Assembly: GCA_000165345.1 (NCBI GenBank)
Contig: CM000436.1
Span: forward strand, 768,001 to 832,000
Length of the DNA: 64,000 nt
Direction: 5' to 3'
Numbering within the stretch: the first letter of the stretch is position 1; each line of letters starts with the position of its first letter. The notes beneath the pieces were generated by a model. It made no database searches. It saw nothing but the letters and a program-made list of their open reading frames with translations, and was not told where the DNA came from. Below are positions 1 through 64,000 of this stretch, one piece after another. Made by a program: the position numbers and the translations under genes.

Positions 1-1936
1 ATAATCGTACGTCAGCGGGGAATGTTGTTGGCCGAATATCATCATAAAATGGATACTGTTTAACTTCATCAACAGATATCAACTCAAAAGAACACAATAT
101 CCTTGCATTTGTATCTTCTTTTGGATTTTTTGTATCTGAGGGTTTGAGATGAAGCCAAATTGGCGAAGACTTCCATACCTTGGGAATCTGCGCAAGTTTA
201 TAAGATGTAAATCCTATTCTAGAATCAGAACTTAAATAACCATGGCTCTGGCTAAAGGTTTCAATCAAAATATCTGATCCTAATGATAAATTTGTTGGCA
301 GTGAAATCTGAACTTCATATGCTTCGTACCATTGTGGGGCTATAGACGATTCTATTGTACGAGATTGAATTGTTTGGTCACCAATAGACACTTTAACATA
401 TGGGTTTGGTAATGATGACCCAACTCCCCTCAAGTTCATTCCTTCATAGATGAACGACCTAAAGTAATAGTTCTGAAGCGTATAAACCAATCGATCGGGA
501 CGTTCTGACGCCGTATTCGCAGGGAGAATGACTATGCTTGCAAGCACATTGAATGTATATCCAGAACTCATGTCGAAAATCGGCTTCAATGTATACCAAT
601 TTGGGTTCCCGTTAGAGTTGTTGGAAACTTCAGAGAGCAAAACCCTAGTGAATGATGCTCTCGTAAATGAAGGTGAAGACCAAAATGTTGCTCCTGAGCC
701 GGTTTGAGAATAAATAAATAGGTCCCAAGGATCCTGCCCATCCGATAAATAAAAATATGTTTCATCAATCCTCCCTGTTTGTTCATCAAATATAATTGAT
801 TCACCGCTTTGTGGCATTGCAATAGTTGTCGCAGAGTGAGGCCCTATACAAAATTCCAATATGACCTCGCCATCAAATGCAGGTCTACATGAAATCTCAT
901 AAATATCAATCCAAAGTAAGTAACGCGTCATTGGTGGCTCATTTGAAAGTGGTATAGATTGTATTGATTTTATTGAACAGGCTTGAGTCTTTTGCGAGCT
1001 AGCAGAAATTAACAATCTACCGGCATAGGAGCTAGGGATATATGATGTTACTGAGGCATTTGAAGACGAAAAAAGTTCTGCTGCTCCACCATATGGAGGC
1101 TGAGTCCAATATAAATTTACCCAAGATATAGGAAAAGGCTCTTTAAAAATATTGAAAACATCCAGTTTAAATTTTCCTATTAAAGTCGGCTTCGATTCAC
1201 CATTCCAAAGTTCAAACAATAAATTCGAGTCTGAGCATGGAAAATATGCAGGCAAATTAATCGATGATTTCCAAATTGGGTTAGATTCATTCTTGATACA
1301 GACTGTTGAAATTTTTGAAATTCCATGCCTTACAGTAACATAAGGTTCTAAGGTATTATACATCCCTACAATTGGAGCAATATCTTGTCCTTTAAATATG
1401 CATACATTAAGGTTATACTGGGTTAAATTTATTTCTGGTGAAGATGAAATTCTTGTACCTTGATCGCCGTCATTACTTAAAATATTGCTGTTGTCATCAA
1501 CTGCAGGGATTGAGTCTCCTGGCGCAAAAATCCCAACAGTAATAAGTGCGAAACCCATAATTTCAGAAGGCTTATCCCCTAATATCAATGGTACCCAATT
1601 TCTGTAGATCCAATGCTGCGATTTACTATATACATAGTTAAAACTGAGAACATATGAGCCTATAGGAGCACTAGAAAGGACATATGCATGCATAACGTTA
1701 ATTTCAATAATAGAACAATCAAAATCGCATTTGTTGAGAGTCTCTGTAAAATTATATGATGCTTGAACCAATGTTGATGAAACAGCCGTTTGTTTGGGCG
1801 TTGTTCTTATTTGATCGCATACTTTGATTTCAATATATGGGCTTGGAGTTATATTACTTGTTCCATCGTTGAATTTCAAATCCCTAAGTTCATGAATATC
1901 GATGCGTATGCTATATTCAGTAGTTGGCTGCAACAT
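1..1936 (-). CDS. Multi-C2-domain (ferlin-like) protein, 5' portion; CDS continues beyond the window start
   Basis: Reading the minus strand by eye gives an open frame from ATG (complement of 1934..1936) to position 1, with an in-frame stop just upstream of that ATG. The translation has at least two C2-domain-like segments (..LEPYVTVRHGISKISTVCIKNESNPIWKSSINL.., ..NPYVKVSIGDQTIQSRTIESSIAPQWYEAYEVQI..). The ORF track does not list it because it runs off the window edge. Manual translation may contain errors. Confidence 0.5.
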   Translation of the reverse strand, partial: MLQPTTEYSIRIDIHELRDLKFNDGTSNITPSPYIEIKVCDQIRTTPKQTAVSSTLVQASYNFTETLNKCDFDCSIIEINVMHAYVLSSAPIGSYVLSFNYVYSKSQHWIYRNWVPLILGDKPSEIMGFALITVGIFAPGDSIPAVDDNSNILSNDGDQGTRISSSPEINLTQYNLNVCIFKGQDIAPIVGMYNTLEPYVTVRHGISKISTVCIKNESNPIWKSSINLPAYFPCSDSNLLFELWNGESKPTLIGKFKLDVFNIFKEPFPISWVNLYWTQPPYGGAAELFSSSNASVTSYIPSSYAGRLLISASSQKTQACSIKSIQSIPLSNEPPMTRYLLWIDIYEISCRPAFDGEVILEFCIGPHSATTIAMPQSGESIIFDEQTGRIDETYFYLSDGQDPWDLFIYSQTGSGATFWSSPSFTRASFTRVLLSEVSNNSNGNPNWYTLKPIFDMSSGYTFNVLASIVILPANTASERPDRLVYTLQNYYFRSFIYEGMNLRGVGSSLPNPYVKVSIGDQTIQSRTIESSIAPQWYEAYEVQISLPTNLSLGSDILIETFSQSHGYLSSDSRIGFTSYKLAQIPKVWKSSPIWLHLKPSDTKNPKEDTNARILCSFELISVDEVKQYPFYDDIRPTTFPADVRL

Positions 1937-2086
1937 ATATCTTATTTCATATTATTTCGTATGGATTATTTCAACTTAACCCACAAAATCATTTGATTAT
2001 GGCGCATTAGGATTAAATATGTGAATTTTTACTTCGGAATTAAATTAATCTTTTTTTTTTAATAATACAGACTGCAGAAAACTCAA

Positions 2087-3448
2087 ATGCGTATGGGAAC
2101 AAATAGTATTTTCCCAAAAGTGAAAGATATAGGTGAATGGCAAAAATTATGTTCATACAATTTTCATGATCAAGAAGAATATAAGCTAGAATGGTGGCTA
2201 GGAATTATAGAAAAATTTTGCGACAAAAATAAATCCTTGTTGATTGAAATTAACTCGCTTAAGGCCATTGCTCAAGAAGAGTTTAAATTCTGGCCCATTG
2301 AAGTTCTTTCTTTACCAAATATTTTTAAGGGACTGATAAAAAGAAAAAAATTAGTGAATTTGGATTTTATCAATAAATATATGGTAAAGATATGGGAGAA
2401 TGCTGTTGAAGTAGAAAAAAGTCAATCTAGATCAAAAGTATCAAGAATTGGATTTGCCTGGGTTCGCTCAATAATTGGGACTTTTTTTAACGATACATTT
2501 ATATTAGAAACCGATGAAAGCACCGCAGAATTAGATACATTTGTATGCATTCCTTTATTGGACAAGTTATCAAATAAATTAGTTAATGATATAAATAGAG
2601 GATCATTAGGTAGCATTTCAAAATCAACGGGAATAGATGAACTTCTTATATTAAGTACTAAATTTAATGATTATTTAGTGCAAAATTATGAATTGTGCGA
2701 AACTGCGAAAAACGTGCTAAATGATATGATGATCTGGTATTTTATTACTTATTCACCCGGAGAATGGAGCTTGAAGCCATTTGTCGTTCACAAAGGTAAT
2801 AATAATCATGTCAATGCCATTAAATTTAGTAGGTCGTACTCTTCAGTGGCAAAGAAAGAAATTGAAATAAATGATACAGACATCGCAGATATTATACTTA
2901 AAATTACCGAAGAAGATTTACAAAAGTCATTAACAAATTTAGAAAAGAAATTTTTATTTCATGACTCGAAGTGCAAAGAATATGCTTTATGCGACCAAAA
3001 ACAACTAGCAATAAACCATTTGAAGCAAAGACATCAAATTGAAAAAGCACTAAATGATGTTAACGAACAACTACTTTTATTAAGTCAATCAAGAGTCACT
3101 CTAGATACCTCTAATGCGAGGATTTCTCTTGTAAACGCACTTGAAACCTCCACTAGTATAACCAAGGATATTTTCAATGAAAGTGAAATTTTGAAAAAAT
3201 TGGAAAATATTAATATAATGAGAGAAGAAGTTGAGGTTACACAAGAATCCATAAATTCAATGATAAAGTCATGCGTCAAAGACGCTTCAAAAAATATGGA
3301 GGCTACATCTTATGATTTAGAGAGGGAGCTGGAAGAAATCCTACATAAAGCCGACATTTCTATTCCTGCAATTGAACAAAATTGTCAATTTCAAGAGTCG
3401 CCAAGCGAATTCGAGGCGGAAAAACATCAAGTGACCAACACTGTCTGA
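2087..3448 (+). CDS. Hypothetical protein with C-terminal coiled-coil region (453 aa)
   Basis: Long ATG-initiated ORF (ATG verified at 2087) with non-repetitive protein-like composition. I recognise no family. The C-terminal third is rich in heptad-like charged residues. Confidence 0.5.
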   Translation: MRMGTNSIFPKVKDIGEWQKLCSYNFHDQEEYKLEWWLGIIEKFCDKNKSLLIEINSLKAIAQEEFKFWPIEVLSLPNIFKGLIKRKKLVNLDFINKYMVKIWENAVEVEKSQSRSKVSRIGFAWVRSIIGTFFNDTFILETDESTAELDTFVCIPLLDKLSNKLVNDINRGSLGSISKSTGIDELLILSTKFNDYLVQNYELCETAKNVLNDMMIWYFITYSPGEWSLKPFVVHKGNNNHVNAIKFSRSYSSVAKKEIEINDTDIADIILKITEEDLQKSLTNLEKKFLFHDSKCKEYALCDQKQLAINHLKQRHQIEKALNDVNEQLLLLSQSRVTLDTSNARISLVNALETSTSITKDIFNESEILKKLENINIMREEVEVTQESINSMIKSCVKDASKNMEATSYDLERELEEILHKADISIPAIEQNCQFQESPSEFEAEKHQVTNTV

Positions 3449-3588
3449 TATATCGTAGTTATTTGTTAATTATTCCATTGATTCAACGACAATACATCTA
3501 AGTCAAAGAACATAAAGAATTCGACACGTATTTTCACCAAAACTATACTTAGTAGTAAAACGCTAACAATCTAGAATATTCAAACAAC

Positions 3589-6087
3589 TTAAAGCTTATC
3601 TAAGTAATTATCAAGAGCAGGGATTTCTTCCTTGATATTCTTTCTTCTTCTAATTGCCTTTACAAGCTCTTCTGTCTTGCTCCCTTTCTCAAGTGGGTCG
3701 CCGTTAATCAACTCCCAGTGATCAAATACACATTGAGGGAACGCTTTACCAGATGTTGCAGCACGGAGAACAGTGGTGAACTTGAAAGAGTCAGCAACTG
3801 GCAAGTATGCCTTGATCTCGACTTGAGGCGTACCAGACTTGGGTTCCTCGTGGAATACATGACCTCTCCTTTGATTGAGAGTAGCATAGATTCCACCAAC
3901 AACTTCCTGTGGAGCAGAAATCTCAACCAAGAACATAGGCTCCAACAGTCTGGGTGAAGCAGTTAATGCAGCAGCATACATTACACGTCGGCATGTTGGA
4001 GTAATTTGACCCGCTCCACGATGGATTGCGTCAGCATGTAATGTTACATCGAGCAAATTAAAGCGAATTCCCCTCATATCTTCTTCACATAAAATCCCCT
4101 CCTTAGTTGCCCATTGGAATGCAGAATTACAGTGGTCTTTGATTTCAGTCAAATACTGGATACCAGTAGTTACGTCAACCATAATATTTGGACCAGTTGT
4201 TTCAGGGCCGAAACACCAGATTTTCATAGCAGCGTTCTTGTCAAATCCATACTTGTCATGTAAGAGATTTGATCTCTCTTTAGGGTCATCCCTTGGTGAT
4301 ACTTTTCCTTCTTCAATATCATCAGTCAATCCGTCAGGTAAAGGCTCTGCAGTCATGTACAATCTGTTATGTTTATTTGGAGATTTAGACAAGCACGTTT
4401 GGTTTGATAAATTGACTACAGTTTCCCTGTAAGAAACAATTGGGTCAGATGCAACAATCTCAATTTGTGCATATTCCTGTTGGAGATCTTGTAAGCAAAT
4501 TTCAACATGTAACTCACCACATCCTGCGATAATATGTTCGCCTGTCTCCTCTTTACTGCATACAACTAATGGATCAGACTTAGACAACTTCTTAAGACCT
4601 TCAACAAGTTTTGGTAATTCTTTGTTATCTTTTGGTCGTACTGCAACACGAACAACAGGTGATACGGAGTACTTCATAGATGCAATATTATGCGCAGTTT
4701 CAGAAGTTGTGATTGTACCAGATTTGAGCAAATATTGATCAATTCCGACCAAACCAACTGTATTCCCTGCAGGTACATCCGGAATTTGCTCGACATAACG
4801 CCCCATCATAAGAACTGTGCGTTGGATATTTTTAATATTCAAGTCCTCCTTTCCACCGGGAACATATCTTGGACCCTGAATGCGAACCTTTTGTCCAGTT
4901 GCAACTGTGCCAGAAAAGACACGGCCAAATGCATAAAATCGGCCCTTGTCACTAGTGGGAACCATTTTTGAAACAAACATACATAGAGGAGCGTCTGGAT
5001 CGCAATTTCTAATACCCTTTGCAGTTTCATCATCTTGAGGACCCTCGTACAAGTTCTCAACACGGTACTTTTGGGCTGCAGCGGGAGATGGTAAGTGTGT
5101 TACAATCATTTCCAATAAAGTATCACCAGCGCTTAACCACAACTGCATAACTTTCTTTAATAGAGGCTTGTCAACTAAAGCCTTGTCGTCACCCTTGAGC
5201 TCTACACCCAAATTAACCAACATCTTCTCATATTTAGCTTTGTCACCATTCATAATTGAAGAAAATAGTTGACATATCGGCTCCATAATAAATTGGCAGA
5301 ATGCTCTTTTACTTCCTGGTTCTTGAGTTTTTGTAAACTTCTTTGTTTCTGGGTTAAAGAAGTTATCTCCCCACAACCTTTGCATCATTTTTGATTTTTC
5401 AACACCGAATTTTTTTGCATAAATACGAGCAAACTTTTCGATAGTAAATGCCCATCCATGAAGCCCTGAACCAAATGAAACTGTACCCTTTTCTGGGAAT
5501 ACTTGAACATCGCCCATCAATTCATCAGAATAGGTAGAAATAATAACATTAACGTTCTCAATAACACGAGTAAAGTTCTGATAAATATCTTCTGCCTCCC
5601 ATTGTAACTCTAATAAAGCTCTATCTACCTTGTTTACATGAAGCACAGGTCTAATTCTCTCATTTAATGCTTGTCTAAGAACAGTTTCTGTCTGGATACA
5701 TACGCCATCTACAGCATCAACGACTACAAGCGCACCGTCTGTTACACGAAGAGCTGCAGTAACTTCTGAAGAAAAGTCTACGTGTCCCGGTGAATCAATT
5801 AAGTTGATTAAGAAAGGTTGCCTACCTTTACCATCTTCTAAATCATGTTCGAAGAAAAGTGAAATTCCGGTAGATTTGATAGTAATGCAACGCTCTTGTT
5901 CATCGGCACGGGTATCGGTGAAACGTGCATCTCCTGCTGCCTTTGAAGCAATAATACCTGCTTTGCATACAAGAGAGTCGGTCAATGTTGATTTGCCATG
6001 ATCGACGTGAGCAATAACAGACATATTACGGATGTTATGGGGCTTTCCCATAATCTCACGAATTTGCTCAACTGTAAAATTAACCAT
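3589..6087 (-). CDS. EEF2: Translation elongation factor 2 (eEF2)
   Basis: 832-aa ORF. N-terminus [35 protein letters not shown] (GTP-binding G1 motif), then DSPGHVDF (G3). Collinear with eukaryotic EF-2 throughout and contains the diphthamide-region context. ATG verified. Confidence 0.95.
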
Positions 6088-6697
6088 TTTAACTTCCCTT
6101 TATTACTTGTGAAACAATTATTCAACGGCGACGAAGTTCTCAACAATACGAAGAGAAATTTAACTCTGAACTCAAGATCGCAATCTTTAATTTGGCACAG
6201 AGACAATCAACTAGACATTATAAAATGCGCCAACCATTTGAATCCAATATGTCTTTATCAATTAATTAGAAAATATTATAAATTCATTTATTTATCCATA
6301 TTTATATACCTATATATATAATTCATCAATATTTTTATATAATTATTTAAAATATAATTGTAAAAGTCTAGATTGTACTTTCAAGACAAAAAAAAAAAAA
6401 AAAGCGCTAATAAGCACTATATTCCAATTGCATAGAATTTTCACATTATAAAATTGTCTCTATTAGCTAACATTAACGTTTTACTATATGATCCGTGCAG
6501 TTGATGCACTGAAGGAATTAACTTAATGACTTGTTTAGATTTTTGGCCTGATTTCTCATATTAACTTTCGTTTTGATCGACTCCGCTATTTCTGTGTTTC
6601 CTCAATTAGCGCACACTGAACCCCCTAACTACCCATTTTATTGTTCTGTAAAACCACAACTTAAGGAAAACCCTCCTGAGATAGTTAATCAAGCACA

Positions 6698-7696
6698 ATG
6701 AGTAGCAATTTATGGGTTGAGAAGTATCGCCCCGGAAATGTACTTGATATTTCCCATCATAAGGATGTTGTGAGTATGCTGAGCCATGTACTGAAAAATG
6801 GGAATATGCCACACTTGTTATTTCATGGTCCTCCTGGAACTGGTAAGACATCTGCTGTGCTTGCCCTCTCAAGGGAACTATTTGGACCGAATGAATATAA
6901 GAACAGAATTCTCGAGCTTAATGCTTCAGACGAAAGAGGAATTAGTGTTGTGAGAGATAAAATAAAGTCATGGACGAGGCAAGTAGTCCAGTGCAACAAA
7001 ACACATGAAATTACGGGTAATCTACTTCCTTCATGGAAAATTGTTATTTTGGATGAAGCCGAAATGATGACAGCTGATGCCCAATCAGCATTAAGGAGAA
7101 TAATTGAAGTTTCCTCGAAAAACACCAGATTTGTTATTATTTGTAACTACATTAGTAAAATAATCGAGCCTTTGGCTAGCAGATGCGCGAAGTTTAGATT
7201 TCAACCAATTTCGGCAAATTCTCAGATAGAAAGACTGAAGTATATATGCTCTCAGGAAGATGTTTCATACGAAGACGGTGTATTAGAAACTATTGTTAAT
7301 TTATCTCAGGGAGACCTGAGAAGAGGAATAAATATTCTTCAATCGGCCTCTGAGCTATTTGGTAAGGATAAAAGAATTAGCATGAGCTCTATCTTAGATG
7401 TTTCGGGCGTTCCACCTATAAAAATTATTGAAAGAATTATAAATTCATGCAAAATTTTAGGTGTAGAGAGTATATTGATAGAAACCGCGAAACTTATTAA
7501 CGAAGGATGGAGCGTAGAACTGATTTTCAAAGGTCTGGCAGAATTTATCATTATGTGTGATAAGATCGATGATTCAAAAAAAGCATTTTTAATGTTGAGA
7601 ATTTCTGAGGCAGACGCAAGTGTGATAGATGGATCAAACGAATACTTAACTTTGCTAAATGTTTGTTCAAGTGTTCAGACTATTTTTGCGAATTAA
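6698..7696 (+). CDS. Replication factor C small subunit (RFC2/RFC4-like AAA+ clamp-loader subunit)
   Basis: Contains WVEKYRP.., Walker A GPPGTGKTS, ILDEAE.. Walker B, and SRC motif region (LASRCAKFRF). 332 aa, typical RFC small-subunit length. Confidence 0.85.
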   Translation: MSSNLWVEKYRPGNVLDISHHKDVVSMLSHVLKNGNMPHLLFHGPPGTGKTSAVLALSRELFGPNEYKNRILELNASDERGISVVRDKIKSWTRQVVQCNKTHEITGNLLPSWKIVILDEAEMMTADAQSALRRIIEVSSKNTRFVIICNYISKIIEPLASRCAKFRFQPISANSQIERLKYICSQEDVSYEDGVLETIVNLSQGDLRRGINILQSASELFGKDKRISMSSILDVSGVPPIKIIERIINSCKILGVESILIETAKLINEGWSVELIFKGLAEFIIMCDKIDDSKKAFLMLRISEADASVIDGSNEYLTLLNVCSSVQTIFAN

Positions 7697-7760
7697 ATGA
7701 AAGCTGCATTTAGTAGAAATGCTGGTAAAGAACTAATATTTTGTTTTCATTTATATCACT

Positions 7761-9440
7761 TTAACTATTCATTCTGGAACAATTAATTAAATACACTGAG
7801 TTTTCCTTATTAACTTCGGATCCCACATAATATTCAAGTTTATCTAGATTTCTCTCAGAATAATTTATTTCCTCTGATGCTATTGGGTTATTTGGTTGGT
7901 TTGAATTTTCATAAATCCTCGAGTCGTAATATAATTTCGGAGATGAAGATAAGTTATTAATATAGCCGAAATCTTTTATTTGATTAATATTCAAATTTCC
8001 ATTGCTCTTTAAACCCTTCCCTTTCTCAGGAGTTGTGATGATATTTAATTCCTGCCTTTCAAGTTCAATTACGGCTTCGACAGGTACTTCTGCTGCGCTG
8101 AGGTACTTTTTCGAATTTTCCTTTGGAGCCCAAAGTAACAGTAGGTTTAATTTTAGCACGGAAACAAAAAAAAACGGAATTGCATCTTGAAAAATCCATT
8201 GATATTTCCATCTCTCTACGATATCCCATGAATAAAAACGAATTTCCAACAATAAATATGTAAAAGCAATTATAATCGAGGAAAATAGTATATAAGTAAA
8301 CCGTTTGTATAATGATAGTTTTTCTGTTTGCTTATTATTTTCCAATTTGTTCAATAAATTGACTAGTTCGTGAAATATCCAAAAAAAAATTATTCCGTTT
8401 AATATTCCGACAGGTAATATTGAATATAATAGCAAGCCTGAAGTAATGTTTGCATTTCTAGATCTCAAGTAAACGATATACTCTTTAATTAATGCATTTA
8501 GAAAATACAAAATTCCTGTTAAAAAAATTGCAGTTGACTTTCTTCTAGAATCTATTGAAATTTTAGATATTCCTACCCCATGAGATGCAATTAATGTCAA
8601 AATGACTATAATGGTTAGCTTCAAAATATTAATAGCAGTGGAGATAGCAAATAGAAATGTTGAGCTTGATCCTGTTAAATTCCATTGCCTGAAATACTGT
8701 AGCCATAAAAATGATGAAAAAAAACTTAATAGTAATTCAACCAAGATATAATATTGAATATTGATGAGCTGCTTGCTATTCCTTATACATTTATAAATCC
8801 AATATATTGCCAGAAATGCGTGTAATATTACTCCAAAAAAATATAAGTTTATTTTCATATATTCAATTGCAGGCAAAAACCCATACACATTTTTAATAAC
8901 TAAATCCCCGTGAATATATCCATTACTTGAATTTCCACAATTAGATATCATTATTGAGTATGCTCCTCCTCTTTTTATGTTTGAGAAATAGTTAGAATTA
9001 CTTAGCTGAGTATCAAAATAAATTAACCCATCGATATTCGGTTTAATAAATGTATTCTCATTCTGGCAATTTCCAGATAATAAGTTTTCTTTATTACAGC
9101 ATACACCCAACTGATCATTCCTGATAAGATTCTCCAATTCTTTGCTTGGAACAACAATAATTTCTATACTTTCATCATCCAGTATAATTCCATCGCTTGA
9201 CTTTAACTTTAAGTTATCAAAATAAATCGTTGAATATTTTGCAGATTTTGAAACTAATAAATTATAATATGCATCACCGTTTTCAAAGATAAAAAATTGA
9301 TGTGGATGTATTAGAATTGATTTAGGGGGAGGTATTCTTAATCCATCAAAAGAAAAAGAATACACAAAACCCCCGTATATAAAGAAGTAGACCAAAAAAA
9401 AAATTATTCTTATTAAAAACGGAGAATAATCAGTACTCAT
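7761..9440 (-). CDS. Lung seven-transmembrane receptor family protein (GPR107/GPR108/TMEM87-like)
   Basis: N-terminal signal/anchor, a lumenal domain of about 200 aa, then seven predicted TM helices. The conserved region resembles the Lung_7-TM_R family (..GFLPAIEYMKINLYFFGVILHAFLAIYWIYKCIR..QYYILVELLLSF..). Confidence 0.6.
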   Translation of the reverse strand: MSTDYSPFLIRIIFFLVYFFIYGGFVYSFSFDGLRIPPPKSILIHPHQFFIFENGDAYYNLLVSKSAKYSTIYFDNLKLKSSDGIILDDESIEIIVVPSKELENLIRNDQLGVCCNKENLLSGNCQNENTFIKPNIDGLIYFDTQLSNSNYFSNIKRGGAYSIMISNCGNSSNGYIHGDLVIKNVYGFLPAIEYMKINLYFFGVILHAFLAIYWIYKCIRNSKQLINIQYYILVELLLSFFSSFLWLQYFRQWNLTGSSSTFLFAISTAINILKLTIIVILTLIASHGVGISKISIDSRRKSTAIFLTGILYFLNALIKEYIVYLRSRNANITSGLLLYSILPVGILNGIIFFWIFHELVNLLNKLENNKQTEKLSLYKRFTYILFSSIIIAFTYLLLEIRFYSWDIVERWKYQWIFQDAIPFFFVSVLKLNLLLLWAPKENSKKYLSAAEVPVEAVIELERQELNIITTPEKGKGLKSNGNLNINQIKDFGYINNLSSSPKLYYDSRIYENSNQPNNPIASEEINYSERNLDKLEYYVGSEVNKENSVYLINCSRMNS

Positions 9441-9843
9441 ATTTAGCTCAAATCAAATTAATGATTATAATTAATTATATGCATTCTAGATCCAATTTTG
9501 CGGTTTTGTGAGATCCAATTTATAGTCAGATACCAGGCTCCAAAATTAATAGATTGAATTTTTCAAAATCACGAGAAAAGAAAAATAATGATAAATTAAA
9601 TTATAATATATCTATAGGATAGCTTGGAGTATTCAAATATATTATTATCTCTGGACTTCTATAAATTATAAGAATTATACACATTTTGTTTTCTAATTTA
9701 TTTTATTACATTTAACAAAGGAAAAAAATTTAAGCGCTACACAATTTTTTTTTTTTGATTTATAAATAAAAATGGTAGGGAATATTGAATAAATTAATTT
9801 GAGTTGTGAAATTTTACCAAGATTGACTTAAATTTAGGTTGAG

Positions 9844-11703
9844 ATGACAAATAGCCCAGATGAGCTTGCTGACGGTGAGACTTGCATTTCTAGTGATTAT
9901 ATTCCTCCATTTAAGAAAAAGAACTTTGAAGTATCTCATAATCTTTTAAATAATCGTGAGCATCAAAAAAAACTATGGGATAGACTAGAGAAAAATATAA
10001 GGGGGGAGATCAATAAGCTGAATTTTTCAAATATTGAGCAAGTTTTAATTAATATTTTGAAGAATAATATTATTCGTGGTAGAGGAATATTAGCTAATTG
10101 TATAATTAGAGCTCAGTTATCTAGTCATTCATATACTGCTGTTATTTGTTATCTTTCTGCAATAATTAATTGTAATATTCCTGACTTTGGCTCATTGCTC
10201 TTAAGAAGGCTCATAAATCAATTCAGAATATCATACTCTAAAGGAGATAAATATGTTTGTAAACATACTTTATTGTTTTTAGCTCAATTAATCAACCAAA
10301 AAGTCGTTCACGAGCTAATTGCCTTGCAAATATGCCTTTTTTTAATTGAGAAATTAACTGATGATTCAATTGAGATATGTATTGATTTCATTTTTGAATG
10401 TGGCCAGTTCCTGTTAGAAAATACGCCTCAAGGGCTAAATACAATCATGAATAAGTTCAGAAGAATACTACAAGAGGGTAAATTAAATAAAAAAACAAAT
10501 TTTTTAATAGAACGCATTCTAAAGGAAAGGCGAGACAATTTCATGAACTATCCAATAAATAACCCAGAAAATGAGCTAATTGACTTAAATGATCAAATTA
10601 CTCATTTTTTCGATATTTTAGATGGAGAAATTGACATACAAGATGAATTAGATCACTTTATTGAAACTGAACCTAATATTTTTGAAGAAGAAAACACAAA
10701 ATGGGATGAAATTTCAAAAGAATTGCTTTCTGGACTATATGGTGTAACCATGGAAGATACTGAAGAACAATTAATTAAAAATAATCCTATGATAGATCTT
10801 TCTGAGAAAGATTTTGTAATTTTAAGGAAAAAAATTTATCTTTGTATAATGAACAGCTTAAATTATGAGGAGTGCACGCATAGACTGTTAAAGTTAAATA
10901 TTCCAAAAGATCAAATAAGTGAGACTTGTGCAATGATACTAGATTGTTGTTCAATGGAGCGAACATATCAAAAATTTTTTTCTTTGGTTGCTGAAAGACT
11001 TTGCATTATTAAGAAGGAATATCAAGAATCTTTTGCGAAACTATTTTCTGAAAGCTTTGAAACTGTCCATCGCTTAGAAACGAATAGGTTGAGACATGTA
11101 ACTAAGTTTTATTCATATTTACTTAGTAAAGATGCAATACCTTGGAATTTACTATTTATTGTTAAGCTATCCGAGAAAGACACTGCATCCTCTTCGCGTA
11201 TTTTTATTAAAATCCTCTTTCAAGAGCTTTCCTATAATATGGGAATTAAAAATTTAGATATAAAGCTTAATTCCTCTGAAGTTTTACCCTTTACAGAAGG
11301 CATTTTCCCAAAAGAAAATATTTCCAAAATAAGATTTTCAATAAACTTTTTCACTGCTATTGGACTTGGTGCGCTAACACACAAACTTAGAAATACGCTG
11401 AGTAATATTGAACAGCAGCAAACAAGTAGGTTGAATGAACTATGTTTAAGCTCTGGGATTGACACTATACAAGTTGATATCTCAAATTCAGAAAAAATAT
11501 CTGAAGAAGCAGAAATTATAAACACAAAATGCTCGGATACTTGCAAAAATAAAATGGAACAAACAAAAATGAATTCAAATTATGATAAGCAATCAAAAGA
11601 ATATTCCAGTTCTTGTTTAGAAGATTTAAGTAATAACTTAATATTTAACAACGGTATAAATAATCAAAAAAGAAGAAATCGCAGTTTTTCAAGAGAACTT
11701 TAA
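9844..11703 (+). CDS. CWC22: Pre-mRNA splicing factor CWC22-like (MIF4G + MA3 domains)
   Basis: MIF4G-like region (..NCIIRAQLSSHSYTAVICYLSAIINCNIPDFGSLLLRRLINQFRISY..KHTLLFLAQLINQKVVHELIALQICLFLIE..) followed by an MA3-like region (..IYLCIMNSLNYEECTHRLLKLNIP..FFSLVAERLCIIKKEYQESF..). 619 aa. Confidence 0.7.
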   Translation: MTNSPDELADGETCISSDYIPPFKKKNFEVSHNLLNNREHQKKLWDRLEKNIRGEINKLNFSNIEQVLINILKNNIIRGRGILANCIIRAQLSSHSYTAVICYLSAIINCNIPDFGSLLLRRLINQFRISYSKGDKYVCKHTLLFLAQLINQKVVHELIALQICLFLIEKLTDDSIEICIDFIFECGQFLLENTPQGLNTIMNKFRRILQEGKLNKKTNFLIERILKERRDNFMNYPINNPENELIDLNDQITHFFDILDGEIDIQDELDHFIETEPNIFEEENTKWDEISKELLSGLYGVTMEDTEEQLIKNNPMIDLSEKDFVILRKKIYLCIMNSLNYEECTHRLLKLNIPKDQISETCAMILDCCSMERTYQKFFSLVAERLCIIKKEYQESFAKLFSESFETVHRLETNRLRHVTKFYSYLLSKDAIPWNLLFIVKLSEKDTASSSRIFIKILFQELSYNMGIKNLDIKLNSSEVLPFTEGIFPKENISKIRFSINFFTAIGLGALTHKLRNTLSNIEQQQTSRLNELCLSSGIDTIQVDISNSEKISEEAEIINTKCSDTCKNKMEQTKMNSNYDKQSKEYSSSCLEDLSNNLIFNNGINNQKRRNRSFSREL

Positions 11704-11835
11704 TCCCCTAACTAAGTAAAAAAAAAATTTGGCTAAAATTATGCCACACTTAATAATATCAAGTAAATTCCATGTGTAGAATAATTAAAGTTTTTTTTAA
11801 TCGCAAAATATAAATTAATTAAATCCTTATTAATT

Positions 11836-13125
11836 ATGAATAACAAAGAAACAAGCACAATTCCGTCACCAAATATTATTGCTAGCAAAATATCCAGCGA
11901 ATTAAGTGAAATTTACTCACCAAAAATGTCAACATTGGTAAGGAACAACATTCCATGTAGGTTAACAAGTAACCGAGTTATGGCCCCTTCTAAATCAACA
12001 TATAGAGTTATACTTCCAGTCCGTGATATTGGGGATCTATCAGTTATCACGTATGAACATGAAGTTTATGTGGGCAATGGTGGATCTCTTAGATTCTTTT
12101 TATTAGGAAAACAAGTCAGGCACCGTTTTATTAATGTCCATTTAGATGAAGAAAGTCCAATACCTTCTTATATCGATCCCAATAAAGTTCCATTAGGAGA
12201 TCTTCCGGTTGTAAAGCTGGGGGATCTAGTTATTTTTGATGAAATTCCTTGCTTAAGATATTTAGCAAAGAAGCTTGGAGAATATGGGAGAAATTACTAT
12301 ATTGATTTCGTAATTGATGACGTGATTTTTCGTTGTTCAAAGTGGAGAGATATTTTAATGGAATTAATTTCAAAAAGTCGTAAAGAATTCTTAATCAACG
12401 ATATAAATGCGAATAAAGAATTAGAAAGATCGACTTCTAACTATAAATTGTTGAGAGAACAACTTTATTGCGAATTTGAAACTTTAATTTTATCGATTGG
12501 TGATAAGGGGCCTTTTATCGCAGAAAAAAACAAGCCAATGATTTGCGATTTTATTTTATTTTCAATTTTATTCGATGATATTTCTCTGATCGAATTTAAT
12601 GAAGGAGAGAAGTTTAATAGGACGTCTTTGTTACCAGAAGAATCATTAATTCATAAGTTCCCAAGATTAAAAATGCTTTTTGAATCTGTTGCTGTGCTTC
12701 CATTAATAGATCAGTGGGTAAAAGGTAAATACTTTTCTATACAGATAGAGGGTGAAAGCGGTGAACTAGTAACTCCTCCTGCTTCTCTATCTACTCAAGA
12801 TCACGTTAAAAATTCTGTTTTAGGATCGAATTCATTTAATGCGTATCAGCACTCATTTGGATATCAACCTCCAGTACTTCAACAATTACCAAATCAGATT
12901 TTTACTCATGTAAACGCAGGAGTGCGATTTTTCCCACAAAAAATGTCATTGCCGATAAATCCATCAATTTTTCCTACGAATAATAGCTTTATTTCCCAGC
13001 CTATTACAAACAATTATCACCACTTTTTTAATAGCCAGGTTCAAGGCCATAGATATTTAGGAGGGGTTTCATCCCCTTTTATCCAGAGAGTGAGCCCTTC
13101 TCAAAGTTTTAAACTTGAGTTTTGA
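11836..13125 (+). CDS. Hypothetical protein; possible GST-like N-terminal fold, Q/N/P-rich C-terminus
   Basis: 429-aa ATG ORF. Segment ..VVKLGDLVIFDEIPCLRYLAKKLG.. resembles the GST N-domain consensus. The family call is weak. Confidence 0.4.
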   Translation: MNNKETSTIPSPNIIASKISSELSEIYSPKMSTLVRNNIPCRLTSNRVMAPSKSTYRVILPVRDIGDLSVITYEHEVYVGNGGSLRFFLLGKQVRHRFINVHLDEESPIPSYIDPNKVPLGDLPVVKLGDLVIFDEIPCLRYLAKKLGEYGRNYYIDFVIDDVIFRCSKWRDILMELISKSRKEFLINDINANKELERSTSNYKLLREQLYCEFETLILSIGDKGPFIAEKNKPMICDFILFSILFDDISLIEFNEGEKFNRTSLLPEESLIHKFPRLKMLFESVAVLPLIDQWVKGKYFSIQIEGESGELVTPPASLSTQDHVKNSVLGSNSFNAYQHSFGYQPPVLQQLPNQIFTHVNAGVRFFPQKMSLPINPSIFPTNNSFISQPITNNYHHFFNSQVQGHRYLGGVSSPFIQRVSPSQSFKLEF

Positions 13126-13287
13126 TAAAGATCGCATTTAATAAATTTTCCTATAAAAATATCTTTTCTATTTGCTGTGAAAAATTAATATTCTATTCGA
13201 ATAATGCATTTAAAGCAATTTTTGAATGATCTAAGGTTTGGATATTTCTAGATTGAGTTAAAGTTTACTAAACCTATTCAATTAAAC

Positions 13288-14285
13288 TTACTTATATGAT
13301 AAATGTAATTCAGTAAAACGATCGAATACTTTACAGATTCGCTCAGGAGTTATTTGCATATTTTTTAAACCAAAAAGTTTGATAATAAATGCCAACATCA
13401 CAATTGATTTCCTGATATTTGAGTTCACAATTTCTGGTTTTACAGATGAAGACGAGTAGTTAAGAGTATCAGTATGCGAATGCTCAAATGGAAGAGATAT
13501 CCAAACATAGCCATTTAGTCCTAGAATAAGTTGTATTCCATATTTAAGCTTGACAATGTGTTGAGCTTGCCTTTGTATTAGCTTATTAGGTACTTTTACG
13601 ACCATTCCATTTGCTAACTTTCCATACTTTGCACTTCTAGTGTGAAGATGGCAAATACCTTCACTTTGGACTCGCTGCACCTCTGTACAAATCACATCAC
13701 CCTCATCTAAGATAGACTTCATATACAATGAGTCTTCTTCTGTTCTTCTCCTTTGGATAGACCCTGGAAGACTAATTGCTGCCAGAGATAATTGTGCAAA
13801 TTGAGTTGAACATATATCTATTAACCACTTCTTATTTGATACCTATATGAATTAAATATACTCAAAAGAATAATTTTAACTTACTTCTGCAACCCTTCCA
13901 ACTACAATATCTCCGACTTCAGCATTGTATCTACCACCCAAAGGTTTAGTGTATATTAATTTGTTTAGACTTTCAAGATATCCACATGCTGTAGAAATTA
14001 ATCTGGAGCACTTGTCTTCGAGTGTTCCATGCCCTCTGATATCATATTATTATATTTATAGGATTTTAGATTAACTTACCTTATGTAATTCGGTTCAGTT
14101 TGAATTTTGTCTCCAGGAATGACCGTTTTTTCACGTACTAGTTCATCCTTATCGTTGTATATATATAAATTATGATCTATAAAATTTAAGGCCGAGAAAA
14201 TTGATTTTTGTATTTGACGTCTAAATAATCCTGTTACAACTGAATCTGTAAACCTACCTTCCCATTCTATAATATTTATCTTCAT
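13288..14285 (-). CDS. RRP4: Exosome complex component RRP4 (S1 + KH RNA-binding), 3 exons
   Basis: Spliced model: exons 14285..14080, 14035..13885, 13842..13288. Introns 14079..14036 (44 nt, GTAAGT..AG) and 13884..13843 (42 nt, GTAAGT..AG). Phases are consistent, giving 303 aa. The translation matches RRP4: ..VIPGDKIQTEPNYIRGHGT.. (compare yeast VTPGELV..MRGHGT), S1 domain ..GDIVVGRVAEVSNKKWLID.., ..EGDVICTEVQRVQSEGICHLHTRSAKYGKLANGMVVKV... The ORF track shows only fragments. Confidence 0.8.
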
Positions 14286-14383
14286 TTTTCAATAAAAAGA
14301 TAAAATCTTAATGTTTGGCGCTGCAAACAAATTTTTAACATGTATTGGAGCTACCTTTATTCAATACTTTGAAATAGAAGACT

Positions 14384-15085
14384 ATGGAAAACGACTCAAA
14401 TAATGCGAGCATTTCAAATTCATTTTATTTCCTTTTGAATAATTTAGCAGGAATCTCGTAAGTTTTAGCTCTGAAATATTTAACTTTAACAAATCTTTTT
14501 AGCTTTGTATCATATTTTTTTTGGTCAGGCATTTCGTTACTAATTGGAGCAATCGTACTTAATTCATCTTTCTCGAATTATTCGCCTAAAATAAACAATC
14601 AGGCAGTTTGTTCAGCCTCATCTAATGTAATTGGTATTGTCTCATTATGGGTAGTTGAAGGGCTTTCATTCATTTCAATGTGTATTGCATATTCAGTTGT
14701 TGAATCGTAAGTTAAATAAGAATGAATATTGATACTAAATAATTACATATACAGTACATGCCAGACATTTGATAACTTAACGTTTTCAATTCAGGCAATG
14801 GGCGTGATTGTTAAATATCTTCCCACATGGATCAGGTTAATTCATGTATTTACATTTTGCCAAATTAACACTCTTTTTGCGCAAATAAGCCTTTTACCTG
14901 AATGCAACTCATCAGGCCTGCAAACTACACTTATTATAACTAGTGTTACTTGGTGGTTCGTAGCGATTTTTGGACTAATTTGCAAGAAGAGAATTGCAAT
15001 ACCTCCTCATATTTTCGATCCCTTAAGACCAAAAACAAGTTTCATGACAGAAATACACTTAGTTCTAAAAACAATGGGCCCTTAA
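14384..15085 (+). CDS. Small polytopic membrane protein (about 202 aa), 3 exons; family unknown
   Basis: Exons 14384..14457, 14503..14706, 14755..15085. Introns 14458..14502 (45 nt) and 14707..14754 (48 nt), both GTAAGT..AG with consistent phases. At least four hydrophobic helices (..YFFWSGISLLIGAIVL.., ..IGIVSLWVVEGLSFISMCIAY.., ..IITSVTWWFVAIFGLIC..). The track ORF 14729..15085 starts at a TTG inside intron 2. Confidence 0.5.
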
Positions 15086-15138
15086 TTTAAAACAACGCAA
15101 ATAGTATTAAATAGTTAAAATAATTATAAAAAATGTAA

Positions 15139-17184
15139 CTAATATGATAATTTGTTTTTATTTGAGCTTACCCACAAGTTTGCAGGCTGTTTTGAGTTCA
15201 AATGTACTTGCTCCCACTCAAGTCTTATTGTACACCAAAGCGTTCTTCTAAAAACTTCTATTGTTGCCACAAACAAATTAATTAGTGCGGCATTGATTTG
15301 TATGTCATCGATAATTGTTATAGGGATTAGAGTAATCGCCCAGGTTAAACGACCAATCAAGTTATAAAATGCAACCAAGAAGTAGTACCAACTAGGATAA
15401 ATAGATTTAGAGCGAAGAAACGAAGACCTTTCTTTCATTAGTCCCCAGTCCATATAAATATCCCAAATAAACATATAAATTGTACCTGTGATATAGCAGA
15501 CAAACCATAAAAGTCTAGCTATGAAGGGAGACATCGATGTTACAGTTGTCCAGGGGACGGTAGCGACTATTGCAATTGCCAAACCAGTTGTGTACTTACC
15601 CATATTAAAGAGATGGTTTCTTCTACTAGGTGACTCATCAGTCAAGTATCTCATACCACATTGAAAAAATCTTATCTCATAAGGGAGAGCCAATGCAATA
15701 GTCTGCATCCATCTATAATTAGATAAGAAGTTAAATAGAGAAGTTGGGAGTACATCACCCTTATTCTTAATTACAAATACAAAAAATGTAATGGTGTATT
15801 CTACGTCGCCAAATGGTTTCGAAAGTGTTGTAAAAATATCACCAACAATATTAGCTCTAAGAGTAACATTTACAACTTTTGGTATAATCCCATGACTAAA
15901 GACTTCCAGTATCGAGTAAAATATGGCTTTTCTGTACTCGTAAGTGAATGTTTTACTTGGAATGAATAAAAGGGAAAACTCAATAGCCATTAATAAGGCA
16001 GGATAAACCCATAGCGGATAATATTCTATATTGAAATAGCTGAACAGAGAAATTCCCAAACGATAATCTGTAATAAATAAAGTGAAAATAATAATCCAAA
16101 CTATAGTTTGTAATGCGGCAAAAGAGAATATCGTAGTCGCAGCAACTCTGCTGTTAGGATCCATTCCAATCATATATTTATAATTCACGCCATAATACTC
16201 CATGATGCAAATGGAAATACCAGAACCCCATAATACGAAAATACCCATCAATACAAGTCTGAACAACGGAAATATCGCCAGTGTTCCTTGTATGCTGTAC
16301 TCGCTATTCACCACCGGAAGACGGCATATAACAAATAGATTAACAAGCAGGACAACACAAATGCCCATTAAAAATGACATTTTAAAATCTGGATTAAATA
16401 ATGATTTACCGATCGTTTTTCCTGACTTCAACCCATATTCCATCAGTGCTTCAAGCTCAAAAACTGAAGATTTATATAAGGTATCGAATCCCTGAGTTTT
16501 AATCTTATTAAAAACAATATTTGTACTTGATTGATCTTTCTGAGAGTTATACTTAGTTGAATCATAATTAGGTGAATTTTCTAAGAGATCCTTTGATCTA
16601 GAAAATAATTCAATTAATTTCTCTCGCGAAACTGAACCATCTTCAAGCTTATCAAAGCAAGAGGTGAATGATTCACTGCTTGGTAAATTTTCTAAATAAA
16701 AATCAAATAATTCATCGCGTCTCATCAAAAGTTTCAAAACAGCTAGTTTATTTACTAGAGCATATTCCTGTAAATCATCAAATGTTTTCCAAATATCCAA
16801 AATCAGGTTTGGCAAATGCAGTTTAGAGCCTATTTGCGCTGATTTATCATCAAGTAAAGTAGAAATACATTCTAGATGATCACTATTATCTTTTAATATC
16901 TTATTATAACTCAATATGACAACATCTATATTATGTCTTAATGATAGATGAAACTGCTCTAACTTCGAAACAAAGTGATCAGATACATCTTTATTAAGTG
17001 GCCTATAAGAAACATCGATGTGATTTGCTTGTTCTTTTAACGCAGCTAAATTAGATTCTTTCCCAATTGAATTCAACAAATTCGAGTGGCATTGGTTTAA
17101 AGTTTGTATAAGGCTGCGATAATTAATAAATCTTCCGCCCCATTTTGTTGATTCAAGTGACTCAATCTTGTCTGCAAACTTCAT
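15139..17184 (-). CDS. SPX-EXS domain protein (XPR1/PHO1/SYG1-like phosphate exporter)
   Basis: N-terminus MKFADKIESL.. (SPX start), central multi-TM region, and a C-terminal EXS signature ..FRRTLWCTIRLEWEQVHLNSK (compare ..RRxxWNFFRLENEHLNN). Confidence 0.8.
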   Translation of the reverse strand: MKFADKIESLESTKWGGRFINYRSLIQTLNQCHSNLLNSIGKESNLAALKEQANHIDVSYRPLNKDVSDHFVSKLEQFHLSLRHNIDVVILSYNKILKDNSDHLECISTLLDDKSAQIGSKLHLPNLILDIWKTFDDLQEYALVNKLAVLKLLMRRDELFDFYLENLPSSESFTSCFDKLEDGSVSREKLIELFSRSKDLLENSPNYDSTKYNSQKDQSSTNIVFNKIKTQGFDTLYKSSVFELEALMEYGLKSGKTIGKSLFNPDFKMSFLMGICVVLLVNLFVICRLPVVNSEYSIQGTLAIFPLFRLVLMGIFVLWGSGISICIMEYYGVNYKYMIGMDPNSRVAATTIFSFAALQTIVWIIIFTLFITDYRLGISLFSYFNIEYYPLWVYPALLMAIEFSLLFIPSKTFTYEYRKAIFYSILEVFSHGIIPKVVNVTLRANIVGDIFTTLSKPFGDVEYTITFFVFVIKNKGDVLPTSLFNFLSNYRWMQTIALALPYEIRFFQCGMRYLTDESPSRRNHLFNMGKYTTGLAIAIVATVPWTTVTSMSPFIARLLWFVCYITGTIYMFIWDIYMDWGLMKERSSFLRSKSIYPSWYYFLVAFYNLIGRLTWAITLIPITIIDDIQINAALINLFVATIEVFRRTLWCTIRLEWEQVHLNSKQPANLWVSSNKNKLSY

Positions 17185-17571
17185 ATTTCATTTGGAAGAC
17201 AACTTGCTTATTAATTGAAAAATTATAGCGGTACCTACATTAAGTGTAAAAACCTACCATATAAAGTAGATCCCGGAGATGTCTTGTCTAACCACCGACC
17301 GCCGCCCAATTAGTATTTATATTAATAGTTGCTTTGCATGTATATATTATAAACAATATTCTTTGATTACTCATTCTCATTAAATTATTGGGTACCGAAT
17401 AGATCTACTTCTTATATTTGCGTGAAATTGGATATTTAAACCTATTTGTTCATTATTATGAAAATATTATCATAATTTAAGTAACTAGCTAGATTAGCTT
17501 AGGATAACATCTCAATATTTAAAATTAATCTATATTGTTATGGATCTGAAGATTGACTCACTAACCGTCCG

Positions 17572-17645
17572 GCACCCATAGCTCAGCTGGTTAGAGCATA
17601 CGGCTAATAACCGTAAGGTCCGCGGTTCGATCCCGCGTGGGTGCA
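17572..17645 (+). tRNA. tRNA-Ile (anticodon AAU)
   Basis: 74-nt cloverleaf. Acceptor GCACCCA/TGGGTGC with discriminator A; D-arm GCTC-AGCTGGTTA-GAGC; anticodon stem TACGG/CCGTA with loop CTAATAA (anticodon AAT); T-arm CGCGG-TTCGATC-CCGCG. The gene is followed by CTTTTTTT, a Pol III terminator. Confidence 0.9.
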
Positions 17646-17767
17646 CTTTTTTTGGCCCCGGCCCACATTTAGGTAATTTAAAGGAAGCAGATCAGTTTAG
17701 TGAGAGGGGAAACGGAAGTTTTTAAATTATTTAAAATTGTTGAGCTACTAATTTAAAATGTGGCTAA

Positions 17768-20700
17768 ATGCTTACTGAAGAATTAGATTGTAATATCTTA
17801 TTGCAGCGGAATAACCTTTGTGAGAAAGGTTGGAGAGTCGGTCAAATCAAGAGAGTAATAATAAATGACATAGGAGGGCACGAATTTATTGATATTAGTC
17901 TACTTCCTGGGGTTAATTTAATAACAGGCGGAAATGGAAGTGGCAAAAGCAGCTTAGTTTCTGCAATTGCTCTGTTATGTGGCTGGAGCGGTAGAAAGGC
18001 TGGTAAGGACGCAAATTTGAATAAATATGTTAGAATAGGTGCAAATAAGGGTACTGTCTGCATACACTTTGCAAATAATGATAACAAATTCCAAAGAGGA
18101 TATTTTAATGATATTTATGGGGAAGAAATAATCATTGAACGCAATATTTATTTGAAGGGTAATTCGAATTATACTTTTAGAGGCTCTAAATCTAGTTCTC
18201 CAATTCACAGATCTTTCAATGCAAAACACCACTTGTCTCAATTTCGTGCCTATGCAAACATAATCATTAATAACCCTGTAACGTTTTTAACACAAATGGA
18301 TGCAAAATATCTTATTCGTGAGCAAAACTCACCAAAATCTTTATACGATTTTTTCCAAAGAGCGCATTTATTTGATTACTCATGGAAACATTTGGCTGAA
18401 GAACAACGTCGCATTGAAAAAGCAGAAATTATTTCCAAATCATTAAATAATGACTTGAAACAATTGGAAAGTGAACTGGAAGAATTTAATAGTATGAAAG
18501 AACTAATTCAGACATATAATAAATTGCAAATACATCGGAGAAATCTTGAAAGTATAAATATTGTGGCATCCATAAAAAATTTGAGCTTATCAATCAATTC
18601 TCTTCTTTTTCAGTCTGAAGAGCTTTATAAAGCCAAGTCAGCATTAGATATTGAGGAGTTAAATAAAAGAATAATCGAAAGTGAAAGAGAAATCTATGAT
18701 TCTCAATCTGAAATAAATAATTTTCATTCAGAACATGAGGTCAATATTAATAAGCATAAAAGGCTAACAATTGAACTGGAACAAATATGTGATAAATTTA
18801 ATTCATATACTAAACAAATTAAAGAAATAAAAGGCGAAATTTCAAGCTTAGAAAAAGAAGTTGAATTTAAACAAGAGAATTATGACTCGAATCAAGAAAA
18901 AAAAAAATTGCATTTTAAAGGAGAATTATTAGAGAAAATTAAAGCTTCAAAAGAAAAAATTAATATTCTGAAGTCTAAAAAAGAAAATTTAATTTTACTC
19001 TCACTAAATAAAAAAAATGAACTAACAACATTATTTGAACAAATTAAAGAAAATAAGGCCAAAATTAATTTATTTTCTGATGAGAAGCTATCATTTAATC
19101 TCAAGTTAGATGAAATCAAGAATATTTTGGAAACAGATAGGAAATCTCTTAAATATGATTCTGATTTAGAGCAATCAAATAAATCTAATTCTACAGAAAC
19201 AGGATATATTGCATATCATAACTCCAAGATTAACGACTCCAAAGGTAAAGAAAGTTTGGCAGTTATATATTCAAGATTGTATGATTACTTTACAGACGAG
19301 GATTTCGAAATTATATTTGGTTATTCAAAATTTGTACATAATAAAATTATTAAACAACTCGAAAAAATTGAAAAAGGGGTGAAAATAATTGGTCCAATTG
19401 CTCTCCATATTTTTCCCAAATCTGAATTCTATTATAATGAAAAAATATTAAGTATACTTGATGAAATTATAGGTGGAAGGTTCGAGAGGTATGATACTAT
19501 ATCTGGCTACAAAATTAGGAGAAATTATAAATATTGGCTAGTTGAAAATTCAGAAACAAGGAAAGAATTGATTTCATTGTTTAAAAATAACAATGTTTTC
19601 TTAGAACCTTCATTAATTTATATAAGGTCTTCATTCAATCAAAAATATGAACTATCTGCTGTTCGTAAAAAATTCCCAAAAGTAGGATTAGCCGTAATTG
19701 ATTTAATACACGTTGAAAATGATGAAGTTTTTAATTTTCTAATAGATAACTTCCAAATAGAAACAACTTTTATCTTCATGAATGACCACGAAATGGATTT
19801 GATATATGATTACAGTCTTAATATTAGAAGGGCACATTGTCTAGCTAATTATTCATTTAAATATCGAAGAGGTGGAATAGTAGTTGCCCCAGAAATTTGT
19901 ATCCCTAAGCAACATGCAACATCAAAAATCGTCATTAGGAAATTAAATGATATTTTTCAATTAAGAAATTATGGATCTGATTTATGTGCTGATCAAAAAG
20001 AAAAAAAAAAATTTAACTTTCCAGAAAAAATCGAAATAAAACGACTATTAGAATTGAATATAATAGAGAATGAGAATAAAAAGAAGGAAATTATTAAAAA
20101 AATTATAGAAATCGAGGAAAAAAATAATGATTTAAAACTTTCAATAACAAATCATGATAATAAAGCCTCCTATATTCGTAATGAAATATCTAGCTTTGAG
20201 ACTGAATTGGAAGATATTACTAAAGAAGAGCAAATAATTAACATGAAAATTGTAGAGTTAGAAACAGAGCTTCGGAAACTTGATAGGGATGAAAAACACA
20301 TTTTCAATGTAAATATTTCTGAGATTAATCATTTATCTACGAAGTTAAGTGAACTTAATCAACTTCTTACTGTAATTGAAGAAAAAATTAGTTATGAGGA
20401 AAAATTAATGAAAAATAAAGAAGCCGATATAGAAAAATTAAAAATTATCCTCGATAATGAAAAGGAGTTTATCAAGTTAAAAGAACAGAAACATAAAATT
20501 TTGAAAATTAATAAAAATTCTTTACTTAACGAAAAACCCCAAATCGAAGTAAAAATAAATCAGATAACTAACAAAATAAATCAGTTAAATACTGAAATTG
20601 ATTTTAAAAAAAATGAGTTGAAAGGCTTGAAAAATAAATATCGAACGATTAATACCAAATTTTGCGCTGCTAATGAATCTGAAATTGGAACTGACTTCCT

Positions 20701-21574
20701 GATTACCAATGATCTATTGTCTACACTCGAATACTTTAATTGTTGTTTAAATTTGTCAGGAGATATTGAACCCTTTCCAGATTGTTCAACTATAGAACTT
20801 TGGAAATCAAACATATCTAGACAAATGGATACTATTTTTTTAGAAATTATGGAAAAATCAAAAATTTTCGGGTTCAATGTTACCCAGAGAAATTGTTCAG
20901 AAGACTTAATTAACAAAATACTGGACACTATAAATATAAAGTATGAAAAATACAAGGAGAAAATAAATGAATTACAAGAAGAAAACAAGCTTTTAAATCA
21001 GAACAGAACGAATCTAAATAGAAGGATCCAACGGTTACAAAAAGATCATATTCGCTGCGGAAAAAATGTAAATTTACAATTCAAGCATTACTTTTCTATT
21101 TTTTGGTCAAAAACAATGCGCCCTCATCTCAAGTTCGACCATGACAAGTCGATCTTGAGTATCTATGTTATTCCTGATACTGCTACTGTGAAAAAACCTA
21201 AACAGACTGAAAGCCATTTATCTTCTGAAAGAAATTCTACATCCTGCAAAGATCAACTCAACAATTTTGTGAGTAGGGAAATTCAATCTCTAAGTGGTGG
21301 AGAGAGTAGTAGTATTGGTATATCGCTTCTATTAGCGTTATCCCAAAACAACTCTTCACCGTTCCACCTCTTTGATGAACCAGACGTATATATGGATGAC
21401 ATCCGGAGAATGACGATGATTCGGTCATTAATAGAATTCGAACGTTTGTGCTCAAAAGGAAAAATAACTTTTAATAGGCAAGTTTTATTTATTACACCCC
21501 ATAGTGAAATCGTGCCACATATTAAAGAAAATTATGCCGATATAATTCATGTTGTACAACTAATTAAAAGATAG
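17768..21574 (+). CDS. SMC6: Structural maintenance of chromosomes protein, SMC6-like
   Basis: N-terminal Walker A (..VNLITGGNGSGKSSLVSAIAL..), a very long coiled-coil, and C-terminal signature/Walker B (..LSGGESSSIGISLLLAL..FHLFDEPDVYMDDIRR..). The DEPDVYMD motif is characteristic of SMC6 (DEFDVYMD) rather than SMC5 or SMC1-4. Confidence 0.7.
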   Translation: MLTEELDCNILLQRNNLCEKGWRVGQIKRVIINDIGGHEFIDISLLPGVNLITGGNGSGKSSLVSAIALLCGWSGRKAGKDANLNKYVRIGANKGTVCIHFANNDNKFQRGYFNDIYGEEIIIERNIYLKGNSNYTFRGSKSSSPIHRSFNAKHHLSQFRAYANIIINNPVTFLTQMDAKYLIREQNSPKSLYDFFQRAHLFDYSWKHLAEEQRRIEKAEIISKSLNNDLKQLESELEEFNSMKELIQTYNKLQIHRRNLESINIVASIKNLSLSINSLLFQSEELYKAKSALDIEELNKRIIESEREIYDSQSEINNFHSEHEVNINKHKRLTIELEQICDKFNSYTKQIKEIKGEISSLEKEVEFKQENYDSNQEKKKLHFKGELLEKIKASKEKINILKSKKENLILLSLNKKNELTTLFEQIKENKAKINLFSDEKLSFNLKLDEIKNILETDRKSLKYDSDLEQSNKSNSTETGYIAYHNSKINDSKGKESLAVIYSRLYDYFTDEDFEIIFGYSKFVHNKIIKQLEKIEKGVKIIGPIALHIFPKSEFYYNEKILSILDEIIGGRFERYDTISGYKIRRNYKYWLVENSETRKELISLFKNNNVFLEPSLIYIRSSFNQKYELSAVRKKFPKVGLAVIDLIHVENDEVFNFLIDNFQIETTFIFMNDHEMDLIYDYSLNIRRAHCLANYSFKYRRGGIVVAPEICIPKQHATSKIVIRKLNDIFQLRNYGSDLCADQKEKKKFNFPEKIEIKRLLELNIIENENKKKEIIKKIIEIEEKNNDLKLSITNHDNKASYIRNEISSFETELEDITKEEQIINMKIVELETELRKLDRDEKHIFNVNISEINHLSTKLSELNQLLTVIEEKISYEEKLMKNKEADIEKLKIILDNEKEFIKLKEQKHKILKINKNSLLNEKPQIEVKINQITNKINQLNTEIDFKKNELKGLKNKYRTINTKFCAANESEIGTDFLITNDLLSTLEYFNCCLNLSGDIEPFPDCSTIELWKSNISRQMDTIFLEIMEKSKIFGFNVTQRNCSEDLINKILDTINIKYEKYKEKINELQEENKLLNQNRTNLNRRIQRLQKDHIRCGKNVNLQFKHYFSIFWSKTMRPHLKFDHDKSILSIYVIPDTATVKKPKQTESHLSSERNSTSCKDQLNNFVSREIQSLSGGESSSIGISLLLALSQNNSSPFHLFDEPDVYMDDIRRMTMIRSLIEFERLCSKGKITFNRQVLFITPHSEIVPHIKENYADIIHVVQLIKR

Positions 21575-21632
21575 ATAGTTCTATCCATCAATAAATAGCC
21601 TGGTATAACATCTCAACTGATTTTTATACCAA

Positions 21633-22538
21633 TTATGTTTTTTTAATATTATTTTCTGTGTTATGTTCAAGTAACAATTCTAAAGTTTTTTGCATTTTAA
21701 GTGATTTCTTAATAAACTCAGAAATACCCAAATTATGTGAGTCGATATTGCGTTCCAATTCTAGTGGATAAATGCTTGGCTGTTTCGGAATTTCAGTAAA
21801 CACTTGAGATTGAGGCGTTGAAATGTCTGAAGAACCTTCAAGTGGAGATGAAATTACTTCTGTTTTATCTCTTGATTTATTTTGAGCCCAAGTAAAAGGA
21901 GCACCATATTTTGAACGAAGTCTTTGTCTTTGATTTTGTTTTAAATTATTTGGCTCAAATATATTTTGATTATTTAATTTCTCTTGTTCATCTTTCTTAG
22001 ATATTTTAAGAGCTTTAAGCAAATTCTTTTTGTCGTTGGAAGTGTTTTGTTTAATAGGGTTGCAAATTTGAGTTTCCTTATTATTGCACTTGCCACCAAC
22101 TTGAGACGGTGATAATGGTACATTAGTCTCTGCAGTGTAAAATAAAGATATCAACTTTAAATCTTCATTATTTCTCAATGATGCTGGCCATGCCCAAGTT
22201 GGGATAAAGGATGAATTTTGAACCTCTGAATTATTGTGTGAAAGCTTTGAAGTGATTCTAAATTTATGTGAACAAATACTACCTGTTCTCAAAGGCTTGG
22301 GGTTAATACATTTAAACGCATGTGAATTCAAGCATGCATCATGAGCTTTGTGAGAAACCATAAATGCACGTAAATCCTCTTCAAATCTAGTTTTATAAAT
22401 TAACCTCAATTTTTCTGCTTTTTTTGCTAATTCGCTTGTATGATTAGATCTTTCTATTTCCAAAGCATTTCTATATCTTAAATGAGATATTTCGTCGTGT
22501 TTCCCATTGTTTGTGTATGTTTTAAACGAACCACCCAT
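21633..22538 (-). CDS. Hypothetical protein (301 aa from first ATG)
   Basis: The track ORF (to 22565) starts at TTG. The first ATG is at 22538 (MGGSFKTY..). No recognisable domain. Confidence 0.4.
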   Translation of the reverse strand: MGGSFKTYTNNGKHDEISHLRYRNALEIERSNHTSELAKKAEKLRLIYKTRFEEDLRAFMVSHKAHDACLNSHAFKCINPKPLRTGSICSHKFRITSKLSHNNSEVQNSSFIPTWAWPASLRNNEDLKLISLFYTAETNVPLSPSQVGGKCNNKETQICNPIKQNTSNDKKNLLKALKISKKDEQEKLNNQNIFEPNNLKQNQRQRLRSKYGAPFTWAQNKSRDKTEVISSPLEGSSDISTPQSQVFTEIPKQPSIYPLELERNIDSHNLGISEFIKKSLKMQKTLELLLEHNTENNIKKT

Positions 22539-22850
22539 TTTAACACCGCTCTTTTGATTAACCAAATTTTTTTTACTTAATCCACATAAAATTTTAAAAA
22601 ATAGAATTAATTATTCCCGCGAAAGTTTTTTTGCAATATGTTGGTAAAATAACTTAATAAATAATGGAGTCATACTCAGTCTAGAATAAGCTTTGAATTG
22701 TATGAAACTCATTATTTGTTACTTATTAATATGTATATTTCAATTTAATGCAAATTTTCATTTTAAATTAGTAATTTTTTAAGCGCTAACAATTTTAGAT
22801 CCTATAATTAATTTCCCATGTAAAAAGGCATTTTTCATTCTGTCATATTC

Positions 22851-23549
22851 ATGATATTTCTACCTAAGCGTCCGAATAAAAGATACGCAGGTCAATTTTT
22901 ACTTATCATTTTCTTATTTGTTTTTTATAAACTTGCTTTTAGCTCAGAAATTAGTGAAATTTCAGAATCTAACCAGTATGATCTAGAAAACGAAAATATA
23001 TCGAAAAGACCAGAAGGTGCCACTTCTATACCAATTAAAAAAAAATTATTTGAAAATTTTAGAAAGGAGGTGACAGTTGATAAGTACTATACAAAGGACG
23101 GAAAGAAAGTCAAAGTGATCTTAGTAAGAAAAAGACGTCCAGCATTTAATTGGCTTAGAAAATGGAGAAATAAACGAAAAATTAAAAATAAAGCAAAAAA
23201 AAGATATAAAATGAATAGGGATCGAAAAAGTAAAAAACCTAACATACTAAAAAGAGTATTTAAAAGAAAAAAAATGAATGATAAAAGTGAAGAAGACGCC
23301 AAAATATCAGATGTAAACTATGCGAAAGAAAACGAGGAAAGCGTTTCAAAAAGCGATATATTTGAGGAAGATACTGAGGTCAATAAAAACGAGGAAGATG
23401 AACCTAGAACGAAAGAACCAGATACTCAGTTGGATGATACGGCCCCTTCACCCAGCAGAACATCAAGTTATGAAAGAAGTTCAATTACTGGTGAAAATAC
23501 GGATCCTACTGATATGAAAACATCAACTTTCGATATTAGCGCCCTCTAA
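22851..23549 (+). CDS. Hypothetical protein with N-terminal hydrophobic segment and extremely K/R-rich core
   Basis: 232-aa ATG ORF. Hydrophobic FLLIIFLFVFYKLAF near the N-terminus, then KRRPAFNWLRKWRNKRKIKNKAKKRYKMNRDRKSKKPN.., and an acidic tail. Confidence 0.4.
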   Translation: MIFLPKRPNKRYAGQFLLIIFLFVFYKLAFSSEISEISESNQYDLENENISKRPEGATSIPIKKKLFENFRKEVTVDKYYTKDGKKVKVILVRKRRPAFNWLRKWRNKRKIKNKAKKRYKMNRDRKSKKPNILKRVFKRKKMNDKSEEDAKISDVNYAKENEESVSKSDIFEEDTEVNKNEEDEPRTKEPDTQLDDTAPSPSRTSSYERSSITGENTDPTDMKTSTFDISAL

Positions 23550-24076
23550 GCCATAAATCTATTCCTAAAATTTTATGAATTTTTTTCTCCATTCAAACTT
23601 TTGAGAATTTATCTCATTACTATAATATAACGTTTGGAATATTTATGCATGATCTTTGAATAGATGATCTTTGTATATTTTATATATTTTTAAATCGTGT
23701 TCAGTTGATTTATCGACAAAACTTAATATAAATAGCGGAATGTAGACATTTATTAAATTTATATTACTAAGAGATTATCGATTTGAAAATTAAATTATAA
23801 ATGAGACTATTTTATGTTTAAAGTTAATATCTATTAAAGTTAAATTAATATAAATTGAAATGTATCTTATTCCAACTAATATTTCAAGTAAAAATGAAAA
23901 CATGCAAGTTCCATGAATTCAATAGGCGTTTGGTCATTAAAAGGAAATTGATAAGTATAAAATATACGTAACAAAAAATTATTTTCATTTCTTTAATTAA
24001 TTCTTTATAAAATTCAACAAATCAAATTGATATTAACAAATATATCGGATAAATATCAAACTTCCAAATTACAAAT

Positions 24077-26704
24077 TTATCTAAATTTACTGTTAGGGTG
24101 CGCAATTCCTTTCGGATTACCCAAAATAATTTCTTGATTAAACTCGACTTTATCTCGATGAAATTTACTTTTAATAAGTATCCAGATAAATATTCCTATG
24201 AATATCGATCCAGAAATACTCAAAATCCCTATTATTCTATTGGAAATACTTTTTTTTTCTTTCCCAACAAAAATTACTTTATCTTCATCAACATTTGAAT
24301 TGATAATATCATAACTCAAATTATTTGGATTTAAATCTAGTGCTTGATATTTATGATTTTTGACATCGTTTAAATCGCCAGAGGAATTTTTGTTTAAATC
24401 GCTAAGGTCCAACGATATTGGGTCAGTATTTGTGTTAATTGTCTCTTGTCTCAAATCCGAGTGAATATTTCCAATAACAGGAGATAGATGTTGCTTAAAT
24501 AATGAAATTGGGTTTAAATATTCCATTGTAATGTATAACGACTCAAAGCTTCTCCATTTAAATTCAATAGACTTTGTAACTTCTTCTGAATTTATGCCCT
24601 TAAGTTCATTACTGTAGATATTGATCTTTATATTTTCATCTGATGGCCCCCAAACCCTCCATGACCTGATAGGTAGTTGATGAGGCCATCTTGTTCCTCC
24701 AAAGTATTGAAATCCTAACCTTGAGTCGAACTTATTAGAATGGCCATTGCGAATATAATCAACAGCATATGCCTTTATTCCATGAATGCTCCCTAACGTA
24801 GTTCCAATTACCCAAGTATCTTTGGATTTATTAATTACTATCCCTCGATACAACACGTATCCAGGGTGATTTTTCTTCTTATTTCTTTTTTGTCTAAAGA
24901 AAGGGAATCCTAGATATTCTCCCAAATGAAAATAATCTCCATTGATATCATCAGTGCCTCCATTTATTACCATTTTAACATGTTTTGGTTTGATACCTAT
25001 AATTCTGACAAAAACTTTTTCTTCAACAAAATTACTATTTGGAATATTATGCACATATTTCTTTTTAAATGGGGGTTTCAAAAATGCCCAACCATCAGGC
25101 TCTAATTCCATCCCTCTTTCAGCAGGCCAATCAACTTCGGATTTAATTCTTGAATTGCTTGGCCTTCTCCAAATAGCCAAAATTTGGCTGGGGCTAGTAT
25201 TTCCCAATTGCCTTGAAATAATCCACGATATGGCATTTGACTCATTAACAAATGACCAAAGGTACAGACTATTTCCAGGGTATTCTACTATTGAACTTTG
25301 TAAGCTAACGTCCTCACTTCTTAAGGGCCCCCTTTGTACAAAGTATGGCCTACTCTTAAAAAATCCCTCCCAACTATATAAGGCATTAGAGAAGTATCCA
25401 TTCGCACCATTAATTATAATATCTAAAGTTCCCCGTGAAGGTGGTATACATGAAGAAATTTTGTATTTTGTTAATCCGCTAAATTTACTTAAATGAGGAT
25501 TGGGACAACCCGGAAATACTTGTAAATCGTCGGGTGATTCAACTAAAGGAATATGTTCAAGAATAATTGATTCCTTAGGTATAAAAGTAAATGGTCTTGC
25601 TTCTTCAACAATCAAATCCTTATCAAAAACCAATACACGCTTAGACTCCATTTCTTTAGGTATTGTAACAGGTAATGGATTCCTCAAGGGGGTGCTAGGA
25701 TCTAGTTCGACGTATGGAACTATATCATGAGCACTAAACTTTCTTGGCTGAACATACCATCCTCTAGTGTATGCAGGGGAGTATGGCCTTCCAATTATTT
25801 CTGCATAAATTTGTCCAACTGATATTTTTGGGTTATTAATTGGCCAAGTATCTCCAATACACCATCTTTCTATGGGGAAATTTAAAAAAAATATGTACAA
25901 GCTTGGCTCAGGATAAATTCTTCTATAAACTGGCCTAATAATTGGCTCAACATACCAAGGAAACCTTTCATCACTTTGAGACAATTGCATTGATTCTTCT
26001 CTCTTATATATTCCATGTAATGCAGCATTATATGAGGAACTACGGACTTCAATAAATAGTGGAGTATATCTTGCATATGGAATAGTACGTAAATATATTT
26101 CTTTCGAAAAAATTTCATCTTTTACATTTCCTGGAAATGAAAAATATCCAAAATTATTATATTTATTATTTTTAATCGAACTTTCTCCTTCGGTAATTTC
26201 ACTTCCTGCGCTAATATTATTATACTTTGTATTTAGTCTTTCAATCTCATTAATAACAAAATGTTCAATTCCGATCATTCTTTCGTTAGGTCTCACCATA
26301 AATGCAAACTCGTCAATTTGAAGACTTTCTATTTTTGGTTTTTTGATTAGTTTAAATGGCTTAATGGTAGATAATTCTACCTTTTGGGGAGATTTATAAT
26401 GCGACTTCCCAGAAACAGAAATATAATCATGTTGATTGATTGTTTGATTATTGTGGGTCTCTTTAATAAAAATATTCCTCGAATTATCTTTAATATCTAT
26501 TTGAGAGTTAGCTTCATTTAACTCTGAAATATTAATATCATCTATAATTGAAGTTTCATCTTCGCTTTCATCTGTAGAAAACGAACTTTTTTCATGCTTA
26601 TTTTTTAGTAAGTTAACCTCGATTAAATAACCAGTATTTTGGTCAAAAAATAAATAACTATATAGGTATATTAATGAAAATAGTCCCAGAAAATTAATAC
26701 ACAT
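24077..26704 (-). CDS. Large type I membrane protein (875 aa); lineage-specific W/Y/P-rich ectodomain
   Basis: N-terminal signal peptide (MCINFLGLFSLIYLYSYLF), an ectodomain of about 790 aa with many N-x-S/T sites, a single C-terminal TM (IIGILSISGSIFIGIFIWILI) and a short basic cytoplasmic tail. No recognisable catalytic family. Confidence 0.55.
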   Translation of the reverse strand: MCINFLGLFSLIYLYSYLFFDQNTGYLIEVNLLKNKHEKSSFSTDESEDETSIIDDINISELNEANSQIDIKDNSRNIFIKETHNNQTINQHDYISVSGKSHYKSPQKVELSTIKPFKLIKKPKIESLQIDEFAFMVRPNERMIGIEHFVINEIERLNTKYNNISAGSEITEGESSIKNNKYNNFGYFSFPGNVKDEIFSKEIYLRTIPYARYTPLFIEVRSSSYNAALHGIYKREESMQLSQSDERFPWYVEPIIRPVYRRIYPEPSLYIFFLNFPIERWCIGDTWPINNPKISVGQIYAEIIGRPYSPAYTRGWYVQPRKFSAHDIVPYVELDPSTPLRNPLPVTIPKEMESKRVLVFDKDLIVEEARPFTFIPKESIILEHIPLVESPDDLQVFPGCPNPHLSKFSGLTKYKISSCIPPSRGTLDIIINGANGYFSNALYSWEGFFKSRPYFVQRGPLRSEDVSLQSSIVEYPGNSLYLWSFVNESNAISWIISRQLGNTSPSQILAIWRRPSNSRIKSEVDWPAERGMELEPDGWAFLKPPFKKKYVHNIPNSNFVEEKVFVRIIGIKPKHVKMVINGGTDDINGDYFHLGEYLGFPFFRQKRNKKKNHPGYVLYRGIVINKSKDTWVIGTTLGSIHGIKAYAVDYIRNGHSNKFDSRLGFQYFGGTRWPHQLPIRSWRVWGPSDENIKINIYSNELKGINSEEVTKSIEFKWRSFESLYITMEYLNPISLFKQHLSPVIGNIHSDLRQETINTNTDPISLDLSDLNKNSSGDLNDVKNHKYQALDLNPNNLSYDIINSNVDEDKVIFVGKEKKSISNRIIGILSISGSIFIGIFIWILIKSKFHRDKVEFNQEIILGNPKGIAHPNSKFR

Positions 26705-28650
26705 ATCATTATTGAGAATAAAAGTCTTTATTTACAAATTTTGTGTGTGCGTACACACAATCCATTAGTAAAAATTTATATATCGTTGAACGAATATTTA
26801 GTCATCTTTGAAAATATTGATGGGTTAAAGAATCCAAAATCATAATTTTTGATAACTAATCTAATATGTGATTTTTTTTTTCCTCCAACAAATGGCTCAT
26901 TGCGCTATGATTATTATATTAAAATTGACAAAAGGTCGTTATAAATTTCTGTAAAGATAAATTATTTCATAAACTAAAAATAAATGTTCTACTAAATATA
27001 GCTTGAAAAAATATATATTAGCTTAAAAATAAATTAATAGTACGAAAATTATATTCAACACTTGAAAATTCAACTGCTTTTATTTAAGAGGGAAAAAGAA
27101 GTAATATTGAGTACTTTTGTATTTTAAGTTTATTTTATTCGTAAATCCAATTTATTAGGTAATTACAATCGAATTTTTAAAATTTAACAACTTTCAATTT
27201 ATAGAAATTGATTTAACTTTAATCATTCGAGTAGCCAATTTGATCCAAAAATAGTTCAATATGAAAAAGTTTAATTATAGTAATTACTGTGAAATGAATT
27301 AATTTGATATTTATTAACATGAAAGTTTTATTTTCAGCAAATAAAAATCACTACAGTAATTCATAGTATAACTATTCTTAAAAATCATGAACAAACCGAA
27401 AAAATTGAAACTAGAAAATTTATTAAATTATTATTTAAGATCTTTTCCGCAATCTGACAATTTGATGATTCTGATCTTATTCTGACTTAGTTCAACAAGA
27501 GGAATACAATACTTGAATTGAAAAGATTTAAATAAGTTCTAAATTATAAAGTCTCTAATAGTTATTTTGTGCAATAATTTATTAAAAAAGTTGCAACTAT
27601 GTTGATATTTTTGTAAATTTAGTTGAACTTTTTTTTTGAATAATAATACAACATTTAAATATTTTATTTGTACGTAACTTAAGCACTAAAAATTTACAAT
27701 TAAGACTTAAATGTTAATCACCAGCACTTAACATTATCATAATTCGAAGGAGCATATTTTGCCTTAAAATTCTATATTGTTTAAGAAATAAATCTATTAT
27801 ATAAAATATCGCAGTTATCATCTCTGAAATAGATTCTTATCATACTATTATGAAAAGTAAATTAGACATCATTTGAGCTATTAATATTCTCGTTAAATAC
27901 AATTAAAGTAGAAACAATTATCAATAGCTATAAATAGTTATTGGACATTGTAGAGAAATAAAGAACTTAAGGGTTTTTTTAGTATGGCACTTCATTTATT
28001 TAAATTGTAATTTACATAATTGTGCACTGGTTAACATACTATAAATCAAAAATGTTCAAGTGCGTTAATAATAAAGAGCTTAATCAAGGGAGTCAGAATC
28101 GGCAACATTTCCTCGTTATTGATAAATATTCTATTTAAATTTCGGGGAAAGGAATTATTAAACTTAATTTTCTTTATGAATTACTACGATTTGCACATAT
28201 TAGCTTGGATAATCACAATAAATGATGTAATTTGTTTTGAAAAACTAAGCAAAATTTTCGTTACAAATAGTTGAACCTTTTAAATATGTGTTTTGCATAC
28301 TAACAATACTACATTTTTTTAGAAAATGATTCAAGAAATTCAATTTGATATCAATACATGCAATGATTAACAATTGGTAATTGATAAATCAATCTAAGAA
28401 ACTTGAACCGCGTTAAATATTTTAAGACATTTTAGATTTCTGTCTACTTTTTTGACAAAAGCCCGGATAAAATTCCTCGTCTAAATTAAAGTAGACAAAA
28501 AAACGCCCCCACTATTTTGTAATATAATAATTAGCTCGTGCTGGAGAGTATCCGGTACTATTAATACCGCGAATTAGAAATAAAAAATAGATATAAATTT
28601 TATTTTAAATATAGATCGGACAAATTATGTAAAGATCTTGATGACTTTGG

Positions 28651-29865
28651 ATGTCAAACTTGAATAACTTAGCATTGCAATTGGTCCAGATTCTTAACCA
28701 GCATAGTAGCGATGGTGGACCGCAAAGTGCTGTATCATCCAACCAGACGGATACAGCAAATAAGTTTTTGCTTGAACACTATAATAATTTCTTTCTGCCA
28801 TATATTTCGAGAACGGGAAATGAGCATATTTTGAGCAATCCCTGTAACCAGAATTCCACTCCAATTGATCAGCTATTGACATCATATCCGAACAATACTG
28901 GTACACCAATTGGCTCCATTTTAAATTACGATCAATGCGGAAACTTAAAGTCGCCTTCACAATCTACTGATCAAGAACAATTGAATTCAAAACAAAATCT
29001 AGATCCATTAACCTATAATTCAGCGGTGAAATCTACACAACTATTACTTACCTTACAAAACCAAACTCCATTGATTGGGTTACAAAACACTCCGATCGAA
29101 GTTTCAAGACCGCAAGTTTCAAGTTCTTCTACTCAACAAGTCGCTCCACTTAATATACTTAACAATAATTTAAATAATTGGGCAGAATCTGCTCTTTCAA
29201 CATTGCTAGATAAGCCGGATATGCTTATGAATTTAATGCGACTTGGTGCTGCCAGTATTATGGCATCTTATTATGGACAGACACAGAATCCAACTGGCGT
29301 AAATATCTTACAACAAAGTTCTCCGTTTATTTATAATATGTCTCTTTCACCAAAACAAGCTGAAACACCCTGCATTAATAATGTTAGTCCTATTGAGATG
29401 AACAACTCTTCTATGGCATTTACTCCAGTAAAATCACCTTCAACAGAAAAAATTGAACACCAAACCCCGGTATTTACGCCGAATGCATCTCAACAGTTCT
29501 CCGACGAACTAGTTTTCTATAACTTTCTTGAACAGAGTAGAAAACTTTCGTGCGACATCAAAAATCAAAATGAGAAGAAAAATTTATCTACAAATAAAAG
29601 TAATGGACAACCTATTAGGAAAAGCTGTGCAGGGAGGCCACGGTTAGATCGTTCAGATTGGTGTTGTAGTTTATGTAGATGCATTGAAACTGCACAATGG
29701 AGATATCTCAGAAATACCCTCGAGAATAATCAAAACAATATTTGCCATCGTGGTAAAATCCTGGTGTGTAACGCTTGCTATTTAAGAGTGTCTAAGGAAA
29801 ACAAAATTAGACAAAAAATAAATACCTATAAACTAGAAGGAAACATAAAAATAGACGATACTTAG
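28651..29865 (+). CDS. GATA-like zinc-finger protein (atypical extended finger loop)
   Basis: Long Q/N/S/P-rich low-complexity N-terminal region, then a C-terminal finger ..CSLCRCIETAQWRY..(insert)..VCNACYLRVSKENKIRQK. The GATA hallmarks are present: C-x2-C, Thr at +5, Trp at +8, CNAC, and a basic tail. The inter-Cys spacing is about 31 instead of 17-18. Confidence 0.5.
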   Translation: MSNLNNLALQLVQILNQHSSDGGPQSAVSSNQTDTANKFLLEHYNNFFLPYISRTGNEHILSNPCNQNSTPIDQLLTSYPNNTGTPIGSILNYDQCGNLKSPSQSTDQEQLNSKQNLDPLTYNSAVKSTQLLLTLQNQTPLIGLQNTPIEVSRPQVSSSSTQQVAPLNILNNNLNNWAESALSTLLDKPDMLMNLMRLGAASIMASYYGQTQNPTGVNILQQSSPFIYNMSLSPKQAETPCINNVSPIEMNNSSMAFTPVKSPSTEKIEHQTPVFTPNASQQFSDELVFYNFLEQSRKLSCDIKNQNEKKNLSTNKSNGQPIRKSCAGRPRLDRSDWCCSLCRCIETAQWRYLRNTLENNQNNICHRGKILVCNACYLRVSKENKIRQKINTYKLEGNIKIDDT

Positions 29866-30363
29866 GAATTGAAAACTTTTTTTTTATTTTTATTTTTCTT
29901 TATCTCCAAGATGTGTGCGTTCTATCCCTTTATACACACTAATTTATAGATGTAGGATTATGTCTCAAAGATTGCATTTTTATTCACAATTATTTACAAT
30001 GGGCCAAATATTCGTATGCGAATGCTGCGAAGAGCAATCTAGATGTATAATTGACCAGAATGAAGTGGAAATAGTGCGTCCAACACATTGCGTTACAGAA
30101 TATCAACGTAAAATGGGTTATATTCCAGTGATAACATGTAGCCCCATGTCATCAAGAAATCAAACTCCACGCTCAATAATTTCATCATATTTCTATTCAC
30201 CTAGAGGGAATGAGCCATGAAAATAGTTATTTTTTACTGTTTTTTTTCCCCCCTGATAAATAGGTCTTGTCTTTTTCAGTTCCCCCCCTTATTTTATATG
30301 GTATAAAACTCAATTACTTTATTTCATCACAATAGAATTGATTTATGGAAAATCCTAATTATT

Positions 30364-30615
30364 ATGAATGAAGAGGTTTTCAATCTCCAGTTTCCAGATT
30401 CTACAATTTCAAAGATTTCTAAATCAGTATTAAGTAACAACTCCCGTTTGTCTAAAGACGCATGCAAAATTATCAATAGATGTGCTACATTATTTTCAAT
30501 TTATTTAGCATCTCTATCGTGCCCCTCTAAAGATGGAAAAAAATCAACAGTGCAGGACTATAATGTAAAGGCTGCTTTGAAGTATATATCTTCGAAGAAT
30601 AATTCATCTATATAA
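30364..30615 (+). CDS. Histone-fold protein (NC2-beta/Dr1-, NF-YB- or Dpb4-like)
   Basis: 83 aa: ..FPDSTISKISKSVLSNNSRLSKDACKIINRCATLFSIYLASLSCPSKDGKKSTVQDYNVKAALKYI.. This aligns in pattern with the histone-fold of Dr1/NF-YB (LP.A.I.K..K..LP....V...A.......C..EFI....S.A...C......KTI....V..AL). Confidence 0.5.
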   Translation: MNEEVFNLQFPDSTISKISKSVLSNNSRLSKDACKIINRCATLFSIYLASLSCPSKDGKKSTVQDYNVKAALKYISSKNNSSI

Positions 30616-31092
30616 ACATCCAAGAATATTTATTCTCATTTTTGTTTGAGATAATTCATTAGTGTTTATTGGTTACAATAACTCTTAAGAAAATGTGAAT
30701 TATCATTTTTTTTAATCCACAATGAAAATGCTTGAAGGTACTACAAAGTTAAGTAGTTTAAACAATTGAACGACATTTTTTCATTATAATAAATTACTTT
30801 AATCTCTTTCCAATTTACATACCAGATTATTTCTTTAAATATAATTTTTCGGCATTCACAAATACTATCAATAGATACATGTGAATTGATAGTTCCAGAA
30901 AACGAATAATATATTCGAAATAATATATGCGATAACAAGTTTCAAATCCTTACATGTTTAAAAGTTTCTTGAAATTTTTGTTATTGGTCATTGGAAAATA
31001 TATATATTTTTTCAGTCTATTTAAGTAAACTATTCCTATCTTAACTTTTAATTTGCTAATAAGTTGCTTTTTACATTACTAATTTGATCGAT

Positions 31093-31132
<40 letters not shown>

Positions 31133-31750
31133 GCACTTAAAATTCATATGCAGATCGAAGAATTTGACTATTTGAGAAATTTTTCTCATTCAAAACATAA
31201 CAATAGTATAAATATTTTAATTAGAAAAACAAGATCGATGTTCAAAGCCTGCGCTTTCCTTGACTTTTAGCTTCAATAACCAGGGAATTATGCAATTTAT
31301 TTTTATTAATTACAACACGAAGCGGAGATTGGGAAATATATCTTTTGTGTTATGTTATAATTTACTTATTTATATTGAAGTGATACGAATATCTGTAAAA
31401 CGGTTCTAATCTATTTAACGTTCAACGCATGATAGAACTAGTGGTTTGTAAAGTTGTTGAAAATAATATAATTTATTGACAGCATTAGTGCATTGAGTTC
31501 GAGATAGAAAGTTAATTATTCTTAAGTTCGAAAAATACTTTTATATAATTACTTACAGAAATGTATCCCACGCAACTTTTTTGGAATTTTCGGGAGTATT
31601 TTTCGCGTTATTAGAAACATATATCCATCGTCACACTAAATGGTAAATGGGGGGGCAGGGAAAAAACGGTTTATTTGATGCATATGTTATCTTAACCTGG
31701 AATAAATTAAATGAAAGAATATTATTAGTGTTCGCATTTCATATTAATAA

Positions 31751-33586
31751 ATGGGAACATTTTTTTGTTTCCATACATCAGAAAGGACGATACGTAAGAT
31801 AAATCGTGAAATTAATTATATTACTAAGTCGAAGAAAAAGTTCGATGAGAAGTCAAATAAATTCATTTTAAATGCATTAAAATACGATGGAAAAAAGTCA
31901 AAAATTTTGGTTGACATAATTAAAATTGAAATATCTAGTTCAAATACTATTTTTGAAAAAAGGTTTTTATATTTGTGTCTGTTAGATAGATTAATTATTG
32001 GAAATGCAACATATTTACAGTTGGCATATCAAAATAATTTACTTTCATGTATTGTTATGCTTTCAGATAGTACAAATAAGAAAGAACTGTTTAAATATTC
32101 CGAAAAAGAAGAGGAAATAATGCTTTTATGCAACCTTGCGGCATCCTGCCTTAACAAATGGTATGAGAAGTATTCGAGTGTAAATGATGAATCGATTGAA
32201 TTATTAAGTGAGTTTGTAAATAACTACTTTGTAAATTCATCAAATACTGAAAATGATTCCCAAGAAAATGGAATGGGTAATAATGAATTGAACAATTTAA
32301 AAAATAATCAAAATGATTTCTTGATATCCGAAGAATCGAATATTTTAAACGGCTTAAAACCTCAAGGCTATACAAGTTTATCTAACCAAGTGTTGGATAA
32401 TTCAGATTCTTCATGCTCGTTTGAAATGGAAGTTGATCCAGATTTGTTTGACGTAACTTCTAAAGTGAATGGAAATAGCTCATGCAAAATTGTTTTAAAC
32501 CAAGATTCATCAGTTGAGAATAAGTTTATCGAGGAAGGAATTATTGAAACTTGTGATAAGGATATAAATTTAACGGCAATTGAGCCAAAAACTATTAAAA
32601 TTGATTGTGTCGAGGACTCAAACATGAGTGAGATTGAAACAATTGAAACAAAGTATAGCTTGTTAAAAGAAAAATACTTGTTTCTTGTTCAAAAAAATGA
32701 ATATTTATTATCTAGATTAGAATATTACGAGGATTTTAATTTGCTTTCCAAAAGAATTACAAGAGACAATCAAAGCCTAAAAAAGAATAATTTTGAACTA
32801 TTTAGTAATTTACCAAACAATATTGATTTAAGCAGTTCCTTTCTAGAAAATTTTGGCAATCTCATACTAAATAATGATTGGGTTTTATTTGAGGATAACC
32901 TCATTCAAATGGGTGTTAAATTTCAATTTTCGGAAAATATTGGTAGTTTTAGTTTGTATTTAGGAAACAAACTCCCGAACAGACTAGAAGATTTCACAAT
33001 AACATTCGACTATTCTTATATACATCCTAGGACTTTATCAATTATAAAGAAAAATGAAATAGAGTATCCAAGTTATGTTTCAGGAAAACAACAAATATGC
33101 CTAATTTTTAACGTAGAATGCAACGATGTATATTTTGGAGTTCCAACAGTGATAGTCAAATTCTTGTTGGCGGATAATACTCCTAAAGTGATAGAAATCC
33201 CATTTCCACTATTGGTGAGCAAATTTTCGTATGAGGAAGAACAATATTCAAATGATTTCATCTCAAATCTCTGGCATTCAGAAGTATATTTAATGTCTCA
33301 AGCGTCTACAGAAATAAATACTAGGTCTTCTATAAATCGAATATCAGATGTAGTAAATAAATGCAAGCTAAACGAATCTTTCTATTTATTGATTGAAAAC
33401 GAAAATAATGAAGAAACAGACAAAATAATTTATTTACATGGAAATGTATTAAACCGCAAAGTAATCATTCAAATTCGTGAGTCCACCCCAAACAGCTATA
33501 TTTTGCGTGTAAGATCAGATTCTGGAATTCTTTCTAATTCGATTCTTTCCATAGTGATATTCCAAATAAAAGATGATACTTTTTAA
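31751..33586 (+). CDS. Hypothetical protein; possible VHS/ENTH-like N-terminus and adaptin-ear/GAE-like C-terminal beta-sandwich
   Basis: 611-aa ATG ORF. The N-terminal helical region and the C-terminal region (..ICLIFNVECNDVYFGVPTVIVKFLLADNTPKVIEIPFPLL..) are reminiscent of GGA/Tom1-type adaptors, but this is weak. Confidence 0.35.
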   Translation: MGTFFCFHTSERTIRKINREINYITKSKKKFDEKSNKFILNALKYDGKKSKILVDIIKIEISSSNTIFEKRFLYLCLLDRLIIGNATYLQLAYQNNLLSCIVMLSDSTNKKELFKYSEKEEEIMLLCNLAASCLNKWYEKYSSVNDESIELLSEFVNNYFVNSSNTENDSQENGMGNNELNNLKNNQNDFLISEESNILNGLKPQGYTSLSNQVLDNSDSSCSFEMEVDPDLFDVTSKVNGNSSCKIVLNQDSSVENKFIEEGIIETCDKDINLTAIEPKTIKIDCVEDSNMSEIETIETKYSLLKEKYLFLVQKNEYLLSRLEYYEDFNLLSKRITRDNQSLKKNNFELFSNLPNNIDLSSSFLENFGNLILNNDWVLFEDNLIQMGVKFQFSENIGSFSLYLGNKLPNRLEDFTITFDYSYIHPRTLSIIKKNEIEYPSYVSGKQQICLIFNVECNDVYFGVPTVIVKFLLADNTPKVIEIPFPLLVSKFSYEEEQYSNDFISNLWHSEVYLMSQASTEINTRSSINRISDVVNKCKLNESFYLLIENENNEETDKIIYLHGNVLNRKVIIQIRESTPNSYILRVRSDSGILSNSILSIVIFQIKDDTF

Positions 33587-33619
33587 CTTGACGCTGATAG
33601 ACTGAATACGTTGCGATGC

Positions 33620-33670
33620 ACCCCCCCCCACCTAAAGAGGTGGAATGCGGCGCCACATGTAAATATGTGG
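33620..33670. promoter_or_regulatory. Composite promoter block upstream of the CDKL kinase: C9 tract (G-box on the other strand), two short inverted repeats and GGCGCCA (E2F-like)
   Basis: C x9 at 33621..33629. Inverted repeat CCACCT-aaag-AGGTGG at 33628..33643. GCGGCGCCA at 33647..33655. Inverted repeat CCACAT-gtaaat-ATGTGG at 33653..33670. The block lies about 150-200 bp upstream of ATG 33818. Confidence 0.35.
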
Positions 33671-33817
33671 CTAATAAGCATGTATTTTAGGATATAATTT
33701 CTGTTAATGCTTCAATAATTCAATCTATTTGATTCATTTTATGAGAGTCTTGTCACAACATAAGTTTGTTAATGTAACTAATTACGTTTATCTCAGGGCT
33801 TTTCTTGTAAAGTAAAT

Positions 33818-35353
33818 ATGCAAGGAAAATGTACTCTTCATGGTTTAAATAGATACAAAACAATTTGCGAAATAGGTGAAGGTGCATTTGGGGTCGTTTT
33901 CAAATGCATGGATCTTGTTACTAACGAAATTGTTGCGCTTAAAGAGTTTAAAACAATCTATTCAGACGAGAACGAAAATTCATATGTTACAAAAAATTCA
34001 GCAAATGGTAAAGTAAATACAAATTTTTCTCATAATAAAATTCTAAGAGAAATTGCAACACTTAGGAGACTATATGGTCAGAAGAATATCATTCAACTAA
34101 AAGATTTTTTTTTACATGAAAACAGATATTATTTATCGTTAGAGTATTTTCCACAGACGCTTCTGCAATATTTAGAAAAAAGTCCCAAAGGGCTACCTAT
34201 AGAAATAATTAGATCAAGTATTTACCAGTTGTTAACAGCATTGAAGAAGTGTCACTCTATGGGAATTATTCATCGTGATGTTAAGCCTGAAAATATTTTA
34301 ATTAAAGAAATTGAGAAAAACATGAACTTGGAACTTAAGCTTTGCGATTTTGGGTTCGCAAGGTTCATTCAACAAAACAAAAGTTATTCAAATCAATTTA
34401 AAGATAGTTTGTCAAAATCAGTGGATAGTTTATGCGTAGCAAGCCGTCCACTTACAAGTTACGTTTCTACGAGATGGTATAGAGCTCCTGAGCTGCTCGT
34501 AAAAAGTACGGAGTATGGGCCTGGAATAGATGTTTGGGCAGTTGGTTGTATAATGGCAGAACTGATTGATGGAGAACCGCTGTTTCCAGGAACAAGCGAT
34601 ATTGATCAACTTTATTTAATAAGAAATACTATAGGAAAATTAGATAGTAAAAGTCAAGGCATTCTCGAATCAGACAAAAGGCTCTACGACGCGTACAAAA
34701 AACATTTTTATAATGGATTTATATCGGGGTCAAATTCAAGATACAACACTGAGTTAAGCCAATCAAGCGCAGTAATTCCTCCATACCAAATAATTTCAAT
34801 CAAAGAGAGGTACGAAAAAAAAGTTGATCTTATAGCGCTTGACTTTTTACAAAAATCTCTAACAATCGATCCGAAGATGCGGCCAGATTGTCAAGAGTTG
34901 TTGTTACATCCGTTTTTCTCCTCAATTAACGGGACTGAAGGCTTTGCTAAATATGAGCTGGAGTGCGCTTCATCTTCACTTTTAAATATTACAGATTCAT
35001 CGTCTAAGTCACTTTCATTGCCAATTTTTTTTGAGTCTTGTCATTCCTCCGCAAAACACGGAGGAAAAAATTATGATTGCGAAGACAATGATGGTGTAAA
35101 TAAGTTCTCGGAGAATTTTGATCAATCTTACGCAAAAAATAAGTGTGTCTTGAACGATGACAAAACCACTGCCCCTTCTACTCCGGACGATAAATCTACT
35201 CCTTTGCCACACAGCGGTATATTTTATAATTCAAAAATTTGGTGCGAAAAAATTTCACTCCCTAAATTTCCACACATTTTGCCACCCCCACCTAAAAATA
35301 TAAACAATTTGAAGAATTTGTCGAATATTGATACGCAAGAAAATATAAAGTAA
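33818..35353 (+). CDS. Ser/Thr protein kinase, CDKL (cyclin-dependent kinase-like) family
   Basis: GEGAFGVVFKC..ALKEF (subdomains I-II), HRDVKPENILI, DFGFAR, and ..TSYVSTRWYRAPELLV. The TxY-like T-loop context and the APE motif are typical of CDKL/MAPK-like kinases. Long low-complexity C-terminus. Confidence 0.8.
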   Translation: MQGKCTLHGLNRYKTICEIGEGAFGVVFKCMDLVTNEIVALKEFKTIYSDENENSYVTKNSANGKVNTNFSHNKILREIATLRRLYGQKNIIQLKDFFLHENRYYLSLEYFPQTLLQYLEKSPKGLPIEIIRSSIYQLLTALKKCHSMGIIHRDVKPENILIKEIEKNMNLELKLCDFGFARFIQQNKSYSNQFKDSLSKSVDSLCVASRPLTSYVSTRWYRAPELLVKSTEYGPGIDVWAVGCIMAELIDGEPLFPGTSDIDQLYLIRNTIGKLDSKSQGILESDKRLYDAYKKHFYNGFISGSNSRYNTELSQSSAVIPPYQIISIKERYEKKVDLIALDFLQKSLTIDPKMRPDCQELLLHPFFSSINGTEGFAKYELECASSSLLNITDSSSKSLSLPIFFESCHSSAKHGGKNYDCEDNDGVNKFSENFDQSYAKNKCVLNDDKTTAPSTPDDKSTPLPHSGIFYNSKIWCEKISLPKFPHILPPPPKNINNLKNLSNIDTQENIK

Positions 35354-35639
35354 TAACGATCCAAAAATAATAATGTAGACAGCCAAAAGGAATTAATTAG
35401 ATTTATATTATAAGCTGATATATATAGAATTTCTAATAATAAATACCACCAACTTGTTATAGTAGCAATCAGTTACTATTAATATTCATTCTCTATATTT
35501 TAGTTATTTTTTTAATTAATTGCGTAATTTGCCCATTCCCGCTGTGAATATTTGTAGTTTTAAATGCTTCTTAATGAGTTTTGAATAAATTACTTATTAA
35601 TGTTAATAGAGGCTGGTAATATTGGCCCTAGCTCTTACT

Positions 35640-38600
35640 ATGTCTAAAATTAGGTTCCAGAAAAGTCAATTATCAATTGAACCAGAACCTCCAAAAGAGA
35701 TAGATGAGGATCATCGCGATTTTTTAATTAAGGAGTCTAAATGGATGTATGGATGTTTCATAGATGAACACAAATGGAAAATAAAATCATTTAAAGCAGT
35801 TGCTCAATGTGCAATTAGATACCTTCAGACCAAAAACCAACGATTAAAAAAACGAAAAGAAGAAGAAGATAAACGTCTAAGGATTGTTTCAAAAAATATT
35901 TCAGTAAACATCAATAAATTCTGGAATAATATTTCTAAGATTGTGAGACATCGAAAGCTAAGCGAATTAAATAAGCTTTTGAGAATCAAGCAATTCGAAA
36001 AACTTGATAAACTTGTATCTGAAACTGAAAAATTTTATTTTGGGACTAATGAGGATTCAGGAAAAAAAACTCAACCAAATGATAAATACTGCAAAATAGA
36101 TTTAAAAAGTAAATCTGATAGTGAAGATGATCTCGAAACAGACAATTGGGACTATATTGAAAAGGTTGACAATAAATTAGATCTAGAAATGGAAAGTTCT
36201 GACTTTGATAGTGATGAAGTTAATGCTGAGTTAGATGAACTGAATAACGATGCAAGCTTAAATTTAGAAGAGTTGTACTTAAAGTATTATGGTAATCCTT
36301 ACGACAAAAAAAATAATTTAAAAAGAGATAAATCAGACCATGCTTATATTGGAGATGCAATAAAACGTAAAAAAAACGACTACTGTGAAGAGTATGTTGA
36401 AACCACTATTAGCAAACATATTGAAGAAGAGTTGGGTACGGAAAAAGAAATGAATGACACAGATAAAAAAAATGATTTTAGTCTGAAAGATGAATTTGAA
36501 ACATTGAGCAATGTTGCAAACACTCCAATTGATAAAGCTATTGCAAACCTAGAAGAAAAAAACAATCCACAAAATTGTTTGGAAACTAATAATGCTCTCG
36601 CAAAAGTTTCAATCGATCAAATTAAAATCCCTTTTCTTCTAAAAAATAATATGAGGGAATACCAAGTTGCTGGACTCGAATGGATGGTCAAATTGTACAA
36701 AAAAGGATTAAATGGAATCCTTGCTGATGAAATGGGTCTTGGAAAGACAATTCAAACTATTTCGCTCCTTGCATATCTTGCTTGCTATATGAAAAATTGG
36801 GGGCCACATTTAATTGTTGTACCTACCAGCGTAATGTTGAATTGGGAAATGGAATTTAAACGATGGCTTCCATGCTTCAAAGTTATCACGTACTTTGGAA
36901 CTCCAAAAGAGAGACAGAAGAAAAGGATTGGATGGAACGATCCTAATGCATTTAATGTATGTATTGCGTCATATACTTTAATTTTACAAGATGCACATAT
37001 ATTTAAAAGGAAACAATGGCAATATTTAATTTTAGATGAGGCTCAAAATATCAAGAACTTTAAGTCTCAAAAATGGCAAGTAATGTTATCATTTAATACT
37101 GAAAGAAGACTTTTGCTTACAGGCACACCATTACAAAATAACTTAATGGAACTTTGGTCATTGCTGCATTTTTTGATGCCTCATATATTCACATCGCATC
37201 ATGACTTTAAAACTTGGTTTTCCGACCCTTTAACGACTGCCATTGAAAATCAGCAGGTTGAAAATGAAAGAAATTTATTAAGTAGACTTCACTCTGTGTT
37301 GAGACCCTTTTTATTAAGAAGATTAAAAAAGGATGTGGAAAAGGAAATGCCATCAAAAATTGAACATGTAATTAAGTGTCCCTTAAGCAAGCGTCAAAAA
37401 GAGCTATATGATGAATTCCTTGAAAGTAAAACAACTCAAAATACTATTGCTGGCGGAGATTATATTGGCTTGATGAATGTATTAATGCAGTTAAGAAAGG
37501 TTTGTAATCATCCTGATCTTTTTGAACCTAGGACAATTAAGACGCCAATTGTTGAAAAAAAACTAATGATAAATTATTCATTTAGCTCGCTAATATTCTT
37601 CCCAAATATATGTATTACAATGTCATCTAATGTGCCTGGACTGGGAAAAAATATCTCGACAAATAATTACCTATATATCGGCAAAAAAACTAATAAGTCG
37701 AAATACACGACTCTGTTTGACAAATTAACTAATCACAGGTTTGTGAATATACCAAATATTTTTATTTTATACAACGAAATCCATATGAGTAAGTTTCAAG
37801 CACAATCACAATGCGAATTAACTTACAAAAAATGGACTGGAATGCAATCCTGTAATTACAACATAGAAAATTCATTGTTCAGCAAACGTACTATAGGAAC
37901 TGAGAATCTGTTGGAAATAAACCGTTTTATAAGAATTGGTCTTGATAGATTAGCTTCTGTTGAATTCAACTCCCCCTTAATAGGAATGGATTCAAAAAGT
38001 ACCGAGTACACAAAAGATGTTAATAAATACATACTTGACCACATTTCTAATAACAAGGTGAAAAATAAATCTAATAGTGTTATTAACTCAACAGAGAGTG
38101 TTTCTTTATTTTATAAAGAGGATAATCGAAAGATTGCATCCGAATGGAGACCTTCGTGTGACTACCCACATTTATTGGATGAATCGGTTCAAATATTTCA
38201 TTCAAATAAAATTAAAAATACCAATTGTGATAGTAAACCATGCATAAAATTTGGTTCACCATTCAATGTTGTTTATGGAAAAGATTGTAGAAATTTTATT
38301 TTTGATCAAATACAAAATAAGTTAAAAATGGTTGGTGAAAAAACATTTTCATTCTCAACTTTTCCTAATTTATTTTCAAATCGAAAAAAATCTTATAAAA
38401 ATACAGCTATATCATATAAGTCAATTGATTACAATACTCTCAATGAAATGAATGCTAAATTAATTAATTTAGAAATGTTTCCAAGCAAATTATTATTTGT
38501 GAAACCTAATTTTCGCAAGCAGCTCCCAATGTTATCACAATTCAACATGATTCTTGAGAGAAAAGTTATTTCAACAAATTTTTCCATTCCTATAGAGGGT

Positions 38601-39755
38601 AAATATTCATTCGTTAAAAATGAGCTTTTTTGCAACTCATATATTTCTTTACAAGTTGATAATTTAATCAATTCTTCAAATGCATATTTACATAATATTT
38701 CCTTCTTTAAAAAGTGTATTGTTCCTCCTAGAAGAATAATTGAGGATGATTGCGGAAAATTCCAAATACTTTCTCGATTATTACATAAACTCTTTAATGA
38801 AGGGCATAGATGTATCATTTTCACGCAGATGAGCAAAATGCTGGATGTTTTAGAATCCTTCATAAACTACCGAGGATACAACTATCTTCGATTAGATGGA
38901 AGCACTAAAGTTGATGACAGACAAAAACTTGTGAATAGATTTAACAGAGATCAACGAATTTATCTATTTATTTCATCAACTAGGTCTGGTGGGGTTGGAT
39001 TGAATTTAACTGGCGCAGATACTGTTATTTTTTATGATTCTGACTGGAACCCAGCAATGGATAGACAAGCAATGGATCGCTGCCATAGAATTGGCCAAAC
39101 AAGAGATGTAAACATATATAGGCTAGTTTCTGAATGGACAATTGAGGAAAGCATTTTTAAAAAGCAGCTCCAAAAGAGATTATTAGATGATGTTGTTGTT
39201 GATCAGGGCCGCTTCACTTCAGAGTTTTTTTCAAAAAACGATATTCAAAAAATGATTGGGTCAAGAAATCAGAATATGCTTAATTCTGATAATAACAGTA
39301 TTTATGTCACAAGGGTACTCCATGAAAGCTCAACTGCCGATTCGAATGCTTCAGCAAATTTTAATGACAACCAAAAGAAAGAATTTGAAGATGTTTTAGC
39401 TGCAGTAGAAGATTTAGATGATATTAATGCGCTGAAGAAATCTTCTAGAGAAATTGCCACAGAGAATGATGATTTTATTAATGAATTTGAAGAAAAAATA
39501 AAGCATAAGGTTGAATCAAACAGAACCCTAGAAAAAGACAATGTTGGTAATTTTAATCAGTATGACATAACTACAAATATCACGCTGAATAACTTACTCA
39601 AATATTGTATTGAATTTTTTGAAAGTGTGTCAGTTCCTCTAGATATTCAAAATGAAGTTGATTTATTAGAATTTCAAATTAATAATATTAATAGTGACAG
39701 CTCAATTGAAAATTCATTATCCGAATATTCGCAGGGTGAATTGCCATACGATTAG
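35640..39755 (+). CDS. SWR1: SWR1/SRCAP-type SNF2 chromatin-remodelling ATPase (HSA domain + split helicase)
   Basis: The track ORF starts at TTG 35622; the first ATG is 35640 (MSKIRFQ..). HSA-like N-terminus. ATPase lobe 1 ..LREYQVAGLEWMVKLYKKGLNGILADEMGLGKTIQTISLLAYLACYMKNWGPHLIVVPTSVMLNWEMEFKRW.. is near-identical in pattern to SWR1/SRCAP. A long insertion precedes lobe 2 (..LDGSTKVDDRQKLVNRFN..SGGVGLNLTGADTVIFYDSDWNPAMDRQAMDRCHRIGQTRDVNIYRL..). Confidence 0.85.
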   Translation: MSKIRFQKSQLSIEPEPPKEIDEDHRDFLIKESKWMYGCFIDEHKWKIKSFKAVAQCAIRYLQTKNQRLKKRKEEEDKRLRIVSKNISVNINKFWNNISKIVRHRKLSELNKLLRIKQFEKLDKLVSETEKFYFGTNEDSGKKTQPNDKYCKIDLKSKSDSEDDLETDNWDYIEKVDNKLDLEMESSDFDSDEVNAELDELNNDASLNLEELYLKYYGNPYDKKNNLKRDKSDHAYIGDAIKRKKNDYCEEYVETTISKHIEEELGTEKEMNDTDKKNDFSLKDEFETLSNVANTPIDKAIANLEEKNNPQNCLETNNALAKVSIDQIKIPFLLKNNMREYQVAGLEWMVKLYKKGLNGILADEMGLGKTIQTISLLAYLACYMKNWGPHLIVVPTSVMLNWEMEFKRWLPCFKVITYFGTPKERQKKRIGWNDPNAFNVCIASYTLILQDAHIFKRKQWQYLILDEAQNIKNFKSQKWQVMLSFNTERRLLLTGTPLQNNLMELWSLLHFLMPHIFTSHHDFKTWFSDPLTTAIENQQVENERNLLSRLHSVLRPFLLRRLKKDVEKEMPSKIEHVIKCPLSKRQKELYDEFLESKTTQNTIAGGDYIGLMNVLMQLRKVCNHPDLFEPRTIKTPIVEKKLMINYSFSSLIFFPNICITMSSNVPGLGKNISTNNYLYIGKKTNKSKYTTLFDKLTNHRFVNIPNIFILYNEIHMSKFQAQSQCELTYKKWTGMQSCNYNIENSLFSKRTIGTENLLEINRFIRIGLDRLASVEFNSPLIGMDSKSTEYTKDVNKYILDHISNNKVKNKSNSVINSTESVSLFYKEDNRKIASEWRPSCDYPHLLDESVQIFHSNKIKNTNCDSKPCIKFGSPFNVVYGKDCRNFIFDQIQNKLKMVGEKTFSFSTFPNLFSNRKKSYKNTAISYKSIDYNTLNEMNAKLINLEMFPSKLLFVKPNFRKQLPMLSQFNMILERKVISTNFSIPIEGKYSFVKNELFCNSYISLQVDNLINSSNAYLHNISFFKKCIVPPRRIIEDDCGKFQILSRLLHKLFNEGHRCIIFTQMSKMLDVLESFINYRGYNYLRLDGSTKVDDRQKLVNRFNRDQRIYLFISSTRSGGVGLNLTGADTVIFYDSDWNPAMDRQAMDRCHRIGQTRDVNIYRLVSEWTIEESIFKKQLQKRLLDDVVVDQGRFTSEFFSKNDIQKMIGSRNQNMLNSDNNSIYVTRVLHESSTADSNASANFNDNQKKEFEDVLAAVEDLDDINALKKSSREIATENDDFINEFEEKIKHKVESNRTLEKDNVGNFNQYDITTNITLNNLLKYCIEFFESVSVPLDIQNEVDLLEFQINNINSDSSIENSLSEYSQGELPYD

Positions 39756-39910
39756 CTATTGATTACAGAGATGTTGATTGTAAAAGCAAGATGAATATTA
39801 ATTAATTAAAAAGTTTTATATTACTATATATTTGTTTTTATTGCCATTAATTAGGCGCCTAATCATTCTACACATCTCATTTTTAGTCAAATACAATATT
39901 TTTTTTTTCA

Positions 39911-40615
39911 ATGAATAAACGACCAAGAGAATCTACCCTTTGGAGTGAATACTCATCCATATCTCTCTCAAGTATTGAGATAATTGATTCAGAAGTTAAA
40001 AAGGGGTGCATGGAATTCCGGAAGGACTTGTCTGAGCAGGTTACGATACATTTAAGAGAACGGATTCCATCCAAAATAGTTCAACTAAACAATCGAATGA
40101 AAATTTCTGATAAACCAGGATCAGTTTTATCTTCTGAGGAGTTAAAGCCTGTTAATAACGGTAATGGCAAAGTTTATTCGAATCTGCAGATTAAAGAACT
40201 AGTCGCCTATGTTAAACAGGAAGTTAGTGAGTTAATTGAAATGGTTAGTTCTATAAAATTATGGGTACAACTAAATATTCCCCAAATTCAAGACGGAAAT
40301 AATTTCGGAGTAGGAATACAAGAAGAGACTATCCAGGAGCTTGGTAGAGTTGAAGATGCAACATTTTCATTGTACGAAAGCGTATGTAAGTACTATTCTG
40401 AAAGGGCGAGGCTCTCATCGAAAATAATCAAATATCCCAACGTTGAGGATTATGTGGAAGCAGTCAGAGAATTAGATGAGAGATATTGGGTCTCATTGCG
40501 TTGCTCGATAGCTGATATGAGAAACAACTATGCATGGCTACACGACCTTTTAACTAAAAATTGGGAAAAGCTGAGTAAGCCTCGTAATTCGGAAGGTGCG
40601 AGTATGGTTTATTAG
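39911..40615 (+). CDS. Proteasome activator 11S subunit (PA28/REG)
   Basis: 234 aa. C-terminal region ..LVAYVKQEVSELIEMVSSIKLWVQLNIPQIQDGNNFGVGIQEETIQEL..SLYESVCKYYSERARLSSKIIKYPNVEDYVEAVRELDERYW..KLSKPRNSEGASMVY is collinear with PA28 alpha/beta/gamma (..IPxIEDGNNFGVxVQE.. and the C-terminal ..KPRG....MIY activation tail). Confidence 0.8.
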   Translation: MNKRPRESTLWSEYSSISLSSIEIIDSEVKKGCMEFRKDLSEQVTIHLRERIPSKIVQLNNRMKISDKPGSVLSSEELKPVNNGNGKVYSNLQIKELVAYVKQEVSELIEMVSSIKLWVQLNIPQIQDGNNFGVGIQEETIQELGRVEDATFSLYESVCKYYSERARLSSKIIKYPNVEDYVEAVRELDERYWVSLRCSIADMRNNYAWLHDLLTKNWEKLSKPRNSEGASMVY

Positions 40616-40913
40616 AACTATTTACAAATAATTCGTGTTTGACGTTTCTGCATTATAATTAGTATTTCAGCATTCCTATATAGGATTTATCTAGATAAAT
40701 TTTTTTCAATTTTTTTAAAAACTTTGTACGCCATTAAGCGTCTTCTGTCGAATTGTGAATTTTATAGTATTTAGCGAGAATAATTATTGCATTCGAAGAC
40801 AAAATAATATTCATAATAAATCACGAATAACTACATAAATATAAGCAATAAACTATTTATTCGATTTCTAACACATACACTGATTCCATTTTTATTATTT
40901 CTTTTTTATAGCA

Positions 40914-43900
40914 ATGGCAACTGATAAATTTAAGTTGTTTGCTGACTTCTTGAAAGACAAACCAAGTTTAAAACACGAAATGCCACTATCTTATAATCCA
41001 TCAGAAGTGGAGTCGCATTGGGACGCTATTTGGTGTGAATCAAAAATATATCTCCCAAATTTTGAAAGGGCAAGCAATCTACCTTTTGAAAATAAATTTG
41101 TTATTGCCCTTCCTCCCCCTAATGTTACGGGAAGGCTTCATTTGGGTCATACACTTACTGCAGCAATTCAAGATAGTTTATGCCGTTATAATAGATTAAT
41201 AGGCAAAGAAGTGCTTTGGATTCCAGGCACAGATCATGCCGGCATAGCAACTCAAACTGTCGTAGAGAGAATTATTCATCAAACAGATAACGTCACTAGA
41301 CATGATTTAGGAAGAGACAATTTTCTTAAAAAAGTTTGGGAGTGGAAAGAAAAACATGGATCTGCTATCTGTTCTCAATTTCGTAGACTTGGATGCTCGC
41401 TGGATTGGTCAAGAGAATTTTTTACCTTGGATGAAAACATGTCTAAAGCAGTGAATAATGCGTTTATTCAATTGTTTAATCAAGGGTATATTTTTAGAAA
41501 AACTAGACTTGTATCTTGGTGTTCATATCTCCGCACAGCCTTATCAGATATAGAGGTTGATCTATTAGAAGTTAACAAGCCTTCAAGAATTAGGATTCCA
41601 GGTTATGAAAAAACTGTCGAAGTTGGAGTTCTATGGCATTTTTCTTATCCATTAGAACAGCATGGCCAAACACATGAATGGCACTTCATGCCAGAAAACA
41701 TTACTAATATTGAAAAAATAACAGTTGCTACAACCAGAATTGAGACTATGTTGGGGGATGTCGCCATTGCAGTAAACCCAAAAGACAATAGATATAAATC
41801 TCTAATAGGGAAATATTGCTTACATCCATTTATCAAGGATCGTAAGATTATTATCATTGCAGATGAACACGTAGATCCAGAATTTGGAACTGGTTGTGTA
41901 AAGATTACCCCTGCCCACGATAAAAACGATTTTGAAATTGCATCTAGATATAATGAAAAGCATAAAAGCGAGCCATTATTTGAAAAACTCAAGTTCATTT
42001 CAGTATTCACTAATGACGGAAATATTGGCCCTGGTTTCGGAATTTTTTCTGGAATACACCGTTTCAAATGCAGAGAATTGGTTGAAAAAGAATTAGAAAA
42101 AATTAAACTACTAGTTGAAAAAACTCCTAATTCAAAAGCAATGCAGATTCCGATTTGCTCAAGGTCAAATGATATAGTTGAATTATTCCTTATTCCCCAA
42201 TGGTGGATGAACTGCAAACCATTTGCTGAAAAGGCATGCAAAGCTGTGAAGAATCATGAACTCCAAATCGAGCCCAAATTTCATGAACAAACATGGTTTT
42301 ATTGGCTGGAAAATATACAAGATTGGTGTATTTCTAGGCAACTTTGGTGGGGGCACAGAATACCTGCATACAAGATTATTTCAAGTAAATTAAATTCAAC
42401 AGAAGAAATTTGGGTCGCTGCCAAAGATGAGGAGACAGCGATTAAAGAAGCAATTCAAAAATATGGTTTAAGTGAATGTGACTTTCATGTTGAGAGAGAT
42501 AGCGATGTTCTTGATACATGGTTTTCATCTGGTTTAATACCATTTTCCCCTCTTGGGTGGCCAGATGAAGTTAACCAAAAAACTAAACTGAATGATCTTT
42601 CCACATTTTTTCCAACAACTCTTTTAGAAACTGGATCAGATATATTATTCTTTTGGGTTGCGCGAATGGTCATGTTGAGTTTTGCTTGTACTGATAAATT
42701 ACCTTTCAAAACTATTTATTTACATGCAATGGTACGCGATTCACAAGGAAGAAAGATGTCAAAATCACTTGGAAATGTAATTGATCCAATTGAGATCATC
42801 GAAGGTATTTCTCTTGATGATTTAAATAAAAAGCTTGATCAAGGAAATCTCCCTCTTCAAGAAATAAAAAAATCAAAGGAGAATAACCTTAAAGACTTCC
42901 CTGATGGAATTCCTGAATGTGGTGCAGATGCGCTTAGAATTGGTCTACTAGCTTACACAAAGCAAGGAAGGAACATTAACCTAGATACAAAACGTGTAGT
43001 TGCATATAGACATTTTTGCAATAAACTATGGAATGCTTGTAAATTTGCATTTGGTAACATTGAAAACGTTGCAAATCATATGAAACAAAACTTCGAAGCG
43101 ATAACGATTAACGAACTATTCTCAAACCATAGTGAAGACTTATTGTGGGAAGATTATTATATTCTTTATCGATTGATGGTCTGCATTAATTGTGTTAAGG
43201 AGTCATTCGATAATTTCTTGTTCTCAGATGTTGTAACAGCAACTTACAATTTTTGGCTTTATGAGCTCTGTGATGTATATCTTGAACTCATTAAGAGTAG
43301 GTTTAAAAATATTGAATCGTCATTTCGATATGCATACACAGCAGCACAAGTTTTATCTATTTGTATTGAGTACGGATTAGTGCTTTTACACCCCTTAACT
43401 CCATTTGTTACAGAAGAACTATATCAAAGATTTAAACAAGTAACACGATCTTCCATAATTAGTTCAATATCAACATCTGAATTCCCACAAATTTTCGTTC
43501 ACAATGGACTTATATCCTCCAGAGATCACGAATTTAAAAAAATGATGAATATTGTTACAAAGATACGCTCATTAACAGCTATACTAGGAATATCAAACAA
43601 AGACAAAATAAATATTAAAGTTCATGTAGTTTACAATGGAACAGATCTCGAATACATAGATCTCATTTCAAACGTTGCAGCCGCATTCGTTACAAAGCTA
43701 TCGCAAATAGGTGGAACAATGGTGCTTCTTAATCCAAGTATAGATGAGATTGATGAATTAAAAAAAAATTGTTTGCTAGACATTGTAGATGAAAAGACTG
43801 TTTATTATTTGAAGCCTCCAGAGTTTGTGGACTTATCTATAGCGCTTAAAAAAATAGAAAAACAAATTGATTCAAATGTTAAATCCCTTGAATCATACAA

Positions 43901-44042
43901 TAAAAAAAAGTCATCTTCATCATATGATAAAGTTCCAGAATCTGTTAAAAAGCTCAATGATGAAAAAATTGATCAGCTTGTTTCTACCATTGATGCACTT
44001 AGAGTCGCGCATTCAAATATAGAGAGCCTCATCAATCAATAG
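40914..44042 (+). CDS. VARS: Valyl-tRNA synthetase (class I)
   Basis: HIGH-type motif region PPPNVTGRLHLGHTLTAAIQDSL and KMSKS motif (GRKMSKSLGNVIDP). The editing-domain and anticodon-binding regions are collinear with ValRS. 1042 aa. Confidence 0.95.
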   Translation: MATDKFKLFADFLKDKPSLKHEMPLSYNPSEVESHWDAIWCESKIYLPNFERASNLPFENKFVIALPPPNVTGRLHLGHTLTAAIQDSLCRYNRLIGKEVLWIPGTDHAGIATQTVVERIIHQTDNVTRHDLGRDNFLKKVWEWKEKHGSAICSQFRRLGCSLDWSREFFTLDENMSKAVNNAFIQLFNQGYIFRKTRLVSWCSYLRTALSDIEVDLLEVNKPSRIRIPGYEKTVEVGVLWHFSYPLEQHGQTHEWHFMPENITNIEKITVATTRIETMLGDVAIAVNPKDNRYKSLIGKYCLHPFIKDRKIIIIADEHVDPEFGTGCVKITPAHDKNDFEIASRYNEKHKSEPLFEKLKFISVFTNDGNIGPGFGIFSGIHRFKCRELVEKELEKIKLLVEKTPNSKAMQIPICSRSNDIVELFLIPQWWMNCKPFAEKACKAVKNHELQIEPKFHEQTWFYWLENIQDWCISRQLWWGHRIPAYKIISSKLNSTEEIWVAAKDEETAIKEAIQKYGLSECDFHVERDSDVLDTWFSSGLIPFSPLGWPDEVNQKTKLNDLSTFFPTTLLETGSDILFFWVARMVMLSFACTDKLPFKTIYLHAMVRDSQGRKMSKSLGNVIDPIEIIEGISLDDLNKKLDQGNLPLQEIKKSKENNLKDFPDGIPECGADALRIGLLAYTKQGRNINLDTKRVVAYRHFCNKLWNACKFAFGNIENVANHMKQNFEAITINELFSNHSEDLLWEDYYILYRLMVCINCVKESFDNFLFSDVVTATYNFWLYELCDVYLELIKSRFKNIESSFRYAYTAAQVLSICIEYGLVLLHPLTPFVTEELYQRFKQVTRSSIISSISTSEFPQIFVHNGLISSRDHEFKKMMNIVTKIRSLTAILGISNKDKINIKVHVVYNGTDLEYIDLISNVAAAFVTKLSQIGGTMVLLNPSIDEIDELKKNCLLDIVDEKTVYYLKPPEFVDLSIALKKIEKQIDSNVKSLESYNKKKSSSSYDKVPESVKKLNDEKIDQLVSTIDALRVAHSNIESLINQ

Positions 44043-44273
44043 CATGTAATTACTTTTGCAAAAAGGGTATTGTTGCAATTAATTAATTAATTAAACAGAA
44101 TGAAAATAAAGCAAAATATGGCGCCTAGTTTATTTACCCCGCTCTCCCGTGGAGCGCACCATAAACATCAATTTTAGACTAGATAATAATAGTAATCGAT
44201 AAATTGAGAGATAGGAGGAATTAATCTTTTTTTTATATGAAATTGTTGTTTCTACACTCTATTTGTTAATAAT

Positions 44274-47093
44274 ATGGAAGCTTTAGAATGCCAACTCTTT
44301 ATTGAAAGCAAAAATCAGGAAATTGAGTGTCTGGCAGTAACTCCTAATGGTTACTTTTGTGCTGTTGCCCAAAAAGAAGGAAGTATTACCATTTTTGATA
44401 CAATTACTTTTCATTCATGGCTGAAGATTCTAAGTATTGAGCAATATTCTTTGAGGAGTTTATTCTTTTTGAAAAAATCTAATTCAGATCTTGGGTTTCA
44501 AAATTCTCAATTAATCGACAGTAATTCATTTTTAGAAAATGAAAATTTGAGTGAAACTGATAGTGACTGTACTAATACTACAGCATGCACATCTCCTGCT
44601 AAATCTCCTTTGAGAAAATCTCTACACTCTGTATCTAGCAATTATATTAATATGTCTGATTTGTATAAATACAGACTTGTAGGTTTGGGTCTCGACGGAA
44701 GAATTATCGAGTGGGACTTGAGCACTGGCATGACCTTGGAAACTACTTTTTCTTATGGAGGTGCAATTTTTCAAGGTTCTTTATCTCCATCATGTGAAAA
44801 TTTAGCTTTGGCATGTGCAGATGGATCGATTAAAATGTTTAGTTTATTAAACAATGAACTTTCATTTTCGTATTCATTGCCAAAGCATAGCAATAAGCTC
44901 CTTTCAATTACATTTCTAAATGAAAATACAATAATAGCAGGATCTAGCGATGGAATAATTCTAGAATATAATCTGGAAACAAGAATGTGCATTAATAAGA
45001 TGTCGGTATGCACTGGTAAAAAATCAACTGATAAAAGAAATTCAAAAAATGTATCAATATGGTGCTTAGTGACTCTAGAGTCTGATAATATTTTATTTAG
45101 CGGAGATTCAAATGGAACTGTGGTAGTTTGGGATCTAATCACCTACACGGCAATAAATACATTTAAGCATCACCATGGAGATGTTCTAACGCTTTCAAAA
45201 CTCGGAAATATTAGCACTAAAGCCTCAGATACTACTATTGTTTCAACTGGAATTGATGGGCGTGTGGTAACATATATTAATACAAAAAACTTTGACCATT
45301 CTGAGAAATCTGGAAAGTGGCTTCCTAGTTCATTTTGTTATCCGCATTCATCTTCTATAGGTTCAGTTGCAACCGTAGCTATACCCCAAATAAATGGGCC
45401 ATTAGCCTTATCTGGAACCTGGGATGGAAAATTGATTATTTGGTTGACTCTTGAGCGCAGTAAAAAGAATTCTAACAATGATTACGAATTTGTATCTACT
45501 TCTTCGAAGCTCAAATTCTTGGCTCTTCCTACAGGAGTATTAAAAAACCCACAAAATATTCACATAGCAGAAAGTGAACGTTTAATACTTCACCAAAGTT
45601 TAAGAAATCTTGAATTATGGTTCATTTCAGATCCCGAAATAACTAGCATTAAATCAGGTTCCGGAAAAATTTTGATAAACCCATTTCAAATTACTTATAG
45701 TAAATTAAATAATATATGCTCAAATATCACTGATAACGATAAAAATGTCTCTAATTTAGTTCCAGTGCAACCAATCAAATTATTAGACATTAAACTTTCC
45801 AACAAAAAAAATGAAATTATTGTTTGCAGTGCCTTAAGCATAGACGGAGATTATATTGTAAGTTCATTTTCTGACTCTGGAATAAGAGCATTGCATATTG
45901 ATCTGCAAAGCCTAAATATTAATAATGTTCAACTTGAATCTTGCAACAATGTGATTGCTACCTGCATGAAATTTCTAACAAATACCGTTTTAATTATTGG
46001 TGGTTTTTTCATGCAAGATTGCAAGAATAACCCAAAAATAAGTCCAAAAATTTTTATTATTGACATCGAAAGAGATATTATTATTTATTCTTTAGAACTT
46101 AAACATCGGATTAATAATGAATATTCTAGAATTGGGAAAATAACTGAATTAAGTATTTCCTCAGATAATCAATGGCTTGCGGTGTTAACAAGTTTTGGTA
46201 ATACTTTTATTATTGACCTTGATTCATTTAAATTGGAAGCGGATCTAACAAATTTAGAAAGCGAAGTTTTTGATCCTTTCTCAAAAAATAATTATTCTAC
46301 ACCAATTGCTTCTATATCTTTCAATAATCGTGATAGTGATATTGTTTCTGTTATGATGTCCGACGGAAAGTATTACTTTTATTCGATAAGGTTGAAAAAA
46401 ACTATACCGAAGGAATACCTAAGAAATCATAAAGATTTCACAGATAAATCATCGAATATCTATAAAGTTCCTAAAAAGAAATATTCTCCAATTTTGCATG
46501 GACCGATATTGAATATTAAATGGATTATGCTGTATGATTGTGATTCAAAAGAAGATGAGTACAATATTCAAGATGTTATAATTATGAATACAATTGAAAA
46601 TACAAGTTACATTTATCTAAATAACTATGAAGAAGCAAATAATAACAAATATAACAAAACAAAAATCGATCCTCTCGAATCGAAACAAATAGAGAAAGAT
46701 CTTTGCGGTCCAGTATATAAATTACCAAGATTTAAAAAGATCGATGCATTTACATGTAATTATAAATTTTTCCCCGAAAGATCAATTGAGTTTTCTAGTT
46801 ATTTTAATAAAGCCAAATTTTTGCTTGATAGCAACTTAAATAAAGACTTTTCCAAAAGAGATTTATGTGAAAATTTTCTTTTTAATAATAAACTAATTTA
46901 CGGTTTATTTTACACAAATTCCACAAAGTGGCTTTCTTTATTAAAGAAGGGAGTTGGCTTGAGACAGAAAAAGTCACAAAAAAGTCAAATGAATGGTTGT
47001 TTGATTATCTTAACATGTAAATGTACTAACACAAAAGGTAATGAATACAATTCGGAGATTACGGTTAACAATAGAAGAAAATATGGCGAATAG
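44274..47093 (+). CDS. WD40-repeat protein, UTP4/cirhin-like (SSU processome)
   Basis: N-terminal blades align in pattern with UTP4/cirhin (MEALECQLFIESKNQEIECLAVTPNGYFCAVAQKEGSITIFD..; ..RLVGLGLDGRIIEWDLSTGMTLETTFSYGGAIF..LALACADGSIKMF..IIAGSSDGIILEYNLET..). 939 aa. Confidence 0.55.
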   Translation: MEALECQLFIESKNQEIECLAVTPNGYFCAVAQKEGSITIFDTITFHSWLKILSIEQYSLRSLFFLKKSNSDLGFQNSQLIDSNSFLENENLSETDSDCTNTTACTSPAKSPLRKSLHSVSSNYINMSDLYKYRLVGLGLDGRIIEWDLSTGMTLETTFSYGGAIFQGSLSPSCENLALACADGSIKMFSLLNNELSFSYSLPKHSNKLLSITFLNENTIIAGSSDGIILEYNLETRMCINKMSVCTGKKSTDKRNSKNVSIWCLVTLESDNILFSGDSNGTVVVWDLITYTAINTFKHHHGDVLTLSKLGNISTKASDTTIVSTGIDGRVVTYINTKNFDHSEKSGKWLPSSFCYPHSSSIGSVATVAIPQINGPLALSGTWDGKLIIWLTLERSKKNSNNDYEFVSTSSKLKFLALPTGVLKNPQNIHIAESERLILHQSLRNLELWFISDPEITSIKSGSGKILINPFQITYSKLNNICSNITDNDKNVSNLVPVQPIKLLDIKLSNKKNEIIVCSALSIDGDYIVSSFSDSGIRALHIDLQSLNINNVQLESCNNVIATCMKFLTNTVLIIGGFFMQDCKNNPKISPKIFIIDIERDIIIYSLELKHRINNEYSRIGKITELSISSDNQWLAVLTSFGNTFIIDLDSFKLEADLTNLESEVFDPFSKNNYSTPIASISFNNRDSDIVSVMMSDGKYYFYSIRLKKTIPKEYLRNHKDFTDKSSNIYKVPKKKYSPILHGPILNIKWIMLYDCDSKEDEYNIQDVIIMNTIENTSYIYLNNYEEANNNKYNKTKIDPLESKQIEKDLCGPVYKLPRFKKIDAFTCNYKFFPERSIEFSSYFNKAKFLLDSNLNKDFSKRDLCENFLFNNKLIYGLFYTNSTKWLSLLKKGVGLRQKKSQKSQMNGCLIILTCKCTNTKGNEYNSEITVNNRRKYGE

Positions 47094-47156
47094 CTTTTAA
47101 TATTCATTAGTTTCCAACACAATTTTCTATTAATTATTTTTGAATTAAATGTATTA

Positions 47157-48137
47157 TTAGTTTTTTTCTGTTTCAGTAGAATTCTTTGGGTTATTTAAAA
47201 TGAGGGATGTTGACATAGAGTTGAACTCGGACACAAAACTTTCATTTTGAGAATCTAATTTCTCAAACTTTAATATTGAATATTGAAAACTTTTGATTGA
47301 ATTGAAATTACTTTTGAATTCTTTCATTCTAACATTTGGATCTGTTGTCTCATCTTCATGTGGTTTGTTTCCTGTTATGTACTCTGGGTTTATTCTTATA
47401 ATTACGGGGAAACTAATTGCTTCTTGATTTGCCTCCTTATTTTCCGTTTCTTGACTTCTAATCGGTATAAATGGATTAATATATGGATGCTCATTAGAAT
47501 AATTTTTAGTTATCCTTCTAGCAAACAGACGGCTATTTTTTTTAGAAGACTGAGATTCATCGTAATTTGAAGATTCTTCCTCTGTTATGGCATTATCATT
47601 TAGCGCAAGTTTTGAATCCAAAGAAGTTGTTCCATTATAAAGGTTTGGTTCTTGATTAAATGAGAAAAAAAATGGACCATTAAGTTCAGTAGCCGGATAT
47701 CTCCTTGAGTGATAAATATCATTGTTAATCTTTTTTGTCTCATTTGCAGTTCCTGAATGAATTTCTTTCTCAGTTTTATTTAAAGTATCATTTTCTTCTG
47801 CTATTAATTTTAAGCCAAAGTGGGTTTGAAAACTTGCAGATTTTATTAAATTTTGTTTATTTGCTGTTTCTATTTCTGATTCTAAATAATTTGGACTATA
47901 GCCACTATTCAAAGTTTTATTTTTGTCTTCGTGTATTTGTATCGACACTTTCATTGAAACTTGGAATAGTCTCTGGTAGTATTTCTGAATCCATTATGGC
48001 TAAAGTTTACAGATTCCTTCTTCACTGACGGGGTTTAATTCTTTAATCAGGTTAATATGAGATCCTAAGGTATATCCATATATAACAGATAAAATAGATA
48101 TTATGGAGAATAATTTAAAAAATGACAATAGTTTCAT
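47157..48137 (-). CDS. Secreted S/N/T-rich glycoprotein-like protein; proposed 2-exon model with signal-peptide exon
   Basis: The main ORF 47954..47157 (ATG verified) encodes a 265-aa hydrophilic protein with at least 8 N-x-S/T sites and no signal peptide. Immediately upstream an ATG at 48137 opens MKLLSFFKLFSIISILSVIYGYT.., a classic signal peptide. The only phase-consistent join is exon1 48137..48030, intron 48029..47985 (45 nt, GTCAGT..CAG), exon2 47984..47157, giving 311 aa. The donor has a non-consensus +3 C, so exon 1 is tentative. The 47157..47954 part is more secure. Confidence 0.45.
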
Positions 48138-48746
48138 ATTTATTATAGTAGCCAGTTATTGCCATTTTCTTTTGTTTCGTGTGATTATATTCGAGTGCAA
48201 TAAATGTGTGAATTATAACGGAAAAATGATTTATTACAAACTAAATAAAGAACAGGATGAGTTATTCTAGTCTATTCTTTTATTTCTCCTTTGAAATTCC
48301 GAAATGAATGTAATATATTAATAAAAAAAAAAAAAAAATAAATAAATAATAAACAAATTATATTTATAAATATATTTAATGATAATTAATAGATATAATT
48401 AAGTGTTTAGCATAGTCAAATAAGCAAATCTAACTAATTTTACTAATATTTGTAATATTTTTTTTTCTTATTAAATTGTATTTTTTGTTTTAATTAATAA
48501 AATTAAGATCTTCATTAAAGTGTGTAAGCGCGTGTTAGCACTACACACAATGATATTAAATAATTAAAGGGTGAGAGAATTGACTAAATCGATAGTTAAG
48601 TTGAACAATATTGATTTAATTCTTGGAAATAGGAGCACTTCTCATATTTCCCAAAATAGCTGAAGGAATAGCTGTATTCAGGGAAGAAAATTCTTTTAAA
48701 TAGATAGAATTATCCGTTTTATTAATTTAAACTCCAAGTATGAATA

Positions 48747-50303
48747 ATGACAGAACAGAATAATGATTTAGATTTCAAAGATGACAATATCAAAGATTTG
48801 CAAAGAAAGGAGGATTTAGAGGCAAATATAATTTCTCAAAACTACAGTATAAAAATTAGAGATACATCAAGAAATATGAGTTATACGAATAATAGAAGAG
48901 ATGAAATTTTCATGCAGTTACAAACAGAATTGTTTGATATTCTTTTAGAGATTTATAACATAATTCCTACATGGGGCTCATTTAAAGAAAACTTCTATTT
49001 TCATTGGAAGAGAATTATTGGTGCCTGCAATTTCAAAGATCTTCATGCATATAGGCTAATTTTTAGATGCTTGGGAAATTTACGCCCTTCTTCAATGCCT
49101 ATATTTATTCTAAGGCCAATAATTAAACAGCTAGATGAGTATAGAAAAATTTCAGAGCCTGAATATTCTCCATCTAATTTTGAATTTAACCCAAATATAC
49201 ACAGGAGCTTAGCTACAACTTCTAATGGCCCAATTGCCATGCTACAAAATTCACATCCCGTTAAAACATGTGCCCAAATTCAAAGTAAAAAAGAAATATT
49301 GCTTGAAGATAAAATAGGACGAGATTTTTTCTCCGATAAATGTAATTCTAGCTTTTTTCATGAAATTATTAAAGAAAATGCAAAATATTCAGGATTAGTA
49401 TTATCAGGATTAAATGAAGCAAATGTCATTCCATTTTCGTTACTAGAAAATGATATATTCAACTCTGTGCCGTCACAAAATAATAGTAATCTAATTGATA
49501 ATATCTACAATTCAATAAATAAGAATTTCTATTTTTCGATAACTAGACAACAAAACGGTAGTTTTACAAATGATAATGAAAAATTAGCCGAAGACAAGAA
49601 GATAAAAAATGAGCTAATTGATAGAAAGGAGCACATTCTTTCGGACGATTATAATTCTAATGAATTTATTAATAATTCATTGGTTATTTCGAATAATTGG
49701 AATTCAAACTCTGCAGTCTCTTCGCCTTATGGTTCGGTTTGCACTGCACCAACACTTTCACCTACAGAATATAAAATTGAAGGGCCTATAATGGCAGCTT
49801 TTCAACATATTCAAGCAGTAGCAGTTGCAACAGCAGTTGCAAATAATTCTAAAAACAAACTAAACTCCGCAGGTAATTTATCAAACGAACAAAATACAAT
49901 ACAACCAAAGAAAAGACCGAGGAGGAATGGTGAGATTCAAGGGGTATATTTCGACAAAATACGCAAACTTTGGCGTGCAAACTGGAAAGAAAATGGACGT
50001 GTAAAAACAAAAGGGTTTTCAGTTTTTCAATTTGGAGATGAGGGCGCAAGACAAAAAGCTATTGAATATCGTAAGAAAATGGAAAAAGAATTCTATGTCG
50101 TGCCTAATACAAAGCTTTCTAGAAGTTCAAGCAATAGTGGAACTATCTATATTAATACAGAAAAGACGTTTCAAAACAGTATCTCACCTAAAAAAAAAGA
50201 TATTGAACTTAGTTCAAATTTAAATAACACTTTGAGCAGTTCAAAGCTAAACTCTGAAAACACAAAATTATCAGAAAACACCAACTCTAATTTTAACAAT
50301 TAA
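48747..50303 (+). CDS. ApiAP2 transcription factor (single AP2 domain near the C-terminus)
   Basis: AP2/ERF-like domain ..GVYFDKIRKLWRANWKENGRVKTKGFSVFQFGDEGARQKAIEYRKKMEKEF.. at about aa 395-450 (nt about 49930..50100). The rest is low-complexity N/S-rich, as is typical for apicomplexan AP2 factors. ATG verified at 48747. Confidence 0.8.
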   Translation: MTEQNNDLDFKDDNIKDLQRKEDLEANIISQNYSIKIRDTSRNMSYTNNRRDEIFMQLQTELFDILLEIYNIIPTWGSFKENFYFHWKRIIGACNFKDLHAYRLIFRCLGNLRPSSMPIFILRPIIKQLDEYRKISEPEYSPSNFEFNPNIHRSLATTSNGPIAMLQNSHPVKTCAQIQSKKEILLEDKIGRDFFSDKCNSSFFHEIIKENAKYSGLVLSGLNEANVIPFSLLENDIFNSVPSQNNSNLIDNIYNSINKNFYFSITRQQNGSFTNDNEKLAEDKKIKNELIDRKEHILSDDYNSNEFINNSLVISNNWNSNSAVSSPYGSVCTAPTLSPTEYKIEGPIMAAFQHIQAVAVATAVANNSKNKLNSAGNLSNEQNTIQPKKRPRRNGEIQGVYFDKIRKLWRANWKENGRVKTKGFSVFQFGDEGARQKAIEYRKKMEKEFYVVPNTKLSRSSSNSGTIYINTEKTFQNSISPKKKDIELSSNLNNTLSSSKLNSENTKLSENTNSNFNN

Positions 50304-50452
50304 ATTATAATTATATTTGGAAACATTAAGTATATAAAAATACTAGTTTTCTTTTTCTAATTTGTAAGAAATATCTATGTTTGAGGTTTGAATACTTTCC
50401 ATTATGAAATGGTTTTAGTTGGGAGTGTGCCTACCAATCCACTTTTGCGGAA

Positions 50453-51078
50453 TTAATAATAAAAGAGTTCATATTTCAACTTACGAAATGCCTGTGTGAG
50501 CACGCAAAATTTCATCAGTTGTTTTCCAAATTTTAGTGGTTAGTTGCTTCAATAATTCCTCTGCTTCCTCCTAAAATTTGTCATATAAAAATGTTGCTAA
50601 ATTTGATTACTTACCGGTGTGGGAGTATCTTCTTGACCTTCTGAGTTCTGGTTCAACTCCTCGCTCTCGTTGTCCTCTTGATCGTCATCATTCTCAATAT
50701 CATTAGACGACTGTATCAGCAGCAGCCTAAAAGCCAATAAATCGATTTGGTAATGAGTGAAAACTCACCTTTTATTATTGAATAAATTAGATAAATCTTG
50801 AATATCGTTTTCCAATTCTCCCAATGAAATGAAAGCTTGAAGTTTCTCTGCATTATAAAAATAAGGTTTCTTTCGCACAATATTCACGAATCCTTACCTT
50901 GTAAATGCGATTCTGGAGCTTGAACAAGAATCTCTCTCATTTTATTAACTGTTGACTTCAATTCTTCAACAATATTCGAGGTCCCTGCAATTGGTTCAAT
51001 TTTGCCAGGGGCTGCAGAAGAAAGTGAAAATATTATACAAAGAATAGTTAAAAAAAAGACTCTCATATCAAATGTCAT
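50453..51078 (-). CDS. Small acidic secreted protein (about 163 aa), 4 exons; family unknown
   Basis: Exons 51078..50898, 50847..50769, 50726..50615, 50569..50453. Introns 50897..50848 (50 nt, GTAAGG..AG), 50768..50727 (42 nt, GTGAGT..AG), 50614..50570 (45 nt, GTAAGT..AG). All phases are consistent. Protein: signal peptide MTFDMRVFFLTILCIIFSLSSAAP.., a helical region, an acidic stretch (..DIENDDDQEDNESEELNQNSEGQEDTPTP..), and C-terminus ..EEAEELLKQLTTKIWKKLMKFCVLTQAFRKLKYELFYY. The track shows only exon 1. The 3' end is ambiguous because another GTAAGT lies inside the last exon. Confidence 0.55.
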
Positions 51079-51122
51079 TATTTTACTTGTTATTTTAAAA
51101 GTGGTAGTATTAAAATTTCAGT

Positions 51123-51130
51123 TGCATGCA
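51123..51130. promoter_or_regulatory. TGCATGCA palindromic motif (AP2-type site) upstream of the secreted-protein gene
   Basis: The exact octamer TGCATGCA lies 45 bp upstream of the ATG at 51078 (minus-strand gene). GCATGC-type palindromes are established upstream motifs and AP2-domain targets in apicomplexans. Confidence 0.35.
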
Positions 51131-51176
51131 CTTGCATTGCTGTGGGGAGTTGTTAATAATTGCGCATGAAAAAAAT

Positions 51177-52244
51177 TTAGTTAATTTTTGATTGGTAAAT
51201 TATTATATCAACTAATTTTTTAATTCCGATTGAAGATGGCGACTGGGGGAATTTTTCGCAGATAGAGAGACCCAAATCGCATACGTACAGTAATTCTTTA
51301 TCCCATGGTATTTTATTAAGATATTCTACTTCCATATTGTCACACATATCTTTAACTGAAGAATCATGCTCAGCATTTTTAAAAATCATCCCCATATTTT
51401 CAACAACCCCAAGGATATTTAAACCCACTTTCTTACAAAAATTAATTTCCTTCCTAACATCTTGTAGTGCAATTTCTTGCGGAGTGGTTACGATCAGAGC
51501 TCCATTCACATTTGAACCATTTAAATATGAAACTATAGAGAGATGCTCGTCGGAAGTACCTGGAGGAGTATCAATGATTAAGAAGTCTAATTCACCCCAA
51601 ACTACATCTGAAAGGAACTGTTTTATTAACCCATTTTTTTTTGGGCCTCTCCAAATTACAGCATCATCAGATTGAGGAAGTAAAAATGCAGTGGACATAA
51701 CTGAGAGATTATCATTAACATATACTGGGGACCAGCCATTCGCAGAAATGTGTACATCATTGCCTTGCACTCCCATCATTTTTGGTGCGGATGGGCCGCA
51801 AATATCGATATCTAAAAGCCCAACATTAAATTTTTTCGATGATAAACACCATGATATTTGCGAAGATATAGTTGATTTTCCTACACCTCCTTTACCAGAT
51901 AGAACCAAAATAATATTTTTTATTTTTGATAAGTTTTCGATATTCTCTGTAGGCTTTTTCTTTGCTTGTCCAGAAGCACATATTAGTGCATTTGGGCATC
52001 CTGCACAAGAGTCTGCGATTCCTGCATCTGGAGAATCAACTCCTACGCAATTGCCAATTTGAATATTAAAATGATTTTGGTATTTAGAATTAACTGAATC
52101 AGTTTTTATATAAGAAATGGAAAAAATAATAGATTTTAAATAGTTTATTGTTAACCTGGAAAATGTCTTGAAATAATCCTTAAATATAATACCAGATATT
52201 AGTCCACCGAAGAAAATTGCAATTCTATTAGAGGCTATCTTCAT
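51177..52244 (-). CDS. NBP35: Cytosolic Fe-S cluster assembly P-loop NTPase NBP35/NUBP1, with N-terminal hydrophobic extension
   Basis: The track ORF starts at TTG 52286; the first ATG is 52244 (MKIASNRIAIFFGGLISGIIF..). N-terminal Cys cluster ..DSCAGCPNALICASG.., P-loop ILVLSGKGGVGKST, LDIDICGPS, WRGPKKNG, DTPPGTSDEHL. Nearly collinear with human NUBP1. Confidence 0.9.
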   Translation of the reverse strand: MKIASNRIAIFFGGLISGIIFKDYFKTFSRLTINYLKSIIFSISYIKTDSVNSKYQNHFNIQIGNCVGVDSPDAGIADSCAGCPNALICASGQAKKKPTENIENLSKIKNIILVLSGKGGVGKSTISSQISWCLSSKKFNVGLLDIDICGPSAPKMMGVQGNDVHISANGWSPVYVNDNLSVMSTAFLLPQSDDAVIWRGPKKNGLIKQFLSDVVWGELDFLIIDTPPGTSDEHLSIVSYLNGSNVNGALIVTTPQEIALQDVRKEINFCKKVGLNILGVVENMGMIFKNAEHDSSVKDMCDNMEVEYLNKIPWDKELLYVCDLGLSICEKFPQSPSSIGIKKLVDIIIYQSKIN

Positions 52245-52275
52245 AATTGCATTTAAAAGTAAATTTATAACAGAA

Positions 52276-52284
52276 TTTTGGCGC
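52276..52284. promoter_or_regulatory. E2F-like site TTTTGGCGC upstream of NBP35
   Basis: Matches the E2F consensus TTTSSCGC. It lies about 32 bp upstream of the NBP35 ATG on the gene's 5' side. Confidence 0.3.
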
Positions 52285-52448
52285 AATAAAATTTCAAAAA
52301 AAATATTATTTCAATTATTATGAGTAGATTAGATAAAGATAAAGAGTTTTCAAGGTGAGTTATAGATATATAGAAAATAGCGTTTTATTCATTATTTTGT
52401 CTTAACTTTCAACTTTATTATTCAGTATTACCTTACCTCTAGGTTTTA

Positions 52449-53070
52449 ATGACATTTATTTATCATCCTTCGGGAGCAACGAGTTTGATACGCAAAGGCC
52501 TTCGGTAAGTTCATAATTCTTAATGTTAAACGTTCATACAATTCATTCTTGATTAAGGGCATTATTGAAATAGGTAAACATAAATTAATATTTGATAAGC
52601 AGAGTGCGGTACCAAGATATAAATTAGAATCGGATTTGGTATGTAGTTTTACCAACAATCTCGAAACAGGGGAATTCAAGAGCAATAAAAAGCCAAATTT
52701 ATCATCTTGGCACAATTTTCATGATCATGAAAAAACAGAGCAAGAAAAGTTCGAGTTGTTGGCTCTGCAATTACGAAATTCTACAGCCCCAGGGAGATTT
52801 TATAAGTCCGAGCATTTAACTAAAAAACAGATAAAGTTTAACTTCGGGGTCGTAATTGACGGAAACAAAATGAAAACTGGCCTATCTGATGATTCTTCAA
52901 CTTATAGATCTAATAAAAAGATATCTGGAATATCTCTTTTACATGAATTAGTCAATAATTCAGAAACCCAAAGATGGACGAATAAAAAGTACTCCGAGAT
53001 ACAAAAAACAAAGCTAAAGGGTGGAAAAAAGTGGTATAGAAAGCAGGTTTTAAAAAGAAATAGATATTAA
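52449..53070 (+). CDS. Hypothetical small basic protein; proposed 2-exon model
   Basis: The track ORF 52549..53070 starts at TTG and has no in-frame ATG. Upstream, ATG 52449 opens MTFIYHPSGATSLIRKGL and is followed by GTAAGT at 52505. The only AG acceptor that restores the downstream frame is at 52603-52604, giving exons 52449..52504 and 52605..53070 with a 100-nt intron. The protein is K/R-rich and ends ..LKGGKKWYRKQVLKRNRY. The intron is longer than the others and the acceptor is weak. Confidence 0.3.
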
Positions 53071-53086
53071 TTAATTAATAGTTTTT

Positions 53087-53455
53087 CTAAGTTTCTCTGT
53101 GCAAAATATTAAAATTGTGAATAACATTTAGAAATTGAGGAATATCATCCGACTGTTTAATCTCGTCATCATAATTCCAATATGTTACTTGGTTAAAAGA
53201 TTTATCAATAATTAAATCCATTTTTTTTTGAGAATTATTTTTAGATAAAATCAATATTGAATGGCTTGATTTACTCAAATGAATTATTCTTCCATTTAAC
53301 TTTCTTCCACGAAAAGATTTACTTAATACTATGTTAGTTACTTTATTACTAACACTTAACTGAGACTGAGTGCTGTTATAAAGTCTATTGAAGGGATTTT
53401 CCTTTGGCAATCTCCCATCAAATAGGATTTGGAATGGAAGGATATTAAATGACAT
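53087..53455 (-). CDS. Small protein (122 aa), possibly RNase P/MRP subunit Rpp29/Pop4-like
   Basis: ATG verified. Central region ..VTNIVLSKSFRGRKLNGRIIHLSKSSHSILILSKNNSQKKMDLIIDKS.. resembles the Rpp29 beta-barrel (..LVGLRGIVVRESKNTFKICTKDGRLLTVPK..). The call is weak. Confidence 0.3.
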   Translation of the reverse strand: MSFNILPFQILFDGRLPKENPFNRLYNSTQSQLSVSNKVTNIVLSKSFRGRKLNGRIIHLSKSSHSILILSKNNSQKKMDLIIDKSFNQVTYWNYDDEIKQSDDIPQFLNVIHNFNILHRET

Positions 53456-53555
53456 TTCCTTATTTTTATGAAGTACTTATTTATGGCGCATGAAGTAAAA
53501 AAAAAAAAAAAAAGAAAATTCTAGAAAAATACGAAAACTCAGTTTTGATTATTTG

Positions 53556-54105
53556 TTACAAAAGCTTATACTCTCCTGTAATTTCATCTATTAATTCTGA
53601 TGGACCTGGACCAATTGCTATCGCTGTGTACTCTCCTGCCGCAATTTGCGTCCTTCCAGCGTCCTTGATTAAACAACTTGTAATATTTTTTTCTTTTGCT
53701 CTCCTTTCAGATTCAAGTAGCTCTTTGAAGCTAACTTTCAAGACAACTTTAGCCTGCCCAGATCTTTCCCAGGCTTCTACCATTTTGGGGTGTCTTTTTA
53801 TCGCTTTTTTATAAGCACCTAGTACTGCGTGCCCACACTGTGAAGCAACTTTTCCTCTACCCATTCCTAAATCTGTTCATAAGCGTGATGACAGTTTAAT
53901 ATTTAACATTTAACTTACCTTGTCTTATGCAAATTGTCATTTTAAAATCGGAATGGTGCCTTAAATTCTCATCTTCAATCTGAATCAACTCGTTTTTTTC
54001 TCTCTTAAATTTTACAAAACTAAATAAAATCACAAAGGAAAATATTGAAATAATAAAAGAATATGAACATTTAATTCCATCACGATATATCTCAATTATA
54101 TTCAT
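53556..54105 (-). CDS. PTH2: Peptidyl-tRNA hydrolase 2 (PTH2), 2 exons
   Basis: Exons 54105..53919 and 53872..53556. Intron 53918..53873 (46 nt, GTAAGT..CAG), phase 1. The track ORF starts at TTG 54114; the first ATG is 54105. The junction produces ..[28 protein letters not shown].., matching the PTH2 core (..VVRTDLGMGKGKIAAQCSHAALG..). N-terminal TM anchor (FIISIFSFVILFSFV). The track splits the gene into two ORFs. Confidence 0.8.
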
Positions 54106-54150
54106 ATTTATCAAAACAAATGAATTCCGCCAACATGATTTTTCATTAAA

Positions 54151-54589
54151 ATGAAGTTAATCAAGAGACGGACTATTTACTTTGAAAATGAAAATATAAA
54201 TGTGATTGTTATTGATTTTGGAGCTTCATTCTATGTATGGGTTGGGAAATTTTCTAACATTGAATTGTTATCTGTATCATTTCCTCTTTCGGTAAGTTGC
54301 AAACGTCAATTTTTTGTGGCTAAACGAAAAATTTCAAGAATAAAAGTATATCCGATGAATTCGCATCCTCATCATTATTAGGAGAGGATGAATTGTGTAC
54401 ATCTATTTCATCGTATTTGTGTAAGTAATTATTTTAAATTTTTGATTTAACTAATTCAATATAGGCAGACAATTGAAAGCACCAATATTACTGAGCATCA
54501 ATACAGGAAATATTGAGATAAGTGATATCAATATTAATGAATTCAAACATTTAATAAATAAAAACATAGTAGATTTGATCATGGAGTAA
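54151..54589 (+). CDS. Proteasome assembly chaperone 3 (PSMG3/PAC3)-like small protein, 3 exons
   Basis: Exons 54151..54291, 54339..54420, 54465..54589. Introns 54292..54338 (47 nt) and 54421..54464 (44 nt), both GTAAGT..AG with consistent phases, giving 115 aa. The protein ..NINVIVIDFGASFYVWVGKFSNIELLSVSFP..SSLLGEDELCTSISSYLCRQLKAPILLSINTGNIEIS..EFKHLINKNI.. parallels human PSMG3 (..HILVVVTQFGKMGTLVSLEP..KVLLGQDEPLIHVFAKNLVAFVSQ..RAVLLAVAVKDKSME..LKALREVI). The track shows only exon 1. Confidence 0.45.
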
Positions 54590-54822
54590 TTTTTAATGGT
54601 ACTCTAAGCTAATTAATGTATAGGTGTCTGGCATTTCTACAACTGCTGTTTTATCGCGCCACTGCCCCCACATAATAAAAGCATGTATATACAAGCTTGT
54701 TTGAACAGTAAATTTATCAAGTTTTAACAGGATTGGTGCTTAAATAGCTATAATAGTTGACGCAGCATGCTTTGATTGGGATAATAGAATTATTAATCAT
54801 TTTCTCAATAATCTTTTAAAGT

Positions 54823-57318
54823 ATGGATCGAATTCGAAGTAAAAAAAGAAATTCTTTTAGAGTTGCAGATATATGTTCGTACAATAGAAAATTCGATGAA
54901 TTCATTAAAACTAGAAGTGAAGACGAACTAAATAATATTTTAACCTCCTGTTTATATTCTTCTACTATTGTAAAGAATGTTGAAGGACAGAATTTTATTT
55001 CAAGAGTGATATCAAAGCTAAGTATCGACATACATAATGAATTGGTCAATATTATAAAATCTTTTGTTCCCAAGCTAAGTTCAAGTTTATTAATATGCTA
55101 TGGAAATATTTTATTTATTCTTTGGCTAGACTATAGTAATCAGAGTAATGAAGAAAGAATGCAAAACCTCGAGGAAGCGATACAAAGAACTTTTTGTATT
55201 GGGTCAATTAAGTTGAACCCCTTAATTGCTCTCAGAATGAGGCTAATTTTACACGGTTTTCATAGTAATCGTGATGACTTTCGAGTAAATAAACTATTAT
55301 TAAGGTTATATGATCCATTAATTTGGAGATATATTTCAGTTGCCAATTGGAAAGTTAGGCTCAATACAACTGCTCTACTTGCAATATTATTCCCATTAAT
55401 TGACCCATCACTTTCTGCAGGAAACTATAATTCGGAACTAGATAATCAATTTTCAATATTACAAAACTTACTTGTTGATAACCATTCGGAAGTAAGGGTA
55501 GCAGCCATTCAGTCTGTTTGTCGAATATTAACATTATATTGGGAGATAACTCCAATTGAGAGAATTCATGAAATTTTATCAACGCTTTCACTAAGATGTA
55601 TTGAAGACAAGCATTCAATTACTGCCAGAGTCGCAGTGGTAAATGGAATTAATGCTATTATAAATAACCCATTATCGCAAAAAATAATAAATGGCTATTT
55701 GCCAAAAATATTTACGTATCTACATGATTTGGATGTTGAAGTAAGGTATTCTGTTGCTTTACTCATTCTCAAAATTTCTAGAATTCAAGGGTTCGATTAC
55801 TCAAAAATTATTTCAAAAAAACAAATTCTTTCAAGGATTTCTAAGGAGTTCATAATTTATCAGCTTAAACAGTCTACGTACTTTTTGAAAAATGGAAATT
55901 TGTACAAACATTCTGAAATAATAATAGACGAAATTTTTGCCAGCGATCAGGAATCTGTATGCGAATCTTTAAAAGTTGCAAGGGTACTTGCAGAGTTGTT
56001 AAACCCTTCAATATTTAACGAAAAGACAAGGGAGCAACTCAAAAACTGTTATTTTTTTTGCGACCTTTGCCCAATAGGGATGGTTGGATATTTTTGTAGC
56101 TTAAAAATTTTGGTAGATGAGACTATTGGAAGAAATATAGAAAATTCTGATCTTTTACGTTTAGCAGTACTTTTGCTCACAACAACAATAGAAAATTACC
56201 AAAAAGATAAAATTACATACAATAAGGCAAAGATTCTGTTGGCATCAAGCAAGGAAATCTTATCAATTTTATTCTCAAACGACTCATCTTTAGTAGATTC
56301 AAACAAAGATTACTACTTGATTCTGAAGTCTAGCGATAAAATAGCAACAAACACCATCCAAATCGCTATTAAATATTTTACAAATACGTGCAATGATGAT
56401 TTTTTGTTAAAAATTGATCCAAACGACAGAATTTGGATAAGTGTACTGCAGTTATTGCAACACCAAACTGTATTGAGATCGAGCTATTATCCAAAATTCT
56501 CAAAAAAAATAATATCAGAATTTTGGAACAATTCTTTATTGGCTTTTAGAAACAAATTAGACGAAAAGGATGCGAGAATACGTTTGGGTGCAATAATTTT
56601 GTTATCAAAGAATTGGGGATTACTAGAAAGTATTGTTCCAATATTGATAGATAGCGCTTGCAATATAATTTCAAATGAATTATCGGCAGATCATGAATTT
56701 AACACAAATTTTGATACCGAGCTTGGCCCCAATGAGTCTGGAGCTTTGTGTATTAACATGCTTTTAAACATATTGGAGTACAATGAAGTAAGGGAATATC
56801 TTTCGAGCAATTTTTCAATACTTAAATACTTAGAAAGTCTAACGAAAAGCATTTTTAATGTTCATTTTTATAAAACTTCACATATATTAGAATGGGATTT
56901 GATGCAGCTAACAAAGAAACTGCTGATATTCTCTTTGACAGTAATTAAGGGCAAGAAATCTTTCTATGAGTTTATTCTAATAATCATTCAAGAAATTGAT
57001 TTCATAAAAAATGATAATAACTGTTCAATTGATAAATTTCTTTTACTGTTCGAGATGCTTGGAATAATACTTTCCATTCCGGATAGTAGTCTTTCTAATG
57101 AAAAAAGAATTATCGAAGAAGTATTGAAGGCATTGGAAAATTTGTCAATCATAATAACTATTTTGGAAAAGAAAGATCAAAGCAATGCATTCAAAATCCA
57201 AGTTAAACAACGAATAAATACATGTTTATCTGCGCTAAAGCAAATTTTAGGAAGCTCACATTTTGAATCGGACACTTATGTAAAAGAAATAAGATCAGGA
57301 TTAGGTAGATTTTCATAA
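54823..57318 (+). CDS. HEAT/ARM-repeat protein (possibly condensin-II CAP-G2-like); function uncertain
   Basis: 831-aa ATG ORF with repeated HEAT-like units (..NHSEVRVAAIQSVCRILTLYWE.., ..HDLDVEVRYSVALLILKIS.., ..EKDARIRLGAIILLSK..). The family assignment is tentative. Confidence 0.45.
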   Translation: MDRIRSKKRNSFRVADICSYNRKFDEFIKTRSEDELNNILTSCLYSSTIVKNVEGQNFISRVISKLSIDIHNELVNIIKSFVPKLSSSLLICYGNILFILWLDYSNQSNEERMQNLEEAIQRTFCIGSIKLNPLIALRMRLILHGFHSNRDDFRVNKLLLRLYDPLIWRYISVANWKVRLNTTALLAILFPLIDPSLSAGNYNSELDNQFSILQNLLVDNHSEVRVAAIQSVCRILTLYWEITPIERIHEILSTLSLRCIEDKHSITARVAVVNGINAIINNPLSQKIINGYLPKIFTYLHDLDVEVRYSVALLILKISRIQGFDYSKIISKKQILSRISKEFIIYQLKQSTYFLKNGNLYKHSEIIIDEIFASDQESVCESLKVARVLAELLNPSIFNEKTREQLKNCYFFCDLCPIGMVGYFCSLKILVDETIGRNIENSDLLRLAVLLLTTTIENYQKDKITYNKAKILLASSKEILSILFSNDSSLVDSNKDYYLILKSSDKIATNTIQIAIKYFTNTCNDDFLLKIDPNDRIWISVLQLLQHQTVLRSSYYPKFSKKIISEFWNNSLLAFRNKLDEKDARIRLGAIILLSKNWGLLESIVPILIDSACNIISNELSADHEFNTNFDTELGPNESGALCINMLLNILEYNEVREYLSSNFSILKYLESLTKSIFNVHFYKTSHILEWDLMQLTKKLLIFSLTVIKGKKSFYEFILIIIQEIDFIKNDNNCSIDKFLLLFEMLGIILSIPDSSLSNEKRIIEEVLKALENLSIIITILEKKDQSNAFKIQVKQRINTCLSALKQILGSSHFESDTYVKEIRSGLGRFS

Positions 57319-57447
57319 ATTAGTAAATAAAAAGCCACCTTTAGCAGTAGGTTTTTGATATTGAAAATTATTTAGTTAATCTAGGATAAGTGGCCGCCAT
57401 AAGAACACTTTGCTTGCGAGCTTGAGATTTCTGTTTGAGAATTGATA

Positions 57448-58635
57448 ATGCGTTTAATAGCAGCCCATATTTTATCGTTTTATCTGACGGTTTTAGAACT
57501 TATTGGAGACGGAAATGTCATTTTTATATTCAAATCATTACAAAGAAATGGATTCCGTCCAGATTTACGTTTAAATGGGCTTCCAACAACCAATGAATTG
57601 TTTCAAGATGCACAAATTTTACAAGAAAAAATGGAAAAAATTAGACTTATGAATTCAATTCGCATTTTTGCACTTGATTTATCTCAGAACTGTATTTTTG
57701 AAGAAAACAAAAGAAACTCATGTGGTGACACGGGAAAGTGTCAGGTAATGGGAAATGAAAGCGACTTGTCTTCAACTCTATTTGGAATTGATAAAGCCAA
57801 TGACATAAATATTGCTGATAATGGGAATTGTAATGAGAAAAAAACGAAGGTAGACATGCTTAAAAACCCACCATCAAACACACAGTATAAAGGTGGCGAA
57901 GTTTGGCGTCACATATATTATGAAATAGAAAAAGTTGATTTTCCTTTACTTAAAAAATTAATATCAGGAGTCCAGAGTAATATTGCTATTCATGCATCTG
58001 AAAGATATAGAAAGATTCGTGACGATGATTATGATTATAGTTTGTTAAATTTCATTAACAAATTTGTATTATTTGAAGATCGAGGAGTAAATCTTTTAGT
58101 TACGTTTCATTATATTGTTCAATCAATTTGTATATTGGGTCCATCATTTGATAAGTTTATGAAAGACTTAGATAACTCGGCTGAAAACACTAAATTAAAA
58201 GAAGAAGTTAAGGATATTTTCAACAAAAGTCATTATTATTCATGCAGACCAGAATACAAGAGAAATATTATTCCTCCTCAGTTTCTTCCAAAACTAGAAA
58301 AATTTTTCAAAACTTTTATTTCTACATTAGGCTGCGTTGAATGCGAAAAGTGTATATTACATGGCACAATTAAAGGCAATACACTCGATTTAACAGTCAA
58401 AGCTTTGGGAGGCTCAAAAAATATTATATTAAACCCCACATATTTTGTAACATATTTAAATGGACTTTACATATTTTCATCCTCAATCACAATAATTGAT
58501 TTGTTCACTTTTAGAGTGAGGATATTCTTGGCTTTCTCATTATTTATTGCAATTGTTTTCTTCTTCTGTTTGAAGCGTAGGGTCAGTTCTTATTTAAATA
58601 AGAGAAGAGAAATTACTCACAAGAAAAAAGAATGA
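57448..58635 (+). CDS. ERO1: ER oxidoreductin ERO1-like thiol oxidase
   Basis: The track ORF starts at TTG 57442; ATG is at 57448 (MRLIAAHILSFYLTVLELIG, a signal peptide). ..LISGVQSNIAIHASERY.. (compare ERO1 LISGLHASINVHLSARYL). Active-site CxxCxxC: ..GCVECEKCILHGTIKGN.. (compare CVGCDKCRLWGKLQ). Shuttle-Cys-like CGDTGKC. C-terminal hydrophobic segment. Confidence 0.75.
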   Translation: MRLIAAHILSFYLTVLELIGDGNVIFIFKSLQRNGFRPDLRLNGLPTTNELFQDAQILQEKMEKIRLMNSIRIFALDLSQNCIFEENKRNSCGDTGKCQVMGNESDLSSTLFGIDKANDINIADNGNCNEKKTKVDMLKNPPSNTQYKGGEVWRHIYYEIEKVDFPLLKKLISGVQSNIAIHASERYRKIRDDDYDYSLLNFINKFVLFEDRGVNLLVTFHYIVQSICILGPSFDKFMKDLDNSAENTKLKEEVKDIFNKSHYYSCRPEYKRNIIPPQFLPKLEKFFKTFISTLGCVECEKCILHGTIKGNTLDLTVKALGGSKNIILNPTYFVTYLNGLYIFSSSITIIDLFTFRVRIFLAFSLFIAIVFFFCLKRRVSSYLNKRREITHKKKE

Positions 58636-58662
58636 TCGAAAAATAGTTAGCATTTATATCTA

Positions 58663-59346
58663 CTATTTTATACACAATGCAACAATAGCTATTTTGCCAT
58701 TTATTCCTATTGGCAAAATAAAATTTTCTTTTATGATTTTTAGTGTGTTTTTAAGAAATTCATCACTTTTGCATACTCCGTGGCTAATTGGACAGGGAAG
58801 CCTTCCATCTAATTCTATTATATGCCCATGATTATTTACAAAAGATACATAATGGAACTCTGATTGATCACAGTCCTTAGTTAGATCTCTTGATGATAAT
58901 TCTTCGTGTAGATACTCAATATTCTTGTCATTTATTAAATAAAACCCTCTTTCTTCGGGTAGATCATTTGGATCACCTTTTAAATTCAATAACATTTTAG
59001 CGATGCTTTCTTCTTCAAGTTCTATTTTATCATTATTCAAAATTGAATGTAAAAGCGCAACTGCACTGCAAGAATTCGTAATGTATTGTTTCATGAACCA
59101 AACGCTCTGGGAGATATTCATTTCACATCCTAATTTATTTCTCTTTTTGCAAATTTTTTCATCATTAATTGGTACTAAAGCTATTAAAGAAATTGGATTT
59201 ATACCACAAAAATAAAATTCAGTCTCTTCTGTTGTGTAAATATCAATAAAGCTAATTTTAGATTTAACACCTAATCCAACGGAATACTCTTCAAGTAATT
59301 TTGGATCAGAAATAAGAGGTTTCCATATTTTGTTTTTTTTGTTCAT
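58663..59346 (-). CDS. Ubiquitin C-terminal hydrolase, UCH-L3-like (peptidase C12)
   Basis: The track ORF starts at GTG 59364; ATG is at 59346 (MNKKNKIWKPLISDP..). Catalytic Cys context ..FMKQYITNSCSAVALLHSILNN.. and His context ..HYVSFVNNHGHIIELDGRLPCPISHG.. match the UCH family. Confidence 0.85.
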   Translation of the reverse strand: MNKKNKIWKPLISDPKLLEEYSVGLGVKSKISFIDIYTTEETEFYFCGINPISLIALVPINDEKICKKRNKLGCEMNISQSVWFMKQYITNSCSAVALLHSILNNDKIELEEESIAKMLLNLKGDPNDLPEERGFYLINDKNIEYLHEELSSRDLTKDCDQSEFHYVSFVNNHGHIIELDGRLPCPISHGVCKSDEFLKNTLKIIKENFILPIGINGKIAIVALCIK

Positions 59347-59429
59347 AAATCTGAATTTTTTCACAGCTGGCGGAAAACTTTGGAAAATTTTTCATTTCAG
59401 CAGAAATGATAATATAAAAATAATAGTTC

Positions 59430-62183
59430 ATGATGAAAGCATTTAATGAACAAAATAAAGAGGAATTTAAAAACCCTCTAACACATTTTGGAAAAGATGA
59501 CAAAATTCATAGCATGCTGTTTGGGCGTTTAACACTGGAGCAAAAGAAGGCAGTATTTACCAACCATGAAAGTTCATTGCTAATTGTTGCAGGTCCAGGG
59601 ACTGGAAAGACTGCAACATTAACATCTAGAATTGTTCGTTTTTTATTGAGTGGATATTCACCAATACTTGCACTAACATTTACTAAGAAGGCAGCAAATG
59701 AACTTAAAAGTAGAGTTTCAATTGTTTACTCATCTTCTTCAAAGATTATTTATTCTAAGTCAAAACAAATAAAGAATGATTTAAGAAATGAAAAGGGTTT
59801 TTCAGATTTTGTTCCGACTCCAGAAATATTTATCGGAACTATTCACTCATTTTGTTGGAAGCTTCTCAAAGAATATGGATCTTTCATCGGCTTACCAAAA
59901 GATATTGCGATAATTGATAAGGAATTGGCAATTAAATTGCTGAAGTCTTGTTTATCTGAAAATTTAAGTAAAGTAACATCTCAATTATCAAATTATTCTT
60001 CACTTATTTTTGATCCAGTCAATTTCGATGAAATCGAGAGAGACGATTTTGATGATGATAACATTTATGATCAAACTCACGATATTAAGGCTGAAAATGA
60101 ACAATGTAGAAATTTATATAATGTAAACAATATAAAAAAAGAAACAGGCATTGACCAAACTACAAAAAATAACGAGTTTGAAAAAGTATTTAAAATTATT
60201 AAACTGATGAAAATAAAAAAATTTTTAAATAAAAGTGAATGCACAATAGATGATGTTAATGGAAATCATGAATTACTAGGAATTTACTACTTATATACCA
60301 AAAAGATGGTGACTCATAAACCTTATTTAGTAGATTACACAGATTTGATTACACTTGCATTAAATTTATTAGAAAATAATATTAATATAAGGGAAAAAAT
60401 TCAAGATTCGTACCCTTATATATTTTGTGATGAGTTTCAAGATACATCTAAATTACAGTTTAAAATACTTGAATTGTTAACTAAAAGCATAATTAATAAA
60501 AAAAGAAAATTTGAAGCTGAGAAATTCACTAGAGATCAAAATCTAAGGAGAGGAGGAATTACTGTGGTTGGTGATGATGATCAAGCAATTTATAGCTGGA
60601 GAGGCGTCGAAACTGGAGTGTTTTCTCGGTTTTCTTCTATGTTTAAAGATAACATTAATTTAATTTATCTCAGCACAAATTTTAGGTCGACTAAATCTAT
60701 AATTCAAGTTTCAAACAACCTTGTAAAAAAAAATAAATTTAGAATATCAAAATTATTAATCAGTAATAATGATTTTGGTGTAGAACCAGTAGTTTATTAT
60801 TTTCCAAAGCAAATTGATGAAATGCATTGGATTGCATCCACAATACTGCTTTTAAAAATGAAGTTTAACTATTCGTGGAGTGAATTCGCTATTTTGGCAA
60901 GAACAAATGATACTCTTTTTTATGTTGAAAAATTATTAAGTGATAAAAAGTTTTTAATCAGTTGTTTGGAAATGCTCCAAGATACTGAGAATATAAACAA
61001 TGAACGAGGCTGGTTTAAGATGATCTCTAATGATTTATTAGATTTTGATATTGACCAATTGAGTCGATACAAATCTGCTGAAATTACTTTTCCTCTCGAA
61101 AATACATCTAGAAATAATCCAAAATTTGCATCTGACTTGCTGTACAGAGCGGAGATATTAGATATTTTATCTTACTGCAGACTGATGATTGATGAAACTG
61201 CAGATGATTGCTTTTTGAGAATTTGCAATCGCCCAAAAAGAGGTATTGGCGATAATGCTATAAAGTTAATAGAAGAATATGGTGCTAAAGGAATCTCGTT
61301 AATGAGGAAATCTACCCAGCCCTTGAACGGAATTTGTGAATTAGACACTTCTGTTTATGGAAATACAACAAACGTATATACATCAATAGTGAGCGTATGC
61401 AGAATGTTAGTATCAAGTAAATTTGAAACAAAATCTAAAATTAATTATAAGTTGCATAAAAAGAGCATAAATTCTATTAAAGCATTCTTAGATTTCTTAG
61501 ATGATTTAAAACAATTCATTAAGAATAAGGTCTCAGTATCAGAAATAATTAATTTAATAGTGAAGAAAATGAATCTTGATAATCAAAATGAAATAATGGT
61601 GAAACAATCTAAAAACAAGAGGTTACTTCAATCTAATTTAGTTGATAACATTAATTCTAATACAGAAGATTCTGAAAAAATAAATTCAAGAAAATTGAGC
61701 ACTTTAAGTTCTATCTCTACCCTTTTAAAGTATTCAGAACCTTACACACCAAACGATGAACAACCTACTGGGTATGAATGCTTACTCTGCTTTCTGCAAG
61801 ATGCATCTAATGGTTTATTACAAATAAAAAAAGGAGAAAAAATATCTTTATCAACTATTCACAGAGCAAAGGGACTTGAATGGAAAGTTGTTTTTATCCC
61901 TAAATTCGTTGACAAAGTATTCCCTTTATATAGAGAATCAGAAAATTTGGAGATAAAGAACGAGTTCGATGAAATCACTATAGAAGAAGAAAGAAGAATT
62001 GTTTATGTGGCATTTACAAGAGCAAAAGAACGACTTTTTGTTAGCGTTCCATTAAATGTTGGAAAACCTTCACCATTTATACAGGACGCAAATCTTTCCA
62101 GTTATAATATAAATTCAAAGGAAAGGGAATTAATTAAACAATTTCCGAGAATAGTAACTGGGAAAAATTGGATAAAAAGTTAG
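59430..62183 (+). CDS. UvrD/Rep/PcrA-family (Srs2/FBH1-like) superfamily-1 DNA helicase
   Basis: SF1 motifs: I VAGPGTGKTATLTSRI; Ia ALTFTKKAANEL; II FCDEFQDTS; III VGDDDQAIYSWRG; IV LSTNFRST; V LSTIHRAKGLEW; VI VYVAFTRAKERLFVS. 917 aa. Confidence 0.85.
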   Translation: MMKAFNEQNKEEFKNPLTHFGKDDKIHSMLFGRLTLEQKKAVFTNHESSLLIVAGPGTGKTATLTSRIVRFLLSGYSPILALTFTKKAANELKSRVSIVYSSSSKIIYSKSKQIKNDLRNEKGFSDFVPTPEIFIGTIHSFCWKLLKEYGSFIGLPKDIAIIDKELAIKLLKSCLSENLSKVTSQLSNYSSLIFDPVNFDEIERDDFDDDNIYDQTHDIKAENEQCRNLYNVNNIKKETGIDQTTKNNEFEKVFKIIKLMKIKKFLNKSECTIDDVNGNHELLGIYYLYTKKMVTHKPYLVDYTDLITLALNLLENNINIREKIQDSYPYIFCDEFQDTSKLQFKILELLTKSIINKKRKFEAEKFTRDQNLRRGGITVVGDDDQAIYSWRGVETGVFSRFSSMFKDNINLIYLSTNFRSTKSIIQVSNNLVKKNKFRISKLLISNNDFGVEPVVYYFPKQIDEMHWIASTILLLKMKFNYSWSEFAILARTNDTLFYVEKLLSDKKFLISCLEMLQDTENINNERGWFKMISNDLLDFDIDQLSRYKSAEITFPLENTSRNNPKFASDLLYRAEILDILSYCRLMIDETADDCFLRICNRPKRGIGDNAIKLIEEYGAKGISLMRKSTQPLNGICELDTSVYGNTTNVYTSIVSVCRMLVSSKFETKSKINYKLHKKSINSIKAFLDFLDDLKQFIKNKVSVSEIINLIVKKMNLDNQNEIMVKQSKNKRLLQSNLVDNINSNTEDSEKINSRKLSTLSSISTLLKYSEPYTPNDEQPTGYECLLCFLQDASNGLLQIKKGEKISLSTIHRAKGLEWKVVFIPKFVDKVFPLYRESENLEIKNEFDEITIEEERRIVYVAFTRAKERLFVSVPLNVGKPSPFIQDANLSSYNINSKERELIKQFPRIVTGKNWIKS

Positions 62184-62195
62184 GGTAATTAAAAC

Positions 62196-63353
62196 TCAAC
62201 ATTCAGCACCATTTTCAATCAAAGCTTCCTCTAACTTAGAAGATAATGGAGGGTTTCTAGATAATTGTTGTAAGCATTTATTTATACTAAAATCTTCAAA
62301 TTCTTCAATGCCATCCGGGGATTTTCTGACAATGTAGAAACATTTGCTACATAAATCATCCTTGTTTGTAGAATTTTCGTGGATCCTAATACAGATTGAA
62401 TCTATTCCTTTGGTTTTCTTTTCACGTTTTGGGTGATACTCCAAGATTGAAAGAAGTACTTTATATGTTAAGCTTTCTTTTTCAAATACGGTATTAACTT
62501 CAGATTGCTCTAAAACTTCTTTAATACATCGCCTTAGATGTTCTATTGATGCAAATGTTTGCCCACCTACAACTATTGGCATTGACATAAATGCCATTTT
62601 TTGTTTATTAAGTTCTTTTTCTCTTTCTTTTTGTATATGTCTTGGAAAGACTGAATTTATTATTTTTCTTGCTTCATCTTGACTAGCAAGTGAAATAGAA
62701 ATATTTTCTTCACCAAATGCCAATTCCATATTCTCAATAAGCGATTTATCATTCTTAAATGGCTTAAGCAAAATATAACATGTACCATCTTGAGTTGTTT
62801 GTGATACATATCTTATTAAATTTTGGCTTTCCGGCTGCAATTCTTTAAGTTTCTCTTTTATAGAATCTTTAACAGAAGACCAAGATGCAGTTTCAGGCAA
62901 ATTTATAATTTTTAAAATACAGCCACCAGCGTGAAGATCTTTACTATTAATTAAATTCTTTTCTTTTGTTTTTTTCTTTGACTCTAAATCGGGTAAATTT
63001 TTATTTAATTTTATCATCGCTTTTCCTTCCTGGTTAAACTCAATCAAGATCACTTCATGACCTTTAAGCGCATCAATAATTTCCTCTTCTTTAGTAATAC
63101 CTAGATTCTTGATTTTTGAACAATTCAAAAGGTAAGAAACAAGTAAACGATTCTCAGGGTCTGAACGCATTATATTCTGGAAGAACGAGTCCGTTTTAAG
63201 ATTTTCATCTGAAAAATAGTACTCTAGTTGTTTAATCAACGAAAATCTAGTCTCTTTTCCAATTACAATTGAATCGGCTTTAATTCTTTTAGGCTCGCAG
63301 TTTCCTCCTATAGGAGAGGGCGATCGTGAGCGAATTTTCTTGATTTCGGTCAT
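62196..63353 (-). CDS. La-motif RNA-binding protein (La/SSB or LARP7-like)
   Basis: The track ORF starts at GTG 63431; the first ATG is 63353 (MTEIKKIRS..). La motif ..LIKQLEYYFSDENLKTDSFFQNIMRSDPENRLLVSYLLNCSKIKNL.., then an RRM-like region ..GCILKIINLPETASWSSVKDSIKEKL... Confidence 0.8.
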   Translation of the reverse strand: MTEIKKIRSRSPSPIGGNCEPKRIKADSIVIGKETRFSLIKQLEYYFSDENLKTDSFFQNIMRSDPENRLLVSYLLNCSKIKNLGITKEEEIIDALKGHEVILIEFNQEGKAMIKLNKNLPDLESKKKTKEKNLINSKDLHAGGCILKIINLPETASWSSVKDSIKEKLKELQPESQNLIRYVSQTTQDGTCYILLKPFKNDKSLIENMELAFGEENISISLASQDEARKIINSVFPRHIQKEREKELNKQKMAFMSMPIVVGGQTFASIEHLRRCIKEVLEQSEVNTVFEKESLTYKVLLSILEYHPKREKKTKGIDSICIRIHENSTNKDDLCSKCFYIVRKSPDGIEEFEDFSINKCLQQLSRNPPLSSKLEEALIENGAEC

Positions 63354-64000
63354 ATTGAATAAAGTATTAATTACAAAGCAGTTAGTAATAATTAACTTTT
63401 TTTTTTTTTTTGCAATTGCGCGTAGCAACACCTAACCATTTACTATAAATATTTAAATCAAAAAAAAAAATTGAAATAAAAAAAGTTTAAAAATTAGTAT
63501 TTTTACAAACCAGAATATTTATCACAGTTTCTAAGCGACTTTTTACAGATGTAGAACTTCCTAATCGTGAAATGAAAAAAAAAAATTAAGTAACAAAGTG
63601 ATGAGCAGGATAAACAAAATACTTTGTGAAATAATGCTTATTCTGTACAGCAAGTTTTAACCATTATTAATTCAAATTATCAATATCTTATTAATTAAAG
63701 ATTTCCCATGTAAGACGAAACGTATATTCGGCACCGGGAATAATATGGCGCTTTAATATATGTCTCAGAAAGCAATTAGTAACTGTTATAAAGGTAAGTT
63801 ATGTTAAAGGCAATTTGAGGATATACTAGTGCCAGTGTCTACGTACAGATCTTATGTATGCCTGAAATACACGCTATTAATGCATAGCTGGAGAGAGAGA
63901 AACGTATAGAGGGGTAGCAATTCTTATGGTTTCTAGTGACTGATACTAGCATAAAAATAACATATTACATACAAGACATCTATATTTATGCCAGTAAAAA

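Follow-up and report, generated by a model that had tools for sequence, protein, structure and literature searches.

Does a short word that recurs in the intergenic DNA of this stretch of Cryptosporidium parvum chromosome 8 mark a promoter element, and if so, which protein would read it and at which genes? The window (the whole stretch of DNA analyzed here, 64 kb) contains four places at which GTGTGCG, TACACAC, or close variants stand in upstream DNA. All four sequences that the sequence-only reading had reported are indeed present. Positions 26742–26760 read TGTGTGTGCGTACACACAA and stand 38 nt away from the start codon (26704) of a minus-strand gene of 875 amino acids (copy 1); positions 29912–29939 begin with TGTGTGCG and end with TACACAC (copy 2); positions 48520–48550 read GTGTGTAAGCGCGTGTTAGCACTACACACAA (copy 3); and the plus strand at positions 6609–6616, upstream of RFC, reads GCGCACAC (copy 4).

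GTGTGCG occurs three times in the window, always in noncoding DNA; 0.83 occurrences are expected window-wide (at least three were reached in 3 of 100 shuffles). The expectation within the 15.9 kb of noncoding DNA is 0.2–0.4, so the earlier statement that the word is expected fewer than once in intergenic DNA is correct. Yet GTGTGCG ranks merely 19–32 among 4909 7-mers and loses significance on multiple testing; about 20–30 other 7-mers are equally surprising, and the count by itself proves nothing. TACACAC, taken as a single word, is likewise non-significant once corrected for multiple testing. We replaced single-word enrichment by a paired-dyad test. Copies 1–3 share the layout GTGTG, 4–19 nt, CACAC, and CACAC is present in six of their six arms. 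The pattern GTGTG-N(0–20)-CACAC occurs three times in the 64-kb window and never in coding DNA, compared with an expectation of 0.028 (mean of noncoding shuffles); three or more occurrences were reached in none of 2000 shuffles. Everted CACAC/GTGTG pairs are absent from the 64-kb window. In an unbiased scan of 1024 5-mer dyads, GTGTG/CACAC ranks first, with 3 occurrences versus 0.02 expected (Poisson p = 1.3e-6). The three dyads and the genes next to them are:

26743–26758: copy 1, a short dyad GTGTG(TG)-CGTA-CACAC, 39–54 nt 5' of the cgd8_3040 ATG.
24077–26704, minus strand: cgd8_3040, an 875-aa membrane protein and putative target of copy 1; exact match to the C. parvum protein, mapped by primers.
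29913–29939: copy 2, a long dyad made of GTGTGCG, a spacer of 13–15 nt, and TACACAC.
29960–30220, plus strand: 8g3055 (86 aa, MGQ start conserved at 29999), the putative target of copy 2.
48520–48548: copy 3, a perfect 7-nt inverted repeat GTGTGTA-N15-TACACAC, 199–227 nt 5' of the cgd8_3130 ATG.
48747–50303, plus strand: cgd8_3130, 518 aa with one AP2 domain (Pfam AP2, E = 1e-14), the candidate trans-acting factor.

The element consists of two inverted half-sites, (T)RCACAC(A), which on one strand take the form GTGTGYR ... YRCACAC. Its gap is either short, at 4–5 bp (copy 1, and also the C. felis and C. andersoni versions of copy 2), or long, with 17–21 bp between the pentamers (copies 2 and 3). 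A spacing as variable as 4–21 bp is unusual for a rigid dimer. In C. parvum, the dyads lie 40–230 bp upstream of start codons, all in noncoding DNA; they may be transcribed.

Conservation was assessed on about 240 kb of syntenic loci anchored on the Swr1-like gene (35622–39755) and RFC, from C. meleagridis, the chipmunk genotype I, C. ubiquitum, C. canis, C. felis, C. ryanae, C. andersoni, and one further species. Gene names were assigned by mapping the qRT-PCR primers of Mauzy 2012, by which the 404-aa gene is cgd8_3050. The 875-aa, 404-aa, 86-aa, RFC, and AP2 proteins each match a C. parvum protein exactly. Exact sharing of 7-mers between species was dropped because AT-rich words swamped the signal; the comparison was refined to words with at least three G/C and nulls from mismatched regions, and then to alignment-based conservation of 5-mers in 15 intergenic regions aligned among C. 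parvum, C. ubiquitum, C. canis, and C. felis. By the fraction that is fully conserved, CACAC/GTGTG is the top 5-mer (5/11 occurrences, over a background of 5% in the full set of 5-mers and 9.7% among those of matched GC), and its rank adjoins that of the E2F core GGCGC. Across 12 loci from nine species (~300 kb), dyads occur at these three orthologous places alone. There, copies 1–3 occupy the same promoter-proximal site in up to eight Cryptosporidium species while the flanks diverge, one arm sequence recurs at unrelated loci, and the consensus of 62 orthologous half-sites is T-[A/G]-CACAC-[A]. Copies 1–3 are an inverted pair of CACAC boxes, a genuine C. parvum promoter element retained in position throughout the genus.

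These data bear on one alternative, namely that the recurrence is an accident or a functionless leftover of low-complexity (GT)n/(AC)n sequence. The unremarkable rank of GTGTGCG on its own would agree with this, as would a number of GT units that differs between species at copy 1 and the lack of conservation at copy 4. Chance does not, however, account for a dyad that ranks first of 1024, for a position that is kept where the flanking intergenic DNA aligns poorly, or for a pentamer that is the best-conserved intergenic 5-mer, and we regard this explanation as extremely improbable.

At copy 1, the orthologous sequence is GTGTGCGCACACAC in C. meleagridis, GTGTGTGTACACAC in both the chipmunk genotype I and C. 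ubiquitum, and GTGTGCATACACAC in C. canis. All five species that cover the locus have GTGTG-N4-CACAC at −37 to −54 from the ATG; the four central bases vary (CGTA, CGCA, TGTA, CATA), and the flanks have diverged. Copy 2 lies 48 nt past the cgd8_3050 stop and 60–86 nt 5' of the MGQ start of 8g3055; alternatively, it could lie within the cgd8_3050 3' UTR. Seven of eight species retain its first arm, GTGTGC[G/A]. The second arm is in place in C. parvum, C. meleagridis, and C. ubiquitum, has shifted to a gap of 4–5 nt in C. felis (GTGTGCATTGCACAC) and C. andersoni (GTGTGAAGTCACAC), and has decayed in the chipmunk genotype I and C. canis. At copy 3, both arms, GTGTGTA and TACACAC, are retained in seven species (in C. 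andersoni, the DNA upstream of the AP2 gene falls outside the locus), and in C. ryanae, the spacer has been replaced with both arms intact. A conserved AAGCGCGTG is also found within copy 3, and AAGATCT stands 14 nt upstream.

The recurrence of a half-site pair, as the sequence-only reading had it, is borne out by the excess and conservation of the dyads at copies 1–3 and fails at copy 4. Both C. ubiquitum and C. canis keep the AGCGCACAYTGAACCCC block of copy 4 but have CACAT as its pentamer, and C. felis lacks the block; we do not count copy 4 as a family member. The RFC gene that it precedes, cgd8_2940, has its expression peak at 6 h rather than 12 h (Mauzy 2012). Three further features in the window involve CACAC boxes outside the dyads:

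48179–48210, minus strand: two direct TCACAC boxes, seen as GTGTGA on the plus strand at 48179 and 48206.
47157–48137, minus strand: cgd8_3120, which encodes a protein with a signal peptide and is the putative target of the direct boxes; identified by primers mapped to the reading frame at 47157–47954, with its true start at 48137.
11745–11749, plus strand: a single GCCACAC box, ~90 nt upstream of cgd8_2970.

Measured from the cgd8_3120 start, the TCACAC boxes lie 42 and 69 nt upstream, and at least one of them is retained in eight of eight species, C. andersoni included. The GCCACAC box is conserved in C. ubiquitum, C. canis, and C. felis and is a weak candidate for membership in the dyad element. 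Another CACAC, at 31632, is conserved in C. meleagridis only.

An inverted repeat can also act as a structure, and the dyad might be a hairpin in the RNA of the 5' UTR (or a cruciform in DNA) that governs translation or mRNA stability. Folding energies lend this some credit. Copy 3 folds at −12.6 kcal/mol on the plus strand (z = −2.2 versus shuffles) and −14.9 kcal/mol on the minus strand (z = −3.3), copy 1 forms a hairpin of −8.8 kcal/mol (z = −2.4 versus shuffles), and copy 3, 200 nt from the ATG, sits inside a longer conserved block. The pattern of substitutions speaks against it: none of seven arm pairs has compensatory changes in seven species, five of the seven are invariant, and the inner pair has lost its complementarity in C. 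canis and C. felis. Nor does the fold hold where the element does, with z = −1.2 for C. parvum copy 2, no better than shuffles, and z = −0.5 for C. ryanae copy 3. An identical arm sequence at three unrelated loci goes beyond what structure alone would constrain, copy 2 loses one arm and keeps the other in two species, and the direct CACAC boxes at cgd8_3120, which do not pair, are conserved. At the gathering score, the only Rfam match in the window is a tRNA, and Rfam scans by E-value near copy 3 and across the conserved block at 28300–28700 returned nothing credible. We consider a hairpin quite improbable. Arms that outlast their spacer, as at C. ryanae copy 3, or their partner arm, as at copy 2, behave as independent protein half-sites.

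Which protein, then, would bind them? By its sequence, the half-site (T)RCACAC(A) belongs to the known CACACA/AP2_2 class. AP2_2 (GCACAC) is an over-represented upstream motif in C. parvum (PMC3734150), and CACACA is bound on protein-binding microarrays by the AP2 domains of cgd8_3130, cgd4_600, cgd5_2570, and cgd6_2600 (PMC4117751). The predicted targets of these four CACACA binders peak at 12 and 36 h, and CACACA was not over-represented upstream of the 200 co-expression clusters of Oberstaller 2014 (PMC4117751). Peaks of sporozoite ATAC-seq are without AP2 motifs; the dyad genes are silent at that stage. Copies 1–3 have the core sequence of the class, lie in upstream intergenic DNA, and are conserved above background. 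The earlier proposal of a candidate cis-regulatory element and AP2 target agrees with these results, given a promoter-proximal, genus-conserved dyad that matches the CACACA/AP2_2 class. An E2F site ([A/T][C/G]GCGC[G/C][A/T]) was considered and rejected, there being no GCGC in the arms. The spacer of copy 3, AAGCGCGT, is the only near-match to the E2F site (7/8).

The element could instead be a real promoter signal read by something other than an ApiAP2 factor, such as a zinc-finger or Myb protein, or belong to the core promoter as an initiator-type element that sets where transcription begins. Copy 1 and the boxes of cgd8_3120 stand at a similar distance from their ATGs, about −40 to −70, as a core-promoter signal might, and at copy 3, AAGCGCGTG and AAGATCT suggest a composite site. 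The distance to the ATG nevertheless ranges from 40 to ~270 nt among copies and species, a poor fit to a fixed element. Exactly this core is bound in vitro by four C. parvum AP2 domains (PMC4117751), and AP2 domains of Plasmodium and Theileria bind the same core, which together make a non-ApiAP2 reader or core-promoter role unlikely.

An ApiAP2 factor is further favored by the identity of the gene downstream of copy 3. The primers of Mauzy 2012 map at 49744 and 49920, identifying the AP2 gene of the window as cgd8_3130, whose AP2 domain binds CACACA in vitro (PMC4117751). Copy 3 is therefore placed ~200 nt upstream of a gene that encodes a binder of that very motif, and in seven species, a conserved copy of the factor's own motif precedes its gene. 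Judging from motif and position, copy 3 is likely an autoregulatory site of cgd8_3130. That the ApiAP2 gene beside copy 3 is itself a CACACA binder was a point absent from the sequence-only reading.

The dyad resembles several known systems, with differences from each. It shares with the C. parvum AP2_2/CACACA motif (PMC3734150, PMC4117751) the organism, the core, the upstream location, and the peaks at 12 and 36 h, but those studies describe a single 6-mer without excess at the level of clusters, whereas the element here is an inverted pair. In Theileria annulata, a doubled (A)CACAC(A) precedes the gene for TA11145 (TaAP2.me1) and is bound by the AP2 domain which that gene encodes. The gene is upregulated as merozoites form and in merogony, and an autoregulation model supported by EMSA has been proposed (PMC4537280). 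The likeness extends to the CACAC core, its doubling (with a gap of 5 nt in TA11145), and its place upstream of the gene for its AP2 binder. TA11145, however, belongs to another genus and another orthology group (PF3D7_0802100, not PF3D7_1456000), and its spacer holds seven scattered motifs as opposed to the one dyad at cgd8_3130.

The Plasmodium orthologue of cgd8_3130 is PF3D7_1456000/PF14_0533 (AP2-HC). Its motif on protein-binding microarrays, CACACACAC, is highly similar to that of cgd8_3130. PfAP2-HC has been reported in vivo on HP1 heterochromatin, independently of its AP2 domain. To our knowledge, no dyad arrangement has been described for PfAP2-HC. Autoregulation of PF3D7_1456000 was predicted by Campbell 2010, as quoted in a passage of PMC4537280. 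A loop of this kind has been proposed for AP2-G as well.

The earlier comparison of the half-site to SPE2, the PfSIP2 element, does not hold. TGTGCG in C. parvum copies 1, 2, and 4 does equal one (T/G)GTGC(A/G) half-site. But SPE2 is a direct tandem with a 4-bp gap in subtelomeric arrays, while the halves here are inverted, with gaps of 4–21 bp, in chromosome-internal promoters, and direct tandems spaced by 4 bp are absent. The GTGC core is not conserved either: it becomes GTGT in orthologues and in copy 3, with orthologous half-sites of GTGTGTG or GTGTGTA as often as GTGTGCR.

In the qRT-PCR data of Mauzy 2012, cgd8_3040, cgd8_3120, and cgd8_3130 are at ~0 from 2 to 6 h and spike at 12 h; ~85% of cgd8_3120 expression falls at 12 h, and cgd8_3130 rises a second time at 36 h. 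This profile is seen in three of three testable genes with paired boxes (n = 3), and in only ~8 of the ~50 neighboring genes inspected, by a threshold set after seeing the data. Two neighbors that lack CACAC boxes, cgd8_3020 and cgd8_3030, also spike at 12 h; they carry E2F-like sites. The gene cgd8_2970, with its conserved box upstream, peaks at 6 h, not 12 h. With three genes, box-less neighbors that spike at 12 h, and the 6-h peak of cgd8_2970, the association between dyad and 12-h expression is no more than suggestive. Among AP2 genes, cgd8_3130 and cgd5_2570 are the two expressed only in in vivo females, a sorted population that includes a fraction past fertilization and producing sporozoites (PMC6877471); this expression fits a role in zoite formation.

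Because the half-site falls in the CACACA class, cgd8_3130 encodes a binder, copy 3 precedes its gene, and the 12-h spike is shared, we interpret the dyad as a binding site on duplex DNA for CACACA-class ApiAP2 factors at merogony genes, one copy of which, at cgd8_3130, would serve feedback, and give this reading as a whole a probability of roughly 60%. It joins our own observations of sequence, dyad enrichment, and positional conservation to in vitro binding of the motif class and expression from the literature. A CACACA-class ApiAP2 factor would occupy both half-sites in merogony, at 12 h and again at 36 h post infection. The likeliest factor would be cgd8_3130, possibly acting with or against cgd4_600, cgd5_2570, and cgd6_2600. 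With only one AP2 domain per cgd8_3130 molecule, both halves could be filled only by two molecules or by a dimer, and the dyad may be bound by a dimer. Binding would activate, probably rather than repress, cgd8_3040, 8g3055, cgd8_3120, and cgd8_3130. The copy at cgd8_3130 would close a positive feedback loop, which matches the change of its profile from off to spike.

A bolder version can be offered tentatively. The dyad may be a composite element read by a cgd8_3130 dimer, and the factor, through its own promoter, may form a positive feedback switch that times zoite formation, of merozoites (12 and 36 h) as well as of sporozoites once fertilization has occurred. As the Plasmodium orthologue has the same motif and a predicted auto-regulation, such a loop would predate the split of Cryptosporidium and Plasmodium.

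For the merogony reading, the motif class, its binders in vitro, and the idea of CACAC-based AP2 autoregulation are already published, and since the motif class was known, the advance is incremental. In the literature searched, we found no report of a Cryptosporidium dyad with this architecture, of its genus-wide conservation, of its target promoters, or of the site at cgd8_3130. Hardly any Cryptosporidium ApiAP2 factor has known regulatory targets (PMC12246861), and CACACA had not been linked to co-expressed gene sets in earlier work (PMC4117751). Supplied here are genus-conserved sites at four neighboring genes, a dyad architecture, and a candidate autoregulatory site at cgd8_3130. These sites open the way to the functional assignment of a CACACA-binding AP2 factor and of a feedback role in the merogony spike.

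The following features concern the spacer between the divergent genes cgd8_3040, which encodes an 875-aa membrane protein, and cgd8_3050, which encodes 404 aa.

26705-28650: AT-rich spacer, 1.95 kb, 23.5% GC, between cgd8_3040 and cgd8_3050
28412-28650: conserved noncoding block, ~230 nt, immediately 5' of the cgd8_3050 ATG
48505-48511 and 28632-28639: AAGATCT(T), upstream of dyad copy 3 and of cgd8_3050, respectively

The spacer measures 1935-2134 nt across five species, i.e., its length is maintained in a compact genome. It includes both the block and copy 1 of the inverted GTGTG/CACAC dyad. Mean identity in the block reaches 83% over seven Cryptosporidium species, the gastric C. andersoni among them. 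The block carries an ATG-TAA mini-uORF (28627-28632) and a stem, CGGTA...TACCG; an Rfam search with the block gave no match, and no covariation was found in it. Expression of cgd8_3050 is high and constitutive.

The word AAGATCT(T), conserved 19 nt 5' of the cgd8_3050 ATG, also lies 8-10 nt 5' of copy 3 (the inverted repeat GTGTGTA-N15-TACACAC upstream of the ApiAP2 gene cgd8_3130), where six of seven compared species keep it. Among intergenic 5-mers, AGATC comes second for conservation (6/14), although AGATCT is frequent in coding DNA too.

Other elements were located as follows.

6223-6233: E2F-like AAATGCGCCAA, divergent EF2/RFC promoter
6401-6410: E2F-like AAAGCGCTAA, divergent EF2/RFC promoter
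22614-22624: TTCCCGCGAAA, between the 12-h genes cgd8_3020 and cgd8_3030
31646-31655: G-box AATGGGGGGG, upstream of cgd8_3060
33625: CCCCCACCTAAAGAGGTGG, inverted repeat CCACCT/AGGTGG, conserved block of the cgd8_3060/cgd8_3070 spacer
33645: ATGCGGCGCCACATG, E2F-like (GGCGCC), conserved block of the same spacer
35536-35543: E2F-like TTCCCGCT, upstream of a Swr1-like gene, conserved

Both E2F-like sites of the EF2/RFC promoter are kept in C. ubiquitum and C. canis, with a variant form in C. felis, and RFC expression peaks at 6 h. The G-box is retained with slight variation in 7/8 species compared, the exception being C. andersoni. Blocks of the cgd8_3060/cgd8_3070 spacer (33597-33696) are strongly conserved in five species.

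Three further features concern genes.

17572-17646: tRNA-Ile, anticodon AAT, between cgd8_3000 and the SMC gene
29960-30220: 8g3055, an 86-aa gene, annotated start 29960
47157-48137, minus strand: cgd8_3120, encoding a signal-peptide protein

The ORF of cgd8_3120 spans 265 aa in the present assembly; in other C. parvum assemblies the annotated protein is 325 aa long, begins at 48137 and includes the signal peptide. The full-length tblastn alignment, at 91.6% identity, implies that the N-terminal region in this assembly carries either a disrupted frame or a sequence error. For 8g3055, the annotated start lacks conservation across species, and most other species compared use the start MGQ (29999), in place of which C. 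felis has MSQ. The C. parvum sequence that follows from this start, MGQIFVCECC, looks like a candidate N-myristoylation and palmitoylation signal.

Follow-up and report, generated by a model that had tools for sequence, protein, structure and literature searches.

A conserved Cryptosporidium protein with a divergent, long-loop GATA-type zinc finger and relatives in other apicomplexans

The DNA analyzed here, referred to as the window, is a stretch of 64,000 nucleotides (positions 768,001 to 832,000 of contig CM000436.1, assembly GCA_000165345.1). It contains a single-exon coding sequence at 28651..29865 on the forward strand that encodes a protein of 404 amino acids, exactly the open reading frame given in an earlier note made from the letters alone. 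An exact-sequence look-up identified the product as C. parvum Iowa II EAK89486.1 (Q5CVR6, CPATCC_004137), which is annotated there as a "hypothetical protein". Orthologs that are collinear with it and 386–409 aa long were found in C. meleagridis, C. hominis, C. tyzzeri, C. ubiquitum, C. canis, C. felis, C. xiaoi, and C. serpentis, and those of C. hominis, C. canis, C. felis, and C. xiaoi already carry the label "NHR/GATA-type" or "GATA-type" in UniRef/NCBI. The Cryptosporidium alignment used throughout comprises 11 sequences, namely that of the window and 10 relatives, from about nine species.

The gene order is kept in four species: a small gene, a histone-fold gene, and an adaptin gene follow downstream of this one. 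The small gene, directly downstream at 29999..30220 (+) in the window, encodes a 73-aa protein whose start, MGQIFVCECC, resembles N-myristoylation/palmitoylation sequences; the mechanical list of open reading frames begins this gene at a GTG at 29915. The small protein has no Pfam match, contains the invariant segment SPMSSRNQTPRS, and is 84% identical in C. ubiquitum (L001:4329-4553) and 62% identical in C. xiaoi (L003:2121-2336). The histone-fold gene (30364..30615, +) encodes 83 aa and matches CBFD_NFYB_HMF with 26 bits; in C. ubiquitum, C. xiaoi, and C. serpentis, Pfam likewise identifies a gene of this kind downstream of the GATA-type gene, and the corresponding position in C. felis holds an 80-aa gene without a Pfam match. 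Other neighbors include an adaptin-like protein (31751..33586), a protein kinase (33818..35353), and two large genes on the forward strand, one for an SMC/Rad50-like ATPase (AAA_23, SMC_N; 17768..21574) and one for an SNF2-family ATPase with an HSA domain (35622..39755). A tRNA-Ile gene with anticodon AAT (17572..17646, +) is the sole RNA gene reported by Rfam and ARAGORN within the window. Upstream of the coding sequence, neither strand of the ~1.95 kb from 26705 to 28650 holds an open reading frame of at least 60 aa, and the region is very AT-rich (GC 0.236 for 26001-28000). This gap is long for a compact genome, the C. ubiquitum ortholog is preceded by a similar one of ~2.1 kb, and it could carry regulatory elements or a non-coding transcript.

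The C-terminus of the protein reads IRKSCAGRPRLDRSDWCCSLCRCIETAQWRYLRNTLENNQNNICHRGKILVCNACYLRVSKENKIRQK and has the arrangement C339-x2-C342-x30-C373-x2-C376, with a threonine at +5, a tryptophan at +8, a CNAC motif, and a basic tail. The GATA hallmarks listed in the earlier note (C-x2-C, T +5, W +8, CNAC, and KENKIRQK) can all be read in the translation, which for 29626-29817 is CAGRPRLDRSDWCCSLCRCIETAQWRYLRNTLENNQNNICHRGKILVCNACYLRVSKENKIRQK. Pfam, a PDB profile search, and hhalign locate a GATA-type zinc finger at 29665..29778 (+). Its putative zinc ligands, C339, C342, C373, and C376, are the sole cysteines that are invariant across the wider family. The signature residues T347, W350, R351, G368, and C373-N-A-C376 are present and were aligned to canonical fingers by hhalign and HMMER. 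Across the six reading frames of the window, the combined pattern C..C....T..W...CNAC was found a single time, and none of 200 shuffled windows contained it; for CNAC by itself, the expectation is 0.165 occurrences in each shuffled window. Several contact positions (Q349, R351-Y352, and Y377-L378-R379) differ from the canonical ones: the leucine before the tryptophan is replaced by glutamine, the arginine after WR by tyrosine, and the glycine after CNAC by tyrosine, and the lysine that follows is shifted by one position.

Two conserved segments flank the finger core. On its N-terminal side, the arm IRKSCAGRPRLDRSDWC (aa 322-338; 29614..29664, +) contains G328-R329-P330 (29632-29640) and R334 and is invariant in 11 of 11 aligned Cryptosporidium sequences; the same holds for the GRP and the arginine in B. 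microti, in gregarines, and in a Cryptosporidium paralog described below. With a G-R-P flanked by basic residues and placed eight residues before the first zinc ligand, the arm resembles the AT-hook and its RGRP core. However, it reads A-G-R-P-R, the residue before the glycine being alanine or isoleucine instead of arginine, and a Pfam search for the AT-hook (PF02178) gave no match at E up to 10; the arm is AT-hook-like only. On the other side, CNAC leads into the predicted recognition/basic helix CNACYLRVSKENKIRQK (aa 373-389; 29767..29817, +), which aligns to the helices of MED-1 and GATA18. The basic region RVSKENKIRQK lies directly C-terminal of the finger, and lysine and arginine together make up 20% of aa 321-404.

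Sequence comparison gives good support to the homology of this finger with GATA fingers. The Pfam GATA model (PF00320) has a gathering cut-off of 26.8 bits, which is reached by neither the intact protein (14.5 bits) nor an 82-aa C-terminal fragment with its loop (19.6 bits, E 6.8e-4). When the loop was excised in two alternative ways, the scores were 26.8 and 25.6 bits (E 3.8e-6 to 9e-6). The comparison with and without the loop that the earlier note had proposed thus takes the finger from 19.6 bits to exactly the cut-off (E 3.8e-6). Among PDB sequences, a single-sequence search matched only C. elegans MED-1 (E 0.028), whereas a profile of the family gave six matches, all GATA-type, with MED-1 as the best (2kae, 1.5e-5) and Arabidopsis GATA18 as the second (8j48, 0.005); GATA-1 fingers were weaker matches, with the GATA-1/FOG entry 1y0j at E 0.26. 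In hhalign, the family profile aligned with six canonical fingers at a probability of 96% and an E value of 3e-9; the sequences of these six were entered by hand, a caveat on this result.

An AF2 model built on a diverse alignment has a mean pLDDT of 76, with 88–93 for the finger halves and helix and 59–68 for the insert; a shallow alignment of orthologs only gave 51.5 and was uninformative. In keeping with the structural expectation of the earlier note, the model forms a beta-hairpin, with strands WRYL and ILVC, and then a long helix that begins at CNAC, from N374 (model residue 54). A Foldseek search of the PDB returned the GATA3 DNA-binding domain as its top match, and the thymidine-kinase lasso, LIM, FYVE, and HNH modules reached similar, non-significant scores. 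The predicted fold is thus consistent with a GATA-type finger, and as evidence for one it is weak. The model, Pfam, the PDB profile search, and hhalign side with the first of the two readings offered by the earlier note, that of a lineage-specific expanded GATA finger.

The expansion itself is real, although its exact size differs from the "about 31 residues" first noticed: the spacing from C342 to C373 is 30 residues, and 28 in the C. serpentis ortholog. The estimate of about 13 extra residues between the tryptophan and CNAC was borne out, at 12–14. When hhalign aligns the protein with canonical fingers, the insert appears as a single 12-residue gap, at about aa 356-367, which separates the residues following WR from the conserved glycine, and G368 is therefore taken as the canonical glycine. 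We place the insert LRNTLENNQNNICH at about aa 353-366 (29707..29748, +), between WRY and R367-G368, on the basis of hhalign, the relatives, and the AF2 model; its boundaries are arbitrary within a few residues. This corresponds to the beta-hairpin turn ahead of the helix.

We compared the codons of C. parvum with those of C. ubiquitum, C. felis, C. xiaoi, and C. serpentis. In the finger halves, pN is 0–0.03 while pS is mostly 0.45–0.78, and they are under very strong purifying selection in Cryptosporidium; the segment of aa 373-389 is almost invariant (pN 0–0.02). The insert has a dN/dS of 0.05–0.10, similar to that of the rest of the protein (0.08–0.09). Its tip is variable, and its flanks, L353-T356 and H366-R367-G368-K369, are invariant; in C. 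serpentis most of the central positions differ and two codons are deleted. A cysteine in the loop, C365, was considered as part of a second zinc site and rejected as a metal ligand, because it is phenylalanine in C. xiaoi and missing in C. serpentis. As a separate observation, codons 367-389 (29749..29817) show unusually low synonymous divergence, with a pS of 0.07 against C. ubiquitum and 0.14 against C. felis, compared with 0.44–0.71 for the remainder of the gene; against C. xiaoi it is not low. Chance, codon preference, or a constraint at the RNA level may account for this in the 23 codons concerned.

To place the finger among known proteins, aa 315-404 were searched exhaustively with phmmer against 1.84 billion representative proteins at E<=1e-3. 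Apart from the ortholog and a spurious 1870-aa repeat protein (P0017), which has no aligned stretch and is a compositional or repeat artifact, the search returned only proteins with a GRP...CxxC...TxQWRY...CNAC signature: B. microti BmR1_04g06230, a Gregarina sp. protein, the transcript GHVP01010013, assigned to Polyrhabdina sp. (PMC10304595), and a Cryptosporidium protein of 636–639 aa. The last is annotated as "GATA zinc finger domain-containing protein" in C. andersoni, C. muris, and C. serpentis (P0021, P0023, and P0024). It is a paralog, because C. serpentis has both this protein and an ortholog of the window's; it was seen only in gastric Cryptosporidium species. A profile search added a member from Filipodium phascolosomae (P0026). 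This member and a weak, unrelated long-loop finger (P0027) were the only contributions of two word-index profile searches, which returned 330 and 45 candidates and missed known members that score 77–120 bits with the same profile. The exhaustive phmmer search, at E<=1e-3, found no member in Plasmodium or Toxoplasma.

By their shared sequence features, these proteins constitute a small apicomplexan subfamily, which we call GRP-GATA, in Cryptosporidium (two paralogs), gregarines, and Babesia microti. Its signature is GRP-x3-R-x4-CxxC-x4-TxQWRY[LI]-(variable)-CNAC[WY]-x4-K. Two of the relatives, from Filipodium (33.3 bits) and Gregarina (32 bits), exceed the Pfam GATA cut-off, while those from B. 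microti (24.3 bits) and the Cryptosporidium paralog (25.8 bits) are borderline. Outside the finger, the C. parvum protein has no similarity to non-orthologous family members, its N-terminal 320 residues included. Four further residues, C326, C338, C344, and H366, are invariant in the orthologs within the genus, absent from every other family member, and occur together only with an insert of the type found here.

Length variation in the subfamily is confined to one point in the finger. The loop has 16 residues in B. microti and Filipodium, 22 in the Cryptosporidium paralog, 28 in the C. serpentis ortholog, 30 in the other orthologs including that of C. parvum, 35 in Polyrhabdina, and 51 in Gregarina. 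From the shortest forms of 16 residues, the same site has been enlarged independently to 22, 28–30, 35, and 51. The unrelated finger P0027, a 91-aa product of a 3-kb contig from a Logan assembly, has a canonical-looking KTPQWR...CNACGLR with a 35-residue loop at the same site, which shows that the turn can take long inserts outside the apicomplexan subfamily too. Loop length also varies in plants and green algae, in which the odd-length type IVe makes up 1.19% of 5,536 domains (PMC11608367). Since all variation in the subfamily falls at one point, and given P0027 and these type IVe loops, the hairpin turn before the conserved glycine is a general insertion hot spot, of which Cryptosporidium is one conserved case.

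Class-IV fingers are defined as CX2CX17-20CX2C (PMC8153473, PMC5693882). The C. parvum finger has their four cysteines, signature residues, and basic tail; its 30-residue spacing lies outside the 17–20 range, and it lacks the canonical contact residues, which are a leucine before the tryptophan, Arg-Arg after it, and Gly-Leu-Tyr/Phe after CNAC. With canonical fingers (PF00320; for example the chicken GATA-1 C-finger 1GAT, GATA3 4HC7, and fungal AreA), it has in common CxxC...CNAC, T(+5), W(+8), and R(+9), a glycine five residues before the third cysteine, a helix that starts from CNAC, and basic residues following the finger. The canonical loop, in contrast, has 17–18 residues, and the canonical T(P/T)LWRR and CNACG correspond to TAQWRY and CNACY here, with the conserved lysine one position later; in addition, the C. 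parvum protein lacks a second finger and carries the invariant GRP arm upstream. In C. elegans MED-1 (2KAE), ET..WR, an aromatic residue following CNAC, and the spacing of the helix lysine are as here, whereas the loop is 18 residues long and the GRP arm is missing. The TPQWR motif of plant GATA factors of classes IVb and IVc is common to the apicomplexan subfamily, yet plant fingers keep CNACG, have loops of 18 or 20 residues in 92% of cases, and lack the GRP arm. On these sequence comparisons, we class the finger as a divergent variant with homology to GATA fingers and would not count it among the canonical members.

The remainder of the protein had been described as Q/N/S-rich low complexity. 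The composition agrees, with glutamine, asparagine, and serine at 35% of aa 1-320, but the region is not only low complexity, because it contains three blocks that are invariant or nearly so in the 11 aligned sequences. These are an N-terminal motif MSNLNNLALQLVQILNQ (aa 1-17; 28651..28701, +), a central block WAESALSTLLDKPDMLMNLMRLGAASIMASYYGQ (aa 177-210; 29179..29280, +) with a dN/dS of 0.01–0.05, and an acidic/hydrophobic block QQFSDELVFYNFLEQSRKLS (aa 281-300; 29491..29550, +). The central block has no Pfam match and was not found in the non-orthologous family members. The block at aa 281-300 may be an activation or interaction motif, and all three are candidates for partner recruitment.

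Taken together, we consider it about 75% probable that the gene encodes a Cryptosporidium nuclear regulator, likely a sequence-specific transcription factor, whose sole recognizable domain is one C-terminal class-IV finger that shares an ancestor with canonical GATA fingers. One zinc ion would be held by C339, C342, C373, and C376. In GATA-DNA complexes such as those of GATA-1 and GATA3, a segment of the finger and the N-terminus of the helix contact the major groove. By analogy with these solved complexes, we expect the TxQWR segment and the N-terminus of the CNAC helix to sit in the major groove of the DNA. Further contacts, with the backbone or the minor groove, would come from the extended basic helix KENKIRQK and the AT-hook-like GRP arm. 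In GATA-1, the edge of the hairpin turn faces away from the DNA and serves cofactor binding, and for this reason we read the insert as a tolerated, solvent-exposed loop that would leave the fold unchanged and could offer a docking surface. DNA binding should not simply be assumed, because the canonical contact residues are changed. The preferred site may also differ from WGATAR, given these changes and the fact that the nearest solved relative, MED-1, recognizes AGTATAC (PMC6945043).

We weighed this reading against four others. That the insert is an annotation or assembly artifact, for instance a micro-intron left unspliced or an error in sequencing, and hides a normal finger, has nothing in its favor beyond the unusual length, and we regard it as exceedingly improbable. 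The 42-nt segment has no GT...AG boundaries, is in frame, and is conserved as protein, which rules out an intron; C. ubiquitum, C. felis, C. xiaoi, and C. serpentis, whose genomes were assembled independently, keep it with synonymous changes, and C. serpentis differs by a clean two-codon deletion. The second reading of the earlier note, an unrelated treble-clef or zinc-ribbon that came to look GATA-like by convergence on CxxC...CxxC only, is disfavored and already largely refuted, which makes it very unlikely. A loop far longer than 17–20 residues and the comparable structure-search scores of other zinc modules would suit it. However, the agreement extends beyond the cysteines to T+5, W+8, R+9, the glycine before the third cysteine, CNAC, and the helix lysine; every sequence match in Pfam and the PDB is to GATA, with the family profile matching only GATA-type PDB chains; relatives with a short loop exceed the Pfam cut-off; and the hhalign probability is 96%.

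The two remaining readings accept the GATA ancestry and differ on function. GATA-like fingers in some chromatin-remodeling subunits have been reported as interaction modules, and the finger could likewise have ceased to read DNA and become a protein- or chromatin-interaction module with the expanded loop as its binding surface. The replaced base-contact positions (Q349, Y352, Y377, and R379) fit this idea, as does a loop on the edge that GATA-1 uses for partners, with 1y0j among the weaker PDB matches; the neighboring genes for histone-fold and SNF2/HSA proteins are chromatin-related, a linkage that may be coincidental. We nevertheless think it rather unlikely, as the basic helix and GRP arm are invariant and strongly basic, MED-1 binds DNA sequence-specifically with similar substitutions, and the N-terminal 320 residues resemble a typical effector region of a transcription factor. 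A bolder reading, which we hold to be doubtful, makes GRP-GATA a distinct, undescribed DNA-binding class in which the GRP arm, finger, and basic helix together read a non-GATA site. In Cryptosporidium, C326, C338, C344, and H366 would then form a second zinc site that staples the arm and loop to the core, giving a binuclear module with a new specificity that controls a life-cycle stage. The invariance of these four residues within the genus leaves room for a genus-specific second metal site without supporting one.

Besides ApiAP2, E2F/DP, and Myb proteins, only about three of GATA type are on record for C. parvum, given as three "GATA DNA-binding" proteins in a survey from 2013 (PMC3734150). 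In the open-access literature, we found no study of any of these proteins and no paper on the present gene (searched also by accession and locus tag), its expanded loop, or the GRP-GATA subfamily. The novelty is modest, because databases already label some orthologs GATA-type: the finger is a real, conserved, and modestly unusual variant of a well-known domain and not a new kind of system. For annotation, it means that the Pfam GATA model at its curated threshold misses such proteins. For the biology of zinc fingers, it shows that the turn before the conserved glycine tolerates from 0 to about 35 inserted residues with the surrounding signature kept.

Cryptosporidium is a major cause of childhood diarrhea, and its transcriptional control is poorly understood. 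A protein hitherto annotated as hypothetical can now be described as a strongly constrained GATA-type factor with relatives in gregarines and Babesia microti. Its defined signature, consisting of the GRP arm, altered contact residues, and an expandable loop, together with an 87-residue construct, makes the proposed function directly testable and the gene a candidate for tagging or knock-down.

Follow-up and report, generated by a model that had tools for sequence, protein, structure and literature searches.

The NBP35 protein of Cryptosporidium parvum (CpNBP35), encoded in the window analyzed (64,000 nucleotides of contig CM000436.1, assembly GCA_000165345.1), keeps the N-terminal iron-sulfur site and the ATPase motifs of its family and lacks the C-terminal CPxC pair, the two cysteines treated as defining and functionally essential for Mrp/NBP35 proteins. 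The reading that we favor, with a probability of roughly 0.6, is that an anchored NBP35 would carry its N-terminal cluster only and that the labile cluster would reside on another protein, HCF101 being the likeliest.

The gene is unremarkable in itself and had been annotated before. Its extent was defined as follows:

51177..52244, minus strand: complete C. parvum NBP35 coding sequence, 355 amino acids plus stop, starting at the first in-frame ATG
52245..52286, minus strand: 14 in-frame codons 5′ of the ATG, probably untranslated 5′ UTR, present in a TTG-start ORF listing

The minus-strand ORF 51177..52286 is unbroken, as the first-pass annotation had it, but the coding sequence does not fill that interval; the 14 upstream codons were listed because the ORF lister allows a TTG start. 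No in-frame ATG is found upstream of M1, where annotated orthologues start, and the equivalent methionine is the start of the orthologues in nine other Cryptosporidium species. The coding sequence yields a product that matches the annotated C. parvum entry EAK89489.1/QOY40075.1 residue for residue, and the UniRef entry matching it exactly is named NUBP1 homolog.

A Pfam search matched residues 121-360 of the 369-aa ORF to PF10609 (E=2.6e-83), and the best solved relative, by sequence (E=3e-66) and by fold, is Cfd1 6g2g. Structures of Cfd1, ApbC and archaeal Mrp share the fold of CpNBP35, and the top sequence matches are annotated NBP35 proteins from Cryptosporidium, Toxoplasma, Cardiosporidium and Perkinsus. 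These matches, together with the conservation of the N-terminal Cys site and the ATPase motifs, bear out the collinearity with NUBP1 proposed earlier. The ParA/NUBPL-type domain places the protein in the Mrp/NBP35 subfamily of SIMIBI P-loop NTPases. Cfd1/NUBP2 proteins have no N-terminal Cys cluster and do have CPxC, and CpNBP35 reverses both features. HCF101, which has a CIA role in T. gondii, shares the Mrp/NBP35 P-loop core, but there the core is flanked by DUF59/MIP18 and DUF971 and a C-terminal targeting signal is present; CpNBP35 has none of these, and Pfam gives NTPase-type domains only. Judged by these comparisons, CpNBP35 is an NBP35/NUBP1 orthologue by descent. Among Cryptosporidium species the mean identity of the P-loop core is 90%, versus 30% for the linker that precedes it, a sign of strong purifying selection that rules out decay of the gene.

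The retained functional sites are the following:

51978..52049, minus strand: ferredoxin-like CX13CX2CX5C site (C66, C80, C83, C89), by alignment and motif scan
51873..51899, minus strand: deviant Walker A SGKGGVGKS with the signature lysine, in invariant alignment columns
51789..51812, minus strand: DIDICGPS, switch I-like motif, intact in the alignment
51543..51587, minus strand: Walker B / switch II block DFLIIDTPPGTSDEH, intact in the alignment

All four cysteines of the CX13CX2CX5C motif are invariant in alignments A1 and A2, as are the NTPase motifs, and CpNBP35 has kept the full set of nucleotide-binding and dimerization motifs. The CX13CX2CX5C motif is the tightly bound N-terminal [4Fe-4S] site that sets NBP35 apart from Cfd1 (PMC10108433), and it is also described as NBP35-defining with respect to Cfd1 in PMC6105332. 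Human and yeast work indicates that the N-terminal cluster is stably bound, and when both CPXC cysteines of human NUBP1 are mutated the N-terminal [4Fe-4S] is still assembled from GLRX3 and anamorsin (PMC10108433). CpNBP35 resembles yeast and human NBP35/NUBP1 in its fold, its deviant Walker A, its ferredoxin-like N-terminal [4Fe-4S] site and its placement at the start of the CIA pathway. In contrast, the canonical yeast and human proteins are soluble and have CPxC, while CpNBP35 has an N-terminal anchor and no CPxC. Canonical NBP35 bridges a labile [4Fe-4S] in homodimers or in heterodimers with Cfd1 (PMC10108433), and Cfd1 is reported absent from Apicomplexa and from SAR generally (PMC11838916, PMC7980591).

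The loss of the bridging ligands maps to a single position:

51357..51401, minus strand: deletion junction ENM-G-MIFKNAEHDSS, by alignment, with no Cys and with the downstream GG(A) motif also gone

Alignment with MAFFT opens an 11-column gap after ENMG, where canonical sequences have F-[VI]-C-P-x-C-x-x-E, and HMMER pairs GMIFKNA of CpNBP35 with GFVCPNC of Cfd1. Both results agree with the earlier remark that the CPxC pair was absent. No Cys is found between ENM and the conserved M-C, and a scan of the whole protein found no CxxC other than the N-terminal CAGC. The alignments and whole-protein scans also dispose of a conserved CxxC displaced by a few residues, an outcome that the first-pass annotation had named as fatal to its proposal. 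A frameshift, an intron or a mis-assembly hiding the CPxC was rejected as well: the ORF runs without a break, neither of the alternative frames encodes a CxxC at the junction and both are dense with stops, and the same junction is found in 13 other Cryptosporidium sequences. Canonical bridging scaffolds carry a C-terminal CPxC/CxxC pair; since the 11-residue deletion has removed it from CpNBP35, the protein is not filed among them.

The deletion is not peculiar to Cryptosporidium. CPxC is absent from 14 Cryptosporidium sequences, gregarines, coccidia (including Toxoplasma NBP35, TgNBP35), Cardiosporidium, Plasmodium (the falciparum-type protein being recognized through primer sequences given in PMC11476691), a piroplasm-like sequence, Chromera (Cvel_19821) and Colpodella. 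It is kept in Tetrahymena, animals, fungi and amoebozoans, and also in the dinozoans Symbiodinium, Alexandrium and Perkinsus, whose NBP35 resembles CpNBP35 in having the same core and an N-terminal hydrophobic segment with G-x3-G. A deletion of 10-11 residues is common to all sampled apicomplexans and chrompodellids and, as far as these sequences tell, dates to their common ancestor. A neighbor-joining single-gene tree gave the expected topology with bootstrap values of 14/100 at the node of the deletion clade and 47/100 at that of Myzozoa; because these values are weak, the single loss rests on the accepted species tree and on the common boundaries of the deletion. Chromera is free-living and photosynthetic and has no mitosome, so the CPxC loss predates mitosomes, and the clade-wide distribution rules out an adaptation of Cryptosporidium or of the mitosome. 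The idea of a scaffold remodelled in connection with a mitosome-bearing parasite must accordingly be abandoned, the anchor being myzozoan-wide and the deletion reaching Chromera. Full-text searches and portions of PMC12674569, PMC11476691, PMC11838916, PMC7980591, PMC6105332 and PMC6282951, a set that does not include Aw et al. 2021, yielded no published statement of the CPxC loss, and one paper describes PfNBP35 as having a conserved CXXC. The NBP35 of the parasite Amoebophrya is also without CxxC, with a junction that differs from the apicomplexan/chrompodellid one; this looks like an independent loss.

The N-terminal region of CpNBP35 comprises two elements upstream of the first cysteine of the cluster site:

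52182..52223, minus strand: hydrophobic core IAIFFGGLISGIIF, residues 8-21, putative signal-anchor, by hydropathy and alignment
52053..52181, minus strand: basic, weakly conserved linker, residues 22-64, by charge, identity and pLDDT

The first Cys is preceded by 65 residues, about 50 more than in short-form NBP35s, a smaller excess than the approximately 80 extra residues estimated at first. The hydrophobic helix reported there is real though short: IAIFFGGLISGIIF is the sole hydrophobic segment of CpNBP35, and its uncharged run of 14 residues is the shortest among 11 proteins compared, the other ten having 18-29. Judged by hydropathy scales, the segment has a Kyte-Doolittle 19-residue mean of 1.68, versus 1.66 for the validated transmembrane domain (TMD) of TgNBP35; its best 19-mer scores +3.6 kcal/mol as an unweighted sum on a published membrane-insertion free-energy scale, which makes it borderline as a membrane-spanning helix. 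AlphaFold2 (AF2) predicts a helix over residues 4-56 and assigns a pLDDT below 50 to residues 47-64. The 15 residues after the anchor have a net charge of +2. Translation from a downstream start that would remove the hydrophobic segment was ruled out, as M1 is followed in frame by no other Met before residue 156, which lies past the Cys cluster and Walker A, and no functional protein could begin there.

The alignment of IAIFFGGLISGIIF with the validated TgNBP35 TMD speaks against the possibility, raised in advance, that the segment is not a TM helix, and it supports the parallel drawn with the Toxoplasma anchor. Both segments carry F-x2-G-x3-G, a motif present in 63 of 88 anchor-bearing homologues, with GxxxG alone in 18 more. 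The N-terminal segment of CpNBP35 is therefore, on alignment and motif, homologous to the Toxoplasma anchor, as in the myzozoan TgNBP35-type proteins. An N-terminal anchor is reported to be conserved throughout myzozoan NBP35 and validated in Toxoplasma (PMC12674569), and a mitochondrial N-terminal extension is predicted for apicomplexan and chromerid NBP35, including that of C. muris (PMC7980591). The membrane anchor is thus a published trait of the wider group and was already known.

The segment could nonetheless serve as an ER signal-anchor, a cleaved signal or a peripheral amphipathic element in Cryptosporidium, with the protein located elsewhere than at the mitosome. The very short uncharged run, followed directly by K-D, the marginal insertion energetics on the simple scale and the low confidence reported for the mitochondrial prediction of C. 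muris Nbp35 (PMC7980591) fit this alternative, which we consider very improbable given that the position of the segment, its F-x2-G-x3-G and its positive C-terminal flank match the validated TgNBP35 anchor. Its conservation also exceeds that of its surroundings (59% versus 30% for the adjoining linker, among Cryptosporidium orthologues). Moderate hydrophobicity and a basic flank are what is expected of outer-membrane signal anchors, which counts against this alternative too.

The closest characterized relative is TgNBP35 (TGGT1_280730), an orthologue with 56% identity over the core that serves as a CIA scaffold anchored in the outer mitochondrial membrane (Aw et al. 2021, cited in PMC12674569 and PMC11476691). 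It is reported to be essential to the survival of the parasite (PMC12674569) and important for the stability of the cytosolic Fe-S protein ABCE1. The two proteins share the F-x2-G-x3-G anchor, CX13CX2CX5C, the ATPase motifs and the deletion of the CPxC hairpin (ENMSSSVFASVNPDG in Toxoplasma, ENMGMIFKNAEHDSS in CpNBP35). They differ in the number of residues before the first Cys (65 in CpNBP35, 114 in TgNBP35), in the length of the hydrophobic run (14 versus 25 residues), and in that CpNBP35 lacks the G-A remnant of the GGA motif and has gained C329. The target organelle is the mitochondrion for TgNBP35 and, by analogy, would be the mitosome for CpNBP35.

We infer the localization, topology and cluster content of CpNBP35 alike. 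By extension from TgNBP35 on the mitochondrion, the N-terminal helix would hold CpNBP35 at the outer membrane of the mitosome, on its cytosolic side. Since CPxC ligands come neither from CpNBP35 nor from the absent Cfd1, an NBP35 dimer would hold N-terminal clusters only. Anchored NBP35 would then form the point of entry into the pathway, driven by ATP and dependent on Dre2/Tah18, and a different CxxC protein, most likely HCF101, would carry the transient, transferable cluster; alternatively, the N-terminal site itself might pass its cluster on. The HCF101 family is described as keeping CxxC (PMC7980591, PMC11838916). HCF101 is predicted to be cytosolic in apicomplexans and chromerids and was shown to be so in T. 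gondii, while it is predicted to be mitochondrial in Perkinsus and was shown to be mitochondrial in a ciliate and two diatoms (PMC7980591). HCF101 is reportedly indispensable to the CIA pathway of T. gondii, and C-terminal signals recognized by the targeting complex are reported for apicomplexan HCF101 proteins, in an alignment that includes that of C. parvum (PMC11838916). In vitro, complex formation between recombinant PfNBP35 and the HCF101 homologue of P. falciparum has been reported (PMC11476691). That CPxC loss and a cytosolic HCF101 go together is a correlation across a single clade boundary, effectively one evolutionary event.

A broader and more tentative proposal is that the CIA scaffold was split in the apicomplexan/chrompodellid ancestor, with NBP35, stripped of its bridging site but still at the organelle surface, becoming the N-terminal-cluster entry module and the CxxC-bearing HCF101, formerly mitochondrial, becoming after loss of its presequence the cytosolic labile-cluster carrier in place of Cfd1 and the C-terminal site of NBP35. 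If this were true, the clade would be a natural experiment in which the supposedly essential NBP35 bridging cluster is dispensable. In yeast the two bridging cysteines of the family are described as essential for function (cited in PMC11838916), so an NBP35 that works in their absence would have to rely on some other mechanism. Models for Toxoplasma and Plasmodium still place [4Fe-4S] assembly on NBP35 in a yeast-like manner, and those for Toxoplasma draw it on NBP35 itself (PMC12674569). A clade-wide deletion in a protein that is still essential, in organisms with no Cfd1, bears on which scaffold site builds and passes on the cytosolic cluster, a question that becomes testable in tractable parasites, and the deletion offers a rationale for HCF101 as a cytosolic CIA factor in the same clade. 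CpNBP35 would join a very small set of proteins that are candidates for the outer surface of the mitosome. The Fe-S export/CIA axis is the presumed reason why Cryptosporidium has retained its mitosome.

CpNBP35 may instead no longer handle a transferable cluster and serve on the membrane only as an ATP-dependent receptor or adaptor linking the mitosomal exporter ATM1 and the electron chain of Tah18/Dre2 to downstream CIA factors. The bridging site is gone while the ATPase motifs are intact, PfATM1 is reported to bind PfNBP35 through its N-terminal extension (PMC11476691), and Tah18 and Nar1 are reported at the T. gondii mitochondrion together with NBP35 (PMC12674569). However, the invariance of the four N-terminal cluster cysteines argues that Fe-S chemistry is retained, and PMC11476691 reports that a stable TgATM1-TgNBP35 interaction was not found in Toxoplasma; this explanation is therefore improbable.

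Other NBP35 lineages have been remodelled at the same place. Green-lineage plant and stramenopile NBP35, which like CpNBP35 have no Cfd1 partner and are presumed homodimers, are altered after ENM by a long insertion and have no anchor, in contrast to the deletion and anchor of CpNBP35. Arabidopsis AtNBP35 is reported still to bind a labile C-terminal bridging cluster (PMC3721309). In CpNBP35 a derived pair of cysteines lies downstream of the deletion:

51258..51281, minus strand: C-x6-C pair C322 and C329 (CDLGLSIC), by motif comparison

Such a pair occurs in intestinal Cryptosporidium, and Plasmodium has an aligned C-x5-CC. NBP35 might thus still scaffold a transferable cluster through non-canonical ligands, either a labile N-terminal site or these new cysteines. 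This is consistent with the separate appearance of the pair in Cryptosporidium and in haemosporidians, the two lineages that have no GG(A) after the deletion, with the role of scaffold that NBP35 retains in the Toxoplasma models (PMC12674569) and with a report that PfATM1 passes [4Fe-4S] to PfNBP35 (PMC11476691). Across the deletion-type set, however, the only invariant cysteines are the four N-terminal ones, C149 and C270, and the stable binding of the N-terminal cluster in human and yeast proteins (PMC10108433) does not favor a labile site there. The extra cysteines are missing in C. serpentis, coccidia (Toxoplasma among them), gregarines, and the chrompodellids Chromera and Colpodella, and they are therefore no general solution for the clade. 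Non-canonical ligation appears unlikely, and a reading with an anchored, N-terminal-cluster NBP35 and a separate labile-cluster carrier is preferred; within the split-scaffold proposal, Cryptosporidium and Plasmodium may have independently evolved a substitute C-x6-C site.

The NBP35 locus consists of a single unbroken ORF. Its first 14 codons are owed solely to a TTG start permitted by the ORF lister, and translation from the first in-frame ATG gives a 355-amino-acid protein (CpNBP35) identical to C. parvum EAK89489.1/QOY40075.1, which is annotated as 'MRP like MinD family ATPase' and carries the UniRef name 'Cytosolic Fe-S cluster assembly factor NUBP1 homolog'; the window is accordingly C. 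parvum DNA. The features of the gene, in window coordinates and with residues counted from the ATG, are:

51177..52286, minus strand, ORF including the TTG-initiated codons
51177..52244, minus strand, CpNBP35 coding sequence, first in-frame ATG at 52244
52182..52223, minus strand, hydrophobic segment, residues 8-21, IAIFFGGLISGIIF
51258..51281, minus strand, cysteine pair C322/C329 (CDLGLSIC)

The first-pass annotation had identified the product as NBP35, and this assignment was confirmed. The NBP35-specific CX13CX2CX5C motif is complete (C66, C80, C83, C89), as are the deviant Walker A SGKGGVGKS, DIDICGPS and DFLIIDTPPGTSDEH, which occupy invariant alignment columns. Pfam detected a NUBPL/ParA iron-transfer NTPase domain (E=2.6e-83). 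The nearest solved structure by sequence is the CIA factor Cfd1 (6g2g, E=3e-66), which is also the nearest by fold to the AlphaFold model (mean pLDDT 79.6). By descent, CpNBP35 is an NBP35, specifically of the anchored type represented by TgNBP35, the Toxoplasma gondii orthologue.

The C-terminal CPxC pair, which ligates the subunit-bridging cluster in canonical proteins, is missing, as had been claimed from the sequence. After the ENM strand the canonical ENMSGF[VI]CPxCxxES-IF...GGA is replaced in CpNBP35 by ENMG-MIFKNAEHDSS; MAFFT placed an 11-column gap directly over the CPxC hairpin, and in the HMMER alignment GFVCPNC of Cfd1 faces GMIFKNA. The pair has not been displaced, since the N-terminal CAGC is the sole CxxC in the entire protein. 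The other two frames at the deletion junction, both closed by stops, encode no CxxC. A sequence or annotation artefact was considered and excluded. NBP35/Cfd1 scaffolds are defined biochemically by a labile [4Fe-4S] cluster bridged by the CxxC; this motif is absent from CpNBP35, which therefore is not classed as a canonical scaffold. The gene is not decaying: its P-loop core shares a mean of 90% identity among Cryptosporidium species compared with 30% in the linkers, and TgNBP35, which has the same deletion, is reported as essential (PMC12674569, PMC11476691).

The distribution of the loss was determined by scoring the CxxC in the post-ENM segment of about 400 homologues. These came from a pair of sequence searches, a profile search across 1.84 billion representatives and a further search that started from a haemosporidian-like hit. 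The motif was deleted in 14 of the 14 Cryptosporidium sequences retrieved. Deletions with the same boundaries were found in gregarines (Lankesteria, Gregarina, Protomagalhaensia, Porospora), coccidia (Toxoplasma, Hammondia, Neospora, Besnoitia, Cystoisospora), Cardiosporidium, all retrieved Plasmodium clusters and related haemosporidian-like sequences, the piroplasm-like NCBI protein KAK2196208.1, and the chrompodellids Chromera velia (Cvel_19821) and Colpodella angusta. The CxxC is kept in core dinoflagellates (Symbiodinium, Alexandrium), Perkinsus olseni, Tetrahymena, animals, fungi and amoebozoans. When the loop columns were left out, a neighbour-joining tree grouped the deletion-bearing sequences in one clade with a bootstrap of only 14/100 (Myzozoa, 47/100), so the case for a single loss rests on the common deletion boundaries and on the accepted species tree, in which chrompodellids group with apicomplexans and dinozoans are their sister group. 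Judging from these sequences, the loss is ancestral to Apicomplexa and chrompodellids, including the free-living photosynthetic Chromera. It is thus broader than initially supposed and no peculiarity of Cryptosporidium, and the proposed connection with a mitosome-bearing parasite did not hold. The parasitic syndinian Amoebophrya (P0184, Amoebophrya sp. A25, CAD7940455.1; P0160) also lacks the CxxC. Its junction differs (SGFLGVTSEGVKKMC / ENMSGFLGVTSEGVKKMC) and it is placed with the dinozoans, whose core dinoflagellate and Perkinsus members retain the CxxC; the motif therefore seems to have been lost a second time, independently, in this other parasite.

Neither the gene and its annotation nor the anchor is new. 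As for the missing ligands, PfNBP35, the P. falciparum orthologue, is stated in one paper to have retained 'a CXXC motif' that binds Fe-S (PMC11476691). The published PfNBP35 forward primer translates to a peptide found in a P. reichenowi cluster sequence (P0349), which is thus the falciparum-type NBP35; its canonical C-terminal motif is deleted and its sole CxxC is the N-terminal CEGC, so the published motif cannot be the canonical bridging one. No statement of a clade-wide absence of the bridging ligands was found in the papers covered, though an earlier description may exist, for instance in the original study of TgNBP35 (Aw et al. 2021). This absence sits awkwardly beside published pathway models; with it, what the NBP35 bridging cluster does can be tested directly.

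Cfd1 is described as absent from these organisms (PMC11838916, PMC7980591), leaving no heterodimer partner to supply the missing ligands canonically. Plant and stramenopile NBP35 proteins (oomycetes, diatoms, brown algae; P0004, P0013, P0019-21 and others) likewise function without Cfd1, but they have a long insertion right after ENM, with no CxxC there, instead of a deletion. The position of the hairpin is therefore a recurrent site of remodelling in lineages lacking Cfd1. For AtNBP35, binding of a labile cluster at the C-terminal site is reported all the same (PMC3721309). In a less likely reading of the CpNBP35 deletion, substitute ligands would stand in for the lost pair: intestinal Cryptosporidium species have the derived C-x6-C pair C322/C329, whose second cysteine stands where the animal NUBP1 sequences in the alignment have an aromatic Phe, and all Plasmodium sequences (P0348-P0358) have an aligned C-x5-CC (CQQGVGCC). 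Both lineages also lost the GG(A) following the deletion. However, C. serpentis, coccidia, gregarines and chrompodellids lack the pair, so it cannot serve the clade as a whole. The cysteines may form a replacement metal site or be coincidental.

The N-terminal extension that had been noted is present, although shorter than the roughly 80 extra residues claimed: 65 residues precede the first cysteine, about 50 more than in short-form NBP35s. A downstream translation start is excluded, as the next in-frame Met is residue 156, past the Cys cluster and Walker A. Residues 8-21 are the only strongly hydrophobic stretch. Their 19-residue Kyte-Doolittle maximum (1.68) practically equals the 1.66 of the experimentally validated TgNBP35 anchor, and their uncharged run of 14 residues is the shortest among 11 myzozoan proteins (18-29 in the others). 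Judged by hydropathy alone, the segment is a borderline membrane-spanning helix, and the arguments for a real anchor come from comparison. The proposed parallel to Toxoplasma was sustained: the segment aligns with the TgNBP35 transmembrane domain and shares its F-x2-G-x3-G, which 63 of 88 anchor-bearing homologues possess, another 18 having a bare GxxxG. It is followed by a net-positive flank, it is more conserved among Cryptosporidium species than the subsequent linker (59% versus 30%), and residues 4-56 form one helix in the AlphaFold model. As GxxxG is a classic helix-helix packing motif, the myzozoan anchor may mediate dimerisation, or docking to a different membrane protein. Myzozoan NBP35 proteins are already described as sharing this anchor (PMC12674569). 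A transmembrane domain was also predicted in PfNBP35 (PMC11476691), and according to predictions by Pyrih et al. apicomplexan and chromerid NBP35 has a mitochondrial N-terminal extension, with C. muris among the low-confidence listings (PMC7980591). The anchor is thus known biology on an annotated gene.

CpNBP35 thus combines an intact ATPase/dimerisation core, the N-terminal [4Fe-4S] site and an anchor-like helix with the absence of bridging-site ligands. Human NUBP1 assembles its N-terminal [4Fe-4S] out of two GLRX3 [2Fe-2S] clusters, anamorsin/Dre2 providing the electrons, and still does so after mutation of both CPXC cysteines (PMC10108433). The T. gondii mitochondrion is described as the site of Tah18, Nar1 and anchored NBP35 (PMC12674569). 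We hypothesize, as the most likely mechanism, that CpNBP35 would be tethered on the cytosolic side of the mitosome's outer membrane, hold N-terminal clusters only, and act as an ATP-dependent entry module of the CIA pathway. The short hydrophobic run would fit a location elsewhere than the mitosome, which we consider very unlikely; a pure receptor or adaptor role is improbable given the invariant N-terminal cysteines. In the favoured reading, the labile transferable cluster would be carried by HCF101 or passed on directly from the N-terminal site. HCF101 is described as a CxxC-bearing relative, cytosolic by prediction in apicomplexans and chromerids and by demonstration in T. gondii, and mitochondrial by prediction in Perkinsus and by demonstration in a ciliate and two diatoms (PMC7980591). 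CIA in T. gondii cannot do without HCF101, and the C. parvum protein appears in an alignment of C-terminal targeting-complex recognition signals (PMC11838916); an in vitro complex of PfNBP35 with the P. falciparum HCF101 homologue is also reported (PMC11476691). The boundary of the CPxC-loss clade measured here matches the published boundary of the HCF101 move to the cytosol. A division of labour between NBP35 and HCF101 is argued chiefly from this coincidence, which amounts to one evolutionary event and is therefore only suggestive.

The adjoining genes are unrelated housekeeping genes (ApiAP2 factor, Fcf2, RNase H2 subunit C, PTH2, condensin II subunit). Three neighbouring ORFs and one gene were recorded:

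48747..50303, plus strand, ApiAP2 transcription factor gene (AP2 domain E=1e-14), converging on the NBP35 3' side
50884..51078, minus strand, 64-amino-acid ORF between the ApiAP2 gene and NBP35
53556..53864, minus strand, PTH2 peptidyl-tRNA hydrolase ORF
53896..54114, minus strand, separate ORF just upstream of PTH2 with the hydrophobic stretch FIISIFSFVILFSFV

The 64-amino-acid ORF lies about 100 nt past the stop codon of NBP35 and has no Pfam match. It begins like a signal peptide (MRVFFLTILCIIFSLSSAAP) and ends at GGTAAG, which resembles a splice donor; a small secreted protein may have its first exon here. The PTH2 ORF matches its Pfam model from profile position 13 only, and the hydrophobic ORF upstream may be an N-terminal membrane-anchor exon separated from it by a short intron.
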